A stretch of DNA of 63,044 nt, the filler included, from the NCBI GenBank assembly GCA_964501035.1. It is 22 parts of 22 records of this genome, joined end to end, with 100 filler letters (N's around TTAATTAATTAA, not from the genome) between each part and the next. Parts side by side here need not be neighbours in the genome. Positions count along the whole stretch, not along the records: positions 22,558 to 25,493 come from CAZCRK010000110.1; 21 more parts are not named here. One strand, given 5' to 3'. The translations under genes were made by a program, and so were the position numbers. Shown in pieces: positions 1 to 63,044 of the stretch. The notes under the pieces were generated by a model. It was not told where the DNA came from. It saw only the letters and a list, made by a program, of their open reading frames with translations, and made no database searches. How positions within the stretch are numbered: position 1 is the stretch's first letter; each line of letters begins with the position of its first letter.

Positions 1-1
1 C

Positions 2-37
2 AAAAAGGGGAGTCCAATTGGATTCCCCTTTTTTTTA
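2..37 (+). terminator. Rho-independent terminator of an upstream gene outside the window
   Basis: AAAAAGGGGAGTCC-AATT-GGATTCCCCTTTTTTTT stem-loop followed by a T run. Confidence 0.75.
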
Positions 38-101
38 TTGTCACATATTTTGTTTGATTACAGTTAAATTACGCAGATAGATTTATCCAAAATAAAGTAA
101 T

Positions 102-2561
102 ATGAATTCAAAAAGAAATAAGAAATTAGCTGCAATCATGTTTACTGAGTTGGTGGGTTATAATAAACTTTCCAATGAGGATGAAAAACATGCACTCCAA
201 ATTCTTGGTGAACATGACAAGATTCTTGATAGGTTAATCCTTGCACATTCTGGTCGTGTAGTAAAACATATGAATGAAAAGATATTTGGTGAATTTACAT
301 CAGCAACTGAAGCTATTATATGTGCAATTGAAATCCAGAAATTACTTAAAAAAGAGAATGAACAGAACCCTGAAACATTTGAAATGAATGTAAGAATTGG
401 GGTGCATATGGGTGAAGTTTATGAAAAAGATAGCGATTTATTTGGAGATGGAGTCAATATGGCTGCTCGTATTGAACCCATTGCAGCACCAGGTGAAATT
501 GTAACTTCTCAAGCAGTATATAACTCAATACGGAGTGAAAAGAATATTTATACTCGCGATATGGGGCGAGTAATTTTAAAAAATATTGCCGATCCTGAAA
601 GAGTTTTTAAAGTATATTTAGATAAAGTTGATTATAAAAGTGAAACGTCAGCTACTTTAGCTAAATCACTTGTAAGTCGAAATATAAATCTAGCTGATAG
701 AAAAATATCCAAAGAAACAGTACAATCTGTTGCCGTCCTTTATTTAAATAATTTAGGGTCTTCTGATGATGACTTTTTCTGTTATGGATTAACAGAAGAT
801 TTAACAATAGACCTTTCAAAAGCAGGTAAAATACGTGTTCCAGTAACAGCAGAAGTAATGAAGTTTAAAAATGATACTAACAATATTTCTTTGGTTGCTG
901 AAAAACTAAATGTTGAACATTTGGTTGAGGGAAGTATCATGAGAATTGGTGAAATGTTCCGGCTTTCATTACAACTTGTGGACTCCAAAAATAACACAAT
1001 TTGGTCTGAACGGTGGGAAGGGAATACTGATGACCTTCAAGCCATTCGAAGTAAAGTTGCTGCAAAAGTACTTGAATCACTTGGACTTGAAATTCCAGAA
1101 TCATTTAAAAAATTGTTATCTACAAAAAAACAAGTATCTCCAGAAGCATATGAATTGTTTCTTAAAGGTAGATATCTCTTCCAAAGCGCAAAGTCCAAAA
1201 TGGATGTAGAGATAACAAAAAGCTTACTCAAAGAAGCAATTAAAATTGATGAGAAGTTTATTGATGTTCGTGTATGTCTTGCTGCAGTCCTTCATGCAGA
1301 AAAAGATTTAGAAAAAGCGATTAAGTTATTGGATGAAACTATGATTTTATCAAAATCAGAAAATGACTTATCAAATATTGCTGGGCTACACAATGTATAT
1401 GGATTAATTTATAAAACTTGGGGGAAATACGATCAAGCAATTGATAGTTTTGAAGAAGCATTAGCAGAACGAGCAAAGGAAAACAACCTCCAAGAAGAAG
1501 CTAGAATTCTAAATAATTTAGGTCAATGCTATGCAAATATTGGTGAAGCAGAACAATCTTTAGAATACCATAACAGATCGCTTGAAATAAAAAGGGAATT
1601 AGACGATAAAAAAGGTATTGCAAGTAGTGTTGGTAATATGTCATTATCTTACAGAAGAAATTGTGATTATTCAACTGCCATAGAGTATTGTAAAGAATCA
1701 ATAGAGTTGTTTGATGAATTGCGGATGAAACGTGCCTTTGCAATTATGAAAATGAATTTAGCACACAATTTGGTATATATTGGGCATTATAAAGATGCTA
1801 TGTCAAACTACAAAGATTCATTAGAAATTTTAAATAGCCTTAATGATTATGCTTCTGCTGGTTTAATATATCGGCACCAAGGGATAGTGTATTTAAATCA
1901 AGAAAATTGGAAGCAAGCACAAAAATCCTTTAAAACAGCTTTAAAATTACACCATAAAGCTGAACACAGACCTGCAGTTGAAGCTACAACTCTGTTTTTA
2001 GGTCAAGCATATTTGTATGCAACTGAGTATGATGCTGCGGAAAAATATATACTTCGTGCATTAAAGTTAACTACCCGAAGAAAAGATTCATTGTATGATG
2101 CCTCTGCCAGAGCAATTTATTTTCTCTTACTTGCTGAACAAGATAAATTAGATACGGAAAAGTTTGAACAGTTTGTAAATGAAATTGAATCATTTATCAA
2201 TGATAATCAAAGAATTGCTCGGGAAACATGGTACATTTCGCAAATTTACCTAATTTTAAACAATGAAGAACGGGCTCTGTACTTTCAAAAACTTGCTCAA
2301 AAACAACTAAAATTAATTGCCATTTCAATTTTAGATGAAAAAATACGAGATGATTACATTAATCTTCCTTTGATTCATAAAAAAATGTTTGAACCTTTAA
2401 AACAATATGATCCACCCGTCCAAAAAACTGAAGAAATCGAGAAAGTAAAGAATGAAGCAGATGTTCCAAATGTGTTTGCATTTTGTCCAAGTTGTGGGAC
2501 TCCCAATAAGAATAAATTTAAATTTTGTCCAAGTTGCGGGAACTCACTTATAAATAACTAA
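102..2561 (+). CDS. Class III adenylate/guanylate cyclase-like domain + TolB-N-like domain + TPR repeats + C-terminal zinc ribbon
   Basis: LAAIMFTELVGY, RIGVHMGEV, DLFGDGVNMAARIE cyclase motifs; SVAVLYLNNL..GLTEDL TolB-like segment; TPR repeats (LNNLGQCY); CPSCG-x10-CPSCG. Confidence 0.85.
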   Translation: MNSKRNKKLAAIMFTELVGYNKLSNEDEKHALQILGEHDKILDRLILAHSGRVVKHMNEKIFGEFTSATEAIICAIEIQKLLKKENEQNPETFEMNVRIGVHMGEVYEKDSDLFGDGVNMAARIEPIAAPGEIVTSQAVYNSIRSEKNIYTRDMGRVILKNIADPERVFKVYLDKVDYKSETSATLAKSLVSRNINLADRKISKETVQSVAVLYLNNLGSSDDDFFCYGLTEDLTIDLSKAGKIRVPVTAEVMKFKNDTNNISLVAEKLNVEHLVEGSIMRIGEMFRLSLQLVDSKNNTIWSERWEGNTDDLQAIRSKVAAKVLESLGLEIPESFKKLLSTKKQVSPEAYELFLKGRYLFQSAKSKMDVEITKSLLKEAIKIDEKFIDVRVCLAAVLHAEKDLEKAIKLLDETMILSKSENDLSNIAGLHNVYGLIYKTWGKYDQAIDSFEEALAERAKENNLQEEARILNNLGQCYANIGEAEQSLEYHNRSLEIKRELDDKKGIASSVGNMSLSYRRNCDYSTAIEYCKESIELFDELRMKRAFAIMKMNLAHNLVYIGHYKDAMSNYKDSLEILNSLNDYASAGLIYRHQGIVYLNQENWKQAQKSFKTALKLHHKAEHRPAVEATTLFLGQAYLYATEYDAAEKYILRALKLTTRRKDSLYDASARAIYFLLLAEQDKLDTEKFEQFVNEIESFINDNQRIARETWYISQIYLILNNEERALYFQKLAQKQLKLIAISILDEKIRDDYINLPLIHKKMFEPLKQYDPPVQKTEEIEKVKNEADVPNVFAFCPSCGTPNKNKFKFCPSCGNSLINN

Positions 2562-2674
2562 TTGATTTTGTGATAAGCATCACCTGAAGAAAACAAAGGT
2601 TTGTTATTTTCCAATATTTACATTAGTTTCTAGTCAATATTTATACTGATAAGTTAAGTTTATAGGAGTAAATC

Positions 2675-3213
2675 ATGAAAAAATGGATATTATTTCTCAA
2701 TTTTTTATTTGTAACAGTTACATTTTTATCTGCACAATGTGGAGATTTAGGATGTGGTGATGGAATTGATTTAGATTTAGGCGGAGGGGGTGGTGAATCC
2801 TGTACGTGTGAACAAATATCAGGAGCTATTGTTGGCGATGATGGTGGATGCTATTGTCCTTCGGGTTATGTATTTTTCAACCTCTTTGGTTGTGGTGAAT
2901 GTATAAACTTGCAAACTCCAGGGTGTAATGACCCACAAGCGATAAATTATACTCCAACAGCAACAGGTTGTGGCGATGATACGAATAATTGTTGCGAATA
3001 TGAAGACATCTATGGTCAGATATGTCCAGCTTATATCATGGATGATTGTGATGTATGTGGTGGTGGCAATGCTGATATGGATTGTGGGGGTATTTGCTTC
3101 GGTCAGCAAGTTTATGATAATTGTGGTGTATGTGATGATGATCCATTCAATGATTGTATACAAGATTGTGCTGGTGTTTGGGGAGGGACAGCACAATTAG
3201 ATGAATGTGATGT
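2675..3213 (+). CDS. Secreted Cys-rich repeat protein (3' partial)
   Basis: AGGAG RBS, signal peptide, GCNDPQAINY and DCAGVWGG/DDCDVCGG repeats; runs into the spacer. Confidence 0.75.
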
Positions 3214-3313
3214 NNNNNNNNNNNNNNNNNNNNNNNNNNNNNNNNNNNNNNNNNNNNTTAATTAATTAANNNNNNNNNNNNNNNNNNNNNNNNNNNNNNN
3301 NNNNNNNNNNNNN
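3214..3313. other. Artificial contig spacer (44 N + TTAATTAATTAA + 44 N); the same spacer recurs 21 times
   Basis: Identical N-flanked all-frame stop linker at every junction; contig lengths fall steadily from about 3.2 to 2.3 kb. Confidence 0.98.
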
Positions 3314-3318
3314 TCTGC

Positions 3319-3837
3319 CTAACCGTCACAGCAGATTGTTAACTCCGTTTGGTTTCTTGATGAATATGTGGTACCGTAATAGTCACTACCAGTAACACCA
3401 TCCCATTCAAAATAATACCATCCACCCATAAGTGAATCTGCGTCACCTTCATGGGATAAGGAATAATAGATCTCACTCTGCCCATCATTATCAAAATCGC
3501 CAACCCCAACATGCCGGGGGACCGCATAACTACCACGGACAGCTAAACTTGACGGTGAGCGCCATTTTTGCTCAAATACCTGGTTCGCCGCATCATATTC
3601 ATATAGTCGAACCCCATAGATGAAATAATCTGTAAAAATAAGTTCATCGGCACCATCTTGATCCAGATCAAAACCGCCAATCACGGTCCGAGATCCATTC
3701 GCAGACAGGGTATCCCCGCCTGGTAAATCCCAGGCTTCAACAAAACCCTGGTTAATCCATCCGGGGGCTAGTGCATCCTGTGCAACCGAATAATTAATAA
3801 TTAAGACCAGTGAACTCAATAAATATCTTTTTTTCAT
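3319..3837 (-). CDS. Secreted FG-GAP/VCBS-repeat protein (probably truncated at the contig end)
   Basis: Signal peptide; DLDQDGADELI and GDFDNDGQSEI Ca-binding repeats; resembles the upstream gene. Confidence 0.7.
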   Translation of the reverse strand: MKKRYLLSSLVLIINYSVAQDALAPGWINQGFVEAWDLPGGDTLSANGSRTVIGGFDLDQDGADELIFTDYFIYGVRLYEYDAANQVFEQKWRSPSSLAVRGSYAVPRHVGVGDFDNDGQSEIYYSLSHEGDADSLMGGWYYFEWDGVTGSDYYGTTYSSRNQTELTICCDG

Positions 3838-3880
3838 GGCATTTCTCCAGATAACGTCAAAATATATTGATTAATAAACA

Positions 3881-3910
3881 GAAAAGGGGTGATAACAATC
3901 ACCCCTTTTC
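3881..3910. terminator. Bidirectional Rho-independent terminator
   Basis: GAAAAGGGGTGAT-AACA-ATCACCCCTTTTC perfect 13-bp stem just past the stop at 3929. Confidence 0.8.
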
Positions 3911-3928
3911 GATTTACAAATGTGATGT

Positions 3929-5656
3929 TTATTTCAATAGAATCATTTTTTTCGTTAGAGTTGATTGATCAACCTGTACTTCGTATATGTAAGTACCTGC
4001 GGCAACTGCAGAACCAGATTGATTTGTCCCATCCCACATCACGTTATATGCACCTTCATGTTGTTTCCCACTGAATAATTCTGTCACCTTATGACCTGTA
4101 AGATCATAAACTGAAACATTTACTTTCGCTTCAGAATTGAGTTCATATTCAATTGTGGTAGAAGGGTTAAATGGATTTGGATAGTTTTGCTTAACATCAA
4201 AATTCAGCGGAATTGTATGCCGAACAAAAATGCCAGCTGTTGCATCGTAGTCTAGTACGCAAATATCCAGAGTACCATCATTAGGGAATACACCAGCTGC
4301 GCCCTGGTGTCCATAAAGGATCTCATCTTCCGGATCATCATCGATATTACCAACTGCAACCACGTCCCAGGCATTACCACCTTCTCCATAAGCACTATCC
4401 ACAACGGTGAGTTCATAGCTTGCGGGGTCAGTTATGGTGCCACCATTATATGACAGCCTGAATATGCAGGCATTTTGCAGAGAATATCTGCTACCCCAAA
4501 CAAAATCGAGATTTCCATCACCATCTACATCGCCCTGGGCACTGCCCATAAATCTAGTCGATGTAGTAGCATATGTATTTGTATCCATTGTTGCCAGAAC
4601 AGTATGAACAAGCGTATCCGCATCTGCCTGCAGCAGAACAACACTGGATACGGCTACTGATCCGTAATCGTACTCAGCTGTTATAACTTCTTCTGTTCCA
4701 TCACCATCCAAGTCAGCGACCTGGGAGGCATTGAAGAGCATTCCACCCGCAGCAGGAGGCAGTTGTACTGCTGAATAGGTATTAGCAGCAGATGCTGTTA
4801 CCTTAGTAATGGATGATTCTTCCGGCAAATACAATGAAGAGCCAAGTACGAATGAATCATACTTGTTTTGCAAAGCGTATTGGGTCCCGGCCCCTGTTCC
4901 GGTAGTATCAACAGGTGCACTCAGCATGGTCGCTTCTACCGTCCAGGTTTCACTGCCGTCACCGGCATCGGGAACGTCACTTACAGACATAACACCATAA
5001 TAGAGTCCCGTACCAAAACCGTTAGATCCACCTTTCCGGTCATTAAAGCAAAGTTCCATTGTGCCATCCCCATCTATGTCTGAAACCCAGAATCGGGTTG
5101 GACGTACATTGAGAGGGTCTGCCACAATAGTTGATTGTGCATTCGGAGAGTAATGAAGTTCTTCACCGCCACTATGTGTTTCTGTTGTAGCGATACCTAA
5201 GACATCTGTACCATCGCCTGCTTCCTCATATACTAAAATGCGAGGGGGGTTTGGCATATTGGTTGTTGGCCAGTTAGCTGGACCCCAGATCACTTCATCC
5301 TTACCATCCTGGTCAAGATCGCCAATTGTAAGTCCTGCCCAGGTGTTTTGCAGGTCAATGGGTGCTGTAGCTGCCCAGACAACTGCCCAGCTGCCCAATC
5401 CATCTGGTTCCAGCTTATAAATCCTGGGAATATAGTCACCGGCACCATCCCACATACTATTAGCTACATAGATATCCGGCTGGCCATCACCATCCAGGTC
5501 ATTACCCGCCAGAATACCGGCATATCCTTCTACATTCGAAGTTGGCTCTGGCGCAGGAACACCTTCCCCGCGAGTAAGGCCATTAAGCGCATAAACATGC
5601 GATGTCAATACTAATAATGCTGTTAATGCATTAATACTGATAACCTTTTTACTCAT
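3929..5656 (-). CDS. Secreted FG-GAP/VCBS beta-propeller protein with C-terminal FlgD-Ig/T9SS-type sorting domain
   Basis: Signal peptide; multiple DxDGDG repeats; C-terminal QNYPNPFNPSTTI...WDGTN...GTYIY...KKMILLK. Confidence 0.85.
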   Translation of the reverse strand: MSKKVISINALTALLVLTSHVYALNGLTRGEGVPAPEPTSNVEGYAGILAGNDLDGDGQPDIYVANSMWDGAGDYIPRIYKLEPDGLGSWAVVWAATAPIDLQNTWAGLTIGDLDQDGKDEVIWGPANWPTTNMPNPPRILVYEEAGDGTDVLGIATTETHSGGEELHYSPNAQSTIVADPLNVRPTRFWVSDIDGDGTMELCFNDRKGGSNGFGTGLYYGVMSVSDVPDAGDGSETWTVEATMLSAPVDTTGTGAGTQYALQNKYDSFVLGSSLYLPEESSITKVTASAANTYSAVQLPPAAGGMLFNASQVADLDGDGTEEVITAEYDYGSVAVSSVVLLQADADTLVHTVLATMDTNTYATTSTRFMGSAQGDVDGDGNLDFVWGSRYSLQNACIFRLSYNGGTITDPASYELTVVDSAYGEGGNAWDVVAVGNIDDDPEDEILYGHQGAAGVFPNDGTLDICVLDYDATAGIFVRHTIPLNFDVKQNYPNPFNPSTTIEYELNSEAKVNVSVYDLTGHKVTELFSGKQHEGAYNVMWDGTNQSGSAVAAGTYIYEVQVDQSTLTKKMILLK

Positions 5657-5853
5657 ACTTAGCTCCTTTTTTTTTATTGTCGTTTATTTTCCTACAAATA
5701 GGAAATTTTCGATTATATTATAATATCCATTTCAAATATGAATTACCTTAAAATAATCAATTAGTACCTAGAAATCTATTTTTATTTATGTGGTAACTTG
5801 GAACACGATGGTAGAAAGTAAGATATCATTGATTAACGGTCAATAAGTAATTA

Positions 5854-6522
5854 TTAATTTTTCCTAAATTCCATTGATATTTGCTGATTCCCTCGCAAAC
5901 TCTTTAAATCACTATAGGAATAATGGACAGCAAGAATTTTATTCTTCAATTTAAATTTGGTGCCAAACCCAAAGGTAATCCCAGAAATATCAGCCTGTGT
6001 TTTATATCCCGTTCTTAAAAAATATTGATTCTTATAACTATACTCCATCCCCAAATTATAATCTTCAAGATTATTATTAGAATGGATCATGTCTGTAGCC
6101 AGAATAACAGAGGACGGGCTTTTTGAATAAATATTGATACTTGTACCAATTTTAAAATTCATGGGTAGAGAATAAGTCTCAAATTCTTTTTCCCCATTCA
6201 ATGCATTAGTGTACGATTCATCATCACTATAATCAATATAGCCGCCAGAAAACCGAACATCTGGACCAAAATTTTGTATAACCAATCCAATTTTGAATTC
6301 TCTATAATTTGTATGGTATTGAGTCCCAATATCTGCAGCAATGGTTGAATAGGTATAATCTAGGTACCCTTCCTTTACATTTTTAATTGTAATACCAAAA
6401 GCGACCTGGTCAGTTAAATATCGTGAAAAAGTAATCCCCATAGAATGATTAACCAAATCAAAGGTATTTCCCGTCCCATCCGGTTCTTCCAAGGTTGTGA
6501 TTTCCATGGCATCGGTCTGGAG
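5854..6522 (-). CDS. PorV/PorQ-family outer-membrane beta-barrel (5' partial)
   Basis: TTLEEPDGTG, AADIGTQY, IQNFGPD, LPMNFKIG, GMEY..LRTGY motifs; lies directly upstream of CTD-bearing cargo. Confidence 0.7.
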   Translation of the reverse strand, partial: LQTDAMEITTLEEPDGTGNTFDLVNHSMGITFSRYLTDQVAFGITIKNVKEGYLDYTYSTIAADIGTQYHTNYREFKIGLVIQNFGPDVRFSGGYIDYSDDESYTNALNGEKEFETYSLPMNFKIGTSINIYSKSPSSVILATDMIHSNNNLEDYNLGMEYSYKNQYFLRTGYKTQADISGITFGFGTKFKLKNKILAVHYSYSDLKSLRGNQQISMEFRKN

Positions 6523-6622
6523 NNNNNNNNNNNNNNNNNNNNNNNNNNNNNNNNNNNNNNNNNNNNTTAATTAATTAANNNNNNNNNNNNNNNNNNNNNN
6601 NNNNNNNNNNNNNNNNNNNNNN

Positions 6623-7830
6623 ACCAAAAAAGTAAAAATCCATAAATTCGCCTGAAAAAAGATATGTGTAATTCCTCGTGCTAATAATTGTTTTTTTGAA
6701 ACCATTTCTCCAACTTCCACAATTGGTTCCTGCCAGAAACTGCTTTTGGGGAAGACTAAAATATTGGGTTCTGATTGAATTAAGCCTGCTTGATCTTTAT
6801 TCCTATAGGTATATTCCTTGTTATCTACACTGATCGTAGTTTCTGTTACTTTCGTGATTATGCCACCTTTTGTAGCCATAATCCCTTCACCTGGTGATTG
6901 TATTTCCATGCGGGGTATTATGACCAATGCAGAAGAGAACATTATCGTCCCAAGTACAAGATACATAACAAATCTTGCACCAAACTTGTCCGACATCCAT
7001 CCCCCTGCCACACGGATTACACCGGATGGAAGACTAAAAATTGCCGCCATCATACCAGCCGTCGCAACTGACATTGTATACACATTGACATAATAGGGTA
7101 TAAGCCATTGTGCAAGGGCTACAAATCCACCAAACACAAGGAAATAGTAAAGTCCAAATCTCCAAACACGAACTTCTTTTAGTGGTGCTAGGCGTTGTGC
7201 TAGATTTTTTGTTGCACTATTCTCTACTATTTTAGAATAGGTTGTAAAATAGTAAATTATTGCTGTTATCAAGAGTATGACCGCATAAATTTTTGGCATC
7301 AATCTCCATGCTTCTAAATTTTCTACTACAGAACCAGAGTTAGTTAAATATTTTAATAAAATTGGAGCTCCCATACTTGTAATTGCTGCACCAGCGTTGC
7401 CTGCACCAAAAATTCCAAGTACTAATCCCTGTTTTTCTTTTGAAAACCACACAGAAGTGTAAGCAATCCCAATAGCAAAGGATGCTCCGCTTATTCCAAA
7501 TCCAAGTCCTGCCAAAATAAAACCATAATAGGAGTTAGCAAAACTCATTAAATAAGTTGTTGCTGAAGCAATAAGCATTAGAATTGTAAAAATTGGTCTT
7601 CCACCATATTTATCTGTTAGTATTCCAGCAGGAAGCCTCATAATCGAACCTGTCAAAACTGGAATTCCTATTAACCAACCTATCTGTGTTTTATCCCATA
7701 CAAATATTCCGTTATCAACAAGAAAAGTAATTAATGCACCATTCATCATCCATACAGCAAAACATATGGTAAAGGATATTGTATTCATTGCGAGAACAAT
7801 GTTGGCTTTTGATTCATTTTTTATCATCAT
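6623..7830 (-). CDS. narK: NarK-family nitrate/nitrite MFS transporter (3' partial)
   Basis: Nitrate signature GLVLGIFGAGNAG; FGLYYFLVFGGFVA; RVAGGWMSDKFG; follows narI. Confidence 0.9.
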
Positions 7831-7867
7831 AAGTCCTCGATATTTCTTGACGGTTTAATAAAACTGT

Positions 7868-8560
7868 TTATTTAATAAATCGTGTTTTTTTATTCCAATT
7901 CCAACGTACCATTTGTGGTTTTCTCCATAAATATGGATTGGGTACCACCAATATGTGAACCAATCGTGTAAATGGGAATAGCATTAAAATTGCAAAGGCA
8001 CCAAATATGTGAAGTTGAACATTAAATGGCATAGAAGTAACAAATTCCATTTGCGGTGTAAATGTTAAAATCGACCAAATATAGGGAGACATAGATGTTG
8101 CAAACCATGAGCTACCCCAAGAGTAAAGTACAGCAGTCAATAGTCCGGTAATTACTTGCACCAAAATCATGGTAAGCACAATCCAATCCATGGTACTGGT
8201 TACAATTTTTGCTTTAGAATCTGTCAATCTACGTATAAAAATATTCACTAACCCAATGAGTGTAAATAGCCCCCCCACAAAGGCACTTGTTTCTAATATA
8301 TAAAGTCGTGAAATATTTGAATTCCATGCTAATATTGAAGAGGGTAACAAGAAAGCAAACAAATGACCAAAAAACACAAAAATAATTCCAAAGTGGAACG
8401 GTACTAATGCCCAAAAATGCATTTTGTTTTCAAGAAATTGTGATGATAAACTGGAATAACTGAAAGGTTTACCAAAGTATCGTTTTATTGAAAACAATAC
8501 AAATACTGTTATGGATACATAGGGAAATACCGTAAAAAAGATTTCGTTAAGATAGTTCAT
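7868..8560 (-). CDS. narI: Respiratory nitrate reductase gamma subunit (cytochrome b)
   Basis: SSLSSQFLE, PFHFGI..GH, HIFGAF..FPFTRLVH heme-ligand motifs. Confidence 0.95.
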   Translation of the reverse strand: MNYLNEIFFTVFPYVSITVFVLFSIKRYFGKPFSYSSLSSQFLENKMHFWALVPFHFGIIFVFFGHLFAFLLPSSILAWNSNISRLYILETSAFVGGLFTLIGLVNIFIRRLTDSKAKIVTSTMDWIVLTMILVQVITGLLTAVLYSWGSSWFATSMSPYIWSILTFTPQMEFVTSMPFNVQLHIFGAFAILMLFPFTRLVHILVVPNPYLWRKPQMVRWNWNKKTRFIK

Positions 8561-9093
8561 GATTCATCCTCAATTATATGATAATTTTCTGTTAAGAATT
8601 GTTCTAATGCCAACAGTGATTTTGAAAACATATTGTCATCAGGTACAGCTGTTTTGATTTTAACTAATGCAGGCAATACAGTTTTTGAAACCAATTCATT
8701 TGCTTTTTCATTTTCTTGGGTTCCAAGTAATTGCAAAATATGGCTCAAATGATCTGGTAATTCAATATGCTCTGGAATACCATTTGCACGTAGTTGTTCG
8801 CGCATTTTTGCAAGAAACTCGCCTCTATCATACCCTTCACCAAACAAATGCCAACCTAAATCCAGACAAGAATCTGGATTCATATCAAATGTTTTGGTAA
8901 AGAGTTCTTCAATGTATGAAACAACTAAACCTGATACTTTACTTTCAAATATTTTTGCAGGGTTATTGCTTTCGTTATTCCCAACATAACTCGCCATCAA
9001 TTCAACTTTTTGATTATAGTCTGAACTTGGGTATGTAAAAACGTCAGCAAATATATTGCATATATCAGATTTTTGCACAGTACCGGTTTGCAT
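8557..9093 (-). CDS. narJ: Nitrate reductase molybdenum cofactor assembly chaperone
   Basis: FTKTFD, RGEFL, ELPDHL motifs; sits between narH and narI. Confidence 0.9.
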   Translation of the reverse strand: MQTGTVQKSDICNIFADVFTYPSSDYNQKVELMASYVGNNESNNPAKIFESKVSGLVVSYIEELFTKTFDMNPDSCLDLGWHLFGEGYDRGEFLAKMREQLRANGIPEHIELPDHLSHILQLLGTQENEKANELVSKTVLPALVKIKTAVPDDNMFSKSLLALEQFLTENYHIIEDES

Positions 9094-9096
9094 GGT

Positions 9097-9813
9097 TTAT
9101 AGACCTCGTTTGGGTTTTTCCTTAAATCCAAACCCAGCAGATTGTTTATACTCTAGCGGATCTTCCATTAATTCAATGGCCTCTTCACGATGTGCTGGAG
9201 GTATAATGAATCTATCTTCCAATGTTGCAATTGAAGTCAAATTGTAAATACCTTCTGCTTCATCCACTGTACAGTCAGCAGCTTTAAGCATTTTTTCTGC
9301 TTCTTCCATTGGAATATCTCCAACCGTTACTGCACGACGATATGTGCGAACTGCCATTTGTTTTTTCAACACATATTTCATTTTTTCATTATCACCAGCA
9401 GCAAATAAATTACTTAAAAACTCAATCGGTGCTCGTGCTTGGTCAAATCCTGCAAATAAATCATCGGATAGATTTTTACGTGTATCACCATCCATTGCTG
9501 AAATAACGGGTAACATTGGCGGTACATAGAACAACATTGGCAATGTTCGATATTCAATATGAGGAGGTAATGCCATTTTCCATACCTTAACAAACTTATA
9601 CACGGGTGATTCTTGAGCAGCTTGAATTGTATGATTATGTACACCATTTGCTTTTGCTTGTGCAATGACTTCTGGATCAAATGGATCCAAAATCATTTCA
9701 CGTTGTGCATCAATAAGCTCTTGATCTGTTTTACCAGCAGTAGCTTCTATTTTGTCTGCATCATAAAGCAATACACCTAAATATCGAATTCGTCCAACAC
9801 ATGAGTGGAAACA
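9097..9813 (-). CDS. narH: Respiratory nitrate reductase beta subunit (5' partial)
   Basis: Frame open to the contig edge with CFHSCVGRIRYLGVLLYDAD; PHIEYRTLPMLFYVPP; EDRFIIP. Confidence 0.95.
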   Translation of the reverse strand, partial: CFHSCVGRIRYLGVLLYDADKIEATAGKTDQELIDAQREMILDPFDPEVIAQAKANGVHNHTIQAAQESPVYKFVKVWKMALPPHIEYRTLPMLFYVPPMLPVISAMDGDTRKNLSDDLFAGFDQARAPIEFLSNLFAAGDNEKMKYVLKKQMAVRTYRRAVTVGDIPMEEAEKMLKAADCTVDEAEGIYNLTSIATLEDRFIIPPAHREEAIELMEDPLEYKQSAGFGFKEKPKRGL

Positions 9814-9913
9814 NNNNNNNNNNNNNNNNNNNNNNNNNNNNNNNNNNNNNNNNNNNNTTAATTAATTAANNNNNNNNNNNNNNNNNNNNNNNNNNNNNNN
9901 NNNNNNNNNNNNN

Positions 9914-10271
9914 TTGAAGATCCGTGAAGATAGACATCCAGATATCCGTCTCGGTTAAAATCAGTCAGGTCCATTCCGCCAAGTCCACCAACAAATTCTC
10001 CAATTGTGTCCGGATATGTAATAATTTTTGATTCAAGAATATTCTCAAATATTCCTGATTCGGTACCATGGTATAAATCATAAAAAAGGCCGAACCGTTC
10101 AGAATCGTAGCCAGACATCATCAAATCCTGCAAACCGTCATTGTTCATGTCCGCTACTAAAATACTGTTCGCCTTATTCTGATTAAGAGTATCAGATCTT
10201 AGAGAATCATATTCAAAATTTTGTGCATAAATGATATTTACAAATAGGAATATTGATAAATATTTAAACAT
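9914..10271 (-). CDS. Secreted FG-GAP/VCBS-repeat protein (3' partial)
   Basis: Signal peptide; ADMNNDGLQDL and TDFNRDGYLDV repeats. Confidence 0.7.
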
Positions 10272-10392
10272 AGATATTGAAATTGGAATTATTCAATTTT
10301 AGGTTATTAATAAGTTTAATTGAATGACCTTTTATCCATCCACCATGATTAAGATATATAAAAGTTAGTATATATTGATTATTTAGTGTCAA

Positions 10393-11697
10393 TCAACCTA
10401 CAACGTTGGGAGTAATAAATATTAATAGTTCTCGTTGCTCTTTTTCGATGGATTTGGATTGAAATATTCGACCGATAATTGGTATCTTATTCAGTACAGG
10501 AAAATATTTAAAATTTTCAATGGTATTTTCGGCGATCAGACCTCCAAGAATCACTGTATCACCATTCTCTACAGTAACCTGCGTTGATACTTGTCTTGTA
10601 GTAGACCTGGGCCTGTCAGAAGCTATTTCTGCAGCAGCCAATAAGGCTGACACTTGTGCATTTACCGTAAGGGTTATTCGTGTTTTTTCATTTAACCTAG
10701 GTACTACTTGTAAAGTAATACCAATGTTTTGCTGGGACACAGGATTAGCTATTACCATACCCAATCCAGGAAAATTAGGGACATCATCTTGTCCTTGAAA
10801 ACTCACACCTCCTCCTCCAACACTCCCTTCAACATAAACAGTAGTTTGAACATTAACGTTTGCAGGATGATTATCCAGAGTTGTAACGGAAGGGCTTGAT
10901 AACAGTTTCGACGTCCCACGGGCCTGCATTAGTCTTAATGCATTGGATAATTGAAGTGGATTTAAAGTAGCAACTGTGACATTGTCTAGTTTAAATGGAA
11001 TTGTTCCCAATGTGTCGCTGCCACCCAATTGAATTGGTACTCCGCCTGTCCAATCAATTCCAGAACCTTTTGATGTATCCAACTGTGTTTCAATGAACTT
11101 AACGGATATATTTATATTAGCAATTGGAACATCAATCTGTTTTATCATATCCAGTATTCTGGGCATGTTTTCCTGCGTTTCAGTGATGATTATATTAACA
11201 AGTATATTAGCACTGCCAGCTGCTCCAAGTCCCCCCGCCGTTAATTTAGGGGACCAGGATACTATTGATCCTTGTGTTGATAACATATTACCAAGTGCAG
11301 CTGTCACATTACTCGCATCAATATATTTTAATTTTAGAATTTCTGTTTCTAATTCACCAATCATTTCAGTGCCAGCCGGTTTAATAACTAGAATGTTTTC
11401 TTTTATAAAATAACTGTATCCATTTGGCTGCAAAATTGCATCCAAAGCAGCTTTCACGGAGACGTCTGATAAATTTGCTGTTACAGTATCCTGAACTTCC
11501 GGTGAAATGACAATATTCAGTCCAGTTAGTTCAGCAATTAATTCAAGAACATTACGTATATCTGAGTCTTGCATATTAATGGACATCTTTTGACCCAGAT
11601 TATATCTTTTTTCTTTTGGATTAGATGGTTGTTGAGCCGATATTTTTCCAATTAGAAAAAAAAGTGTAATGAGTAAAGGAAGTTTATTCACCAACAT
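10393..11697 (-). CDS. pilQ: Type IV pilus/T2SS secretin (PilQ-like)
   Basis: N0 domain SINMQDSDIRNVL; LSSPSVTTLDN; TQVTVENGDTVILGGL; KIPIIGRIF; ELLIFITP. Confidence 0.88.
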   Translation of the reverse strand: MLVNKLPLLITLFFLIGKISAQQPSNPKEKRYNLGQKMSINMQDSDIRNVLELIAELTGLNIVISPEVQDTVTANLSDVSVKAALDAILQPNGYSYFIKENILVIKPAGTEMIGELETEILKLKYIDASNVTAALGNMLSTQGSIVSWSPKLTAGGLGAAGSANILVNIIITETQENMPRILDMIKQIDVPIANINISVKFIETQLDTSKGSGIDWTGGVPIQLGGSDTLGTIPFKLDNVTVATLNPLQLSNALRLMQARGTSKLLSSPSVTTLDNHPANVNVQTTVYVEGSVGGGGVSFQGQDDVPNFPGLGMVIANPVSQQNIGITLQVVPRLNEKTRITLTVNAQVSALLAAAEIASDRPRSTTRQVSTQVTVENGDTVILGGLIAENTIENFKYFPVLNKIPIIGRIFQSKSIEKEQRELLIFITPNVVG

Positions 11698-12208
11698 TTT
11701 TGATTATTTTGGTATTGCCCATGATAAATGTGACATGCTGGCTTTCAATTTTATCAATAATAAGATTTTGGATTTTATCCCCTTCACGATATCGTTGTCC
11801 ATTGATAATAACAATAGCCATTTCACCAATGAGTGCAACTGATTCAATATTTATTCTATTAAATCCCTGGGAAGATAAATTATCATTTATTTTATCAACC
11901 GGTTTATAAATGTTACTTTTTGATTTGTCCACTTCTTTAATGTTGGTTCTAAAAGGATCTGAACCCCAATCAGTCACTTTTTTTGCAATATTTTCTGGTG
12001 CTGGTTTGAAAGGTTTATAATTATTGACAATAACTATGTCATCAGTTTCAACTTTTGTTGTTGTAATCTTATTTATTTGTTTATTGGCTACTTGGTTCGG
12101 AATGGATTTGCTGCTATTTAAATCACGATTATCTGAGATAAAATTCATAACAGCATAAATGATGGAGAGTACAAGAAGCCCACTAAGAATTTTTAGTCTA
12201 GTAGTCAT
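11684..12208 (-). CDS. PilP/GspB-like membrane-anchored pilus assembly protein
   Basis: N-terminal TM; WGSDPF; AIVIINGQRYREGDKI beta-domain; overlaps the secretin start. Confidence 0.6.
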   Translation of the reverse strand: MTTRLKILSGLLVLSIIYAVMNFISDNRDLNSSKSIPNQVANKQINKITTTKVETDDIVIVNNYKPFKPAPENIAKKVTDWGSDPFRTNIKEVDKSKSNIYKPVDKINDNLSSQGFNRINIESVALIGEMAIVIINGQRYREGDKIQNLIIDKIESQHVTFIMGNTKIIKNVGE

Positions 12209-12274
12209 TTAAGAAATAAACTAATAATTTTCATAACCAAACAATCATTAGCGAAAATAATTAATTAAAAATAT

Positions 12275-13081
12275 TTATTTACTGGTCATTGTCCAGGCAC
12301 CATCCCAGTCATCCCCTGGTGGATTATCCATATAATACTCACAACGTGGAATATACATGCGGCTGGGGTTGGTTGGCCGGCCTGGGAACATATCTTCCAT
12401 TTCGTCAGATGCTTTAAATGCTTCTATGGCCTTGCTCCACTCCTGGTTGCGGTAAAGGGCCAGAGCTTCGTGGAAGGCAGGGAGCAGTTTTTTATATAAT
12501 TCAGGCTCTTGGTCAATTTCGGAAATCAGTTCATAGACCTGAGCAGGCTCCGTTTTACCTTTCACTACTACAAAATCCAGGTCTCGAACTACAAACTTGT
12601 CTTTGACCGGCTGGTAGGTGGTGTCAGCAATCTGGATGTATATCCCGTATTGTTTGGCTGAAGATTCCAGGCGGGCGGCCAGGTTAACCGTATCACCCAT
12701 CATGGTGTAATTCATCCGGGCCTCGGAACCCATATTGCCGGTAACGAGCTGGCCAGTGCAGATACCAATGCGGTTCTGCATATGGTGGACAATTTCGGGC
12801 CAGCGTTCTCCTTCTGCCTGCCATCCCTGCCGCAGGATTTCCAGGTTCTCCTGCATTTTAATGGCTGTTTTGCAGGCCCACATTTCATGCTCATCAATTT
12901 CAATAGGTGCACCATAAAATGCTACAATAGCATCACCAATATACTTATCCAGGGTACCCTTGTTTTCCAGGAGTACATCGGTCATATCGGTGAGATACTG
13001 GTTCAAAAGACCCACCAGGTCACTGGCGGATAATTTCTCGGAGAAAGATGAAAAACTCTGGATATCTGTAAAAAAGGCAGT
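12275..13081 (-). CDS. Class III adenylate/guanylate cyclase, catalytic C-terminal part (5' partial)
   Basis: TAFFTDIQSFS, DKYIGDAI, NYTMMGDTVNLAARLE, VVKGK; both catalytic Asp present. Confidence 0.92.
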   Translation of the reverse strand, partial: TAFFTDIQSFSSFSEKLSASDLVGLLNQYLTDMTDVLLENKGTLDKYIGDAIVAFYGAPIEIDEHEMWACKTAIKMQENLEILRQGWQAEGERWPEIVHHMQNRIGICTGQLVTGNMGSEARMNYTMMGDTVNLAARLESSAKQYGIYIQIADTTYQPVKDKFVVRDLDFVVVKGKTEPAQVYELISEIDQEPELYKKLLPAFHEALALYRNQEWSKAIEAFKASDEMEDMFPGRPTNPSRMYIPRCEYYMDNPPGDDWDGAWTMTSK

Positions 13082-13181
13082 NNNNNNNNNNNNNNNNNNN
13101 NNNNNNNNNNNNNNNNNNNNNNNNNTTAATTAATTAANNNNNNNNNNNNNNNNNNNNNNNNNNNNNNNNNNNNNNNNNNNN

Positions 13182-14520
13182 TAACAACAACTAAAGAAGG
13201 CTTATTCGAAGAGGCTCTTATTAATCCCCATGAGCCATCTTCTAGTACAAATCTTACACCATTAACTGTCAAAATTTCTTTAATTAATTGATCATCTATT
13301 TTGATATTTTTATTTTTTATCTCCCGAACTTGTTTTACTAGGCTATCGACAACTTGATACTTTTCCTCATCTTTACAAAAAGGAGCCATGGTAGGTGATT
13401 GAAATGTTTTTGGAAGATCATTTATTATTGAGCTCATCTTTTTATTTTGAGCATTTAATAAATGGCAAATTTGTATTGCAGAATTAATTCCATCATCATA
13501 ACCATAACCAATTGGTTTATTGAAAAAGAAATGTCCGCTTTTTTCAAATCCAGCTAAAGCTTTTTCCCTATTAACTTTTCTTTTGATATGAGAATGTCCT
13601 GTTTTCCAGTATATTGTTTTGCAACCGTTATTTAAAAGAACATTATCTTTCAAATATAAACCTGTTGATTTTACATCTACGATAAATTTAGATTTTTTAT
13701 GCTTCCCAGAAAGATTTCTTGCAATTAGCAAGCCAATTTTGTCTGAAAAAATTTCATTACCTTTATCATCAACAACACCAACCCGGTCCCCGTCTCCATC
13801 AAAACCAAAACCAATATCAGCTTTGTTTTCTTTAACACATTTTGAAATTGCATTAAGCATTTTTAAATCTTCAGGATTAGGATTGTATTTAGGAAATGCA
13901 AAATCTAGTTTGCAGTCTAACTCAATTACTTCACAACCTATTCCTTTTAAAGCTTCAGGTGCGAATATTCCTGCTGTTCCATTACCACAGGCTACTACAG
14001 CTTTAATTTTTTTATTTAATTTATTTTTTTCAATTAAATCTTTAATATAAATCTTTTGAAAATCTTTTATATCTTTATTGCTTCCTTTTCCGATAAGAAA
14101 TTTTTTATTCAAAGTTATTTCTTTTAACTCATTCATTTCTTCAGGAGCATGAGTTAAACCTCTCTCAATTCCCATTTTAACACCTGTCCAACCATTTTCA
14201 TTATGGCTAGCTGTTACCATTGCAACTGCATCAGAATTCAATTTAAATTGAGCAAAATAAACCGTTGGTGTTAACGACAAACCTATATCTTCAATACTGC
14301 ACCCAGTAGAAATTAAACCTTTTTTTAAAGCAGCTTTTACTTCTTCGCTGTAAGACCTGTAATCATGTCCAACAATGATTCTTGGATTTGTTTTTTTTGT
14401 TTTGTTTATTACCTGTGTACCTAGACCTTTTCCTAATTCCTCAATACCTTCCAAATCAATGTCATCGGGGTACAACCATCTAGCGTCATATTCTCTGAAA
14501 CCGTTCTGTTTGATTTTCAT
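13182..14520 (-). CDS. Phosphomannomutase/phosphoglucomutase, alphaproteobacterial type (3' partial)
   Basis: GFREYDARW, TASHN phosphoserine loop, DGDGDR metal loop, GFEKSGH, RASSNKP. Confidence 0.93.
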
Positions 14521-14666
14521 GATTTCTATGTGTTTATTTTTAAATGATTTATCAGATTGTTGTATGACAAAACTTAGTCATTATTAATTTTAAACTTGAA
14601 AAAACATTTATGTTCATGTAATGTTCTCTTGAAATGCATGTTATTTAGTATACTAATAGATCTGTA

Positions 14667-14682
14667 ACACAACATATGGTTG
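14667..14682 (+). promoter_or_regulatory. Putative NrdR box upstream of nrdA
   Basis: ACACAACATATGGTTG resembles the NrdR consensus acaCwAtATaTwGtgt, about 35 nt before the RNR start. Confidence 0.55.
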
Positions 14683-14716
14683 TTTTGCTCTAAAAGTCAG
14701 GTAAAATAAGGGAATT

Positions 14717-16266
14717 ATGAACAAGAACGTATCTTTGGCGATAGAAAAAGCTGTCTCGAATTTAAACAAAATTGAAAATAACGATTTAAAGGACCTAAAT
14801 AATAGAAAACCTGATTTATTTTCTTTAAACCATGAAACCGAATTATTCCAAAACGACAAAGGTATAATAATCAAAATTGATAGGTCGAGAGATAAAAGTT
14901 TAACTGACTTTGGCAGAGCAACTTTAAGCGATAGATATTTAGGTCAGAATGAGTCCTACCAAGATTTATTCGCAAGAGTTGCTAGTACATATGCTGATAA
15001 CAATCTTCATGCACAAAGACTTTATAACTATATAAGCAATCTTTGGTTTATGCCTGCCACCCCTGTTCTTTCTAACGGAGGCACAGAAAGAGGTTTGCCA
15101 ATATCCTGTTTTTTAAATGAAGCAGGCGATAGTTTAGAAGGAATTCTGGATCTATGGAGTGAAAATGTTTGGTTGGCAGCTAGAGGAGGGGGCATAGGAA
15201 GTTACTGGGGAAATTTAAGATCTATAGGTGAAAAAATTGGGAAAGTTGGAAAGACTTCCGGAATTATACCTTTTATAAAAGTTATGGACTCCCTTACCCT
15301 TGCAATCAGCCAAGGCTCTTTAAGAAGAGGCTCAGCAGCTTGTTATCTTCCTATTGATCATCCAGAGATTGAAGAATTCATAGAAATGAGAAGACCAACT
15401 GGTGGTGACACAAATAGAAGATCGCTAAACTTACACCATGGTGTTTTGATTTCTGATGCTTTTATGAGAGCTGTTGAAACAGATGCTCAATGGGCGTTGA
15501 GAAGCCCAAAGGACAGATCAATACAAAGCACTCTTTCAGCTAGAAATTTATGGATAAGGCTTTTGACAGCAAGAGTTGAAACTGGAGAGCCGTATATAGT
15601 TTACATTGATACAGTCAATCGTCAGATTCCGCAGCACCATAAATTAGCAGGACTAACTGTTAAGACTTCAAATCTTTGTAGCGAAATTACTCTTCCAACA
15701 GGTAGAGATAGAGAAGGAAATGAAAGAACAGCTGTATGTTGTTTATCTTCTTTAAATATTGAAAAATACGATGAATGGAAGGATGACAAAAACTTTGTTG
15801 AAGATGTGATGAGATTTTTAGACAACGTTCTTACAGATTTTATTAATCGAGCACCCGATAGCTTTGCTAACGCAAAATATTCAGCAACAAGAGAGAGAAG
15901 CGTAGGGCTTGGTGTTATGGGATTACATTCTTATTTTCAGCAAAAAAGTATTCCATTTGGTTCTGTAATGAGCAAAGTTTGGAATAAAAAAATATTTTCT
16001 AATATACAACAAAAAGTTGATGAAGCCTCAAAAGATCTCGCGGCAGAGAGAGGAGCTTGTCCAGATGCTGAAGAATTTGGAATAAAAGAAAGGTTTTCTA
16101 ATAAAACAGCAATTGCTCCGACAGCTTCTATCTCGATTATTTGTGGTGGAGCATCACCTGGTATTGAACCAATAGCAGCAAATAGTTACACGCACAAAAC
16201 TCTATCCGGGTCTTACAATGTAAGAAATAAATATCTAGCTAAAATTCTAGAAAAACATGGAAAGAA
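14717..16266 (+). CDS. nrdA: Ribonucleoside-diphosphate reductase alpha subunit, class I, no obvious ATP cone (3' partial)
   Basis: PATPVLSN, ISCFL, SQGSLRRG, SNLCSEI, VCCLSSLN, AIAPTASIS. Confidence 0.92.
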
Positions 16267-16368
16267 NNNNNNNNNNNNNNNNNNNNNNNNNNNNNNNNNN
16301 NNNNNNNNNNTTAATTAATTAANNNNNNNNNNNNNNNNNNNNNNNNNNNNNNNNNNNNNNNNNNNNTA

Positions 16369-18009
16369 TTCCATAAAAATCAATATTATACAAAGAAGAA
16401 ATCAAAAGGATATGTAAAAGATTCTACCCTTGTAACTTATGATGATGAATTTGATTCATTAATAATAAATGTTCAAGTTGATGTAACTACAAATGTTGGT
16501 CAGAATTTATTAACTTCTGGATTTTCTTTTATGGACACTACAGCATATGAAGCGAATAGTTCGGTAGAATATGGTGATCGGGAAACTGGTGTAGTACCTT
16601 TTGAAGTTGATGGTCTGCGTGTAGGTCTAGATATGATAATGGCAAGGGTGAATACAGATTGTAATGATGATGGTCAATACACAGATGTGTCTGAAACTAT
16701 AGACAATAGATCTTGTACAGAGAATTCTGAATGTGAAGATGGCTATAAATGTCATGTAGGAGAAGCTGATAGTTTCTGCTATATTGATAGAGGGAATCAG
16801 TTGTATGATGTTCAAGAGCCTGGTTTTTCTCATGATGAAGATGGCTGGACAAAAAATGATATTTTCCAAGATAGAAATTGTAATGGCGAAAGAGATGGTG
16901 CTGAGTTAACATCAGAAGATATTAATGATTCTATTTGTGTAGATACTTATAGGGGGCAATGGCTAACCGTAGGTTCGGTAACTTTTTGTGATGTTGGTAA
17001 TGATCAGTATGATGAAGCTGAAACATATATTGATGACAACGAAGATGAATCATGCCAGTCTAATGAGTTATATGAAGAATCTGAAGATGGCATAATGACG
17101 AGTTTGTTGGTGGATTATTTAGATGTGAATAATCCAAAGGTGATGCATGTTATCTATCCTCAGGATTCTCTAACTACACGGTGGGGTGTAAAATTTACAG
17201 GTCTAATTGAAGATTTTGTCCTGTCGGAGACTGTAAGTTTTTCTTATGAAGATATTGAGCGTATGAAAACAATAAATTCGCATCCAACCATCCAATATTT
17301 TGAAGAGGAAATGGATAATCCTTATACAGTGGCAAAATCTGAGTGGGATGATGACGGTGCTCAATATGATTATCATATGTACCGTAAAGAAGCATCTGGG
17401 GATATTGTAAAGTTAACCTATCCTGAATATTTTAAACCGTATGGATATTACGATCCAGCATTATTTGATGATTATTTCTGGCGTGACTCTGTATTTGTAA
17501 ATGATACAATTTTTTATACATATAGCGGCAGCTTAAGGGATGGTGAGTATTATAAAAAAGAGCGCGAGATTTCAATCTCAGGCCCTGAAGTGTTGTTGGC
17601 TGATTATGTTATAGAAGAAGTTTATGAGGTGGAGAAGGATACATTAAACATTCTTCCTTACATTGATGAAGAGGATGGGATTGAAGAGGTAGAATGTTTT
17701 AAAGTGAAGCGTGGGGTGACCATGACTATGTTAGGTACGGGTGTTGAATATTACGAAGAGAATAATGTATGGCTCGGAAAAGGTTTGGGGATTGTAAAAG
17801 AGGATGTAGAGTATAATTGGACTGGAGTAGATAAGAATGGTTTATCTCGATTAGAACTTGTAAAGGATTTCTCAGGCTCAGATGAAGAGGCTGTTTCTGA
17901 AAGAGCATTTTATTTTCCCAGTAAAATTTCTGTCAATGAATTTGAAAGAATGGGTGAAGATCCATATAAATATAATAGAACCGGTGTTGTTCAAAGGGTT
18001 GGTAAATAA
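16369..18009 (+). CDS. Acidic, Cys-containing hypothetical exported protein (5' partial)
   Basis: Frame open to the contig edge; D/E-rich with DxNxNG motifs; VWLGKGLGIVKE; TAATG overlap with the TonB receptor. Confidence 0.65.
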   Translation, partial: FHKNQYYTKKKSKGYVKDSTLVTYDDEFDSLIINVQVDVTTNVGQNLLTSGFSFMDTTAYEANSSVEYGDRETGVVPFEVDGLRVGLDMIMARVNTDCNDDGQYTDVSETIDNRSCTENSECEDGYKCHVGEADSFCYIDRGNQLYDVQEPGFSHDEDGWTKNDIFQDRNCNGERDGAELTSEDINDSICVDTYRGQWLTVGSVTFCDVGNDQYDEAETYIDDNEDESCQSNELYEESEDGIMTSLLVDYLDVNNPKVMHVIYPQDSLTTRWGVKFTGLIEDFVLSETVSFSYEDIERMKTINSHPTIQYFEEEMDNPYTVAKSEWDDDGAQYDYHMYRKEASGDIVKLTYPEYFKPYGYYDPALFDDYFWRDSVFVNDTIFYTYSGSLRDGEYYKKEREISISGPEVLLADYVIEEVYEVEKDTLNILPYIDEEDGIEEVECFKVKRGVTMTMLGTGVEYYEENNVWLGKGLGIVKEDVEYNWTGVDKNGLSRLELVKDFSGSDEEAVSERAFYFPSKISVNEFERMGEDPYKYNRTGVVQRVGK

Positions 18010-19401
18010 TGTATAAATTGAATCGACTTTTAATCTTGGTTGTTTTATCTGCATCATTTGTATTTGCAGGAACTGATGGTACCATTAGGGGGAAGGTATT
18101 GGATGTTGAGGGGAATCCATTGCCTGGAGCTCAAATATATATACAAGAGCTTGGTTTAGGTACTATGGCTGACGCAGATGGTAATTATTTGATATTAAAT
18201 ATTCAAGTTGGTGAATATGATGTTACTGCTGCAATGATAGGGTACTCTACACAAGTGGTAACTGGTGTCGGTGTAAAAATGGATCAAACAGTATGGCTAA
18301 ACTTTGCAATGGAAATTGCTGCTATCGAAGGTGATGTAATTACTGTTTCAGGAGAGCGTGCCCTTGTTGAAAAGAATGAAACTTCTAAAAAGGTCACCGT
18401 AAGTAAAGATGCAATTGAAGCGCTTCCAGTGCGTGATGTTACAGAATTATATTCGCTTCAATCGGGTGTTGTAAAAGTTGAAAGTCGCCAGCATGGTATT
18501 CCGGACCATGAGGAGCGTGGATTGGTTGAAATGCACGTTAGAGGTGGTCGATCTGGTGAAGTTGCATACATGATTGATGGGATGTACATTAGAAATCCGA
18601 TTTTTGGAGGCATCGGTACTGGAACGAGGTTAAACTTATTGGCAATTAAGGAATTTGACTGGCAACCTGGTGGATTTAATGCAGAGTATGGCGATGCTAT
18701 GTCAGCCGTTTCTAATTGGCATACTGCATCTGGTACTAATGAGTTTAAATACAGTATGAGTTACAAGACTAGCTTGGTTGGTGCAATGATGGGGAATCTT
18801 TATGATGAGTTGCGAGGGTATAATGATTATAATATAGGTTTTGGTGGAAAATTGCCAGTCATTAATTTGTATTATTGGCTTTCAGGTCAAAAAACGACGC
18901 AAGACTCTTATAATGTATTTGAATTTGATGATATTACCTATGATTTTGAAACATCACCTTGGAAATTTGATGAAAGTGGGAAAATTATTGAAAATCCCAA
19001 CGGTGATCAATTGAATGTAAAGAATAAGAATAATTTAGTACAACCATGGGATACTGAATCTGGTTTTAGGGGATTTGGGTTTAGTGATACTGAAGATGTA
19101 TTTGCTAAGCTTACTTTTTCCCCATTTTCTCAAATTAAAATAGATCTTTCATACTGGAATGTTGCAAATCATATAAAGGTGTTTAACCCGCGTTACTTAT
19201 ATTGGGATGAAGGTCAAAATGAATTATTTCGTGATACCGAGAGGTTTGCATTTAGTTTAAACCATACCTTATCAAGCCGTTCGTTCTATACATTGCGTGC
19301 ATCTAAATTTGTTCAGGATCAATTTCAAGGTGTTAGATTGCATGATTCTGATAATGATGGATACCCAGATTGGTTTGAATATAGGCATCCTGCAGGTAAT
19401 A
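18009..19401 (+). CDS. TonB-dependent receptor (3' partial)
   Basis: Signal peptide, GTDGTIRGKV carboxypeptidase-regulatory-like domain, plug HVRGGRSGEVAYMIDG, GGFNAEYG. Confidence 0.9.
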
Positions 19402-19503
19402 NNNNNNNNNNNNNNNNNNNNNNNNNNNNNNNNNNNNNNNNNNNNTTAATTAATTAANNNNNNNNNNNNNNNNNNNNNNNNNNNNNNNNNNNNNNNNNNN
19501 NCC

Positions 19504-22326
19504 TTCATCCCTTTCCTCACATCAATCCTATTTGCACAGATGACAGTTTCCGGTACGGTAACAGATGCATCTTCTGGCGATGCTCTTGCTGGTGCAAACG
19601 TTGTTGTGGATGGCACAGATCTGGGTGTAGCATCAGATGCTAATGGTGCATATACGTTAAGCAATGTTCCCAATGGTGCAACCATTACAGCATCTATGAT
19701 TGGTTTTAGTAGCGAATCTAAAGATGCATCAGCAACTCTTAATTTTCGTCTTGTAACATCTGCAGTACAATTATCCGCTCTAGACGTTGTTGCTACAAGG
19801 GCTACCTACAGAAAAACACCCGTAGCTTTCACCGAATTGGATGAACAAGACCTAAAACTAAGAATTGGATCTAGAGATATCACTATGGTTCTGAATGAAA
19901 CACCTGGCGTATACGCACACGAAGAAGGTGGTGGAGCAGGTGATTCAAAAATTTATGTACGTGGATTCGATCAAACAAATACAGCAATTTTGATAAATGG
20001 TGTACCAGTTAATGATATGGAAAGTGGAAAAGTTTATTGGTCAAACTGGGATGGCATGTCGGATGTAACATCTTCTATTCAAGTTCAACGCGGATTAGGT
20101 GCAAGTAGCCTAGCAGTTGCTTCCGTTGGTGGTACAGTAAATGTCAGGACAAGTGCAGCAGAATTAAAAAGTGGCGCTTCTTATAAACAAGAGTTGGGTT
20201 CTGACAATTTTATGAAAAGTACATTCAATTTTAATACCGGGCTATCGCCAAATGGATTTGCCTTAACTGGTTTGCTTCAAAGAAAAACTGGTAGTGGACA
20301 AGCTTATGGTACATGGACTGATGCTTATGCATATTTCCTCACAATGTCCAAATCGTATAAGAATAGCGTGGTTGATGCATATGTTGTTGGTGCGCCTCAG
20401 CAACATGGGCAAAGATATGACGATAATGCATTAACATTTGCTCAGTGGAAAGAGACTCACGGAAAAGATCATAAAACTAATTCTGGCTATAATGGATCCT
20501 ATGATGGTTCTGGCAGTGGTTGGGGTTATGTCTCTAAAGAAAATGCCCAGTCAATAAAAAAAGGAAATAGTTCATTAGATGCAGTTGGTTCTGCTCTTTT
20601 TGGTGATGTATTACATACAAGGCAAGAAATCGGTAGTGATAAATGGATAATCAATAATCGTACAAACTATTATCATAAGCCTGTTTACGGTTTAAACTGG
20701 AGATATAAAATTGATGATCGTACCAGTATTAATACGGTAATGTATTACTCAACTGGTCGAGGTGGAGGAACTGGTCCATTGAATTCAGGAGGAACTGGTT
20801 TATATGCTGATGATTCCACTGATGCAGATGGCAATACAGTTAATTATTATGCTGAGACGAGTGTAAAATACATTAATCCAGATCCTGATTCCGATGTGCC
20901 AGGACAATATAACTGGGATGGTCTCATTGATTATAATTCATTTGATAATACAACTGCTCACGGCAATATATGGTTGGGAAGTGATACTCTATCATCAAAA
21001 TATTCTACACTTCAATGGAACTATGGAAGGCCTTATGATACCACATATAGTGATGATGAAAAAAGAGCTAAAAGTATTATCAGAGCATCTGTTAATCATC
21101 ATGATTGGTACGGAGGTATCTCAACGGTAAAACATAAATATAGTGATAATTTAATCGCGACCCTCAGTTTGGACCTTCGCAAATATAAAGGAACACATTT
21201 TAGGCAGGTTGTAAATCTACTGGGTGGTGATTATTTTGTTGATAAATATAAAAATGTCAATGATGTCACATCATCAAGTCAAATGAAAAGAGTAGGTGAT
21301 CAAATTGCTTACCATAATTTAGGTCATGTTGCTTGGGTCGGTTATTCCGGACAATTAGAGTATTCATCAGGACCCTTATCAGTGGTAACAAGCCTTGCAA
21401 AATCTTCTACTATGTATCAAAGAGAGGACCGACATAACTACACCCCAAGTCAGTATATGTCAGAACGAATTTCATTCCCTGGTTATGCATATAAAGTTGG
21501 TGCAAATTATAATTTGGGTGATGCAATAAATGTATTTGCAAACTTCGGAAGATTACAGACTGCCCCAAAATTCACCAGCGTATATCTTAACTATAAGAAT
21601 GATGTTAATCCAAAAGCAAAACCAGAAAAGGTCCAGACACTTGAACTTGGGGCGGGATATAATTCAGGAAGCTTACGCGCTAATGCAAATTATTATATGA
21701 CAAATTGGTCGGATAAATCATTAGTGAAAACTGGAGCCAATGATGCTATATATAATATTGATGGAATCGAAGCAAACCATTCTGGTCTTGAATTGGATGT
21801 GGATATGGGAGTTATGGATTGGCTTAACCTTAATGCTGCACTATCTTTAGGGAATTGGACTTGGGGTAAAGATCTTGATAATGTAGTTGTTTTTGATGAT
21901 AACAATCGAGGTGGAGCCCAAGATACCATAAGCATCTATACAGATGGATTACACGTCGGCGGCGCACCGCAAACACAATTTAGTTTAGGTATATCTGCTG
22001 CCCCAATGGAAGGCTTAATCGTTCATCCTGTAATAAATTATTTTGCAAATTTCTATTCGGATTTTGATCCTGCAGATAGAGGTGATGAATCTATGAAAGG
22101 AGTTGATTCTTATATGAATGATGCAGCAATGACCATAGATCTTCATACCACATATAGTTTTACACTTATAGGGTATAATATGACTCTAGGTTTGCATGCA
22201 TTTAATCTGACTGATACTGAGTATGTAAATTTTGCTATTGATGGTGGCGATGGAACAAAAGAAAGTGCTAGAGTCTTCTATGGACTGGGGCAGAGATTTA
22301 ATCTCTCACTGGGGGTTAATTTTTAG
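19504..22326 (+). CDS. TonB-dependent receptor (signal peptide cut at the contig edge)
   Basis: CarboxypepD_reg-like N-terminus; plug IYVRGFDQ..INGVPVNDMESGKVYWSNW; C-terminal GVNF. Confidence 0.93.
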   Translation, partial: FIPFLTSILFAQMTVSGTVTDASSGDALAGANVVVDGTDLGVASDANGAYTLSNVPNGATITASMIGFSSESKDASATLNFRLVTSAVQLSALDVVATRATYRKTPVAFTELDEQDLKLRIGSRDITMVLNETPGVYAHEEGGGAGDSKIYVRGFDQTNTAILINGVPVNDMESGKVYWSNWDGMSDVTSSIQVQRGLGASSLAVASVGGTVNVRTSAAELKSGASYKQELGSDNFMKSTFNFNTGLSPNGFALTGLLQRKTGSGQAYGTWTDAYAYFLTMSKSYKNSVVDAYVVGAPQQHGQRYDDNALTFAQWKETHGKDHKTNSGYNGSYDGSGSGWGYVSKENAQSIKKGNSSLDAVGSALFGDVLHTRQEIGSDKWIINNRTNYYHKPVYGLNWRYKIDDRTSINTVMYYSTGRGGGTGPLNSGGTGLYADDSTDADGNTVNYYAETSVKYINPDPDSDVPGQYNWDGLIDYNSFDNTTAHGNIWLGSDTLSSKYSTLQWNYGRPYDTTYSDDEKRAKSIIRASVNHHDWYGGISTVKHKYSDNLIATLSLDLRKYKGTHFRQVVNLLGGDYFVDKYKNVNDVTSSSQMKRVGDQIAYHNLGHVAWVGYSGQLEYSSGPLSVVTSLAKSSTMYQREDRHNYTPSQYMSERISFPGYAYKVGANYNLGDAINVFANFGRLQTAPKFTSVYLNYKNDVNPKAKPEKVQTLELGAGYNSGSLRANANYYMTNWSDKSLVKTGANDAIYNIDGIEANHSGLELDVDMGVMDWLNLNAALSLGNWTWGKDLDNVVVFDDNNRGGAQDTISIYTDGLHVGGAPQTQFSLGISAAPMEGLIVHPVINYFANFYSDFDPADRGDESMKGVDSYMNDAAMTIDLHTTYSFTLIGYNMTLGLHAFNLTDTEYVNFAIDGGDGTKESARVFYGLGQRFNLSLGVNF

Positions 22327-22350
22327 GATACCAATAAAAGTAAGTAATGT

Positions 22351-22382
22351 AAAAAAGCCTCGACGAAATCGGGGCTTTTTTT
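22351..22382. terminator. Bidirectional Rho-independent terminator
   Basis: AAAAAAGCCTCGA-CGAAA-TCGGGGCTTTTTT. Confidence 0.8.
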
Positions 22383-22560
22383 ATAGTTAAAATATATCAG
22401 GGAAATTGATATCAAATAGTGATGGCAATTTATCTTCAAAATTTAGGCCAAAGACCANNNNNNNNNNNNNNNNNNNNNNNNNNNNNNNNNNNNNNNNNNN
22501 NTTAATTAATTAANNNNNNNNNNNNNNNNNNNNNNNNNNNNNNNNNNNNNNNNNNNNGAC

Positions 22561-22584
22561 ATATTATATATATATATATATATA
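22561..22584. repeat. (TA)n microsatellite
   Basis: ATATTATATATATATATATATATA read directly. Confidence 0.85.
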
Positions 22585-22751
22585 ATTTTCTCTTTTACAT
22601 ACGAGTATATATTTTATGTATAAATTTCTTTTACTCCCGTAAACTAAATCTTAAATCAAAAATGATTTAAACCTTCACTCACATATATTCAGCGCGACAT
22701 GATAATACGCCGGCAGAGTCTTTAACCTCTAGTATTCAAAGTGATGAGATA

Positions 22752-25430
22752 ATGCAGCTTACAAAACCATTTCAATGGCAAGGGCGCTCAGCTTCACCAT
22801 TGGATGGTGTATCGCCATCGTTGCAAAGTAGTTCTTCTCATCGGGGTGCTAGTAATACTAGGAGGCGCAAAAATTATATGGAAAGACATCATCAGGAAGT
22901 GGAAACGTTGATCAAAGAATTCATGAGAGTCGCTTTAGTTTTAAATTTATTTCAAGGATCTCTAGAGAATCCGGTAGATGAACGGTATATCGGACCGGGT
23001 TGTAAGCTACCTATTTTGAGACATAAAATGCAAAGATTATTTAATCGAAAAATGATGGATACAATAGTCCAATTTGATATATATCGCATGTTGAGTACAG
23101 GGATCGCGGCAGATAGCTCAACAGTAAACCCATCAGAGGTTTATCGCTATTGGGATGAGGGGATATATGATCCGGCGAATAGGGACATACCGCTAATTCT
23201 AAGGGATCGTATAACACCAATGGATAAAGATCGTTTGAAAGAGATGGTGTCGAGATTTGGTACAGGGATGTCGGGAAAGGTTTTAACTACGTTGCCGTCG
23301 CGCCCGTACTCATATTCACAGACTTTAACTTTGGATTTGTATGCATATAGTATGAAATTTAGTAATCGATTGTTAGGATACATATGCATGCCTGGTGCGC
23401 CAAATATGGCATCTGTAAATGGTGCGGGTACTACGATATGTCCATTCTGTTCAAACAATAATAACATGAAAGGAGGTTTACATGCGGTTACATGTAAGAA
23501 ATTGGGACGTCATACAAAATGTCACAGTACAGTAGAAGATGCAGTGCTTCTAATGATACGGGATGCTTTAGCAATTCCGGTGGTGCAAGGGAAGGCGGCG
23601 GTGGTTTTAGCTGATGAGAAAAGAAAAGAAGCGAGGAATAATTTAAATATTACTATCCCGATTACACCATATGTCCACGATGGCGGGGGAAATGCCAATA
23701 TAAATTTGAATACATTTGGGGATATTTTGGTGGTACAAAATGCATCGCTTCCAAAACATTTATTTCCTACAAATGAAGATATGCAGTTCGCAGAGAATGC
23801 CTATACGCAAAGATACACGGATGTGCACGCTTTATGGAATGAGCAGCTTAATTTATTCCTTCAACACATGACATCGTCTGGCAATGGAGCATCCTATTTT
23901 TTCGTTGATGTGCATGTGTCAGCTGGTTCAATAAATTCGGTGAAGGCAGCAGCAACAACAAAGCATAGTAACTATAATAGGGCATGGTCTAGGTTTTGTA
24001 GGAATAAACAGCCTGATGACGCCACATTACTACGGTACAGACAGATAAATCACTCAACTAAGGGTCAACCGGAAGTGGTTACATTTGGTGTAAATTATGA
24101 TGGGGCGTTTGATGATAATGCTATACAGCTCATGGCCCGTTTAGCAGAAATAAAATATCCCACAAACCCTAACAATCGTAGTTATAGAGTTTCTCGTCAA
24201 ACATGGATTGATCATTACGTTCGTCAGATACAGCTTGCAGTGGCAAATGGGGCAGCACCAGCGATTTCACTTGCCATTCGAAATATTAAATCTCAACTGG
24301 TGACTTCATCTATGGAGAGATCTGGAAGTTTGGATAAGGGAATACCGGCGTTTTGTAGAGAAGGAAATCAATATCGGGAGTTACATGAGGACAAGGTCGC
24401 TTACGCATCTCTAAATAAAAGGGGTGAAACACAGTTGGAGGCAACACCGCCTTTTAATGATGAGGCAGGTTTAGACGATCCAAAAGATGACAGGACACAC
24501 ATCACGAATGAATCAATTTCCACTACATGGGTAAAATCAAAAACAAATACAAATACCGATGTAATAATTGACAACTTTCAGGATGGGATACAGTCTATAA
24601 TGAAACAAGATATGACAGTAATGGATGAAACGAGTGACCCTGTTTCGCGTGAAAAGGATTGTTTAGGGGAATTGAAAAAAAAAGATGGTTTGAAGGAATT
24701 GATGTCGGTCGTTGCAGGTGAGAATGCTACTGATGATGAAGATAATGTAGTTCTTACAACGATCGATCCAATAAGGGTGGATGAGAGACATAGAACCGTT
24801 TACGATGAACCATCATCATTTGATATGTATCCTATGAGTACGCAACAGAATGGGGATGAAATGACTGAAGATACAAGTAGTACGCAAGAGAATGGGGATG
24901 AAATGATTGAAGATACAAATGTCAATAATAGGAATAATGTGGTTCTCCGAGCAGCTCCTTCTATAATGATGGATGAAAAGGAAGAAAGCGATTATAGTGA
25001 GCCACCATCAATTGAGATATACCCTACAAATACTCAGGATTTTAGGGATGAAATGAGTGGTGCTAAACGAGTCGTACAGTTAACGAAGGACTATGTAACA
25101 GGCAATGAAACTTTTGAAAAGGGAAGTATAGGGACGGTTATTGAGGAAACTCCACGTAAGGATAGGAAACTGAAAATTAAGTTGGATAAGGATACCAAAA
25201 AAAAATACAGATTGATAAGGGAAACAGATCTACAAGCTTATACATTTAAGAATGAAAAAGAAGTGGTTTGTCTAAATGAACCCAAACTGCAGAAGAATTG
25301 TCAATCAACAGATCTACAAGCTTATACATTTAAGAATGAAAAAGAAGTGGTTTGTCGAAATGAACCCAAACTGCAGAAGAATTGTCAATCTAATTCACCA
25401 ACTTCGGACGACGAATCTATTGAATATTAA
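22752..25430 (+). CDS. Protein with CCHC Zn-knuckle and restriction-like endonuclease (RLE) motifs of CRE/R2-type retroelements, plus an acidic repetitive tail
   Basis: CPFC-x10-HAVTC, CHSTV (RH-like), FGDIL, FVDVHV, KHSNY, TFGVNYDGAF, IQLAVANGAA in the canonical RLE order; no RT motifs seen. Confidence 0.55.
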   Translation: MQLTKPFQWQGRSASPLDGVSPSLQSSSSHRGASNTRRRKNYMERHHQEVETLIKEFMRVALVLNLFQGSLENPVDERYIGPGCKLPILRHKMQRLFNRKMMDTIVQFDIYRMLSTGIAADSSTVNPSEVYRYWDEGIYDPANRDIPLILRDRITPMDKDRLKEMVSRFGTGMSGKVLTTLPSRPYSYSQTLTLDLYAYSMKFSNRLLGYICMPGAPNMASVNGAGTTICPFCSNNNNMKGGLHAVTCKKLGRHTKCHSTVEDAVLLMIRDALAIPVVQGKAAVVLADEKRKEARNNLNITIPITPYVHDGGGNANINLNTFGDILVVQNASLPKHLFPTNEDMQFAENAYTQRYTDVHALWNEQLNLFLQHMTSSGNGASYFFVDVHVSAGSINSVKAAATTKHSNYNRAWSRFCRNKQPDDATLLRYRQINHSTKGQPEVVTFGVNYDGAFDDNAIQLMARLAEIKYPTNPNNRSYRVSRQTWIDHYVRQIQLAVANGAAPAISLAIRNIKSQLVTSSMERSGSLDKGIPAFCREGNQYRELHEDKVAYASLNKRGETQLEATPPFNDEAGLDDPKDDRTHITNESISTTWVKSKTNTNTDVIIDNFQDGIQSIMKQDMTVMDETSDPVSREKDCLGELKKKDGLKELMSVVAGENATDDEDNVVLTTIDPIRVDERHRTVYDEPSSFDMYPMSTQQNGDEMTEDTSSTQENGDEMIEDTNVNNRNNVVLRAAPSIMMDEKEESDYSEPPSIEIYPTNTQDFRDEMSGAKRVVQLTKDYVTGNETFEKGSIGTVIEETPRKDRKLKIKLDKDTKKKYRLIRETDLQAYTFKNEKEVVCLNEPKLQKNCQSTDLQAYTFKNEKEVVCRNEPKLQKNCQSNSPTSDDESIEY
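24837..24918 (+). repeat. In-frame 42-bp tandem duplication (STQxNGDEMxEDT x2)
   Basis: AGTACGCAACAGAATGGGGATGAAATGACTGAAGATACA / AGTACGCAAGAGAATGGGGATGAAATGATTGAAGATACA. Confidence 0.85.
25223..25390 (+). repeat. In-frame 84-bp tandem duplication (28 aa x2)
   Basis: 25223-25306 and 25307-25390 differ at one base (TDLQAYTFKNEKEVVC[L/R]NEPKLQKNCQS). Confidence 0.95.
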
Positions 25431-25593
25431 GTAATATAATAATATATATATTAATGAGCCTTTAAATCATTTATGATTTTGGATTTAATTTACNNNNNNN
25501 NNNNNNNNNNNNNNNNNNNNNNNNNNNNNNNNNNNNNTTAATTAATTAANNNNNNNNNNNNNNNNNNNNNNNNNNNNNNNNNNNNNNNNNNNN

Positions 25594-28489
25594 TTAATGG
25601 AGGACCTACCAAGTGCCATCCTGCTGAGTATGATTTTGTGATAGTATGAGATGCCATTGTGAAAGGATCATCACTTACATCATCATGGTGTTGGCTATTT
25701 TCACCATTATAATCGCCTACATCATGTACTCTCACAGCAACTTTTGCGTTATAGTTAATCTCTGTTCCAGTATTATCACTGATCAAGAAACTTTCAGTTG
25801 AATTTCCTGAAGCATCATCACCACTATCATGAAATCCAGTAAATGAATCTACTTTATTACCCTCTGGGCAAACGGAAGCTTGACATTCATCAGCGTGGTT
25901 CGCATTATCAGTTGCATCTTCACATGAATTAGTTTCTAAACAAGATTGATCTCCATCTCTTAAATAGAAAACTTCTATATGAGAAATATATTGTTTGGCA
26001 GTTGTTGAAAATTCAACATTGTATAGATCGTTAATTGAACGAATTTCAACACCATTTGGAGTTAGAACTGTAATTTGAGGTCTATCATGCGTTGTAGTAG
26101 AGGTATGGCTACTTGCAGATTCCTCTATTAGATCATTACTATTAAATGCGATTGCTTCATATTCATAAAGTGTCTCGGCATCTAATGATTCATCAATATA
26201 TTCATGGCTATCTGACCCTGCTGAACTTGGATCCATAAACGTTGCAAGCAATGAATCACGAGTAGTATTCCATAACTCAATCTTATAAGTATTATAATCA
26301 GGACCATCATATACCTCACCGTAACAGTCATCATACAAGTAGTCATCCAATCTATTATCCTCAACACTTAACATTGCATATTTTAAATCTGTTGAATCAA
26401 CTACTACAGTAGCAGGAACTGCACCAGGTTCTTCAAGAATGATGAATGTTGTGCTGGAACTATCATATTCTCCGTATGGATCAGTTACGGTAAATGTAAA
26501 GGTATGAGTACCAACACTAAGGTCAGCGCTTGCATCTACCCAGCCACTTGGGTCTTCTCCATAAACATGAGCATAACTTGAATTAAATACAGATAAGTCA
26601 ATATTATCATCACCTGAATAAGTCCATTCAAAGGTTAAATCATCATTATCTTTGTCATCAGCACCTAGATTATCACATGCAGATGTTACTTGTACATCCC
26701 GCAAATCTTCACCATAGCGTACATAATAAGCATCACCATTAGTAGGTTGCAGTCGATGATCATCTGTAGTTGGGCCTTCATTTCGTTCTGGACGTACTGC
26801 AACAATCGTGCTAGTTGTATCGGAATCACCATAGACATCTGTTACAACCATTGTTAGAATTATAACAGAATCATCTCCGCCACCATACATAGAAATATGT
26901 GCATCTCTACCATTATAGTTGTATGCACCACAATTACCAGTCCAATTCCCAAGATCATCTTCACAGTCTGTCAGTTGAGAAAGTCCAGTAGCGGGGTCAA
27001 CAGAAGTAGCATATATACCATCTTCACAATTAGAACATGTTACTAATTCATCAAGTGAATTTAATGGAATTGTAGCACCACCATAAGCCATATAATCACC
27101 CAAATCTATATCTTCATATACTAAAGCTTCATTGCCCAATAATGAAAATGGTTCTCCATAATTGTATTCACCATCTCCATTTAAGTCTTCATAATCAAAA
27201 CCAATATCAGTAGCAATTGTACCAAACCATTGATAAGTCTGGTGGTCACACGAGTCACCATCACTAGAATCACAAGCACCATCATCATCATATGACATAT
27301 CAGCAGAGAACCATAGGTCTGCTGCATTTTCACTTCCCATATTATCATGAGGCGCATACCATACTTGATCACCACTTGGCTCAATACCCTCATCAGGATT
27401 CCCAGGATGACCATCATAATCATTAAAATCGGAATCATCATAATCATTACTGTTTACAACTGATAATCCATCACCTGAACGGATTAATCCAAGAGCAGAT
27501 GATGCAACTGGATCTGCATTTGGTTCTTCATCAATTGTTACAGTAATTTCATCTGTATCGCTATGCAAATGCAATTCAGATTCCCAAGAGCCACAAGTAT
27601 TGTAGTTATTTGGATCTAATAAATTATCGCTACCGTCAGAATCTATCTTTACAGGATGGCTGGTATCTACATATAATTCCCAAGTATAGGATACAGGTCC
27701 ATTTTCATGAGGATTTGCGACAGTAAATGATACTGTATTAGTTTCGATTCCACTTACATCATCTATAACTCCTGCACCTCCAGCCCCATTATCAGACTCT
27801 ACCAAAGTCCATAAATAGTTGTCAATGCTGTCTGGATAATCATCATCATCAGATGCTGTGCCATTAGCACTGATGTGTATCACATTTGCATCAGGATTAA
27901 AGTTATGAGGTATTCTATATAGTCCACCTTCATTTGTAGCTAAATCATAATCATCGTCATCACACTCATTATTAGATAGAATTACATAAGGATCATCATT
28001 TAAGCCTGTTGTCGCAGAGGTGCGTGAATCACGTCCTTCATAAAATGTTTCAGCACCACCACTCATCCTAACAGTATGGCCATATGAGGATTCACCAGCA
28101 TGATTTGAACCTGTAACTGTATAAAAATACGTTGATTCCTGTAAAAGACCTTCTTCAGGATAAGCCTCATAGATATCTGCACTATCAATATAATCAGATT
28201 CTGTTTGTCCACTATTACCAGTTAAAAGACCACCGCATCCGATAGGACCATCTCCAGGAGCATATACTCCTGCATTACCGTCTCGATCTTCTGGCTGATC
28301 ATCTCTATACACGTTATAGGAAGTAGCAGGATAACGATTACCAATATCACTAAGATCAGTTCCATCTTCATCCCAGTTAAGAGAAATCGAGCTATAATGA
28401 CCAGTTGAAGTTAAATTATCTGGTGCTTGAGGAACAATATTTCCAATAAATACTGAAAAGTTCTGTTGACCAGATCCACCCATATAAAA
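25594..28489 (-). CDS. Giant acidic surface protein fragment with FN3/PKD/Ig-like domains (partial at both ends)
   Basis: APDNL..SISLNW..YNVYR..YFYTVTGSNHAGES FN3; LTFEW..HTFTFTVTDPYG PKD; EDLNGDGEYNYGEPF; GWHLVGPP. Confidence 0.75.
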
Positions 28490-28589
28490 NNNNNNNNNNN
28501 NNNNNNNNNNNNNNNNNNNNNNNNNNNNNNNNNTTAATTAATTAANNNNNNNNNNNNNNNNNNNNNNNNNNNNNNNNNNNNNNNNNNNN

Positions 28590-31417
28590 ATACCATTTTG
28601 TTGTATAACCAGGGCCATCACATAGGCCACAATCATCAATATAATTACTAAAACAAAATGGGTATTGATCCCATGGATTCAGCGCCCAACCTACCGGCTT
28701 TTGGCAATAAATAGCATAATCAGGATAGTCCTTACCCTCCTCCATCGCTCCGATCCCATCTCCATCTACATCAGGGAAATAAGTATAGTTACAGCTCGCA
28801 CCGCAGGTACTACCATCTCCAGCACAAATATTACATGCATCTTCATCATTAGTTGCACATGATGGCTGAGGATCAAAAGAATTACTCACGTAATTTTCAG
28901 GGATAGCATTTGCACAGAACAACTGAGGATCACCAGAACCTAACTTATCGCCATCAATATCTGGATAATAACTCCTCATACCAGGGCCATTACAACATGC
29001 ACATTCATCTTTCTCAATACCAGAAGACTTGCCGGTATCTCCCCCAACACAAGTTTCACACTCATCCAAGTATGCATTACCACCTGTAACACCATTGCAA
29101 TCAGGCTCTATATTACAAAGCGCATATATTCCAAAGCTAGTTACTTCTGCCTTACAACCATTTTCATCACAGCAAGCTTTTCCGATAGACAATTCCGGAC
29201 ATTCATCGCCACTTTCCACAACACTCCAGGTCTCATCATCTGGGCCATCAAGCATGCATAGCTGCAAATCATTTAAACGAAATGATCTTGATAATGTACT
29301 ATTAGATAGCTCTATAGTAACTGGCGCATCATTTGGAAAATCTAAATTATAAGGTAAAAATCCAACTGTTTCATCAACGTTATATCCTGTTGTATTAACT
29401 ATTGACTCGGATAAATCTTCGATTTCAGATGTTACTGAAATCACCTGAGGCGCATCAAGTGCACCGGCAGGTATTTCAACAGATGAATCACTAGCATCAT
29501 CATCATTATTAACAATACTACCATCAATGCCAACTAATTCCACACATCCTATATTAATAATTTTAATATCTTCCCCATTTGCATCTATATTTAGCCCACC
29601 GATACAAACTTGACCAAAAATCTCATTAAATGTAATTTCAATAGGTATAGTTATGTCATATCCAGCCTGTAAATTATCACCAAAAATATTCGGCGCATCA
29701 AGATTAATGTCGCCATGCACTTCAAATGAGTATGAAGCAATGTCAATAGGACTACTATATCTAATTTCAATTAATTTATTTACAAAATCAATATTATTGA
29801 TATAAAAGCTTACAGGGATAGGATAAATACAGCTGCCATCAGAAGCAGTTGCATTTTCATTATAATTAGTGGCCTCAATGTCTCTGCAACCATAAACTGG
29901 ATACGTACAACTACCATCATCAATATTAACAAGATCAAAACACGGTTCTTCAGAGTCTGGATGCAATTTAGATCCACAATCGTAATTTATAGCAAATTCA
30001 TCTGTGCACCCTTCCACTAATTGTCTAAAAACTGCTATTCCACATCCACTTGTTCCACTGGCATTTAAATGCAGCTCATTTTCTTTAAATGAAGCTTCCA
30101 TACAATTCCACCCCACGATGTCATCATCAGTTCCTCTAAAACATAACTCTCCTTTTTCATCATCAGCAGTCCATTGATTGTTTACAATAATTTCACAATG
30201 ACCATTTTCAACATTGCAACTGAATTGATCTCCAAATTCAAGCTGACATACATCAGGATTTTCGGAACAACTTCGATCATAATTAATTAGAATACTATAA
30301 TTACCATTTCCATTTAAATCAATTTGACTTGGGAATTTATTTTCATCTACAACGCAACTAATGCCACTCCAAGAACATCCATAATCATCACATTCATTAA
30401 TGGTAAGCTGAGAACAATCCAAAGGAACAGCACAATTATTAGCAGCAAATGTACCTATGGCATAAAGATTTTGGCCTACAAAATCCCAATGGCCTACATA
30501 TTCAGAGTCAGTTAAATCACTCATACATGCATTATCACCATCACACAGTCCACAAGCATCAACTAAATAGGAACAACATTCTGTGCCTTCAGAATCAATT
30601 GTCAAGCTATAATCACAACTACCATCATTTATAGTGGCACTTGCATTATAGTTGCAGGCTGGGAATGGGTTTGGACTCCAGTCCTCATTACCATCATCCA
30701 TACAACCAGGGAACTGCTGTTTATAAACGATTTTATGGCAGCGGTCTGCTTTAGAACTTCTCACTTCTAATTGGCCATCATTTAATTCATACTGAGAATA
30801 ACACGACCAATCATTGTCACCTTCTTCACCTGATACATAACATAACTCTCCTTGCTTCAAGCCCCACTGTTCAGTACCCTGAAAATTGCATGATTCATAT
30901 TCGCTATTACATCCTATCGTAAAATCATATGTACCATCTAAGTAGAGATCTAGTATATCAGGACTCATTACTTCCAGCATACAGGTTCCTGATTGATCAT
31001 CCCCATAGTCCCCATTCCATGTACAAAATTGTTTTGCTTGACAGGCATCATATGACTCGGCATCACAAAATATCTCTTCAGTATCAGTACATAAACTATC
31101 TGAAAACAGTGATTCATTTAGTTTATACCAAGAACCTGAAAATTCTAGCGGATAATCTAAACAGCTGTTTTCACCACTGCAGTCGCCACAGAAATCTTTT
31201 TGTTCTTCACAGCAGAGCACATCATATTGATCTACATATGAAGGCATTATACAACTTCCATCATCAGAAGTTGCAATTGGACGATAATTACAAGCAGTTT
31301 CATCCATACAGCCAGGAACACCTCTAGATATAAAATCAGAAACTTCACACTCTCCATCTTCTCCATCTATATTTGTAAAAATAAGATTATCAGAATTTAC
31401 CTCATAATCCCAACATG
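28590..31417 (-). CDS. Giant Cys-rich surface protein fragment (partial at both ends)
   Basis: GCxDxxAxNY..DDGSC repeats, DxCGxCxG repeats, ZU5-like IPAGAL segment, YPDIDGD repeats. Confidence 0.75.
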
Positions 31418-31517
31418 NNNNNNNNNNNNNNNNNNNNNNNNNNNNNNNNNNNNNNNNNNNNTTAATTAATTAANNNNNNNNNNNNNNNNNNNNNNNNNNN
31501 NNNNNNNNNNNNNNNNN

Positions 31518-34254
31518 TTATATGTACTATCAAGTGTAGTAACATTGAGTTGTGGGGTACTCGGCCATGCATCCATGGATGCTACATTAAGTAATTCCCA
31601 AAAATCAGATGTACCCGTGTTGATAGCAAGTTCGTCTTCAAACAAAATACTGCCATTAGTTGGGTCTAATATAAATGCATGCAAAATGTCATTTCCGCCT
31701 TCAATATTGGTATAAGTTACCTTTGCAATACCTTCATTTGCTCTATCCGTAGATGTTGTATCTTCAACCACCTCTTCTTCATCGCAAGTATTTACTAAGG
31801 TAGCATTTAAAACACCAAATGAATCCCGAGTAGAAAGCAATTCAAAATGAACTGGCACATTACAAATTCCAACACCTGCCGAATTTTTGGCGATTATTTG
31901 AATTTCTGTTTCTTCTTCTAAAATGTAATTAAACTCATCACTATTTGGATTAAAATGAAATTCACTCACGTTTAACTCAGGATCTAAATTTGCAGAAGTA
32001 TTATGAGAAACTTGAATTGTTTCAGTTAAATCTTCTCGTTCAGGAATAGAGAAAGTAAAAGTTACTTCCGAATCAACAACATTTTGATTCACATTAAAAA
32101 CTGTTTTAATTAATCCTTCCGAATCACTAACTTCTTCAGTACTTGTTAAGAAACCTGCATCTGTATTATCAACTGAAATATGTACAGGAACATTAGAAAC
32201 TGGTCCTCCATTTTCATCTGTCACTCTTGAAAACAAAGTATCTGAAATTGAAATATTAACATTATCTTGTATTTCCTCAGTAATCGTAATCCAAGTTGTT
32301 TGATTTGCTACCAATTGTACTTGATAAAATATATCGGTTGCAAGAAACACTGTAGTTGTATCATTAAATAAAGTGCTTCCATCTTCTGGATCAACAATAA
32401 ATGCACGTATTAATACAGAATCAGATGTTTCAATATCATCAGCAGTAATGGTGTAAGATGTTGTATCAATAGCATCTGAAGTTGTAGTTATTAGTTCATT
32501 TGCAACACTTCCTAGTGTGGGAGTTAAGTTAGAAATTGTTACTGGAACACCTGCTATTCTAATACCATTAACATCTTTAGTAGAAACAGAAATTGTAATT
32601 GAATAAGTGGAATCTGGACTATCAGAAATTAAAATCAATTCTTCTGGCTGAGTATCAATAATGAGTTCATTAACATCATATTCAGGAGGACTGATATCAC
32701 TAGTTAAAGTTAAAGAAAGAGAAGAAGCTTCAATGTCCTCTCTTCCAATAATTTGACCTGTAATATTTACTAAACCATCTTCAATTCCTGGATACGTTGA
32801 ATATACTACTTCAGCAATACCATTTGCACTGGTTTCTACTTCATTATAATTTATTGCTCCGTTACCATCTAAGCTAAACAAAATAGGAATATTTGAAATA
32901 CCTGAATTTAAATTATCTAAAACTTGTGCATAAATAGTTTTAGTATAAACAGTATCATTGACAATGTTAATATAATTTCCATTTTCAACCCACATATTAA
33001 TTTGTTCAGCTAAATCAAGGGCATCATTTACTTGAAAAGAATTTGATGTGCTGACATCATTATAAGAACAGGAAATCTCAATATTCCCTGCTTGGCCATT
33101 TGCTTGAAATGTTGCAACAACAATTCCATTTGAATTTGTTATGTAATTCTCAGTAATTACTTCTCCTAACGTTATTTCTTCATCAGCATTAGTCCAACCA
33201 AATGACAGTGAAACACCTTCCATTGGTTCCTCAAGTGCAGTCTTAAGTTGTGCATGAATGATTAATGAATCGTTCGTATTGATTGATGATTCACTAAAAG
33301 ATAATTGAAGTGTAGGTAAATCAGCTTTTAGAATTACATAATCTTCCTTAAGAACAGTATCTAAATTTTCAGGGTCTAAAATATAAGCTCTTAGCGTATC
33401 TTGTCCACCATTTGTACTATATTCAGTAATTGAAAACCCTGTTAAAGAGTATAAAAAATCGCTACCTTGATTTCCTAGATTTGTTGTATCAATTTCTGTA
33501 CCAATACCACGAGTGTAATCAAGTCGTCTGTGAATTTCTCCATTAAACAAATATTTATTTGGATCATCATCAAGTGTATTTGGCTTAATTAACTCATATA
33601 TGATAGGTACATTTGCAATTCCAACCCCATCTACATTTGAGGAAAAAGTTGAAATGATAGGTACATCTTCTGGATCGATTTCAGATAACTGGGAAGCAGT
33701 TTTAACAATTAAAGTTGGGAATTCAACATTTTCAACAATATAAGAATCATATGAATAGGGGTACGTAAGTAAATCAGCTTCAACAGTTAAAGCATTATTA
33801 TATCTAACCCCATAAAAATTTAGCGTATTAACATCATATTCTATTGCAATATTACCTTCCATTCTTACAGTAATTGTTATATTTTCAACAGGTGGCTCTT
33901 CATAATCACCATCAACAGAGATAGAAAAATCAACCAATATTGTCGTATCAGGGAGAATACTCTCAGGATCTAATGTGAACCATGTCTTAGCTAATCCTGT
34001 ACTATCAGTAGAAACAAAATTTTCGAACAAATATCCTACTCCGGGGGTATCTTTTGTATATGATACAGTTACATTAGGCATTGGGCCACCCCATTGATTT
34101 TGAATTCTTGTAAAAATAGTGTCAACTACTTCAATATTTACATTATCAATAACTATTTCTCCGGATTCTACCCAAACAAAAATATCTGGGATTGGCATAG
34201 TTTCAAACTGATGATTAATAGAAATTGATAAGGATTCATTAAAAATATCTCCAT
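31518..34254 (-). CDS. Invasin/intimin-like Big_1 Ig-repeat surface protein (partial at both ends)
   Basis: Repeated (D/N)xxGxxIxNVPVxF...TxxxGxAxxxF units, highly acidic. Confidence 0.75.
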
Positions 34255-34356
34255 NNNNNNNNNNNNNNNNNNNNNNNNNNNNNNNNNNNNNNNNNNNNTT
34301 AATTAATTAANNNNNNNNNNNNNNNNNNNNNNNNNNNNNNNNNNNNNNNNNNNNTA

Positions 34357-36489
34357 CTGTTTTGGGGATTATTTACATCCTTCAGTTTTTGTTTTGAATA
34401 TAGTATAACCGGGCGGGTTGGTGATGACAAAGGACATCCGTTAATTGGCGCAAACGTTATAATTTCTGAACTTGAAATAGGTACCGCTTCAGATTCTGAT
34501 GGTGGTTTTAGATTTAACAACATTCCTGAAGGAATATTTACCCTAACTACTCAATACATTGGTTTTGAATCTCATACAGAAACCATTACGATTCCTCTTG
34601 AGAAACCACTAATCATTCATTTAATACCAGATTTATTAGAATTAGAATCAATAGTTGTTACAGGAACACGAACAGAAAGGTACTTGAAAGATGTCCCTGT
34701 TACAACACAGGTAATTAGACATGACAAAATTAATGAGTCGGGTGCAATAAATTTATCGGAAGCTCTTGATAAAACGACAGGTGTATCAATTGTAGAAAAT
34801 CAGTTTGGCCATGGCATTGAGTTATGTGGATTCGACTCAGACCACGTTCTTGTTTTAGTTGATGGAATGAAGTTAATTGGTCGAACTAATGGACAATTAG
34901 ATATTAGTCAAATTCCTGTAAATCAAATTGAAAGAATTGAGATTGTTAAAGGAGCAAACTCAGCTTTGTATGGCAGTGAAGCCATGGGAGGAGTTGTAAA
35001 TATAATTACTCAGAAACCTAATAACAATTTTAATCTTAAACTTGTAGGAGTGGTGGGAAGTTATGGAAAAGTGAATTTTAGTCCAACAATAAAAGGTAAT
35101 ATTTTTGGAGTAAATACCAACCTAAATGTTAACACACAAATGTTTGGTAATGACATTACAGTACCCTTTTTAGGAAACAAATATATCTACCCGGTTGTAC
35201 TTTGGGAAAATGGTAGTACTTTTAGAAAAAACAATTTCAATTTATCTTTCAATTATTCAAATCCTATCTTAGGTACTAGTAATTTAAAAGTTTCACATTT
35301 TTCAGAAACACAAATACAAGACTTAAATATTTTTGAAGATATTACAGAAAATGATAGAAAATCAATTCAATTTGCCCATAGATTAAACATTGATGGATAT
35401 GATATGCAAAGTTCAATTGAAACTTCTGAGTACAATCATAACTATAAACGAATCAAAATTTCATCAGGGTATGAAAAATCAAACGATGTAACAACTGATA
35501 AATTAAATCGATATTCTCTTTCAATAAATAAACAAATGCAGGACCATTTTATTAGTGGAGGAATCGGGTATGAATCAGAATCAATATTCTCTGATAGAAT
35601 TAGTAACAAAAATCAGTATTCAATATTGCATTATGGTTTTCTTCAAAATGAATTTCAATTTTCAAAGAAGTTAACTATTTTAGGTGGATTGAGAAATGAC
35701 ATTCATTCAATTTACGGCAGTTACTATTCACCAAAGTTCTCACTAATGTATAAACCAGAATTGTACTCTCGAATTAGATTTTCATATGGTGAAGGTTTCA
35801 GGGCACCATCTTTTAAAGAGTTGTATTTAGATTTTACAGTTGAAGAAATTGGATACCGTATTCTTGGAGACTCCCTACTGCAACCCGAAAGGTCCAATAG
35901 TGTTAATTTAGATTTTGAACGTTGGCATACAAATAGTTACCACGGTCGTTTAAATTTCTTTTACAACAAAATTAATAACCTTATCGATTATGTGTATTTA
36001 GGAGTAGAAGACTCTTCATTATTGGATTTATGGCAATCTGCCAACATTCGTGAAGCAATAACAAATGGTTTTGATGTTGATCTTACATATTTTATTAAGC
36101 AAAATATTGAATTTTCATTAGGGTATTCATATTTAAATACTTGGGATGTTGATAATGAAAGCCCTATAAATTTAAAATCAAAACACAAGGGAAATGTAAA
36201 ATTACGAATTACTGTTATTAAAAACCTTCACGCAAACGTGATGTGCAAATTTGTTGGAAAACGGTATTATGGTGAGCTGAATGAAGAAAATGTAAATGTT
36301 GAAAATTGGTTAGATAATTATCAAATATATGATGTTTCAGTAAATAAGGAAATTGGAGATTTTTTTGAAGTTAAGATGGGAGTTAAAAACTTAACCGATG
36401 TTAAAGATCCACAATGGGGTCCAATGCCAGGAAGAGAGTGGTTTATTGGATGTAGTTATTCGTTAATAAATGAAAGGAAAAATAAATAA
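34357..36489 (+). CDS. TonB-dependent receptor, HmuR/CirA/BtuB-like (signal peptide cut at the contig edge)
   Basis: Frame open upstream of the listed ORF (ITGRVGDDKGHPLIGANV, VVTGTRT); IERIEIVKGANSALYGSEAMGGVVNIIT; FRAP motif. Confidence 0.9.
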   Translation: MFWGLFTSFSFCFEYSITGRVGDDKGHPLIGANVIISELEIGTASDSDGGFRFNNIPEGIFTLTTQYIGFESHTETITIPLEKPLIIHLIPDLLELESIVVTGTRTERYLKDVPVTTQVIRHDKINESGAINLSEALDKTTGVSIVENQFGHGIELCGFDSDHVLVLVDGMKLIGRTNGQLDISQIPVNQIERIEIVKGANSALYGSEAMGGVVNIITQKPNNNFNLKLVGVVGSYGKVNFSPTIKGNIFGVNTNLNVNTQMFGNDITVPFLGNKYIYPVVLWENGSTFRKNNFNLSFNYSNPILGTSNLKVSHFSETQIQDLNIFEDITENDRKSIQFAHRLNIDGYDMQSSIETSEYNHNYKRIKISSGYEKSNDVTTDKLNRYSLSINKQMQDHFISGGIGYESESIFSDRISNKNQYSILHYGFLQNEFQFSKKLTILGGLRNDIHSIYGSYYSPKFSLMYKPELYSRIRFSYGEGFRAPSFKELYLDFTVEEIGYRILGDSLLQPERSNSVNLDFERWHTNSYHGRLNFFYNKINNLIDYVYLGVEDSSLLDLWQSANIREAITNGFDVDLTYFIKQNIEFSLGYSYLNTWDVDNESPINLKSKHKGNVKLRITVIKNLHANVMCKFVGKRYYGELNEENVNVENWLDNYQIYDVSVNKEIGDFFEVKMGVKNLTDVKDPQWGPMPGREWFIGCSYSLINERKNK

Positions 36490-37009
36490 AATGAAGATGA
36501 TAACAGTGATAATAGCAGGACTATTTTTCATAATTGGATGTGATGATAATCCTGTGTCTAGTGAAAATGATTATACAACATATGTTTCCACTATAAATGT
36601 AAAAAGCGATAGTGTAGATCATTTTTTATTTGCAACCAATCAAGGTGATTCAACAGCTACTGAATGGGATATTGTTTTTCAAGCAATATTTTGGTCACCT
36701 GCACCACCCTATGCACCAGAAATTTGGGATCCATTTTTTACATCTCAATATGGAGTTGCGCGCATGGTTGCAAGTGATATATCAATCGTATCAAGCATAC
36801 CTAATGAAGAAAACTTTTCTTCAGATTTTTCAACTTTTGAAGATGCATGGTATGAAACAGATGACAACCACATTGTTCAACCACTTGATTATGTGTATGT
36901 TGTGAATACTCCTGATGGAAAATACCCAGTATTCGAAGTAATTGATTATTATGATGATGAAGGTGAATCTGGTGTGTTTACAATTAATTGGAAATATCTA
37001 TCTGAATAA
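36470..37009 (+). CDS. HmuY-like lipoprotein
   Basis: Lipobox IIGC; EWDIVF, WY, VYVVNTPDGKY..DYYD..GESGVFTINW; directly after the receptor. Confidence 0.75.
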   Translation: MKGKINKMKMITVIIAGLFFIIGCDDNPVSSENDYTTYVSTINVKSDSVDHFLFATNQGDSTATEWDIVFQAIFWSPAPPYAPEIWDPFFTSQYGVARMVASDISIVSSIPNEENFSSDFSTFEDAWYETDDNHIVQPLDYVYVVNTPDGKYPVFEVIDYYDDEGESGVFTINWKYLSE

Positions 37010-37019
37010 TATTGTTATA

Positions 37020-37052
37020 GCAGTGCATTGACATCAATGCACTGCTTTTTTA
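37020..37052 (+). terminator. Rho-independent terminator
   Basis: GCAGTGCATTG-ACAT-CAATGCACTGC followed by a T run. Confidence 0.85.
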
Positions 37053-37216
37053 TTACACAAATAGTCCTACAACATCAAATAAAATTTNNNNNNNNNNNNN
37101 NNNNNNNNNNNNNNNNNNNNNNNNNNNNNNNTTAATTAATTAANNNNNNNNNNNNNNNNNNNNNNNNNNNNNNNNNNNNNNNNNNNNCCACTTAAATAAG
37201 TCAGAGGAGAACTAAA

Positions 37217-37858
37217 ATGTTCACAAAACTAATTAAGAAACTAAAGAGTAATAAAGGAAATTCTCTCGCTGAATTTGCAGTTACTACGGCTATGATGGCG
37301 ACATTAGCCACAACCGCCGCTCCAAAATTTGGTGGAGTTGGTACGGGAGCCAAAGAAAAGAAAACCATGAACAACATTGACAAGATTATATCTGTTGGTA
37401 ATAACTTTTACAACGCAGCTATATCCGATGAAGGTCGTGGAAGATTCCCAGGTCAGACTAAGTATGACGAAGGAGTTGGTGGTGTAACACTATCAGAAGG
37501 TGTAACTACTGATGAAGCTCTTGAAGTCTATGTAGATACAATACTTGATGGATTAGATGCATACGATGCTGATTTATCAGATTTCGTATATGTGTTTTCA
37601 CCATCTTCAGAGGATGAAGATGCCGTTGAAGGTGATTGGATGACACCAAGTAATACTACACTTCTATATGATGTAGATGGTGCAGCTGATTTCAAAAAGA
37701 ACTTTGGTAACTCAGGAATGCAATCACCCTTTCAGGATGGTTCATATATTTACTTGGTTATTCAAGGAACTGGTAGTGGTACTGATGCACAATCACCAGT
37801 ATTACTTGTCGCTGATACTGAGAATCCTTCACAATTCTATAAAACTTTAGTTCCGTAA
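37217..37858 (+). CDS. Atypical type IV pilin/pseudopilin
   Basis: Basic leader, G|NSLAEFAVTTAMMATLATTAAP (E5 kept, F1 replaced by N); GAGGAG RBS. Confidence 0.75.
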   Translation: MFTKLIKKLKSNKGNSLAEFAVTTAMMATLATTAAPKFGGVGTGAKEKKTMNNIDKIISVGNNFYNAAISDEGRGRFPGQTKYDEGVGGVTLSEGVTTDEALEVYVDTILDGLDAYDADLSDFVYVFSPSSEDEDAVEGDWMTPSNTTLLYDVDGAADFKKNFGNSGMQSPFQDGSYIYLVIQGTGSGTDAQSPVLLVADTENPSQFYKTLVP

Positions 37859-37905
37859 ATTTCATTAACTAACCAGGGAGATTATCTCCCAGAAAGAGAA
37901 CACAA

Positions 37906-38361
37906 ATGAAGAAACTAAAAAACAAACATAACGATGGATTCACGCTAATAGAATTGATTATGGTAATGATAATTCTTGGAGTGTTGGCCGCAGTAGCCAT
38001 ACCAAGATATTCAGAAACTATTGAAAATTCTGAAATAGCCGCTGAGGACGCTGTTATATCAAACGTAAATGCCGCTTTGGAAAATCATGCGATGCATCAG
38101 TTGATTACAGATGGTCGTAGGACATGGCCAGATAATCCATTTACTGCACTGAAAACTACACCATCTACATATACTGAAGATGGAACGGTTGCAAATTCAG
38201 ATAATGAATGGACATTCGTAGATAGTGACCCTGCATATATTACACATCAACGGAGTGATAATACTCGTTGGCAGTGGGAATATGATGCCGGAATCAATAC
38301 GGGTACAGATGCAGACACTACAGGCTATCTCAATGAGAGAGAGGCTGTAAGTGCAGAATAA
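37906..38361 (+). CDS. Type IV pilin/pseudopilin
   Basis: G|FTLIELIMVMIILGVLAAVAIP class III signal peptide. Confidence 0.92.
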   Translation: MKKLKNKHNDGFTLIELIMVMIILGVLAAVAIPRYSETIENSEIAAEDAVISNVNAALENHAMHQLITDGRRTWPDNPFTALKTTPSTYTEDGTVANSDNEWTFVDSDPAYITHQRSDNTRWQWEYDAGINTGTDADTTGYLNEREAVSAE

Positions 38362-38821
38362 CAAACATGGATTCACCATGATTGAACTTATATTGGTAAT
38401 GGTTGTTATTAGTATTTTGGCAGCCATTGCCATACCAAGGTTCGGTAACATTGTTAGACAATCTGAAGCCGCTTCTGAACAAGGTGTATTAATTAGTATG
38501 GTTGATGCTTTACACACTTGGAGTCATGAAAAATTTATTGACTTTGGTGTACAAAGTTGGCCATCTAATCCATTTGATGCATTGAATACAACTCCACCCG
38601 CATATGATAAAACTGGTGAAACTTCTATGATTGAAATGAACGATAGTGATTGGATATTTACTGGTACAGATGACCAACAATATCCAAATAGAATTGTTCA
38701 TAGACGTAAACAAGATAGTTTAGCTATATGGACATATGACCCATTAACTGGACAATTGGGTTATGCAGACCCACCTTATGTTCCAGCCGAAATGATTTAT
38801 AGACCAGACTTAGGAGAATAG
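38351..38821 (+). CDS. Type IV pilin/pseudopilin
   Basis: G|FTMIELILVMVVISILAAIAIP; GTG start with GAGG RBS. Confidence 0.92.
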   Translation: MQNNKHGFTMIELILVMVVISILAAIAIPRFGNIVRQSEAASEQGVLISMVDALHTWSHEKFIDFGVQSWPSNPFDALNTTPPAYDKTGETSMIEMNDSDWIFTGTDDQQYPNRIVHRRKQDSLAIWTYDPLTGQLGYADPPYVPAEMIYRPDLGE

Positions 38822-38822
38822 T

Positions 38823-39281
38823 ATGAAAGACTTCATTAAGTATTTAAGATACACAAAAAATGAAGGTTTTACTTTAGTTGAACTAATTATGGTTATAGTC
38901 ATTTTAGGAGTTTTAGCTGCAGTAGCGATGCCAAAGATGATGAATACTTTGACTAAAGCGGAAATTGTAGCAGAACAAACTGTAGTTAATCAAATTTGGG
39001 CTGGATGTGAATCATATGCATCTGATGAATTGATAACAAATGGTATAGAAAAATGGCCATTTCATCCTTTAACTATGTTGGGAAGAAGTCGTAATCTAAA
39101 ACTTAATTTAGAATATGGTGTACCTGATGAAGATAAAGAATGGCAATTCAGTTTAGATGCAGTTGATGAACCAGCTATATTTCATAGAAGACCTGATGAT
39201 GAGATATATTATTATACTTATGATTCAACAAACTTTGAATTAGCTGAACTCGGATTAAGATTTATAGCATCAGAATGGTAA
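38823..39281 (+). CDS. Type IV pilin/pseudopilin
   Basis: G|FTLVELIMVIVILGVLAAVAMP. Confidence 0.92.
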   Translation: MKDFIKYLRYTKNEGFTLVELIMVIVILGVLAAVAMPKMMNTLTKAEIVAEQTVVNQIWAGCESYASDELITNGIEKWPFHPLTMLGRSRNLKLNLEYGVPDEDKEWQFSLDAVDEPAIFHRRPDDEIYYYTYDSTNFELAELGLRFIASEW

Positions 39282-39724
39282 ATAACATGAATGAAAACGA
39301 CAAAAATATCTGGAAAGAAACTGGCCTGATATGTGCTATTGGGCTAGTTTTATTCTTTACAATATCAGATATTGGTAATACTGAATCTAAATCAGTATCC
39401 AATATTCCTTCTGAAGAAGTATTTTATCAGTATCCATTGGTTGCGTGGCAGACAGAAAATAAAGATGGTGATATAGTAAAGATTAAATATTTGGTTGAGG
39501 AAGAGAATACTAAAGTTCGTGTATATGATTCACAAGGTAAAATGGTTCATGAACAACCATTTGATTTGGATAGACATAGGGATGGTAGAGAAAGAATAAT
39601 GATTTATAATTGGAAATTATATAAAACGGAATGGTCACAAAACATAGTTCCTGGTACTTATACCATTATAGTTGGAACTGTTTATCAAGAAAGTGGTAGG
39701 TCTATAGAAATTGAAGTCTCGTGA
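39275..39724 (+). CDS. Membrane-anchored small Ig/FlgD-like protein, homologue of 48357-48827
   Basis: Single TM, then YPLVAW..GDIVKIKY..VYDSQGKMVHEQPF..DGRER..YNWKLY..PGTY. Confidence 0.7.
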   Translation: MVNNMNENDKNIWKETGLICAIGLVLFFTISDIGNTESKSVSNIPSEEVFYQYPLVAWQTENKDGDIVKIKYLVEEENTKVRVYDSQGKMVHEQPFDLDRHRDGRERIMIYNWKLYKTEWSQNIVPGTYTIIVGTVYQESGRSIEIEVS

Positions 39725-39916
39725 AATACATAACATTTTTTTTATTAATAAGTGTTATGTTTTCACAAGAAAAATACAATGGACACTTTAGAGGCCGTCC
39801 TTGTGATGATACAGAAGTCAGAGGTTATTCAGGATTACCAGCTTGGAAAAACTATGGTGAATGGTTATCTGAATGTGATTCATTAGAAGATGCTTATGAG
39901 GATTCTATATTTGCAG
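39721..39916 (+). CDS. Secreted hypothetical protein (3' partial)
   Basis: GTGA overlap with the previous stop; signal peptide MKYITFFLLISVMFS. Confidence 0.6.
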
Positions 39917-40229
39917 NNNNNNNNNNNNNNNNNNNNNNNNNNNNNNNNNNNNNNNNNNNNTTAATTAATTAANNNNNNNNNNNNNNNNNNNNNNNNNNNN
40001 NNNNNNNNNNNNNNNNCTTCAAAACCTAGAAATTTAAGGGTATGTCTTGACCGCTTCAAACAATTAGTTTACAAAGGTTGTTAACTTTGTTGAAAGTAGG
40101 AAAAAGTACAAAGTTTAAAGTATGTAAAGTAGAAAGTGTGGGTGTTTAGTTGATTCATTTTTGTATAGGACATATATCTCTAAAAAAAGTAAATTCTTGT
40201 ATAAAACAGTACAAGGAATTCTTAAACTA

Positions 40230-41081
40230 ATGAAATATTTAACAATATTATTTTCAGTTTCACTATGCTTTTCAACAGACCTATATTTTCCAGATGAGAA
40301 TCTGCAAAAGTTAGGAAATGATTGGTTTCAAATTACTGCATGGGTTGATTTTCATGAGGATATCACACAATCTAAAGCCAAAGAAAATGCTACCAATCTC
40401 GCCCTAAAGAAAATTATTGAACATTACTCTGGTGTTCATATTAGTAGCACAGCAATATCTATTTTAGGTGAAACAAATAACACGATTGATATTGACCATT
40501 TTTCACAAATTATAAATTCAATGACCCAGGGACTAATTTTAGAAAAAGAAATTTTAGAAACTGGAATTAAAACTATCAATACAACCCAAATTTATTGTGT
40601 TACTCTCAAAGCAAAAGTAGGAACACTTAAAGGAGATGATGACCCGTTTTTTAAATTGGATGCTCAATTAAACAGGGATCATTACCAAGAAGGTGATGAA
40701 ATGGTTATCGATATTTCAACCACTAAAGATTGTTTTATTTTTGTATTTAATATTTATGGTGACAATACCGTTTCGAGTCTTTTACCCAACCAATATAATG
40801 ACAATAATTTTTTACAAAAGGGGTACTCTTTGCAGTTACCACCCAAAACTGGAAAAATAACAACATTAAGAGTAGGTTTGGAACCAGATAAAAAACAATC
40901 AACAGAAATGATTATGGTTTTGGCTGTTAAACCAAATGAGAGTGTAAAAGATAAGAATTTTGATTTTAATATGGGCAACTATACCCAAACCCTAAATGAG
41001 CTTATGGAGTTTATCATGAATTTTGATAGAAACCAAATTGAGCAAGTAAACCTACCCTATGTGGTAGTTAGTGGAAAGTAA
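40230..41081 (+). CDS. Secreted DUF4384-domain protein
   Basis: Probable start MKYLTIL at 40230 (AAGGA upstream); YQEGDEMVI..DCFIFVFNI..VSSLLPN. Confidence 0.75.
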   Translation: MKYLTILFSVSLCFSTDLYFPDENLQKLGNDWFQITAWVDFHEDITQSKAKENATNLALKKIIEHYSGVHISSTAISILGETNNTIDIDHFSQIINSMTQGLILEKEILETGIKTINTTQIYCVTLKAKVGTLKGDDDPFFKLDAQLNRDHYQEGDEMVIDISTTKDCFIFVFNIYGDNTVSSLLPNQYNDNNFLQKGYSLQLPPKTGKITTLRVGLEPDKKQSTEMIMVLAVKPNESVKDKNFDFNMGNYTQTLNELMEFIMNFDRNQIEQVNLPYVVVSGK

Positions 41082-41097
41082 AACAGTTGAAAAACAT

Positions 41098-41185
41098 TGT
41101 TAGAATTTGGATTTATAGGATTACAGGATTTTGGGATTTAAACCAATCCAATAATCTTTTCATCTGACGAATCCCAATCCAGACA
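41098..41185. repeat. 88-bp GGATT/AATCC fold-back repeat, copy 1
   Basis: TGTTAGAATTTGGATT...AATCCCAATCCAGACA; 77/88 identical to copy 2. Confidence 0.9.
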
Positions 41186-41195
41186 AAAGAGAAAT

Positions 41196-41606
41196 ATGAC
41201 TGAAGAAATAAAAGATGATTTAACCTATAAAATTATTGGATGTGCTATGAAAGTACATTCAACATTAGGAAATGGATTTCAAGAAATTATTTATCAAAGA
41301 GCATTAGCAATTGAAATGGACAAACAAGGTTTATCTTTTGAGAGAGAATTAGAAATGCCATTATTTTATGATAATCAACAAATTGGCTCAAGAAGGGTAG
41401 ATTTTTTGGTAGAAGAAATAGTTATGGTTGAACTAAAAGCTATCATTAAACTGGAAGATGTGCACCTAGCCCAAGGATTAAATTATTTGGTGGCATACAA
41501 AGTTGATTTGGGATTATTGCTTAATTTTGGTGCACAAAGTTTAGAGGTGAAAAGACTTAGGCATCCTAAAAACAAGGAGAAACCAACTAAATATAGTCAG
41601 AATTAG
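41196..41606 (+). CDS. GxxExxY protein (PD-(D/E)XK nuclease family)
   Basis: VHSTLGNGFQEIIYQRAL, RVDFLVE, VELKA, GLLLNFG. Confidence 0.95.
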   Translation: MTEEIKDDLTYKIIGCAMKVHSTLGNGFQEIIYQRALAIEMDKQGLSFERELEMPLFYDNQQIGSRRVDFLVEEIVMVELKAIIKLEDVHLAQGLNYLVAYKVDLGLLLNFGAQSLEVKRLRHPKNKEKPTKYSQN

Positions 41607-41682
41607 GATTAACTGGATTAATGGATTTTGGGATTAAAACCAATCCAATAATCTTTTTATCTGACGAATCCTAATCCAGACA
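41595..41682. repeat. 88-bp GGATT/AATCC fold-back repeat, copy 2 (contains the GxxExxY stop codon)
   Basis: AGTCAGAATTAGGATT...AATCCTAATCCAGACA. Confidence 0.9.
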
Positions 41683-41699
41683 AAAGGAAAATAAATAAT

Positions 41700-42686
41700 A
41701 TGAAAAACATACTCATAATTAGCATTGCATTAAGTTTTGGGTTTACCCAAAAAATAACCAATGTTACACAAAAAATAGAAAATGGGCGAGTGGTTATTAA
41801 TTACGATTTAAAAGGTAACGATAAATATTACGATATAACTTTATCAGCTACAAAAGATGGAGAAACCATTTCACCTTTTGCAATAGCGGGTGATGTAAAT
41901 GAAGTTTCACCCGGCAAAAACCACGAAATTTGGTGGGAACCCGTTTTAGAAGGTAGAGACCTGCACGGGTGGACGGTGAGTTTAGAAGCAGAATGGAATT
42001 TATTTGATATGGTATTTGTAAAAGGCGGTAGTTTTAAAATGGGTTGCACCAGCGAGCAAAGTGATTGCGATGGCGATGAAAAGCCCGTTCATACAGTAAC
42101 AGTAAGTGATTTTTATATGAGTGCGACAGAAGTAACCCAAGCGCAGTGGAAAGAAGTAATGGGCAATAACCCGAGTTATTTTAAAGGAGATAATTTACCC
42201 GTAGAGATTGTAAGTTGGAATGATATACAGAAGTTTTTGAAGAAATTAAACCAACAAAGTGGTAAAAATTACCGTTTACCCACAGAAGCCGAATGGGAAT
42301 ATGCATCCAGAGGAGGCGTAGAGACGAACGGTCGTTCGTCTCAGACCCAATACGCCGGTAGCAATAACATAGATGCAGTAGCGTGGTATAGTGGCAATAG
42401 CGGAAGTAAAACCCACCCTGTTGCCCAAAAACAACCAAATGAACTGGGATTATACGATATGAGTGGCAATGTATGGGAATGGTGTAATGATTGGTATGAT
42501 GAAGATTATTACAGCAAGAGCCCTCAGAACAACCCACAAGGAGCAAATAGAGGTGAATATCGCGTTTTGCGTGGCGGTTCTTGGAGCTACTTTGCTAGGA
42601 ACTGTCGGGTTGCCAATCGTCACGGGAACTACCCAGACTACAGGGGCAGCATCGTCGGGTTTCGGTTGGTGCGGTCTGCTCAGTAA
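41700..42686 (+). CDS. Secreted FGE-sulfatase (SUMF1)-family C-type-lectin-fold protein; candidate DGR target
   Basis: Signal peptide; FKMG, EVTQAQW, RLPTEAEWEYA, GLYDMSGNVWEWC, RGGSW...GFRL. Confidence 0.92.
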   Translation: MKNILIISIALSFGFTQKITNVTQKIENGRVVINYDLKGNDKYYDITLSATKDGETISPFAIAGDVNEVSPGKNHEIWWEPVLEGRDLHGWTVSLEAEWNLFDMVFVKGGSFKMGCTSEQSDCDGDEKPVHTVTVSDFYMSATEVTQAQWKEVMGNNPSYFKGDNLPVEIVSWNDIQKFLKKLNQQSGKNYRLPTEAEWEYASRGGVETNGRSSQTQYAGSNNIDAVAWYSGNSGSKTHPVAQKQPNELGLYDMSGNVWEWCNDWYDEDYYSKSPQNNPQGANRGEYRVLRGGSWSYFARNCRVANRHGNYPDYRGSIVGFRLVRSAQ

Positions 42687-42809
42687 TGCTAAATGTTTTC
42701 TGTGTTCTGNNNNNNNNNNNNNNNNNNNNNNNNNNNNNNNNNNNNNNNNNNNNTTAATTAATTAANNNNNNNNNNNNNNNNNNNNNNNNNNNNNNNNNNN
42801 NNNNNNNNN

Positions 42810-42939
42810 CCCATGGATTTTCTAATTCAAAGTAAACATCTACTTTTTGACCTAACCACCAACAGATTAGCATGGTTAATACCATTTGAATTCCAATACC
42901 GGAGTATTGCAACCAATCTGATTTGTTATTGCTCTTCAT
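42810..42939 (-). CDS. AtpZ/AtpI-family protein (3' partial)
   Basis: YSGIGIQM..WWLGQKVDVYF..PW motif. Confidence 0.75.
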
Positions 42940-42952
42940 CTATGTTAAAAAA

Positions 42953-43333
42953 CTATTCGGCAACCGATGAACTTTTACCGATTTTACTTTTCCCTGTAAC
43001 CATATGACATGCTCCGTCAAACTGAGCACCTTCTTCAATGGTTAAAATTGCTGCTTTTAAATTACCTGATAAATGAGATGAGTCACCAAGAGTCACTTTT
43101 GCTTCCACTTCGACATCACCCTCAACATCACCACTGACAACCGCATCACGCGCATGAATGTTCCCTTTGACCAATGACCCTTTAGCTGTTTTTACTGAAC
43201 CTTTAGATTCAATATTGCCATACACTTTGCCATAAATCAACAGACTACCCGTTGCTTTCACATCACCGTGAATTTCTAATTCCGGCCCAAGTATCGAGCT
43301 AACTTTATTATCACTTTTGTCTGATTGAAACAT
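42953..43333 (-). CDS. Bactofilin (polymer-forming cytoskeletal protein)
   Basis: SILGPELEIHGDV..IYGKVYGNI..LTIEEGAQFDG. Confidence 0.92.
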   Translation of the reverse strand: MFQSDKSDNKVSSILGPELEIHGDVKATGSLLIYGKVYGNIESKGSVKTAKGSLVKGNIHARDAVVSGDVEGDVEVEAKVTLGDSSHLSGNLKAAILTIEEGAQFDGACHMVTGKSKIGKSSSVAE

Positions 43334-44006
43334 CTTTACCTTTATACTCTTTTATAATCTCTCTTGGATCAAGTACTCGATTCTGTTTCCAAATTTCAAA
43401 ATGTAAATGAGGCCCACCACTAACACCAGAAGCGCCCACACCTGCAATGGTTTGACCTTGGGAAACTTGGTCACGCATTGATACATAATTTGTATCATTA
43501 TGTCCAAAAACTGTAAAAAACTCATCACCATGATAAAGAATTAACATATTGCCAAAATCTGTTGTTTCACCCGAAAACACAACCAATCCATTGGCAGGAG
43601 CAACAATATCGTCACCAAATTGTGCAGCAATATCAACCCCGGGATGATATTCATCACCCTCTCTTATCAATCCTTTTGTAATATAACCCATTACGGGAGG
43701 TGTCTGTGGATACCCAGAAAATTGTTTCTTTTCTAGGAATCTCTCTACGGAATGACTAGAATCAATTCCACCTGCAATATCTAAATCTTCAATAAGTTCT
43801 AGCATTCTAGCATTGCGTGATTTAAGTTGCATGTTTTGAATCAATCCATCATCATCATTCATAGCAAACACACCAAAAATGGCGAGAAAAATGATTGCTA
43901 TTCCAAAAAACAGAGCCACTTTAATACCTAATGAAGATACATGAAGCATTTTTGTATGATCATTATTGTTTGTGGTAATTAGTATTGTGTAATTTTTATT
44001 TTTCAC
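43311..44006 (-). CDS. M23-family metallopeptidase
   Basis: HPGVD and GPHLHFE zinc motifs; N-terminal TM; coupled to bactofilin. Confidence 0.92.
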   Translation of the reverse strand: MKNKNYTILITTNNNDHTKMLHVSSLGIKVALFFGIAIIFLAIFGVFAMNDDDGLIQNMQLKSRNARMLELIEDLDIAGGIDSSHSVERFLEKKQFSGYPQTPPVMGYITKGLIREGDEYHPGVDIAAQFGDDIVAPANGLVVFSGETTDFGNMLILYHGDEFFTVFGHNDTNYVSMRDQVSQGQTIAGVGASGVSGGPHLHFEIWKQNRVLDPREIIKEYKGKDVSIRQK

Positions 44007-44101
44007 ACCAAGTACAGGCCCAAAAATTAGGCATACAATTTAAGTGATACCAAATATTTTTTCTATAATTTTTGCAATTTACTAAATTAGAAAGACAATA
44101 A

Positions 44102-44968
44102 TTAATCTAGTGAAGACAGTAGCTCAGTTAATCGTTCAAGTTCTTCTTTAGAATGGAAACTTATTTGGATACTTCCCTTACCATTTCTCGTTTTTTTGAC
44201 GACTACTTTTGTTTGCAAAGAATCTCGCAATTTTCCTTCAAGCTGGGTTAACATTTGATTCTTTTTTGGAACAATTGTTATTTTGCTTTTTGTGTTTGGG
44301 TCAGCATTCATTTTTTTAATAATATCTTCGACTTGTCGAACCGATAATTTTTGGTTTAATATTTTATGAAACAGTGTCAACATTTGTGTGGATTTTTTTA
44401 AGCCAACCAAAGATCGTGCATGACCTGCTGAAATTTCTCCATCTTTTAAACTGATTTTTATAACAGGAGGAAGTTTTAACAAACGCAATTTATTGGAAAT
44501 TTCGGGACGACTCTTTGATACCTTCTGAGCAATTTCGTCGTGTGACATTCCGTATTTTCCGCTCAAAATAGCAAAACCCTCAGCTTCTTCAATGGGGTTC
44601 AAATCGACCCGTTGCACATTTTCAATGAGTGCAAGCTCCATCATCTCCATGTCCGATTCAACACTAATTACATATACTGGCACCCATTCTAAACCTGCTT
44701 CTTTTGCAGCACGATACCTGCGTTCACCTGCAATGATTTCAAATTTATCACCATCCATTTCACGAACGGTTAACGGTTGCAATATACCTTTTTCACGGAC
44801 AGAATCAACAAGTTCCTGCATCCCTGTTTCATCAAAATCTTGCCGTGGTTGATTAGCGTTTGGAATTATCCTATCTAGGGAAACCGAACCTTCTAAATAT
44901 CTATCATTTTCTTCAGTATTAAATGAAGAAATAAGTGCTTCTAAACCTTTACCAAGTCGTTTACTCAT
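44102..44968 (-). CDS. parB: Chromosome partitioning protein ParB
   Basis: [33 protein letters not shown]. Confidence 0.96.
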
Positions 44969-45498
44969 TATTTACCAATATTTCTGAAACTAAATTCATA
45001 TAATTCTGCGCTCCTTGACATGATGCATCATAGAGCAAAATAGGTTTCCCATGACTAGGTGCTTCTCCAAGCCGTACATTCCGCTTGATATAGGTATTGT
45101 ATAGCTTGTCCCCAAAATATTCTTTTACTTCATCTACGACTTGCCGTGATAAATTGAGTCGATGATCGTACATTGTAATCAATACGCCTTCAATTTCTAA
45201 CTGTTTGTTTAAACGTTGTTGAATAAGCCGGATTGTATTAAGTAATTGAGATAATCCCTCAAGCGCATAGTACTCACATTGAATAGGAATAATCACCGAT
45301 TGGGCTGCAGTGAACACATTTACAGTCAATAACCCAAGAGAGGGGGGGCTATCAATGATGACATATTTATAATCTCCTTTTACCTTTTCGATGGCTTCAC
45401 GAAGCATCATCTCACGAGAATACATGCCAACCAATTCAATTTCGGCACCCACTAATTGTGGGCCAGATGGTAGTACATCCAAATATTCTAAATCCGTT
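44961..45498 (-). CDS. parA: Chromosome partitioning ATPase ParA/Soj (5' partial)
   Basis: [36 protein letters not shown]. Confidence 0.96.
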
Positions 45499-45598
45499 NN
45501 NNNNNNNNNNNNNNNNNNNNNNNNNNNNNNNNNNNNNNNNNNTTAATTAATTAANNNNNNNNNNNNNNNNNNNNNNNNNNNNNNNNNNNNNNNNNNNN

Positions 45599-46373
<775 letters not shown>

Positions 46374-47231
46374 TTACCCTGCAAGTGCGTTAGCACCGCT
46401 TACGATTTCTATTATTTCAGTTGTTATTGCTGATTGGCGAGCTTTATTATATTCAAGCCCTAAATCTTTAATCATGTCTCCAGCATTTTCAGTCGCATTT
46501 TCCATTGCTACCATTCTTGCTGCGTGTTCAGAAGCATTCGATTCCAATAAGTACTGCCACATTTGTATATTTAAATGTCGTGGAATAATGTTTTGAATGA
46601 TTGCTTCTTTGCTTGGTTCATATAATCTATCAACTGATTTCTTTTCTTCAGTTGGTTTAGATACTAAAGGTAGAAACACAACATCTTTCAATGTTTGGCT
46701 ACCCATACTTTTAAACTCATTATAAACCACTCGTACTTCGTCAACATTACCGGATGTGAATTTTTCAATAATTTCAGCACCCATACTCATTGCATCTTGA
46801 AAATTAAGCGTGTTCCAAAAATCAATATGTGTAGAAATAATTTTATAACTGCGTGCTTTAAAATAGTCTCTACTTTTTTTACCAATGCAAATTATGTCAA
46901 CATTATCTTTTCCGAACGCATCAATTTCTTGATGTGCTTTTCGTAAAATATTTGAGTTGAATGCGCCTGCCATACCTCTATCAGAAGTTATAACAACAAA
47001 CAATTTTCGTTGTACTTCTCTAACTTGAAGTTCAGGAAGCATATTCCTATCTACATCTGGCAAAAGACTAGAAAGCATATCATCCAAACGATTTGAATAT
47101 GGCCGAGCTTGTTCCATGTTCATTTGAGCTCGACGCAACTTCGCAGCTGCTACCATTTTCATGGCTTTGGTAACCTGTTGAATACTTTTAATCGATTTTA
47201 TTCTATCGCGTATATCTTTAAGATTCGCCAT
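46374..47231 (-). CDS. atpG: F1Fo ATP synthase gamma subunit
   Basis: TKAMKMVAAAK, SDRG, SEHAARMVAM, RQSAITTEIIEIVSG. Confidence 0.98.
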   Translation of the reverse strand: MANLKDIRDRIKSIKSIQQVTKAMKMVAAAKLRRAQMNMEQARPYSNRLDDMLSSLLPDVDRNMLPELQVREVQRKLFVVITSDRGMAGAFNSNILRKAHQEIDAFGKDNVDIICIGKKSRDYFKARSYKIISTHIDFWNTLNFQDAMSMGAEIIEKFTSGNVDEVRVVYNEFKSMGSQTLKDVVFLPLVSKPTEEKKSVDRLYEPSKEAIIQNIIPRHLNIQMWQYLLESNASEHAARMVAMENATENAGDMIKDLGLEYNKARQSAITTEIIEIVSGANALAG

Positions 47232-47237
47232 GTAGGT

Positions 47238-48239
47238 CTAAAAACCTTTCACAAAGTTTTCAACAATATCTTTTACTTTAGCATCTAGTTCATCTGAAAG
47301 TTGACCGCTACTCTTCAATTCATCTAAAACATCCGTATGAGATGCATCGAGAGTATCAAACAATCTTTCTTCAAATTCAACCATTCTATCCAATGGTAGT
47401 GCATCTAGATAACCCTTAGTAGCAGCATACAATAGTACAATTTGTTTTTCGGTATCAATTGGAGAATATTGTTTTTGTTTCAATATTTCCATGAGTCGTG
47501 AACCACGCGTTAACTGATCTTGTGTTGCTTTATCTAAATCAGAACCAAACTTTGCGAATGCTTCTAATTCACGATATTGGGCTAGGTCTAGTTTCAATGT
47601 ACCAGCAACTTTTTTCATTGCCTTAACTTGAGCATTACCACCCACACGCGATACAGAAATTCCAACATCCACAGCTGGTCTTTGCCCTGTATTAAACAAG
47701 TTTGTTTCTAGGAATATTTGTCCATCCGTAATGGAAATCACATTTGTTGGAATGTATGCTGAAACATCACCTTCTTGTGTTTCAATGATCGGAAGTGCAG
47801 TTAACGAACCACCACCTAAGTCATCATTCAGTTTTGCAGCACGTTCTAGAAGACGACTATGTAGATAGAATACATCACCTGGATATGCTTCACGACCTGG
47901 AGGTCTTCGAAGTAGTAATGACATTTGTCTATACGCGGTTGCATGTTTAGATAAATCATCATAAATAACAAGTGCATGCATACCATTATCGCGATAATAT
48001 TCACCCAATGTTACACCTGCATATGGTGCTAAAAACAATAACGGTGCAGGTTCCATAGCTGATGCTGTAACAACTGTTGTATATTCCATAGCACCCGCAG
48101 CTTCAAGTTCTGCTACCACACGAACAACTGTAGATTCTTTTTGACCAACCGCAACATAAATACAATGCACAGGAGTTTCTGTATCATGAGTATATTTTTG
48201 ATTGATAATAGTATCAATTGCAATAGCCGTTTTACCAGT
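47238..48239 (-). CDS. atpA: F1Fo ATP synthase alpha subunit (5' partial)
   Basis: [39 protein letters not shown]. Confidence 0.98.
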
Positions 48240-48356
48240 NNNNNNNNNNNNNNNNNNNNNNNNNNNNNNNNNNNNNNNNNNNNTTAATTAATTAANNNNN
48301 NNNNNNNNNNNNNNNNNNNNNNNNNNNNNNNNNNNNNNNAGTGAACAAAAAAAATA

Positions 48357-48827
48357 ATGCAATTTAAATTAAAAGATTTATTACTTTCAGAAGCTACTCT
48401 TCCAGAAAAAATTGTTATAGTACTAACTGTTGTTGTACTTGTTTTTGTTTTCACACCTAGAGAAAAACAAGTGGTTGACGATACACCTATTATTGGTCAA
48501 GAATTTGAAGAGTATCCATTATTAGCATGGAAGTCTACACATAAAAAATGGAATGGTATACATGGTGATATTGTAAAGATTAGATATAGAGTTACACATG
48601 ATAAGACATTTATACAAGTTATTGATATAAATACAGGTAAGGTAGTTCATAAACAACCTTATGAAAGAGGTCCGTGGGAAGATGGTCGATCAAGAGACTT
48701 TACATATGTTTGGATGTTATACGCTACAGAAGATTATAGTGATGATATTCCATATGGAGATTATCAAATACAAGTATGCCATAAGTATTCAGGTAATGTT
48801 GATATGACATTAGATATAACTATATAA
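48357..48827 (+). CDS. Membrane-anchored small Ig/FlgD-like protein, homologue of 39275-39724
   Basis: TM, then YPLLAW..GDIVKIRY..TGKVVHKQPY..DGRSR..YVWMLY..PYGDY. Confidence 0.7.
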   Translation: MQFKLKDLLLSEATLPEKIVIVLTVVVLVFVFTPREKQVVDDTPIIGQEFEEYPLLAWKSTHKKWNGIHGDIVKIRYRVTHDKTFIQVIDINTGKVVHKQPYERGPWEDGRSRDFTYVWMLYATEDYSDDIPYGDYQIQVCHKYSGNVDMTLDITI

Positions 48828-48836
48828 GGAGTTAAA

Positions 48837-48938
48837 ATGAAGAAACAAAAGAAAAGTCGTAAAATAAAAAGAACACCAGAAAAACTACATGAATTATACA
48901 TGATGCAGAAACGGTGTATGGAAAGGAGTAAAAAATGA
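48837..48938 (+). CDS. Small basic hypothetical protein (33 aa)
   Basis: AAGGAG RBS; ATGA overlap with the next ORF. Confidence 0.45.
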   Translation: MKKQKKSRKIKRTPEKLHELYMMQKRCMERSKK

Positions 48939-49120
48939 CAAAACAAGAATGGTTAAATGAAAAGGTGTTTAGAGATTTATATGGTAGACTATATAATTTA
49001 TCGGATGTTCCAATGACAATGATGACACGAAAAGAATCATTTAAAAAACAAGGTGGAACTAAAAAAGAAATAAATGAGTATTGGAAAAAAAATAAACATT
49101 TATATCAAGTGGAAAAATGA
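48935..49120 (+). CDS. Small phage-like hypothetical protein
   Basis: AAGGAG RBS; ATGA overlaps at both ends. Confidence 0.65.
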   Translation: MTKQEWLNEKVFRDLYGRLYNLSDVPMTMMTRKESFKKQGGTKKEINEYWKKNKHLYQVEK

Positions 49121-50328
49121 AAACTTATCTTACATACGATGATGTAAATATTGTTCCGAAATATTCGGAATTAGAATCTCGTGATAACGTAAAACTTAAT
49201 ACACGATTTACAAAGAATACAGAATTAACTATTCCAATAGTTGCTTCACCAATGGACACCGTGACTGAATTTGATATGGCACATGAAATGTTAGATTGGG
49301 GTGGAGTTGGTGTCATACATAGATTTCAAAGTATTGAAAACCAAGCTCGGATGATGAAGTCATTACATTATGAATGGGATAAATATTTTGATATTGGTAA
49401 AACCTATGGCGATGATGATAGTGAAAGAACAATTGAAAAAGAATATGATGAGTGGTGGGATAGTTTTGACGCAAGACATTGGAATCATCCACCTACTAAA
49501 TCAGATTGGGAAGATTTAAAAGATAGATTTTATTGGGCGGATTCTTTGATTTGTGATGAAAAGATTTGGAAGAAAAGACCATTATGTGCAGCAGTAGGAG
49601 TTACTGATGATTACAAAGAACGTGCACGAGAATTGGTTGAAAATGGATGTAATGTATTACTTATAGATGTAGCACATGGCCATCATATATTAGTAAAAAA
49701 AGCTATAGAGGAATTTAAAAATGAATTTGGAACAAATGTTGAAATCATCGGGGGTTCAATTGCAACCAAAAAGGCGACACATGATTTATGTGAATGGGGT
49801 GTTGATGGACTCCGAGTTGGTATCGGAAATGGATCTTTATGCGAAACAAGAATCAGAACGGGGGTTGGACTTCCTCAGATTACTGCTCTTCTTGATGTGT
49901 GTTCCATTGCTGACGGGTATAATGTTCCTGTCATTGCTGATGGTGGGATTCGTAATGTTGGGGATGTGTGTAAAGGACTTGGTTGTGGGGCTGATACCGT
50001 CATGGTTGGGTCGTTATTATCAGGGACGAAAGAAAGTCCAGGTACAATAGAAAAAGTAGGTGAATGGCCAAATGAAAAATTATTTAAAAAGTATAGGGGG
50101 TCTGCTTCAAGGGACTCTAAAGGTAATGATAAAAATGTTGAAGGAAATCATAAAATTATACCGTACAAAGGTAAGATTAAAAGAATCCTACACGACATCA
50201 GAGATGGAGTTCATAGTTCTTTCAGCTATGTTGGTGCTAACAATATGTCTGAATATCATTCTAAGGTAGAATTTGTAGAGGTTACAAAGGCTGGCCAGAT
50301 TGAAGCTAAACCACATTTATTAAATTAA
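49117..50328 (+). CDS. IMP dehydrogenase/GMP reductase family protein without CBS domains
   Basis: LTYDDV, ASPMDTV, IDVAHGH, GIGNGSLCETR, IADGGIR, MVGSLLSGTKESPG, YRGSAS. Confidence 0.9.
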   Translation: MKTYLTYDDVNIVPKYSELESRDNVKLNTRFTKNTELTIPIVASPMDTVTEFDMAHEMLDWGGVGVIHRFQSIENQARMMKSLHYEWDKYFDIGKTYGDDDSERTIEKEYDEWWDSFDARHWNHPPTKSDWEDLKDRFYWADSLICDEKIWKKRPLCAAVGVTDDYKERARELVENGCNVLLIDVAHGHHILVKKAIEEFKNEFGTNVEIIGGSIATKKATHDLCEWGVDGLRVGIGNGSLCETRIRTGVGLPQITALLDVCSIADGYNVPVIADGGIRNVGDVCKGLGCGADTVMVGSLLSGTKESPGTIEKVGEWPNEKLFKKYRGSASRDSKGNDKNVEGNHKIIPYKGKIKRILHDIRDGVHSSFSYVGANNMSEYHSKVEFVEVTKAGQIEAKPHLLN

Positions 50329-50339
50329 GAGGAATTGAA

Positions 50340-50480
50340 ATGTCTTTTTTAGAAGAAATATTACATAAACTAGATGAAGCTATAGAATCTAAAGATTGGG
50401 ATTTAGTACAAGATGTTATAGATGAAATTAGAGAACATCTAGATAATCCATTTGATGAATATAATACAGAGGATTGGTAA
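50340..50480 (+). CDS. Small acidic hypothetical protein (46 aa)
   Basis: GAGGA RBS; MSFLEEILHKLDEAIESKDW...TEDW*; ends 7 nt before the tmRNA. Confidence 0.6.
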   Translation: MSFLEEILHKLDEAIESKDWDLVQDVIDEIREHLDNPFDEYNTEDW

Positions 50481-50487
50481 AAGATAT

Positions 50488-50907
50488 GGGGCTGATATTG
50501 GAAATCGACAGGTGTTATTTGACAATAGAGTGCAGCAGAGATTGAGTAGGTCTCGTTACAAAATACTCACTAACTCAATTGGCGATAATTCGCTAGACGG
50601 GTTGGTAATTGATTGGCACCTAGCCAATACAGAACGGATGTTTGACAATTTCGTTGAACCCGTTGTGGATTACCAACCAACATACGCTTACGCGTAAGTT
50701 ACTGAGTTGTCTAACACTCGGTCATAAAATAAGTTAGACAATCTTCTTCTACAAGTGTGAAGTAAAACGGACTTGTCAGTTAAGCCTTTCTGAGTAAAGA
50801 GGTTATGGTGGGTTTGTTGGTGGACTACCGATTTGGAAACCAAACTAAGCTGTAACGACTCATTGGAAAAAACAGACTGGACCGGGGTTCGATTCCCCGC
50901 AGCTCCA
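50488..50907 (+). ncRNA. ssrA: tmRNA (transfer-messenger RNA)
   Basis: 5' GGGGCTGATATTGGAAATCGAC; 3' T-arm CGGGG-TTCGATT-CCCCG; acceptor GGGGCTG/CAGCTCC with G3-U and discriminator A; PK1; tag frame 50581-50697. Confidence 0.95.
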
Positions 50908-51024
50908 CAAAAAAATGTATTTTNNNNNNNNNNNNNNNNNNNNNNNNNNNNNNNNNNNNNNNNNNNNTTAATTAATTAANNNNNNNNNNNNNNNNNNNNN
51001 NNNNNNNNNNNNNNNNNNNNNNNT

Positions 51025-53205
51025 GGTCATGCTTTAGTGTTCGCTACAGATAATGACGCAACTTTTGCAGGGGATGTAACTTTTCAAGGTGGGGTAGATG
51101 CTATTAAAGTAGTTGGTGCTGGAAGTCAAAACATTAAAATTGGTAGCACAAGTAGTGGTTCTGCTAGGATATATCTTGATGGAAAAAATGGAGATTTTAG
51201 TGGTAGTGATTATATATACATAGGACAAAATGATGATGGAGCAGTTCATTTTTATGCTGATACAAACGCTGGTACTACAGTATTTACTTCTAAAGGTGCA
51301 ACCAATCTTACAATGGATGGTGCAAATTCAACTTTTGCAGGAAATATATCCGCTCCTATATTCTATGATTCAAATAATACAAGTTACTACGTGGACCCCG
51401 CTAGTACATCGCACATAAATACTCTGTCCGTTGCAGGGAATTCTACTCTTAATGGGCATTTAACAGTCAATGGAGACTACGCAAAGATTAATGGGAAATA
51501 CTATAGCGATTATGAATCCTCTGGTCATTTCTATTTAGGCAACCACGATTGGGCACAGCTGATAGATAATCAGTCTAATGTCAGTTACTCGGCGACTCAT
51601 AAAGGGATGTCATTTAATAATCAATCTGGTGTTATTCCTTGTAGGATTCCTATTGACCCTGAAGCAACCTACCGCGTAAAAATAAGGTTCAAACAAGTTA
51701 CAGTTAGTTCCGGTTCAGGTAAATTTTACCTTGGAGTCAAGACTTTAAACGAAGATAAGACGCATCTGTCTAGCGACCAAGCAACCTCTTATAACTATGG
51801 TGTGGTCGCAGGGCAAAGCCATAGTGCAGGTTCAACGTATACTTACGAAGATACTTTTAGTGGTTATAACGCTACCAATCAGGGAGACCACAATAAGTTT
51901 GACCCTGAAGGTAAATACTTTGACCTCATATATATTTGCAACTACCAAGGAAGTGGTGAAGTTGTTATTCAGAGCATCGAAGTTGAGAGGCTACCTGATT
52001 CTGTATGGGTAGGAGACTACAAGGCTATTGATAGCAGTAGGAATGCTAATTTTAATGGGTTAAGAATACAAGCAGGTACTTCTAACTATAACAGTCACAC
52101 TGATGTTGATGAATATCTTGTTCAAATACAGGACAGCTATAATGCCGCGGGTTCTCACAATCTCAACGTAGTTAACTGGAACGGCAATTGGGTGGACGGA
52201 ACTTCAGGGGCTGACTGTGCGCATGGCTTGCATTGGGGGTATGAAAATAGCACTAGAGCGGGGATTCACTACGATCATAGGAGTAGTGAAAAGTTTGATT
52301 TCTATAGCTCATATGGAGCGATAAGATTTAGACTTCCTGCGTCAGCAAATGGAAATTTAAGCCCAATTTCTGGTAACTATAATGATTACTTAACAATTAG
52401 TCCGGGGGGCGCGGTAGAGGCAAGCTCCCACGTCTTAGCGCCTATATTTTACGATTCAGATAATACTACTTATTATACAAACCCTGCATCTACATCTTCA
52501 TCTGGTGTGCTTAGAAGTTATTTGCAATTTAATGATTATGGAGCTGGGGTAGTTGGCTCTTATAGTTCGTATAAATACCAATTAGTATTCGCGATGGGCA
52601 ACTCATATAAAGGCGCATTAGATGGTAGTAATGTATCGGGTGGGTATGGTTTATGGTATTCACATCCGAATGCACAAGGTGTTGCTGCTAATTTAAGTAA
52701 CCATGGACTTATGAATATTGTTAATGGTCAATGGCATGCTTCACTTGCAAACTCTACAAGAGCAGCTGTAGATATGCGAGCGCCTAGATTTTACGATTTA
52801 AATGATACAAATTACTACGTGGACCCTGCTAATACAGGGACTTCGTTAAGAGCAGCAGGGACTGGTCATTTCAATGGGGATGTTGTAGCGTACTACTCTG
52901 ACATGAGGCTCAAAAACAAGCTAGGGGACATAGATGATCCTATCGGTAAGATACAATCATTAAATGGTTTCTATTATGAGCCCAATGAAGTAGCTGAATC
53001 CTATGGATACAAGAAGGAAAAGAGAGTGGGGTTATCTGCTCAAGAAGTGGAGAGTGTGCTCCCTGAAATTGTAACAGATGCTCCGATTGGAGATGGGTAT
53101 AAGACAGTGGATTACGCTAAACTTGTGCCTGTACTGGTAGAGGCTATAAAAGAACAACAAAAGCAAATAGACGAATTAAAATCAATTATTAACAGTAAAT
53201 TATAA
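51025..53205 (+). CDS. Phage tail fibre with C-terminal peptidase S74 intramolecular chaperone (5' partial)
   Basis: YYSDMRLK..GLSAQEVESVLPEIV..VDYAKLVPVLVEAIKE coiled coil; APxFYD..YYVDPA repeats. Confidence 0.9.
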   Translation, partial: GHALVFATDNDATFAGDVTFQGGVDAIKVVGAGSQNIKIGSTSSGSARIYLDGKNGDFSGSDYIYIGQNDDGAVHFYADTNAGTTVFTSKGATNLTMDGANSTFAGNISAPIFYDSNNTSYYVDPASTSHINTLSVAGNSTLNGHLTVNGDYAKINGKYYSDYESSGHFYLGNHDWAQLIDNQSNVSYSATHKGMSFNNQSGVIPCRIPIDPEATYRVKIRFKQVTVSSGSGKFYLGVKTLNEDKTHLSSDQATSYNYGVVAGQSHSAGSTYTYEDTFSGYNATNQGDHNKFDPEGKYFDLIYICNYQGSGEVVIQSIEVERLPDSVWVGDYKAIDSSRNANFNGLRIQAGTSNYNSHTDVDEYLVQIQDSYNAAGSHNLNVVNWNGNWVDGTSGADCAHGLHWGYENSTRAGIHYDHRSSEKFDFYSSYGAIRFRLPASANGNLSPISGNYNDYLTISPGGAVEASSHVLAPIFYDSDNTTYYTNPASTSSSGVLRSYLQFNDYGAGVVGSYSSYKYQLVFAMGNSYKGALDGSNVSGGYGLWYSHPNAQGVAANLSNHGLMNIVNGQWHASLANSTRAAVDMRAPRFYDLNDTNYYVDPANTGTSLRAAGTGHFNGDVVAYYSDMRLKNKLGDIDDPIGKIQSLNGFYYEPNEVAESYGYKKEKRVGLSAQEVESVLPEIVTDAPIGDGYKTVDYAKLVPVLVEAIKEQQKQIDELKSIINSKL

Positions 53206-53208
53206 ATT

Positions 53209-53391
53209 ATGGATATTACTTACGAATGGAAGATTACGGCTTTAAAAAGAGCACCATCGCTGGACGGATTGTCAGATGTAATCACACACATTAGATTTGA
53301 CTACAAAGGCACAGATGCGAACTCTGGGGAAAGTGCTACTTTTAATGGGGCATGCCCCGTTGGGGCACCTAAAACGGAAAGCTTCAAGCCT
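53209..53391 (+). CDS. Small phage protein typically found beside tail fibres (3' partial)
   Basis: MDITYEWKITALKRAPSLDGLSDVI directly after the tail fibre. Confidence 0.65.
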
Positions 53392-53491
53392 NNNNNNNNN
53401 NNNNNNNNNNNNNNNNNNNNNNNNNNNNNNNNNNNTTAATTAATTAANNNNNNNNNNNNNNNNNNNNNNNNNNNNNNNNNNNNNNNNNNNN

Positions 53492-54967
53492 TGATTGTGA
53501 TTTCTGTTGAAATATGTAGGAAGTAAATGCTAATACAAACATTAAAAGTACTATTTTCTTAAATAATGTTAATGCGTTAACCTTTATAAGTATTAAATCT
53601 ACTGACCAAACCATTGTAATATTTATGATCACTGAAACTGCAATAAACCATGTCCATGCTAATCCGTAAAATTGAGCAACAAAAACAATTCCCAAACTTG
53701 AAATTAAACCAACAACTAAGCTGATGGGGGTAAATTTCCGTTTCATTTTGCTTAATAAAAATAATCCGAGAAGACCACCATACGTAAACGAGGCAATTTT
53801 AAGACCAACTATGACAATTGCAGAGTCATTTTCATCAAAAACAAGAGCAATTCCAACTAAAATGATTGCCCAAAACAATGAAATAAATCGTGAATTGGTT
53901 AATGTTACATTTTCTTTAAACCAATCTGTAACTGTGGAAGATGCCAATGAGTTGATAGAAGAACTAAGAGTGGACATCGCTGCGGACAGTACTCCAGCTA
54001 AGAGCAATCCTTTAAAGCCAATAGGGAGTGAACCTACAATGAATGTAGAAAACTCTCTATCTTTAACCAATGTTGCTCCATCAAAATAAACAAACAATAA
54101 TGAACCCACAAGTAAGAATATGGTGAATTGGATAAATACAAAAATTCCGCTTCCTATCATTGCTTTTTTTGCAGATGCAATATTGGAACAGCCCAACACG
54201 CGTTGCACCATCATATAATCAACACCATGCGATGCAAATGAGAGTAACATACCCCCTAATACGGCAGAACCAAATGCCCATGGCTCCGTAAATAGATTCC
54301 AACTTGGATTTACTACATTTAATTTCCCATATTCAACAAGTTGTGATGATACCTCTAATAACCCAATATCGAGATGATTTAAGATGAAAAATATGGAAAC
54401 TAAACCACCACCTAAGTACAGAAGAAATTGAATACTATCTAACCAAACGATGGTTTTAATACCACCATACAATGTGTAAATAATTGTAACCAACCCAATT
54501 ACAAGCACAGAAATTGGAAGCGACCATCCTGTAACAACTTGCACAATGACAGCAGTTGCCAAAAAACGGACACCATCTGCTAGTATTCTGGTGACTAAAA
54601 ATATGGTGGAGGCAATACGTTGCATCGTTTTGCCATATTTATTGCCAATAATTTCATAAATTGAGGTTACACCATTTGCAAAGTACATGGGTAGTAAGAA
54701 TATGCTCACCAAAACACGACCAATCATGTACCCCATTGCAAGTTGCAAAAACATCCAATCGCCTCGGTAAGCCACACCGGGAATACTCACAAAGGTAAGT
54801 ACCGATGTTTCGGTAGCCACAATGGAAAACATGGCAACAACCCACGGTAAATTTCGCCCTCCTAAGAAATAGTCTGAATTATTGGTATTGGATTTCCCCT
54901 GCCAAATACCATACCCTGCCATTCCAATAAGGAAGCAAATAATGATACTAATGTCTATTATGTGCAT
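53492..54967 (-). CDS. Sodium:solute symporter (SSS) family transporter (3' open at the contig edge)
   Basis: YFLGGRNLPW, SIVATETS, GGIKTIVWLD, VQR, AAMSTLSSSINSL. Confidence 0.93.
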
Positions 54968-55058
54968 GATTGTATTTGAATTTTATATGTTAACATAAAT
55001 TTTATCTTTCTAAATTCATTTTTAGTTCAAAATATTGAATATGTTTATTTCCTTATTC

Positions 55059-55155
55059 GTCTGAATCAGGATTTTCAAGATGTTAAGAATATTAGGATAT
55101 TACATTCTGTTTTTATCCTGCCTATCCTTTAATCCTGTGTATCCGAATTTTGACA
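55059..55155. repeat. Solo degenerate GGAT/ATCC fold-back repeat related to 41098 and 41595
   Basis: GTCTGAATCAGGATT...ATCCGAATTTTGACA with ~9-nt periodic GGAT-like and ATCC units. Confidence 0.6.
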
Positions 55156-55164
55156 GTTTCTCAA

Positions 55165-55193
55165 CCTTTCAAAGGTTTGAAACCTTTGAAAGG
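55165..55193. repeat. REP-like nested palindrome
   Basis: CCTTTCAAAGGTTT-G-AAACCTTTGAAAGG, perfect 14-bp arms, each arm itself palindromic. Confidence 0.8.
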
Positions 55194-55209
55194 ATTACAT
55201 TTATTTTCG

Positions 55210-55252
55210 ATTTTGCCTACGGCAAAATAAATAGTCAAATAGACAAATAGTC
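55210..55252 (-). other. 3x 8-bp repeat plus 8-bp stem with GTA triloop downstream of the FISUMP gene
   Basis: AAATAG(T/A)C x3 at 55229-55252; ATTTTGCC-GTA-GGCAAAAT on the minus strand at 55210-55228. Confidence 0.65.
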
Positions 55253-55833
55253 TAATCCCTAACACAGCGCACAACAGACCCGCCTTCCTTATCGTAACCG
55301 TAACGGCCGACTTCTGAATTATTGGAACTCAATCTCCGGAACCACGCACTGCCAGTATCGGTTATGGAAGAAGACCAGAAATAGCCGTAGTTGCCCATAT
55401 AGAGGTAATTACCATTGCTGCTACTACGGTAACCAGCAGGAAGGGCGTTAAAGCCACTTGTGCCAAAATTAGCGTTGTTTTCTAGGTTTCCATCAGACCA
55501 AAGGTCGGCTCTGCCGGCTAGTTGGCTACCTGCATCACTACCTAAATAATTAGTCAATTCTGTCCATTCTTCATCTGTGGGTATATGCCAACCTTCTGGG
55601 GCTAACCCTCTTGCATCATCTACGGCATACCAATTATATAGGTAACCATAGGTGTCTGCATTGCTTTCTTGGTCATCATATACTGCATAAGCACCTGAAC
55701 TGGTGCTATTCCATTGGCTACCGCTTAATCCAGTTGGGATGGGGTCACCATTGCGGTAGTGGGTGGTTTTAAGATTGGTATCACACCATATTTGGTTGCC
55801 AATTTGTATTTCTGAAGCATCACCACCCCAAAC
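55252..55833 (-). CDS. Fib_succ_major (FISUMP) domain protein (5' partial); candidate DGR target
   Basis: Frame open to the contig edge: IGNQIW..NLKTTHYRNGDPI..YGYLYNWYAV..PEGWHIPTDEEW..GFNALPAGYR..FWSSS..VRCVRD. Confidence 0.92.
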   Translation of the reverse strand, partial: VWGGDASEIQIGNQIWCDTNLKTTHYRNGDPIPTGLSGSQWNSTSSGAYAVYDDQESNADTYGYLYNWYAVDDARGLAPEGWHIPTDEEWTELTNYLGSDAGSQLAGRADLWSDGNLENNANFGTSGFNALPAGYRSSSNGNYLYMGNYGYFWSSSITDTGSAWFRRLSSNNSEVGRYGYDKEGGSVVRCVRD

Positions 55834-55933
55834 NNNNNNNNNNNNNNNNNNNNNNNNNNNNNNNNNNNNNNNNNNNNTTAATTAATTAANNNNNNNNNNN
55901 NNNNNNNNNNNNNNNNNNNNNNNNNNNNNNNNN

Positions 55934-56056
55934 GGTATGATGATCGTCATGAAACAATGGTCAAATGTGTTTAATCTTTTTGGATTACTCATTGTTCTTT
56001 CTGCTGGATTGTATTGGTTTTGGTACCGGCACTTATCTAAAGAAGTACGTTTATGA
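55934..56056 (+). CDS. C-terminal fragment of a membrane protein
   Basis: Open hydrophobic frame (FGLLIVLSAGLYWFWY) ending in an ATGA overlap with the GH13 gene. Confidence 0.5.
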   Translation, partial: GMMIVMKQWSNVFNLFGLLIVLSAGLYWFWYRHLSKEVRL

Positions 56057-58274
56057 AAAAAGTCGTTTTAATTGGGCTATTAATCGGGCAGTCATTACCA
56101 CAATCTTTGGATGTAACATTTAGGTATATTACTCATCCAGGGGAAGAGTTTATTCGTATTTTTGTTCCGGGTACGATGCCACCTGGTAGCAATGAAGATT
56201 GGGGACCAAATTCAAATGGAATGATAAGTCCCAATGCTCCTAGTTTAATGAATTATGATGAAGCTATTGATGCCTATAAACGAACTTATTCTTTAAATGT
56301 TGACTCTGAATATTTATATAAAATTCACTATCATTATAATGAATCTGGAACTGACTGGCAATGGGTAAGCGATCCGCTAAATCCCAATGTTACAACGGAT
56401 GGATATGAAAATTCTATTTTAAATTGTACTGATCCCTTATTCTTTCAACCTGTAAGACATATGAATGATGATGGTATGGTTGATGGAATGAGTGTGGGCA
56501 TTTTTACAAATGATAGTATTAATAGTTTAGAATATATCGCAGGTTCAGATTCATCAGATGGAATGGAATTTTTGTCAGCAGATAATATATTTTACGTTGA
56601 ATTCAGTCCCCCCAAGAGTATTTATGAAGCTTACAATATCACAGCAATAATTAACGAAATTGAATATGTTCTTTTAGATTTTCCTGCAATTTCGGTAGAA
56701 GTGGAGCCATTGCCCGAAAATGTAAAATTGGGCCCAAATTGGATTAATAATGAAATGATACTTGCAGTTTATGCACCTGCTCAACCTGTAATGCAAGTGA
56801 TAGTCACTACACCGGGTGAAACTGGGGAAGTATCAAATGCAATTGTTATGAAACGCGACTCTGAACAATCGGATATTTGGTGGACAGAATTAGATCTATC
56901 CTTTGGGCAGTATGAATATGAATATTTATTGATAAATGGTAGCAGGTTACCTGATCCATTCACAAGAAGACTGAGTAATGGTAAAACACGGGTAGAAATT
57001 GGTGCTGGTGGAGTTTCAACAGCGGATGATTATAACTGGCAATCAAATGATTATATCCGCCCCAGTTTAGATACTCTAGTTATTTATGAATTACACGTGG
57101 ATGATTTTGCTGCGCAAGGAAGTGGTCAGGGAACCTTTGATGATGTTATAATACGATTAGATCACTTGAGAGAATCGGGGATAAATGCCATTGAACTTAT
57201 GCCAATTACTGAATTTCCCGGTGGACGTTCCTGGGGTTACAATCCGGAAATTATGTCATCAGTAGAAGCGACATACGGCACACCTGAAAATTTTAAACAA
57301 TTGGTAGATGAGGCACATTCCCGTAATATGGCTGTTATTTTAGATTTGGTATGGAACCATGCAACATCATCTACTCCTCTCTGGCAAATTCAGCCAAATA
57401 ATGATTTAAATCCATATTTTAAAAATTCTAATGACTTAAACCCCAATGAAAATGAAGGCACGTGGGGAATGTTGGATTTCGATCATTTCAATGAAAAAAC
57501 AATTGAATATATCAATGAAGTCCATCGGATTTGGTTGGAAGAATATCGAATTGATGGGTTCCGCTTTGATGCTACAAGATTTGTGGGTTGGGACTTAAAT
57601 CAACCGCAATATGGGCTTCCCGCATGGACAAGTGCCATCCATGAATTGGATTCTAATGTTTACCAAATTGCTGAACACTTGCCATCAGATCCATGGTTAG
57701 TGAATAACACAAGTTTGACTTCCAGTTGGCATGATAGTTTTCATGATCGTTTAATTGACCACATTTTTAGTAGTATTGGTACAATGACTGCTATGCGGCA
57801 AATAATTGGATTATATGAATATTCTAATTGGGGAACCCCTTATGCTGATTTGACTCAAGCTGTAAAATATATGGTTTCTCACGATGAACAATCCTTAATT
57901 CAGGAAATGGTTGAATTTGATGGTGTTTCATTAAGTCAGGCGAGAGAGATCGATAAATTTTATGCATCTTTACTCTTTACAGCTCAAGGCATTCCAATGA
58001 TTTGGCAAGGTCAGGAATTTGGGTTTCAATCGGGATGGCTGGACAATAATGGCAATGGGAATTGGGATGAAGAAAAATTAGGGTATCGACCTGTCGATTG
58101 GTCTTTGTTGAACACAGAAGAAGGGCAATCTCATTTAGATCACTACTCAAGGTTGGCACGATTTAGAAAAATGAATCCAGCCTTTTCTAAAGGAGAATTT
58201 TATGACTTATGGCGGTATTCCAATGAGAGAGTCATCGTGTATGGATATAAAGACGAATCTGAAGGCAACAGTGA
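56053..58274 (+). CDS. Secreted GH13 alpha-amylase-family glycoside hydrolase with N-terminal Ig/CBM48-like domains (3' partial)
   Basis: IYELHVDDF, IELMP, WGY, DLVWNH, DGFRFDA nucleophile, IAEH acid/base, SHDE, PMIWQGQEFG. Confidence 0.92.
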
Positions 58275-58374
58275 NNNNNNNNNNNNNNNNNNNNNNNNNN
58301 NNNNNNNNNNNNNNNNNNTTAATTAATTAANNNNNNNNNNNNNNNNNNNNNNNNNNNNNNNNNNNNNNNNNNNN

Positions 58375-60217
58375 CACAGTCCATGTCAGCGTTACCGCCA
58401 TTACATACACCGCAATCATCTAGAGATGCATAACCACCTATAGTTCCATTACAATCAGTATTACCAAGTAATAAACCATCTGCTGCAGAAGCGACTTCAC
58501 CATCTAAATCACTTAAAACAATATCACTTAAACTTACAGGACCATCACCTCTTACAGTCAATGTTGTCAATAATCCGGATCCTTCTGGGATAATAGCACC
58601 ACTCATTGATACACCGACAACCATTCCTGCATTCGCAGATACCAAGTCAAAATGATCCGCAGCTGCACCACCTGATGCACCCACAATTTCTACGCCATTT
58701 ACATTAAATTGGAAACCTGCAATGTCTTGTGAAAAAGCATAACTAACATCAACGTCATAAGTTGGATTGCATGTATCATAATCATAATCTCCAGCAGCAC
58801 AACAACTATCAAAATTTTCATCAGATCCATCTGCACAATCAGGACCCCAGCCAGCATTACCAAATTCACTTGATCCATCACACCACCAAGATACGTATAC
58901 ACATTCATCACCTGAATCACATGCTGTATAAGAAGCGGATGAACAACCACCATTCCATGTACATGAACCATCATCCATTGTTGCTTCTACATTAAAATTT
59001 TCTGCGGTATCATCTGTACAACCCGCTACTGGAGGAGGACCACCAACTGTTAGGGTCCATGATCCAGAACTTCCTTCTACTGCAAATGATGCAATTAAAT
59101 TACCATCAGAATCAGAAAAAGCAGCTGTATTACCATTCCAGCCATCACCATATGCATCATAGCCATTAAATGTATAATCACCATCAGCTAGACACATGTT
59201 AAATTCTCCTACACCACCAGATGAACCATCCGATAAATCCCAAGAAACTTCACTACCCCAAGATCCACCACCAACTTCAAGCGTAACATCTTCGCCAGCA
59301 CAAGGGCATTCAGCATCACAACTATCACCACAAACAGCAACAGTCATATCTCCACCAGAGACTGTAAATGCATAATTATTATATGGTTCAGCAACGCCAT
59401 TCCAACAATCACCACCAACAGGAGCATGATATACAGTGGAAGAAGCCCAGATATCATACCACCATCCATCGCCATTTGCACATAAAATTACATATTCATA
59501 ATCACCATCTTCTAATTCAAGAGATGTAAGACCATCACCATAGTTAAGACCCCAACCTGACCAACCATCCCACGTACCTGTTAAAGTTACAAAAGCACAA
59601 TCATCTGGAGTGTCTATTTCAAAATTTACTGTAGAAGTTCCACCAGCTGGTGCATCAGTAACATCAAAACCTAAAGATGCTTCATATAAATTTGAGTATG
59701 GACTAAGTGCATCACCTGAAGCTGCTGTTACGGTACCAACATAATCACCATTTACAGAAACATCAGCAGAGCCACCACCATCTCCATAACTATCACCTAC
59801 AATAAATAAATAATTACCTGCAGGTACACTAGCAGACCAATCTTCACATGAATTTGAACCTGCTGTATGCTGTGTCCAGCCATCGGCACCCCATGCCCAC
59901 CAATTTTGTGTATCTAATAAAATCCAATATGTTTCAGAACTCCAATAATCACTACATATAGTTGCATCAACAACACCATCTCTGCTTCCATCAGAAGGAG
60001 CAACTGTAATACGTTCCCATAATTGAGGACCATCAAAATTTGCTGCGTGCACTTCATGCAATTGGTTGTAATAATCATTTTTTTCTTGATCAGGGTGTGG
60101 AGCTTTTTGTCGACCCTGGTTGTTGTATGTATCCGTATTTGCTTCAACTGCAAATAAACAAGTAACTGTGAATAACAAAAATGAAATCCACTTTAACCCT
60201 TTAATAAATGTACACAT
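58375..60217 (-). CDS. Large secreted Cys/Asp/Trp-rich surface protein with an LDL-receptor class A-like module (3' partial)
   Basis: Probable start ATG 60217 (AGGAGG RBS); DSYGDGG/DAYGDGWNG domains; CDSGDECV..WWCDG..DCADGSDE; IAGFQF cohesin-like domain. Confidence 0.8.
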
Positions 60218-60550
60218 ATAATATCTTCCTCCTAAAAAAGATTGTATTCTATATAAAAATAAAAATTTTCCTCCGCATCGCTGGCCTAAATCCAGTAGGA
60301 TTGCAACCACACTTATCCGCATAAGTGTAAACTAATTCTATAAATATTAACTATTTTGATATTAAAATATAGATTCAGTTACAGATTTTAACAATTCTAA
60401 TTTATAGAGATAAGAACTACTATACAATATTTATCTGCACTATAAAATATTAGTATTGATGAAAATCACATCCAACATAAATTAAATAATTAAATTTCAA
60501 ATTTTCCAAAATTTATCAATAGTAAATAATAAATTTATAAATTATAGTTA

Positions 60551-60682
60551 ATGGAACCTGATTTTCTAAGAAAACTCATACCGGTCATCTTTTTATTATT
60601 TTTAGGTTTTATAGAAGTCTTGAATGGATTTTATATCAATAATAAACGTTCCAAAAACGATTACACTATTGAAATAATAAGT
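60551..60682 (+). CDS. N-terminal fragment of a membrane protein (3' partial)
   Basis: ATG followed by a hydrophobic stretch, open to the contig edge. Confidence 0.35.
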
Positions 60683-60850
60683 NNNNNNNNNNNNNNNNNN
60701 NNNNNNNNNNNNNNNNNNNNNNNNNNTTAATTAATTAANNNNNNNNNNNNNNNNNNNNNNNNNNNNNNNNNNNNNNNNNNNNGTAATAATGTATTCACTA
60801 ATAGGAACAGCTTGTCTTGGAATTTATATTCAATTAATTGAAAATAAATG

Positions 60851-60895
60851 AAAAAAAAGCTTGTTTTACACATGAAAAAAGACATATATTATAGT
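60851..60895 (+). promoter_or_regulatory. Putative sigma70-type promoter with an upstream A-tract
   Basis: A8-GC-TTGTTT-N18-TATATT upstream of the helicase. Confidence 0.35.
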
Positions 60896-60952
60896 ATGAG
60901 ATTAATCATAATAAAATTTAAACATAAAATATCAACAGAAAGGGTCAGGTAA

Positions 60953-62983
60953 ATGACTTTAAAAGCTCCGAAAATTAAACCAAAAAGACAACCACGTAAG
61001 GCATCTTCTAAAATTGGAAGGAATGAGAAGGTGTTAATTAAAACTGACGAAGGTAAATTAGTGGTTGCAAAATATAAGAATGTCAAAAATGAAGATTTTG
61101 GAAGACGACTACCATTCAATAAATTACATAGAAATGTATTAAGTTCTGCAAAACCACCTTCAGAGAAGGGTTTGGGTGATAGAACTGCTGGTAGAACTAA
61201 AGCTAGGAAAGTTACAGTTACTCCTGAAGATTTGGAAAGGATATATAATGAGCAAGAAGGAAAATGTGCGCTTACAGGTGTTCATTTAGATTTAAATTTA
61301 CTTTATGTATCAAATGCGATTATGGCGCCTTCAGTAGATAGAATAAATTCTAATGGTGAGTACACTGCGGATGATGTCAATGGACATAATATTCATATTG
61401 TAATGAGAGGTATAAACCATTTTAAAATGGATGCTGGTATGCATGAAACTGCTACTGCGATTCAAGCAATACAAGATGCTAATAAAGATTTGAGTGAACT
61501 TGATTTACCAAACTTTGAATTTAGTTTTCCTGACTACGAAGAGATATTCGAAAATCCAATATCCGAAATCATTATGAAAACAGAATATGGTTATGTTAAA
61601 ATTTTAACTGGTTCAATGAATATCGGTAAAACTTATACTGCTTTCAATACACTAATTCCTGAACTGATGGTTAATAAGGGTGTTAAGTTATTTTATTATT
61701 ACGCTCCTTTGTTAGAAAATATTGATGAAGGTGAATTTAATGATTACATTGAAATGAATGTTAAACCAAAATATGGTTATGAAAACATTGGAGCAGTTAA
61801 GTTACTTACATTGGGTGGTGAAAGTGGATACAATTGGGATCATGTTGAAGAGTATCTTAGAAAAGACTATACAGTTATAGTCGGTTCTACTGATAAAACT
61901 TTGAAAAGAATTATGGATGACAATCGTAAGTTGGAATACATTCAGAATTTAGGTGATAAAGTCTGTATGATTAGAGATGAGATTCACTATGGTTCATGTT
62001 CCGATGCATCGTTATATAAAGATGTAGTTGGTGGTACTGGTACAAAATATAAAGCTCAAATGTTTCATATGTTTTTAAATCTTATTGATACAACTCCGTG
62101 GTTATTTGGATTTAGCGCAACACCAACAAAGGAAATGTTAGATGAAAACTTTGGTGCTGCTGAGTATAAAGTGTTGAATGAATGGGTCGCACCATCTAAT
62201 TTAACAGGAGTTAGTGCGTGGGTAAATAGAATAACTCATTCATTGAATTTACAATCTTATGAAGATGAAACTTATATTCTAGGAAGGTTACAAAGAGTAG
62301 TAAATAGTCTTGTAAATAGAACATCTATTGTTCAGAGATTGGTAGAAACAAATAGTTCAGAATACCCATTTTTGGATAAAGTAGAAACAAAGACGACTGG
62401 TTTGATTGCAGTAGACACAACTGTAGGAGATGGAAATCCAAAGAAGGCTTATCTGAATAAAATATTGAGGTTACTCAAAAAGACTGTTATGCCTGTTAAT
62501 TTTGAATATGTAGAAACTACTAAAGATGGTTGGAAAGTTTATAATCACAAAGGTAAACTTGTGAATCAAGGAAAAGGAAATGGTTGGAAAACACTAATGA
62601 ATAATCCAGATTCAAATGTTAGACTTGTGATTGTAGTTATGAAAGGTTCTATGGGAGTTAATATCCCATCACTAACTGATGGAGTTATCTTTAGAAATCC
62701 AAAAATGAAAGATTCAATGGGTAGTTGGATAGTTAGAAATTCAATTCAATTATTTGGTAGATTTGTTCGTAAAAATTGGGGTGGTTTAACATTGGATGAG
62801 GTACAATATGAATTACCTGGTGAACTTGCAACTGATATACTACATCAACTAAATACATTTGATCTTGATGTGCCTGACTCACCACAGTGGAAACAAACTG
62901 TAGCAGAATTTAACACAGAATATGCTTCACATATGGCTGATATTTTTGGATTCGGTACTCAGAGAAAAACAAAGGTTGATTAA
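60953..62983 (+). CDS. His-Me-finger/HNH-like domain fused to an SF2 DExH helicase
   Basis: EQEGKCALTG..PSVDRINS..NIHIV..IN; Walker A GSMNIGKT; DEIH; SAT; GVNIPSL; QLFGRFVR. Confidence 0.75.
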   Translation: MTLKAPKIKPKRQPRKASSKIGRNEKVLIKTDEGKLVVAKYKNVKNEDFGRRLPFNKLHRNVLSSAKPPSEKGLGDRTAGRTKARKVTVTPEDLERIYNEQEGKCALTGVHLDLNLLYVSNAIMAPSVDRINSNGEYTADDVNGHNIHIVMRGINHFKMDAGMHETATAIQAIQDANKDLSELDLPNFEFSFPDYEEIFENPISEIIMKTEYGYVKILTGSMNIGKTYTAFNTLIPELMVNKGVKLFYYYAPLLENIDEGEFNDYIEMNVKPKYGYENIGAVKLLTLGGESGYNWDHVEEYLRKDYTVIVGSTDKTLKRIMDDNRKLEYIQNLGDKVCMIRDEIHYGSCSDASLYKDVVGGTGTKYKAQMFHMFLNLIDTTPWLFGFSATPTKEMLDENFGAAEYKVLNEWVAPSNLTGVSAWVNRITHSLNLQSYEDETYILGRLQRVVNSLVNRTSIVQRLVETNSSEYPFLDKVETKTTGLIAVDTTVGDGNPKKAYLNKILRLLKKTVMPVNFEYVETTKDGWKVYNHKGKLVNQGKGNGWKTLMNNPDSNVRLVIVVMKGSMGVNIPSLTDGVIFRNPKMKDSMGSWIVRNSIQLFGRFVRKNWGGLTLDEVQYELPGELATDILHQLNTFDLDVPDSPQWKQTVAEFNTEYASHMADIFGFGTQRKTKVD

Positions 62984-63044
62984 TATGAACTACACAACAA
63001 CAAACGGAGCAAAACAACATTCAACATCAAACGATGTATGTGTT

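Follow-up and report, generated by a model that had tools for sequence, protein, structure and literature searches.

The contig under study is one of a chain of 2.2–3.2 kb contigs, with N/TTAATTAATTAA spacers between them, that make up the window, that is, the whole 63,044-nt stretch of DNA analysed, which was taken from a bacterial MAG (GCA_964501035.1). It carries a single ORF between two inverted repeat arms, with a (TA)n tract on its left side. The features, in positions of the window, are listed below, those of the two copies being interpretations argued for further on.

22558-25493, contig under study, 2936 nt
22565..22586, no strand, (TA)11 microsatellite, read directly, presumed insertion target
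22587..22688, minus strand, copy A, probably an extremely 5'-truncated, 3'UTR-only fragment, whose inner 50 nt (22639-22688) are the left arm
22689..25430, plus strand, copy B, probably the 5'-truncated coding part of a non-LTR retrotransposon of the restriction-like endonuclease (RLE) type without reverse transcriptase (RT), corresponding to the relative P0001 from aa 1087 onward
23439..23495, plus strand, gag-knuckle-like CCHC motif (C230, C233, H244, C248; CX2CX10HX3C)
23526..24278, plus strand, RLE domain, ORF aa about 259-509
25071..25238, plus strand, conserved beta-barrel of SH3 type, ORF aa 774-829, C-terminal to the endonuclease in a long extension
25223..25390, plus strand, unit of 84 nt (28 codons) duplicated in tandem, 83/84 identical
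25431..25493, plus strand, copy B 3'UTR, incomplete at the contig end, its last 50 nt (25444-25493) being the right arm

Repeat arms and open reading frame

The sequence-only reading had described an element bounded by terminal inverted repeats (TIRs), and its account of the ends is accurate as far as it goes. The two 33-nt arms match at 29 of 33 positions, each contains an internal palindrome of the TTAAATCA-N4-TGATTTAA type, the right arm runs into the contig end (its last base is the last base of the contig, 25493) and the (TA)n tract outside the left arm is a (TA)11 run at 22565-22586. The repeat is longer than was noted, extending over 50 nt (22639-22688 versus 25444-25493, with 40/50 matching). 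Its local score of 30 was equalled by none of 2000 dinucleotide shuffles, in which each non-coding end was shuffled on its own (mean 12.1, maximum 24), which excludes a chance repeat in AT-rich sequence, named at the outset as a possible refutation. Owing to the palindrome inside each arm, about 19 of the 50 nt match in direct orientation too, and the inverted orientation is set by the outer 12 nt (11/12) together with the inner part. A perfect palindrome made by the assembler was ruled out, the arms being only 80% identical. The 33-nt arm pattern had no match in prokaryote genome representatives or in IMG/VR, an Rfam search returned nothing, and the 3'UTR hairpin is no more stable than shuffles (z -0.03 and -0.48).

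The single ORF of 892 aa (22752-25430) begins with an ATG at 22752 and ends with a stop at 25428-25430, and its frame stays open upstream as far as 22671, within the left arm. That the contig lacks an RT is borne out by Pfam, which found no family above threshold (only sub-threshold DUF772 and DUF7656, the best being DUF772 with E 0.068), while a PDB sequence search with the ORF gave one chance match (E 2.2). The order previously proposed for the motifs, CCHC, GD, D and K, is the one found. The CCHC knuckle, which is of variant spacing and lies just before the endonuclease, falls in a region covered by 4-9 aligned sequences, where the structural model is of low confidence. In the endonuclease, catalysis is putatively assigned to D324 (23721-23723), D386 (23907-23909) and K404 (23961-23963), with Y408 at K+4, and these residues are conserved in 14/17, 22/25, 23/25 and, for the tyrosine, 24/26 of the aligned sequences.

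A profile of the endonuclease region searched against PDB sequences gave one chance match (E 0.31) and no R2, and it is structure that identifies the domain. The AF2 model has a pLDDT of 88-97 over most of the span and of 62-71 at three loops, and its top four Foldseek matches are R2 proteins (probability 0.85-0.98, E 0.02-0.12). VIA-align superimposed it on seven R2 entries with Z 10.4-11.0 over 198-211 aligned residues (e.g. R2Bm residues 895-1107), the next-best fold being the influenza PA nuclease (Z 6.7). Together with the conserved D324/D386/K404/Y408, these R2 matches confirm that the ORF carries a retrotransposon-type CCHC and RLE module. Further downstream, the SH3-like barrel (pLDDT 70-90, mostly 87-90) is matched by SH3 domains in Foldseek (probability 1.0, E about 0.01, target TM about 0.7) and is conserved in 34 fragments. 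The number of 84-nt units varies among relatives, with one in P0022 and P0040 and two in P0015 and P0024.

Relatives, truncation and host

The key to the contig is a relative, P0001 (1503 aa), which is 91% identical (377/416, over its aa 1088-1503) to the contig's frame from residue 8, and which has upstream in the same ORF an RVT_1 domain (aa 396-614, E 1e-11; score 45.4 bits, cut-off 29.6). The only two PDB sequence matches of this RT are both R2 proteins (E 5e-6 and 6.4e-6), and the Protein Atlas gave generic eukaryotic RT clusters only. P0001 is open at its N-terminus, Pfam had no match on aa 1-395, and no zinc-finger/Myb motif was seen in this N-terminally incomplete protein; at the other end, its 1503 aa stop where the contig's ORF has about 480 aa left. 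The match begins at contig position 132 (22689), one base past the left arm. Among the contigs listed from four other metagenome runs, those of three depart from the contig immediately before 22695-22699 and carry the ORF on upstream into P0001-like coding sequence; by eye, the translation of the departing stretch reads NTETRNTNDS, matching P0001 aa 1079-1088. In two of the four runs (X1 and X2, among the contigs listed) the left arm has other surroundings, so the TIR does not hold up as a shared boundary. An ordinary retrotransposon with an upstream RT, the outcome that the sequence-only reading had said would overturn it, is thus what the relatives reveal.

Relatives are truncated at many places. 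The contig and 10 of 11 related loci give eleven different 5' start points on P0001 (aa 548, 640, 910, 1088, 1107, 1233, 1241, 1287, 1324, 1347 and 1440), L010 being unmatched by the query and the starts of L002, L006 and L007 being contig ends with no junction visible. The protein library holds 165 fragments of the family, mostly short. A tract of at least three TA units is found at 7/9 5' junctions, either up to 40 nt upstream or up to 12 nt downstream, against a background of 7.9%, by criteria chosen after seeing the data; a strict rule of at least four units, likewise post hoc, is passed by 3/9, and L004 and L008 have no tract at the 5' junction. Consistent with this, YIY/IYI, the translation of (TA)n, appears in 12/70 fragment overhangs, and an additional copy truncated at 24902 has (TA)n before it. 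At the other end, 9 instances of the ATGAGTAAGA box were counted in 69.6 kb, where about 0.3 would be expected; they mark a true 3'UTR (L006), solo ends next to a (TA)n or (CA)n tract, and mini-copies in tandem. Variants of the 3'UTR are numerous in other runs, including hybrid arms at the opposite-strand joint 22650/25482. Variable 5' truncation, a common 3' end and the absence of LTRs are therefore all present in this family. Depth in metagenome runs climbs toward the contig 3' end, a trend that carries no weight here because contig depths cannot rank the parts of the stretch.

As for the host, the contig had been judged foreign to its bacterial bin, and this is upheld by its occurrence as one copy in the bin and by relatives lying beside eukaryotic genes (flanking genes encode HECT, with E 5e-95, DUF4455, LRR and Fz). 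Words of the contig were detected in 20 runs, which belong to 13 studies and are nearly all marine or seawater metagenomes. Locus scans based on protein, which used a few exact peptide patterns, found no relatives in prokaryote genomes or, with P0001, in IMG/VR, and this speaks weakly against a viral or bacterial home. The best reading is that the contig comes from the nuclear genome of a marine eukaryote and is a contaminant in a bacterial MAG.

Two probable truncated copies and the rival explanations

We consider it probable (about 0.7) that the contig holds a pair of 5'-truncated copies from a single R2-like family of non-LTR retrotransposons, a label given with R2 chains in the PDB as the only reference elements compared, lying head-to-head in (TA)n in mis-binned marine eukaryote DNA. 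Copy B (22689-25493, plus strand) would start about 1086 codons into a full-length ORF, having lost the RT and kept the knuckle, the endonuclease, the SH3-like C-terminal domain and the 3'UTR. Copy A (22587-22688, minus strand) would be the final ~100 nt of a 3'UTR, as the 40/50 inverted match to 3'UTR 25444-25493 suggests, with its 3' terminus against (TA)11, which directly adjoins it, and its truncated 5' end against the ATATAT that precedes copy B. In other copies, as read by eye from loose ends at 22609-22619, its outer flank contains the ATGAGTAAGA box in reverse complement. Compared with 3'UTRs of the distant families, the outer left flank (80 nt) does not score above shuffles (72-432 of 500 equal it), and a likeness of the flank to the 3'UTRs or upstream flanks of L006, L010, L001 and L011 was dropped, by-eye alignments being no better than dinucleotide shuffles, and the short ATGAGTAAGA box took its place in the argument.

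How such a pair might arise can be pictured from R2-type elements, from which we carry over target-primed reverse transcription by analogy. The endonuclease would nick the target, presumably (TA)n, and the RT would copy the element RNA from its 3' end, an early stop leaving a 5'-truncated copy. Since the two strands of (TA)n read alike, an element could enter either way round, and a TIR would be imitated by a pair of oppositely oriented insertions within a single tract, which copies A and B appear to be as separate events. On this view, what looked like a terminal inverted repeat is most probably the 3' end of another copy that entered this (TA)n repeat in the opposite orientation. The 20% divergence of the arms calls for two source subfamilies or for age, yet the ORF of copy B is intact, and since none of the 32 pieces listed from four other runs bridges 22688/22689, this junction is known from the present assembly only.

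The same geometry (3' termini outward, TA at the joint, (TA)11 at the outer left) would fit a single event, in which the palindromic (TA)n was nicked on both strands and reverse transcription of element RNA was primed from each nick; the cDNA of the top strand would have aborted after ~100 nt and been joined to the other at ATATAT, leaving outward-facing 3'UTRs. By eye, the X1 contig tracks the left arm to 22686 and shows ~10 nt further on a forward 3'UTR-like stretch, which would make a second inverted pair. Arms that are only 80% identical are, however, hard to reconcile with one event when the ORF of copy B is intact, and in the related family of the JACKZZ record, where two direct tandems and several solo ends are seen, 0/9 ATGAGTAAGA boxes have an oppositely oriented box a few hundred bases away or less, so inverted pairing is not systematic there; we regard a single event as unlikely. 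An assembly chimera, in which a reversed multi-copy 3'UTR repeat was joined to a truncated or partial copy in an arrangement that exists in no genome, strikes us as quite improbable. The many variants of the multi-copy 3'UTR, the unbridged junction and the upstream read-through of the ORF in three of four runs (the latter two among the contigs listed) are what it would predict, but the joint shares ATATAT only, far below an assembly k-mer, junctions of (TA)n followed by a truncated copy recur in independent loci and fragments, and a bridge missing among the contigs listed is little proof.

The original proposal, of a retrotransposon endonuclease taken over by a TIR-bounded DNA element, a linear replicon or a giant-virus gene that moves with no RT, draws on a genuine, non-random inverted repeat and on an intact 892-aa ORF with its own ATG. 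It is nevertheless not supported, given the RT of P0001, the read-through in three of four runs (contigs listed) and the varied truncation: near relatives have this sequence fused with an RT, other copies read across the supposed left boundary, the left arm is found without the ORF, no transposase family is above threshold and relatives sit among eukaryotic nuclear genes. We deem it very improbable. Hardly any weight can be given to a domesticated, RT-less host endonuclease gene expressed from the ATG at 22752, for which 892 codons without a stop and small word shares in RNA runs (0.05-0.14) might be invoked; this is one among many variably truncated, polymorphic copies, its flanks are 3'UTR debris and microsatellite instead of gene context, and an open frame is expected in a young truncated insertion anyway.

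Known elements and implications

As published, RLE-bearing non-LTR elements have one long ORF encoding an RT, a linker, a CCHC knuckle and a variant PD-(D/E)XK endonuclease (PMC5678591, PMC4640811), with the knuckle spaced CX2-3CX7-8HX4C just before the endonuclease (PMC5678591) and a catalytic K far downstream, followed by a Y at +4 in a KX2KY motif (PMC5678591, PMC4640811). The R2, CRE, R4-Dong, NeSL-Utopia and HERO clades have in common with the present family a single RT-linker-CCHC-RLE ORF, no LTRs, 5' truncation and, as it appears here, repetitive targets, and the KX2KY motif has a counterpart in the KHRKY of the relative P0002. Compared with R2 and the other RLE clades, the family differs in (i) a much larger ORF, (ii) ~700 aa between RT and knuckle, (iii) a knuckle of the CX2CX10HX3C type in place of CX2-3CX7-8HX4C, (iv) ~380 aa after the endonuclease, with an SH3-like domain, which is absent from the R2 structures matched, and a conserved S-[FI]-E-Y end, and (v) an apparent target of (TA)n.

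Simple repeats as targets have precedents. Dong inserts at (TAA)n. Togen families are (TG)n-specific and some HERO families are microsatellite-specific as well (PMC4640811), and these elements likewise bear an RLE and have copies in simple repeats, just as tandem and solo 3' ends accumulate at a simple repeat here. The difference from Togen and HERO is that (TA)n is its own reverse complement, so that TIR-imitating head-to-head pairs can arise; we found no description of such pairs at (TA)n in a literature search that was not exhaustive. TIR DNA transposons and DIRS-like elements share with the contig an inverted repeat around a coding region, but here Pfam finds neither a transposase nor a tyrosine recombinase family, the left arm fails to recur as an element boundary among the contigs listed from other runs, and relatives are arranged in direct tandem instead of inverted. 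A bolder view is that these copies belong to an undescribed RLE non-LTR lineage of abundant marine protists, with a ~2000-aa ORF, an SH3-like domain, (TA)n specificity, regular TIR-like head-to-head pairs and possibly double-strand priming, which as a whole we find doubtful.

The main value of this analysis is a correction, that is, the contig represents eukaryotic contamination of a bacterial MAG and not an RT-less TIR-bounded element, the appearance of which is an artefact of 5' truncation and two opposite insertions. It carries two warnings, that retrotransposons aimed at a palindromic microsatellite can mimic TIRs and that the shortness of metagenome contigs can conceal an RT. Of secondary interest is the family itself, met mostly in marine or seawater metagenomes, whose ORF is of unusual length and whose C-terminal part includes an SH3-like domain; it would, if its (TA)n specificity is true, add a symmetric target to the site-specific R2-like elements that are studied for programmable insertion.

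A contig with an inverted repeat and one long ORF

The window consists of contigs of 2.2-3.2 kb with N/TTAATTAATTAA spacers between them. As these spacers (25494-25593 and every other contig joint) are artificial, features touching one are concatenation artefacts; the ORF listing crosses them, e.g. with a 981-aa ORF at 25538-28483 ending X...LIN. The element studied here lies on one contig, whose last base is also the final base of the right arm of its inverted repeat:

22558-25493, the element's contig, 2936 nt, one whole contig
22752-25430, plus strand, ORF of 892 codons, with a frame open upstream to 22671, within the left arm

The inverted repeat is real. The 33-nt arms described in the sequence-only reading match at 29/33 positions, as claimed, and the repeat extends further, to 50 nt (22639-22688 versus 25444-25493, 40/50). 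When both non-coding contig ends were dinucleotide-shuffled, each separately, the observed local score, 30, was not reached in any of 2000 shuffles, whose scores averaged 12.1 and peaked at 24. The palindrome reported inside each arm is present and spans ~19 nt, so this stretch matches in direct orientation too; it is the outermost 12 nt (11/12) and the arms' inner portion that fix the inverted orientation. The (TA)n tract outside the left arm was likewise found, as (TA)11 at 22565-22586. The contig also holds a 42-nt repeat (24837-24918) and a tandem duplication (25223-25390) of an 84-nt, 28-codon unit (83/84 identical), which is polymorphic among copies, being single in P0022 and P0040 and double in P0015 and P0024.

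An R2-like endonuclease and RT-bearing relatives

A Pfam search of the ORF gave no family above threshold, neither reverse transcriptase (RT) nor transposase. A sequence profile of the endonuclease region found no R2 chain in the PDB, so the link to R2, a non-LTR retrotransposon with a restriction-like endonuclease (RLE), is structural. ORF aa 190-600 were modelled with AlphaFold (38 aligned sequences; pLDDT 88-97 across most of aa 259-509, with three loops dipping to 62-71), and the best four Foldseek matches of this model in the PDB were R2 proteins (probability 0.85-0.98, E 0.02-0.12). On re-alignment with VIA-align, seven R2 entries scored Z 10.4-11.0 over 198-211 residues, e.g. Bombyx R2 residues 895-1107 (knuckle and endonuclease), above influenza PA endonuclease (6.7) and Prp8 (6.5). 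Together with conservation among relatives of D324 (14/17), D386 (22/25), K404 (23/25) and Y408 (24/26), the predicted fold bears out the earlier RLE assignment. K404 and Y408 are spaced like the K...Y of KX2KY, a motif described as the hallmark of LINE endonucleases in the part of PMC5678591 consulted, and the relative P0002 has KHRKY at this site. The CCHC motif noted earlier is there as well (C230-X2-C233-X10-H244-X3-C248), with a spacing near the canonical one but not identical to it.

As for the RT, none is present in the contig, as the sequence-only reading had stated, but a close relative has one. P0001, a library protein of 1503 aa open at both ends and one of eight near-length homologues, is 91% identical to the window frame (377/416) from frame residue 8 to its own end, and has an RVT_1 domain (aa 396-614, E 1e-11) in the same ORF, upstream of the shared part; such an upstream RT is the finding that the sequence-only reading had itself set against an RT-less element. 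The only two matches of P0001 in a PDB sequence search were R2 proteins (E 5e-6 and 6.4e-6). In the bin, P0001 found a single contig, 22558-25493, which it matches from P0001 aa 1087 onwards, starting at contig position 132 or window 22689, one base beyond the left arm on its inner side. The missing RT in the window copy is an effect of truncation, and we put at roughly 0.9 the probability that the contig carries a eukaryotic RLE retrotransposon, of an RT-bearing kind, in a 5'-truncated copy.

The relatives behave as a non-LTR retrotransposon. Nearly all of the 165 proteins that an exhaustive protein-library search gave at E<=0.001 are short pieces encoded on short contigs, and a metagenome/WGS scan gave eleven related loci. 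With P0001 as query, the window and ten loci (L010 had no match) start at aa 548, 640, 910, 1088 (window), 1107, 1233, 1241, 1287, 1324, 1347 and 1440, the start points of L002, L006 and L007 being contig ends and not junctions in view. Neither a full-length copy nor a 5' end, a 3' junction or a target-site duplication turned up in this material. At the larger loci, eukaryotic genes adjoin the element (HECT, E 5e-95; DUF4455; LRR; Fz), and words of the contig were matched in public data, namely in 20 runs that belong to 13 studies and are, with few exceptions, marine or seawater metagenomes. Scans of prokaryote genome representatives and IMG/VR found no relatives, which is weak evidence since these scans were pattern-limited. 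In P0003, a EukProt gene model of 627 aa, a pyridine-nucleotide oxidoreductase (PF07992 in precomputed Pfam data) is joined with parts of the retrotransposon ORF; the model is probably a chimera that gene prediction made by spanning an insertion.

The ORF of this family is very long, with ~700 aa from RT to knuckle in P0001 and ~380 aa beyond the endonuclease in the window ORF, including a predicted domain:

25071-25238 (ORF aa 774-829), SH3-like beta-barrel, ~55 aa, conserved, ~265 aa past the endonuclease

The barrel model (pLDDT 70-90, mostly 87-90) matched SH3 domains in Foldseek (probability 1.0, E ~0.01, target TM ~0.7) and lies beyond the point where the matched R2 proteins stop; it may serve in targeting or in binding nucleic acid. 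The family's C-terminus is conserved as S-[FI]-E-Y, and a looser form of it, S-[FIY]-[EV]-Y (window 25416-25427; P0002, P0004, P0006, P0008), persists even between families whose remaining tails do not align.

(TA)n junctions and the origin of the inverted repeat

Nine 5' junctions were taken, from eight loci and the window (L002, L006 and L007 were excluded because their contigs begin inside the element; that of L005 was set by eye, at the start of the block common to L005 and L004). By criteria both picked after the data were seen, (TA)>=3 lies up to 40 nt upstream or up to 12 nt downstream of 7/9 junctions versus 7.9% of same-size windows of the same loci, and (TA)>=4 at 3/9 versus 2.2%; the L004 and L008 junctions have no (TA)n tract. 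Two independent observations agree with this: (i) 70 library fragments overhang N-terminally by 6 aa or more, and 12 of these (e.g. P0146, P0152, P0080) have YIY/IYI, i.e. translated (TA)n, in the last 25 overhang residues, and (ii) a contig from metagenome run X5 holds another copy, truncated at 24902, immediately after (TA)n. Most RLE elements are repeat-specific, microsatellites included, according to the part of PMC4640811 consulted. A narrow literature search found neither this element family nor a (TA)n-specific RLE element.

From left to right the contig would comprise (TA)11, copy A, ATATAT and copy B:

22587-22688, minus strand, copy A, proposed solo 3'UTR of ~100 nt
to contig end, plus strand, copy B, proposed 5'-truncated element, from about codon 1086 of the full ORF onwards and including the 3'UTR

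Because (TA)n is self-reverse-complementary, an endonuclease and RT using it as target could insert either way, and two opposite insertions would leave outward-facing 3'UTRs resembling terminal inverted repeats (TIRs). The copies would have arisen by target-primed reverse transcription, by analogy with R2, and the 20% divergence of the arms would fit two source subfamilies. We lean, somewhat beyond even odds, towards two separate insertions as the source of the inverted repeat.

Alternatives are a true TIR element, a domesticated gene, a single event priming on both strands and an assembly chimera. Logan contigs of four metagenome runs, from four different studies, were aligned to the contig, several of their loose ends being read by eye. 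In three of the four (X2, X4, X5) contigs follow the ORF and diverge just upstream of 22695-22699, the X5 sequence there encoding NTETRNTNDS (P0001 aa 1079-1088, by eye) and those of X4 and X2 close variants. In two of the four (X1, X2) contigs with the left arm depart at 22669, 22671 or 22686 into other sequence, while X1 and X5 hold hybrids of both arm variants (opposite-strand joint 22650/25482). As the ORF crosses the supposed boundary and the arm occurs in other contexts and variants, the left arm is no fixed element boundary, which speaks against a true TIR element and, with the RT of P0001, makes the RT-less, TIR-bounded element first proposed unlikely. The arm hybrids and other contexts make the arm sequence a multi-copy unit with many variants. 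Among the 32 matches listed (of 107) in the four runs, no piece bridges 22688/22689, a junction taken from this assembly.

A 3'-end box and solo insertions

A left flank made of reversed 3'UTR fits the reverse complement of a 10-mer box, ATGAGTAAGA, which in the window's own family was read by eye in loose ends of X1, X2 and X5 at 22609-22619, just outside the left arm. When the outer left flank was aligned directly with 3'UTRs of distant families, the result was no better than shuffles, so we place no weight on it. Elsewhere, P0024, P0096, P0152 and P0064 have lost the stop codon and their called ORFs continue into 3'UTR sequence; the downstream peptide ...SDPLNRL is common to P0152 and P0064, two copies that hence agree in their 3' flank or UTR end. 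In the related family of the eukaryotic JACKZZ genome record, the box occurs 9 times in 69.6 kb (~0.3 expected, both strands):

L006, 131 nt past the stop codon, true 3'UTR
L010, 14 nt ahead of the next copy's 5' junction
L001 9941-9975 and L011 8364-8398, tandem mini-copies of ~25 nt
L001:958, L001:5933, L005:9101 (minus) and L011:3086 (minus), solo ends by (TA)n or (CA)n

The mini-copies and solo ends resemble insertions that aborted again and again at microsatellites of a eukaryotic genome record, and these settings of the box show that "solo 3'UTR" insertions, i.e. extreme truncations, and repeat pile-ups are normal for such elements.

Follow-up and report, generated by a model that had tools for sequence, protein, structure and literature searches.

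Background

tmRNA tags are textbook examples of short degradation signals: that of Escherichia coli reads ANDENYALAA, and usual tags are about 10 residues long. The Mycoplasma tag is unusually long and displays a hydrophobic or aromatic C-terminal end. When a phage encodes a tmRNA, the usual explanation is that it duplicates the host molecule as a spare.

In the available portion of PMC9004378, tmRNAs were reported from 402 of 18,146 phage genomes, with two-piece forms in phage Melnitz and in pelagimyophages. The accessible parts of PMC4131195 and PMC7162821 mention them in mycobacteriophages (cluster C, Bxz1 and others) and Bacillus phage G, and in huge phages, where they were found with ARAGORN, respectively.

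The family described here resembles Melnitz, a myophage of OM43, in that both are marine T4-like myophages with a tmRNA. The molecules of Melnitz and of pelagimyophages are two-piece and permuted, whereas the present one is made of one piece in standard order. The Mycoplasma tag shares an unusual length with the present tag and illustrates, in the accessible text of PMC8403727, that a longer tag can be accompanied by the use of another protease. It is chromosomal and belongs to hosts devoid of ClpXP, whereas the present tag is phage-borne, and the likeness is considered here as an analogy.

Compared with canonical one-piece SsrA, the family displayed the same tRNA-like domain with its G3.U pair, a pseudoknot (PK1) ending about 11 nt before the resume codon, an A at position -4 of that codon, a stop codon in helix 5, a pseudoknot PK2 and an Ala/Tyr-rich tag C-terminus. 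It differed by a tag of 34-49 residues instead of about 10 (a frame three to four times as long), by an additional conserved N-terminal block (N block), by an RNA of 400-445 nt, by a CCA end that is not encoded and by its occurrence in phages without smpB. Phage tmRNAs being known already, the novelty lies in a conserved tag of about 38 residues in one of them. A tag of such length or sequence is not described in the portions of PMC9004378, PMC4131195 and PMC7162821 at hand, and full-text literature searches, which covered main texts, retrieved no article dealing with a long tag in a phage tmRNA among the texts accessible.

Unrelated long frames were observed in three groups of phage tmRNAs, namely the present marine T4-like family, locus L021 and LR756508.1, a 484-kb phage. 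L021 displayed a 417-nt tmRNA with a 29-residue tag according to ARAGORN, and LR756508.1 a 447-nt tmRNA with a frame of 36 codons. In both, the resume codon is a predicted one and the tag sequence differs from that of the present family.

Results and discussion

The tmRNA gene and its parts

The analysed stretch of DNA (63,044 nt, referred to as the window) is not one locus. It consists of 22 short contigs (2,262-3,213 bp) joined by N44-TTAATTAATTAA-N44 linkers. The first-pass annotation had proposed a tmRNA gene in it, and a search with Infernal against Rfam gave a full-length match to RF00023, the sole one in the window, at 81.9 bits (gathering score 47, E 3.1e-30, positions 1-374 of the 374 of the model). 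ARAGORN found no gene in the window. In the same Infernal/Rfam search, no match to the permuted tmRNA model RF04321 was reported in the window, while the standard-order model matched from end to end; the gene is a complete one-piece tmRNA and is not permuted. It spans positions 50488..50910 on the + strand, on which all its parts listed below also lie. The mature end is probably the discriminator A at 50907, the CCA being added later: CCA is not encoded, since the discriminator is followed by CAA.

The acceptor stem pairs GGGGCTG (50488-50494) with CAGCTCC (50900-50906) and includes the G3.U alanine identity pair; the T-arm of the tRNA-like domain lies at 50883..50899. PK1 occupies 50538..50569, with stems GAGAT (50538-42)/GTCTC (50550-54) and TGAGTA (50543-48)/TACTCA (50564-69). 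It is followed by an A at 50577, at position -4 of the resume codon, which is the counterpart of the frame-setting A86 of E. coli, a residue described as almost universally conserved in the accessible part of PMC2481249. The tag reading frame (50581..50697) opens with the resume codon GGC, 11 nt after PK1, and comprises 38 codons closed by a TAA stop. A hairpin GCGA-UAAU-UCGC (50582..50593) lies over the resume codon, and helix 5 (50681..50698) carries the stop codon on its 3' strand. PK2 (50702..50739) was the most conserved stretch and served as search motif. It precedes a variable region (50740..50845) at the usual place of PK3 and PK4, where many indels were found without frame preference. 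The tRNA-Ala-like domain, PK1, the 11-nt spacing and the A at -4 had all been pointed out from the sequence beforehand, and each agreed with it to the nucleotide.

Conservation of the RNA structure

All of the 80 loci gathered matched the RNA profile. Sixty-seven were full length and reduced to 55 distinct sequences, or 56 with the window, of 400-445 nt. RNAalifold predicted 53 pairs from these 56 sequences, 26 of which displayed compensatory changes. When the proposed structure was laid over the 56 relatives, 81.4% of the cells were paired, against 35-52% with slid partners; cells changed on both sides amounted to 218, against 12-28 with slid partners, and 24 pairs displayed such two-sided changes. 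None of 500 shuffles reached the observed covariation values. The RNA structure is conserved, and more so than by chance.

This conservation extended over most parts of the molecule. Pairs G1-C, G2-C and G3.U were unchanged in 56/56 sequences while acceptor pairs 5-7 covaried (CG 46, GC 5, AU 2), and the acceptor stem and T-arm were 98-100% paired. Covariation was heavy in helix 2 and in the T-arm, in which five out of five pairs changed on both sides and remained 100% paired. Both stems of PK1 were able to form in 56/56 sequences, including compensated variants TGGGT/ACCCA (two sequences) and TAGGT/ACCTA (one sequence). The 4-bp hairpin over the resume codon was paired to 98-99% and included a single compensated pair (GC 54, AU 2), and pair 221/249 of helix 5 alternated between AU (36), UA (10) and UG (6). 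Stem a of PK2 covaried as well (CG 48/UA 8; AU 48/GC 8). The invariance of its stem b is uninformative either way, because this stem was part of the search pattern.

A conserved tag of 34 to 49 residues

The frame at 50581-50697 translates to GDNSLDGLVIDWHLANTERMFDNFVEPVVDYQPTYAYA followed by a stop. The predicted tryptic peptides of this tag are GDNSLDGLVIDWHLANTER and the C-terminal MFDNFVEPVVDYQPTYAYA. One and the same frame was kept in 56/56 full-length relatives, running from the resume position to the stop in helix 5 over 35-49 codons. Among pooled loci, a tag was found in 157 out of 163, the six without it including loci cut at a contig end and some contigs being counted twice. These tags came in 81 distinct versions of 34-49 residues, with a mode of 38. 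The longest, variant L054 (two contigs), had lost its stop, so that the frame runs to 49 residues.

The family tag followed the pattern [GS]D.SL.GL.[IV]DWHLA, a variable middle and QP[ST]YAYA(A). Its first 15 or so codons were the best conserved, with S4, L5, G7, L8, D11, W12 and A15 invariant in 20 diverse tags. At the other extremity, 58 of the 81 distinct tags ended in YAYA or AYAA, and the rarer endings YANA, HVYA and VYAS were also encountered among these 81; 22 of 56 tags ended in YA and not in AA. Resume codons could be assigned in 55 sequences and were GGC (46), AGC (7) or GAC (2). All 55 displayed an A at -4, which forms the invariant column A90 of the 56-sequence alignment; L086, in which the pattern assigned no codon, displayed it too when inspected by eye. 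The frame cannot begin earlier, because in-frame stops sit two codons upstream of the conserved GD/GE tag start in L111 and L075.

The substitution pattern was that of a translated peptide. Column entropies summed to 22.6, 16.0 and 33.1 for codon positions 1, 2 and 3, third positions thus varying most, and the pooled Nei-Gojobori dN/dS of 55 tags was 0.42 (0.37 for the N block, 0.55 for the middle and 0.34 for the C block). Shifting the reading frame over these columns gave 1.11 (+1) and 1.36 (+2). The value of 0.42 is moderate and not extreme. Length variation was also codon-wise: the Asp-Trp codons and the PK2 anchor were separated by one of seven distances (86 to 110 nt), all of them 2 mod 3, in 56/56 sequences. 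As a control, the distance from PK2 to the T-loop took 23 different values, split 24/18/14 modulo 3.

Judged by these codon patterns, selection acts on the peptide encoded by the frame over all of its 35-49 codons, and the extra part of the tag, some 25-30 residues, is almost certainly made and used. The prediction of a 38-codon tag ending in YAYA, first made from this sequence alone, is borne out over its entire length by the dN/dS of the alignment, the whole-codon indels and the invariant A at -4. Taken with the phage records described below, the molecule is very probably a phage-borne tmRNA with a translated long tag.

Contig, metagenome-assembled genome and neighbouring genes

The gene lies on contig G000:C120 (48340..50923, 2,584 bp between N linkers), a phage fragment binned into a metagenome-assembled genome (MAG). 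The contig ends 13 nt past the tmRNA gene. The assembly amounts to 1.87 Mb in 167 contigs and is rated 95.7% complete with 1.33% contamination. The best match of its RecA was a Marinimicrobia single-cell genome (74%), many phyla being near 70%, which gives the MAG only a loose placement. A second tmRNA of the MAG, on contig C62, was canonical (174.8 bits, 359 nt), and ARAGORN assigned it the nine-residue tag ADYGYAAAA. ORFs of at least 90 aa from a related phage were compared to the assembly with tblastn (118 out of 125, as seven spanning the boundary of a 20-kb piece were dropped). Close matches were confined to a few small contigs, with identities of 81% on C161 (ribonucleotide reductase), 67% on C156 and 44% on C109. 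C120 thus belongs to a small set of phage fragments that ended up in the bin.

Upstream of the tmRNA, a gene of the IMPDH/GMP-reductase superfamily (49117..50328, + strand, 403 aa) matched Pfam PF00478 (E 7.9e-102) and phrog_9582, and scored under every NCBIfam equivalog cut-off. Fifteen viral relatives of 69-82% identity were found on IMG/VR contigs. A tmRNA of 406-426 nt was located downstream in 11 of these 15 loci (scores of the relatives 72.8-102.6 bits), while in two further loci (contigs of L008/L064 and L010/L058) it lay just past the sequence covered. In this phage group, the tmRNA thus usually has the IMPDH-like gene next to it on the upstream side. Between the two, a predicted 46-codon acidic ORF (50340..50480, + strand) displayed only a weak sub-threshold Pfam match and was not a conserved neighbour in the phage record G006 or in L019. 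A scan around the tmRNA gene revealed no more promoters or terminators than in shuffled sequences.

The IMPDH-like gene and the tmRNA of C120 both have relatives on IMG/VR viral contigs. It is on account of these relatives, and not of the neighbouring ORFs in the window, that the contig is assigned to a phage.

Phage lineage and distribution

At least 81 viral contigs of IMG/VR, the longest of 164,845 bp, carried the exact 34-nt pattern of PK2, and 135 matched the tag-peptide profile. The record of 164,845 bp (G001), which carries the tmRNA, is rated 79% complete and has a GC content of 34%; 124 of its 125 ORFs of at least 90 aa were on one strand. Comparison of its 92 ORFs of at least 150 aa to PHROGs uncovered a T4-like structural core (portal, prohead protease, major head protein, baseplate wedge and hub, tail tube). 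Replication genes were also recognized with PHROGs (UvsX, gp43-type polymerase, clamp, clamp loader, SSB, helicase, primase, ribonucleotide reductase). Genes for a peptide deformylase and an Hsp20 were located near the tmRNA. In a second record (G006; 216,422 bp, rated 100% complete), the tmRNA directly followed the IMPDH-like gene.

Capsid protein identities were 49% with Flavobacterium phage immuto, 51% with Microcystis phage Mel-JY01, 35% with RM378 and 53% with an uncultured 484-kb phage. None of the nearest cultured relatives by capsid (immuto, Mel-JY01 and RM378) displayed a tmRNA over the cut-off. The whole contig gave no blastn match among 50,697 phage records, and the 3' end of the tRNA-like domain, used as query, recovered unrelated tmRNAs only. 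Among 185,579 species genomes (one per species), the RNA motif was found once and the tag three times, always on contigs of 0.7-7.6 kb. One of the three tag matches was partial: residues 2-14 matched a contig of an archaeal MAG (L125) without a tmRNA, which was taken as chance. In 14 DNA runs from seawater, marine, plankton and hydrothermal vent metagenomes, 0.33-0.80 of the sampled words were present.

By its relatives, the gene comes from a marine T4-like phage, uncultured and about 180-216 kb in genome size, of which a fragment was binned into a bacterial MAG. The first-pass annotation had inferred a large phage from neighbouring ORFs; the large phage holds, through T4-like relatives on records of 165-216 kb, while the contig itself is only 2,584 bp long and those ORFs do not serve as basis.

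Search for partners and readers of the tag

SmpB was found in none of the ten phage records searched, the complete G006 included, and Lon_C in none of five. ClpP was present in two of five records, both of them genome fragments, and was not found in the complete G006. AAA_2 matches in four of five records were considered as candidate Clp readers and rejected, since Pfam assigned the one copy compared, located near the tmRNA in G006, to AAA_5/MoxR-like proteins instead. No partner of the N block emerged from this search, and no phage-encoded reader of the tag was found in the complete record.

An AlphaFold2 model of the tag with 20 relatives displayed one short helix (residues 12-19) and no confident fold (pLDDT 62, pTM 0.21), and this low confidence of the fold lends no support to a mini-domain. 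When 1.84 billion proteins were searched with a tag profile, 33 reached E <= 0.001. Thirty were miscalled small ORFs over tmRNA genes. The three matches to long proteins were rejected as weak repeat matches (FG-GAP repeat protein, E 1.3e-6). As the protein hits are either miscalled ORFs or weak repeat matches, no natural protein family shares the tag.

Possible fate of tagged proteins

From what is known of tmRNA, the molecule would be charged by the alanyl-tRNA synthetase of the host through its G3.U pair, after addition of CCA by a host enzyme. Host SmpB, assumed here because smpB was missing from 10/10 phage records, would bring it together with EF-Tu to ribosomes stalled on broken mRNAs. 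Translation would resume at GGC 50581 and append Ala plus the 38 residues GDNSLDGLVIDWHLANTERMFDNFVEPVVDYQPTYAYA. T4-like phages degrade host mRNA. Such breakdown should strand ribosomes, which would make extra rescue capacity a sensible translation-support module beside the peptide deformylase gene. The C-terminal QP[ST]YAYA(A) would be read by a host AAA+ protease like any ssrA-type signal, and the N block SL.GL.[IV]DWHLA might offer a further site to be recognized by an adaptor or a Lon-type protease. The phage would thereby free ribosomes after the breakdown of host mRNA and steer truncated proteins to degradation.

A two-part degradation signal is the reason for the tag length that we tentatively favour, with rather less than even confidence and partly by analogy: a precedent is offered by Mycoplasma pneumoniae, whose long tag has Lon as its main reader according to the accessible text of PMC8403727. 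A broader proposal, which we regard as possible at best, is that the N block is a phage-specific handle giving rescued proteins a fate that differs from that of proteins rescued by host tmRNA, and that long lineage-specific tags are general in phage tmRNAs. If so, tagged proteins might be delivered to a host protease or adaptor, with quick recycling of host fragments, or else might jam host proteases, and each phage tmRNA tag would be a tagging code private to its lineage.

The phage group, widespread in the sea, recurs in seawater metagenomes from many studies as well as in metatranscriptome assemblies. It maintains a tag roughly fourfold longer than usual, under selection at the peptide level and with a conserved block for which there is no known reader. 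This raises the testable question of whether infecting phages change what becomes of rescued proteins.

Alternative explanations

The main alternative is that the tag is translated in full and yet is not a degradation signal: it might block or saturate host proteases, park fragments or act as a phage-specific mark. Its length and its N block have no counterpart in the host-type ADYGYAAAA. The 22 of 56 tags ending in YA instead of AA, together with endings such as YANA, HVYA and VYAS, fit this view, as do the long frames in the tmRNAs of L021 and LR756508.1. The best conserved C-terminal motif, QP[ST]YAYA(A), nevertheless resembles ordinary ssrA ends, and no reader was found encoded in the complete phage record. 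The motif also resembles the end of the Mycoplasma tag read by Lon. We consider a role other than degradation rather unlikely, and retain the two-part degradation signal as the favoured reading.

Translation could alternatively resume late, within the last 11-20 codons, the upstream stretch being an RNA structure or a protein-binding site. ARAGORN called an 11-residue tag (VNDEPTYAYAA) in L113 and one of 20 residues in L122, and none in the window. A hairpin covers the early resume codon, and in E. coli pairing around this codon was proposed to block function (PMC2481249, in its accessible part). Three N-block codons (Ser TCG, Gly GGG and Trp) displayed no variation, and GGUUGG in the N block may pair with CCAACC of the Gln-Pro codons, as a 6-bp helix flanking the variable middle (96.7% pairable). 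Covariation of this helix was not above that of shuffles (132/500 as high). Part of the conservation may thus lie at the RNA level, since the invariant N-block codons overlap the hairpin and this possible helix. Such constraint adds to the conservation and cannot account for the codon-position pattern or for the whole-codon indels.

Several observations speak against late resumption. Third positions varied most in the N block too, where codons for Leu, His, Ala and Asp changed synonymously, and its dN/dS of 0.37 contrasts with 0.93-1.35 in shifted frames. Relatives therefore did not keep only the last ten or so codons with indels upstream; seven of seven length classes were in frame, in 56/56 sequences. 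The A at -4 of the early codon is invariant, and PK1 ends 11 nt before that codon. The ARAGORN calls were themselves inconsistent among close relatives (none, 11 or 20 residues). A short tag is accordingly very unlikely, and we keep to the full-length one. The conflict of the ARAGORN calls among close relatives and with the evidence on the frame is a problem for annotation at large: the program misses these genes or truncates the tag, while gene callers yield "proteins" of 33-81 residues from them.

A decaying or decoy tmRNA that soaks up host SmpB, its frame being unused, would suit a phage without its own SmpB, and phage DS6A has a tRNA-like domain only, a kind of molecule reported to inhibit tmRNA (PMC4131195, in the text available). 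Here, the full architecture is kept with covariation and the frame displays purifying selection with whole-codon indels. A decoy needs neither, which makes this explanation highly improbable.

That the gene is bacterial, as a second ssrA of the MAG or of another host clade, or an island-borne copy, is scarcely credible: it does sit in a MAG rated nearly complete, tmRNA genes often serve for integration and only 13 nt of the contig follow the gene, but the MAG already has a canonical tmRNA with its own nine-residue tag, few of its contigs are phage-like, species genomes carry the motif or tag only on tiny contigs, and relatives lie inside long T4-like records with structural genes, the complete 216-kb genome included.

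Expression

Six metatranscriptome runs shared 0.13-0.17 of the sampled words. Contigs assembled from four runs of four studies, with at least 80% likeness, covered 50495-50914 and started at the tmRNA in four out of four. The same contigs gave zero cover on 50145-50494, which is no sign of silence there; the sharp cover edges are weak evidence, because in relatives the adjacent genes may have diverged too far to align. These assembled contigs hint at an abundant discrete RNA produced from the tmRNA gene, their summed depth reaching about 1,800 in one run.

Annotation of the tag frame

Calls made by ARAGORN were inconsistent across the long-tag tmRNA family. The program called no tmRNA gene in the window or in locus L216, and it assigned tags of 11 and 20 residues to two relatives, L113 (9378-9797) and L122 (1292-1740), respectively. 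The tag frame itself has entered the databases as protein: 30 deposited "proteins" of 33 to 81 aa were gene-caller products of this frame. In a further relative, L054, the TAA stop of the tag was replaced by CAA and the frame extended through pseudoknot 2 (PK2), yielding 49 residues; one further contig was identical to L054.

Long frames in other tmRNAs

The 484-kb uncultured phage LR756508.1, whose capsid protein is related to that of the long-tag tmRNA phages, harbored a tmRNA of 447 nt (LR756508.1:92434-92880; L210 1501-1947). It displayed an open frame of 36 codons ending in PAAV, a putative tag, while ARAGORN reported an 8-residue tag in a different frame. An unrelated, tRNA-rich viral contig carried a tmRNA of 417 nt with a 29-residue tag (L021 2614-3029), in which NSVEDLEALW bears a loose likeness to NSLDGLVIDW of the long-tag family.

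The canonical tmRNA of the MAG was located at G000:C62:2427-2785 (L001 1501-1857; 174.8 bits), displayed the tag ADYGYAAAA and was adjoined by a tRNA-Lys.

Gene content of the phage records

The T4-like, 165-kb record G001 (L113-L121) displayed 124 of its 125 ORFs (at least 90 aa) on one strand. Three of its genes are of the Mom-like DNA modification type, and it encodes a tandem set of three giant structural proteins (1,738 to 2,047 aa).

Of five large phage fragments, two carried a ClpP-family gene: G003 (79453-79947; L299) and G002 (85869-86330; L300). One of these two genes contained an in-frame TAA. A search of the complete 216-kb phage record G006 for a ClpP-family gene detected none. 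The surroundings of the tmRNA in G006 (158000-174000; L303) encoded a PurF-like amidotransferase, a 6-phosphogluconolactonase-like protein, two sulfotransferases, an AAA_5/MoxR-like ATPase, a staphylococcal-nuclease homologue and an ATP-grasp protein of the tubulin-tyrosine-ligase family, members of which add residues to protein C-termini.

Composition of the window

The window (1-63044) consisted of 22 short, unrelated contigs of 2.2 to 3.2 kb each, which were ordered by size and separated by N44-TTAATTAATTAA-N44 linkers; adjacency across these linkers is therefore meaningless. One of the contigs, at positions 19502-22457 (2,956 bp; presumed, from its length alone, to be the small MAG contig G000:C109), probably represents a second phage fragment within the window, since one of its encoded proteins shares 33-44% identity with a 912-aa ORF in phage record G001 that has no assigned function.
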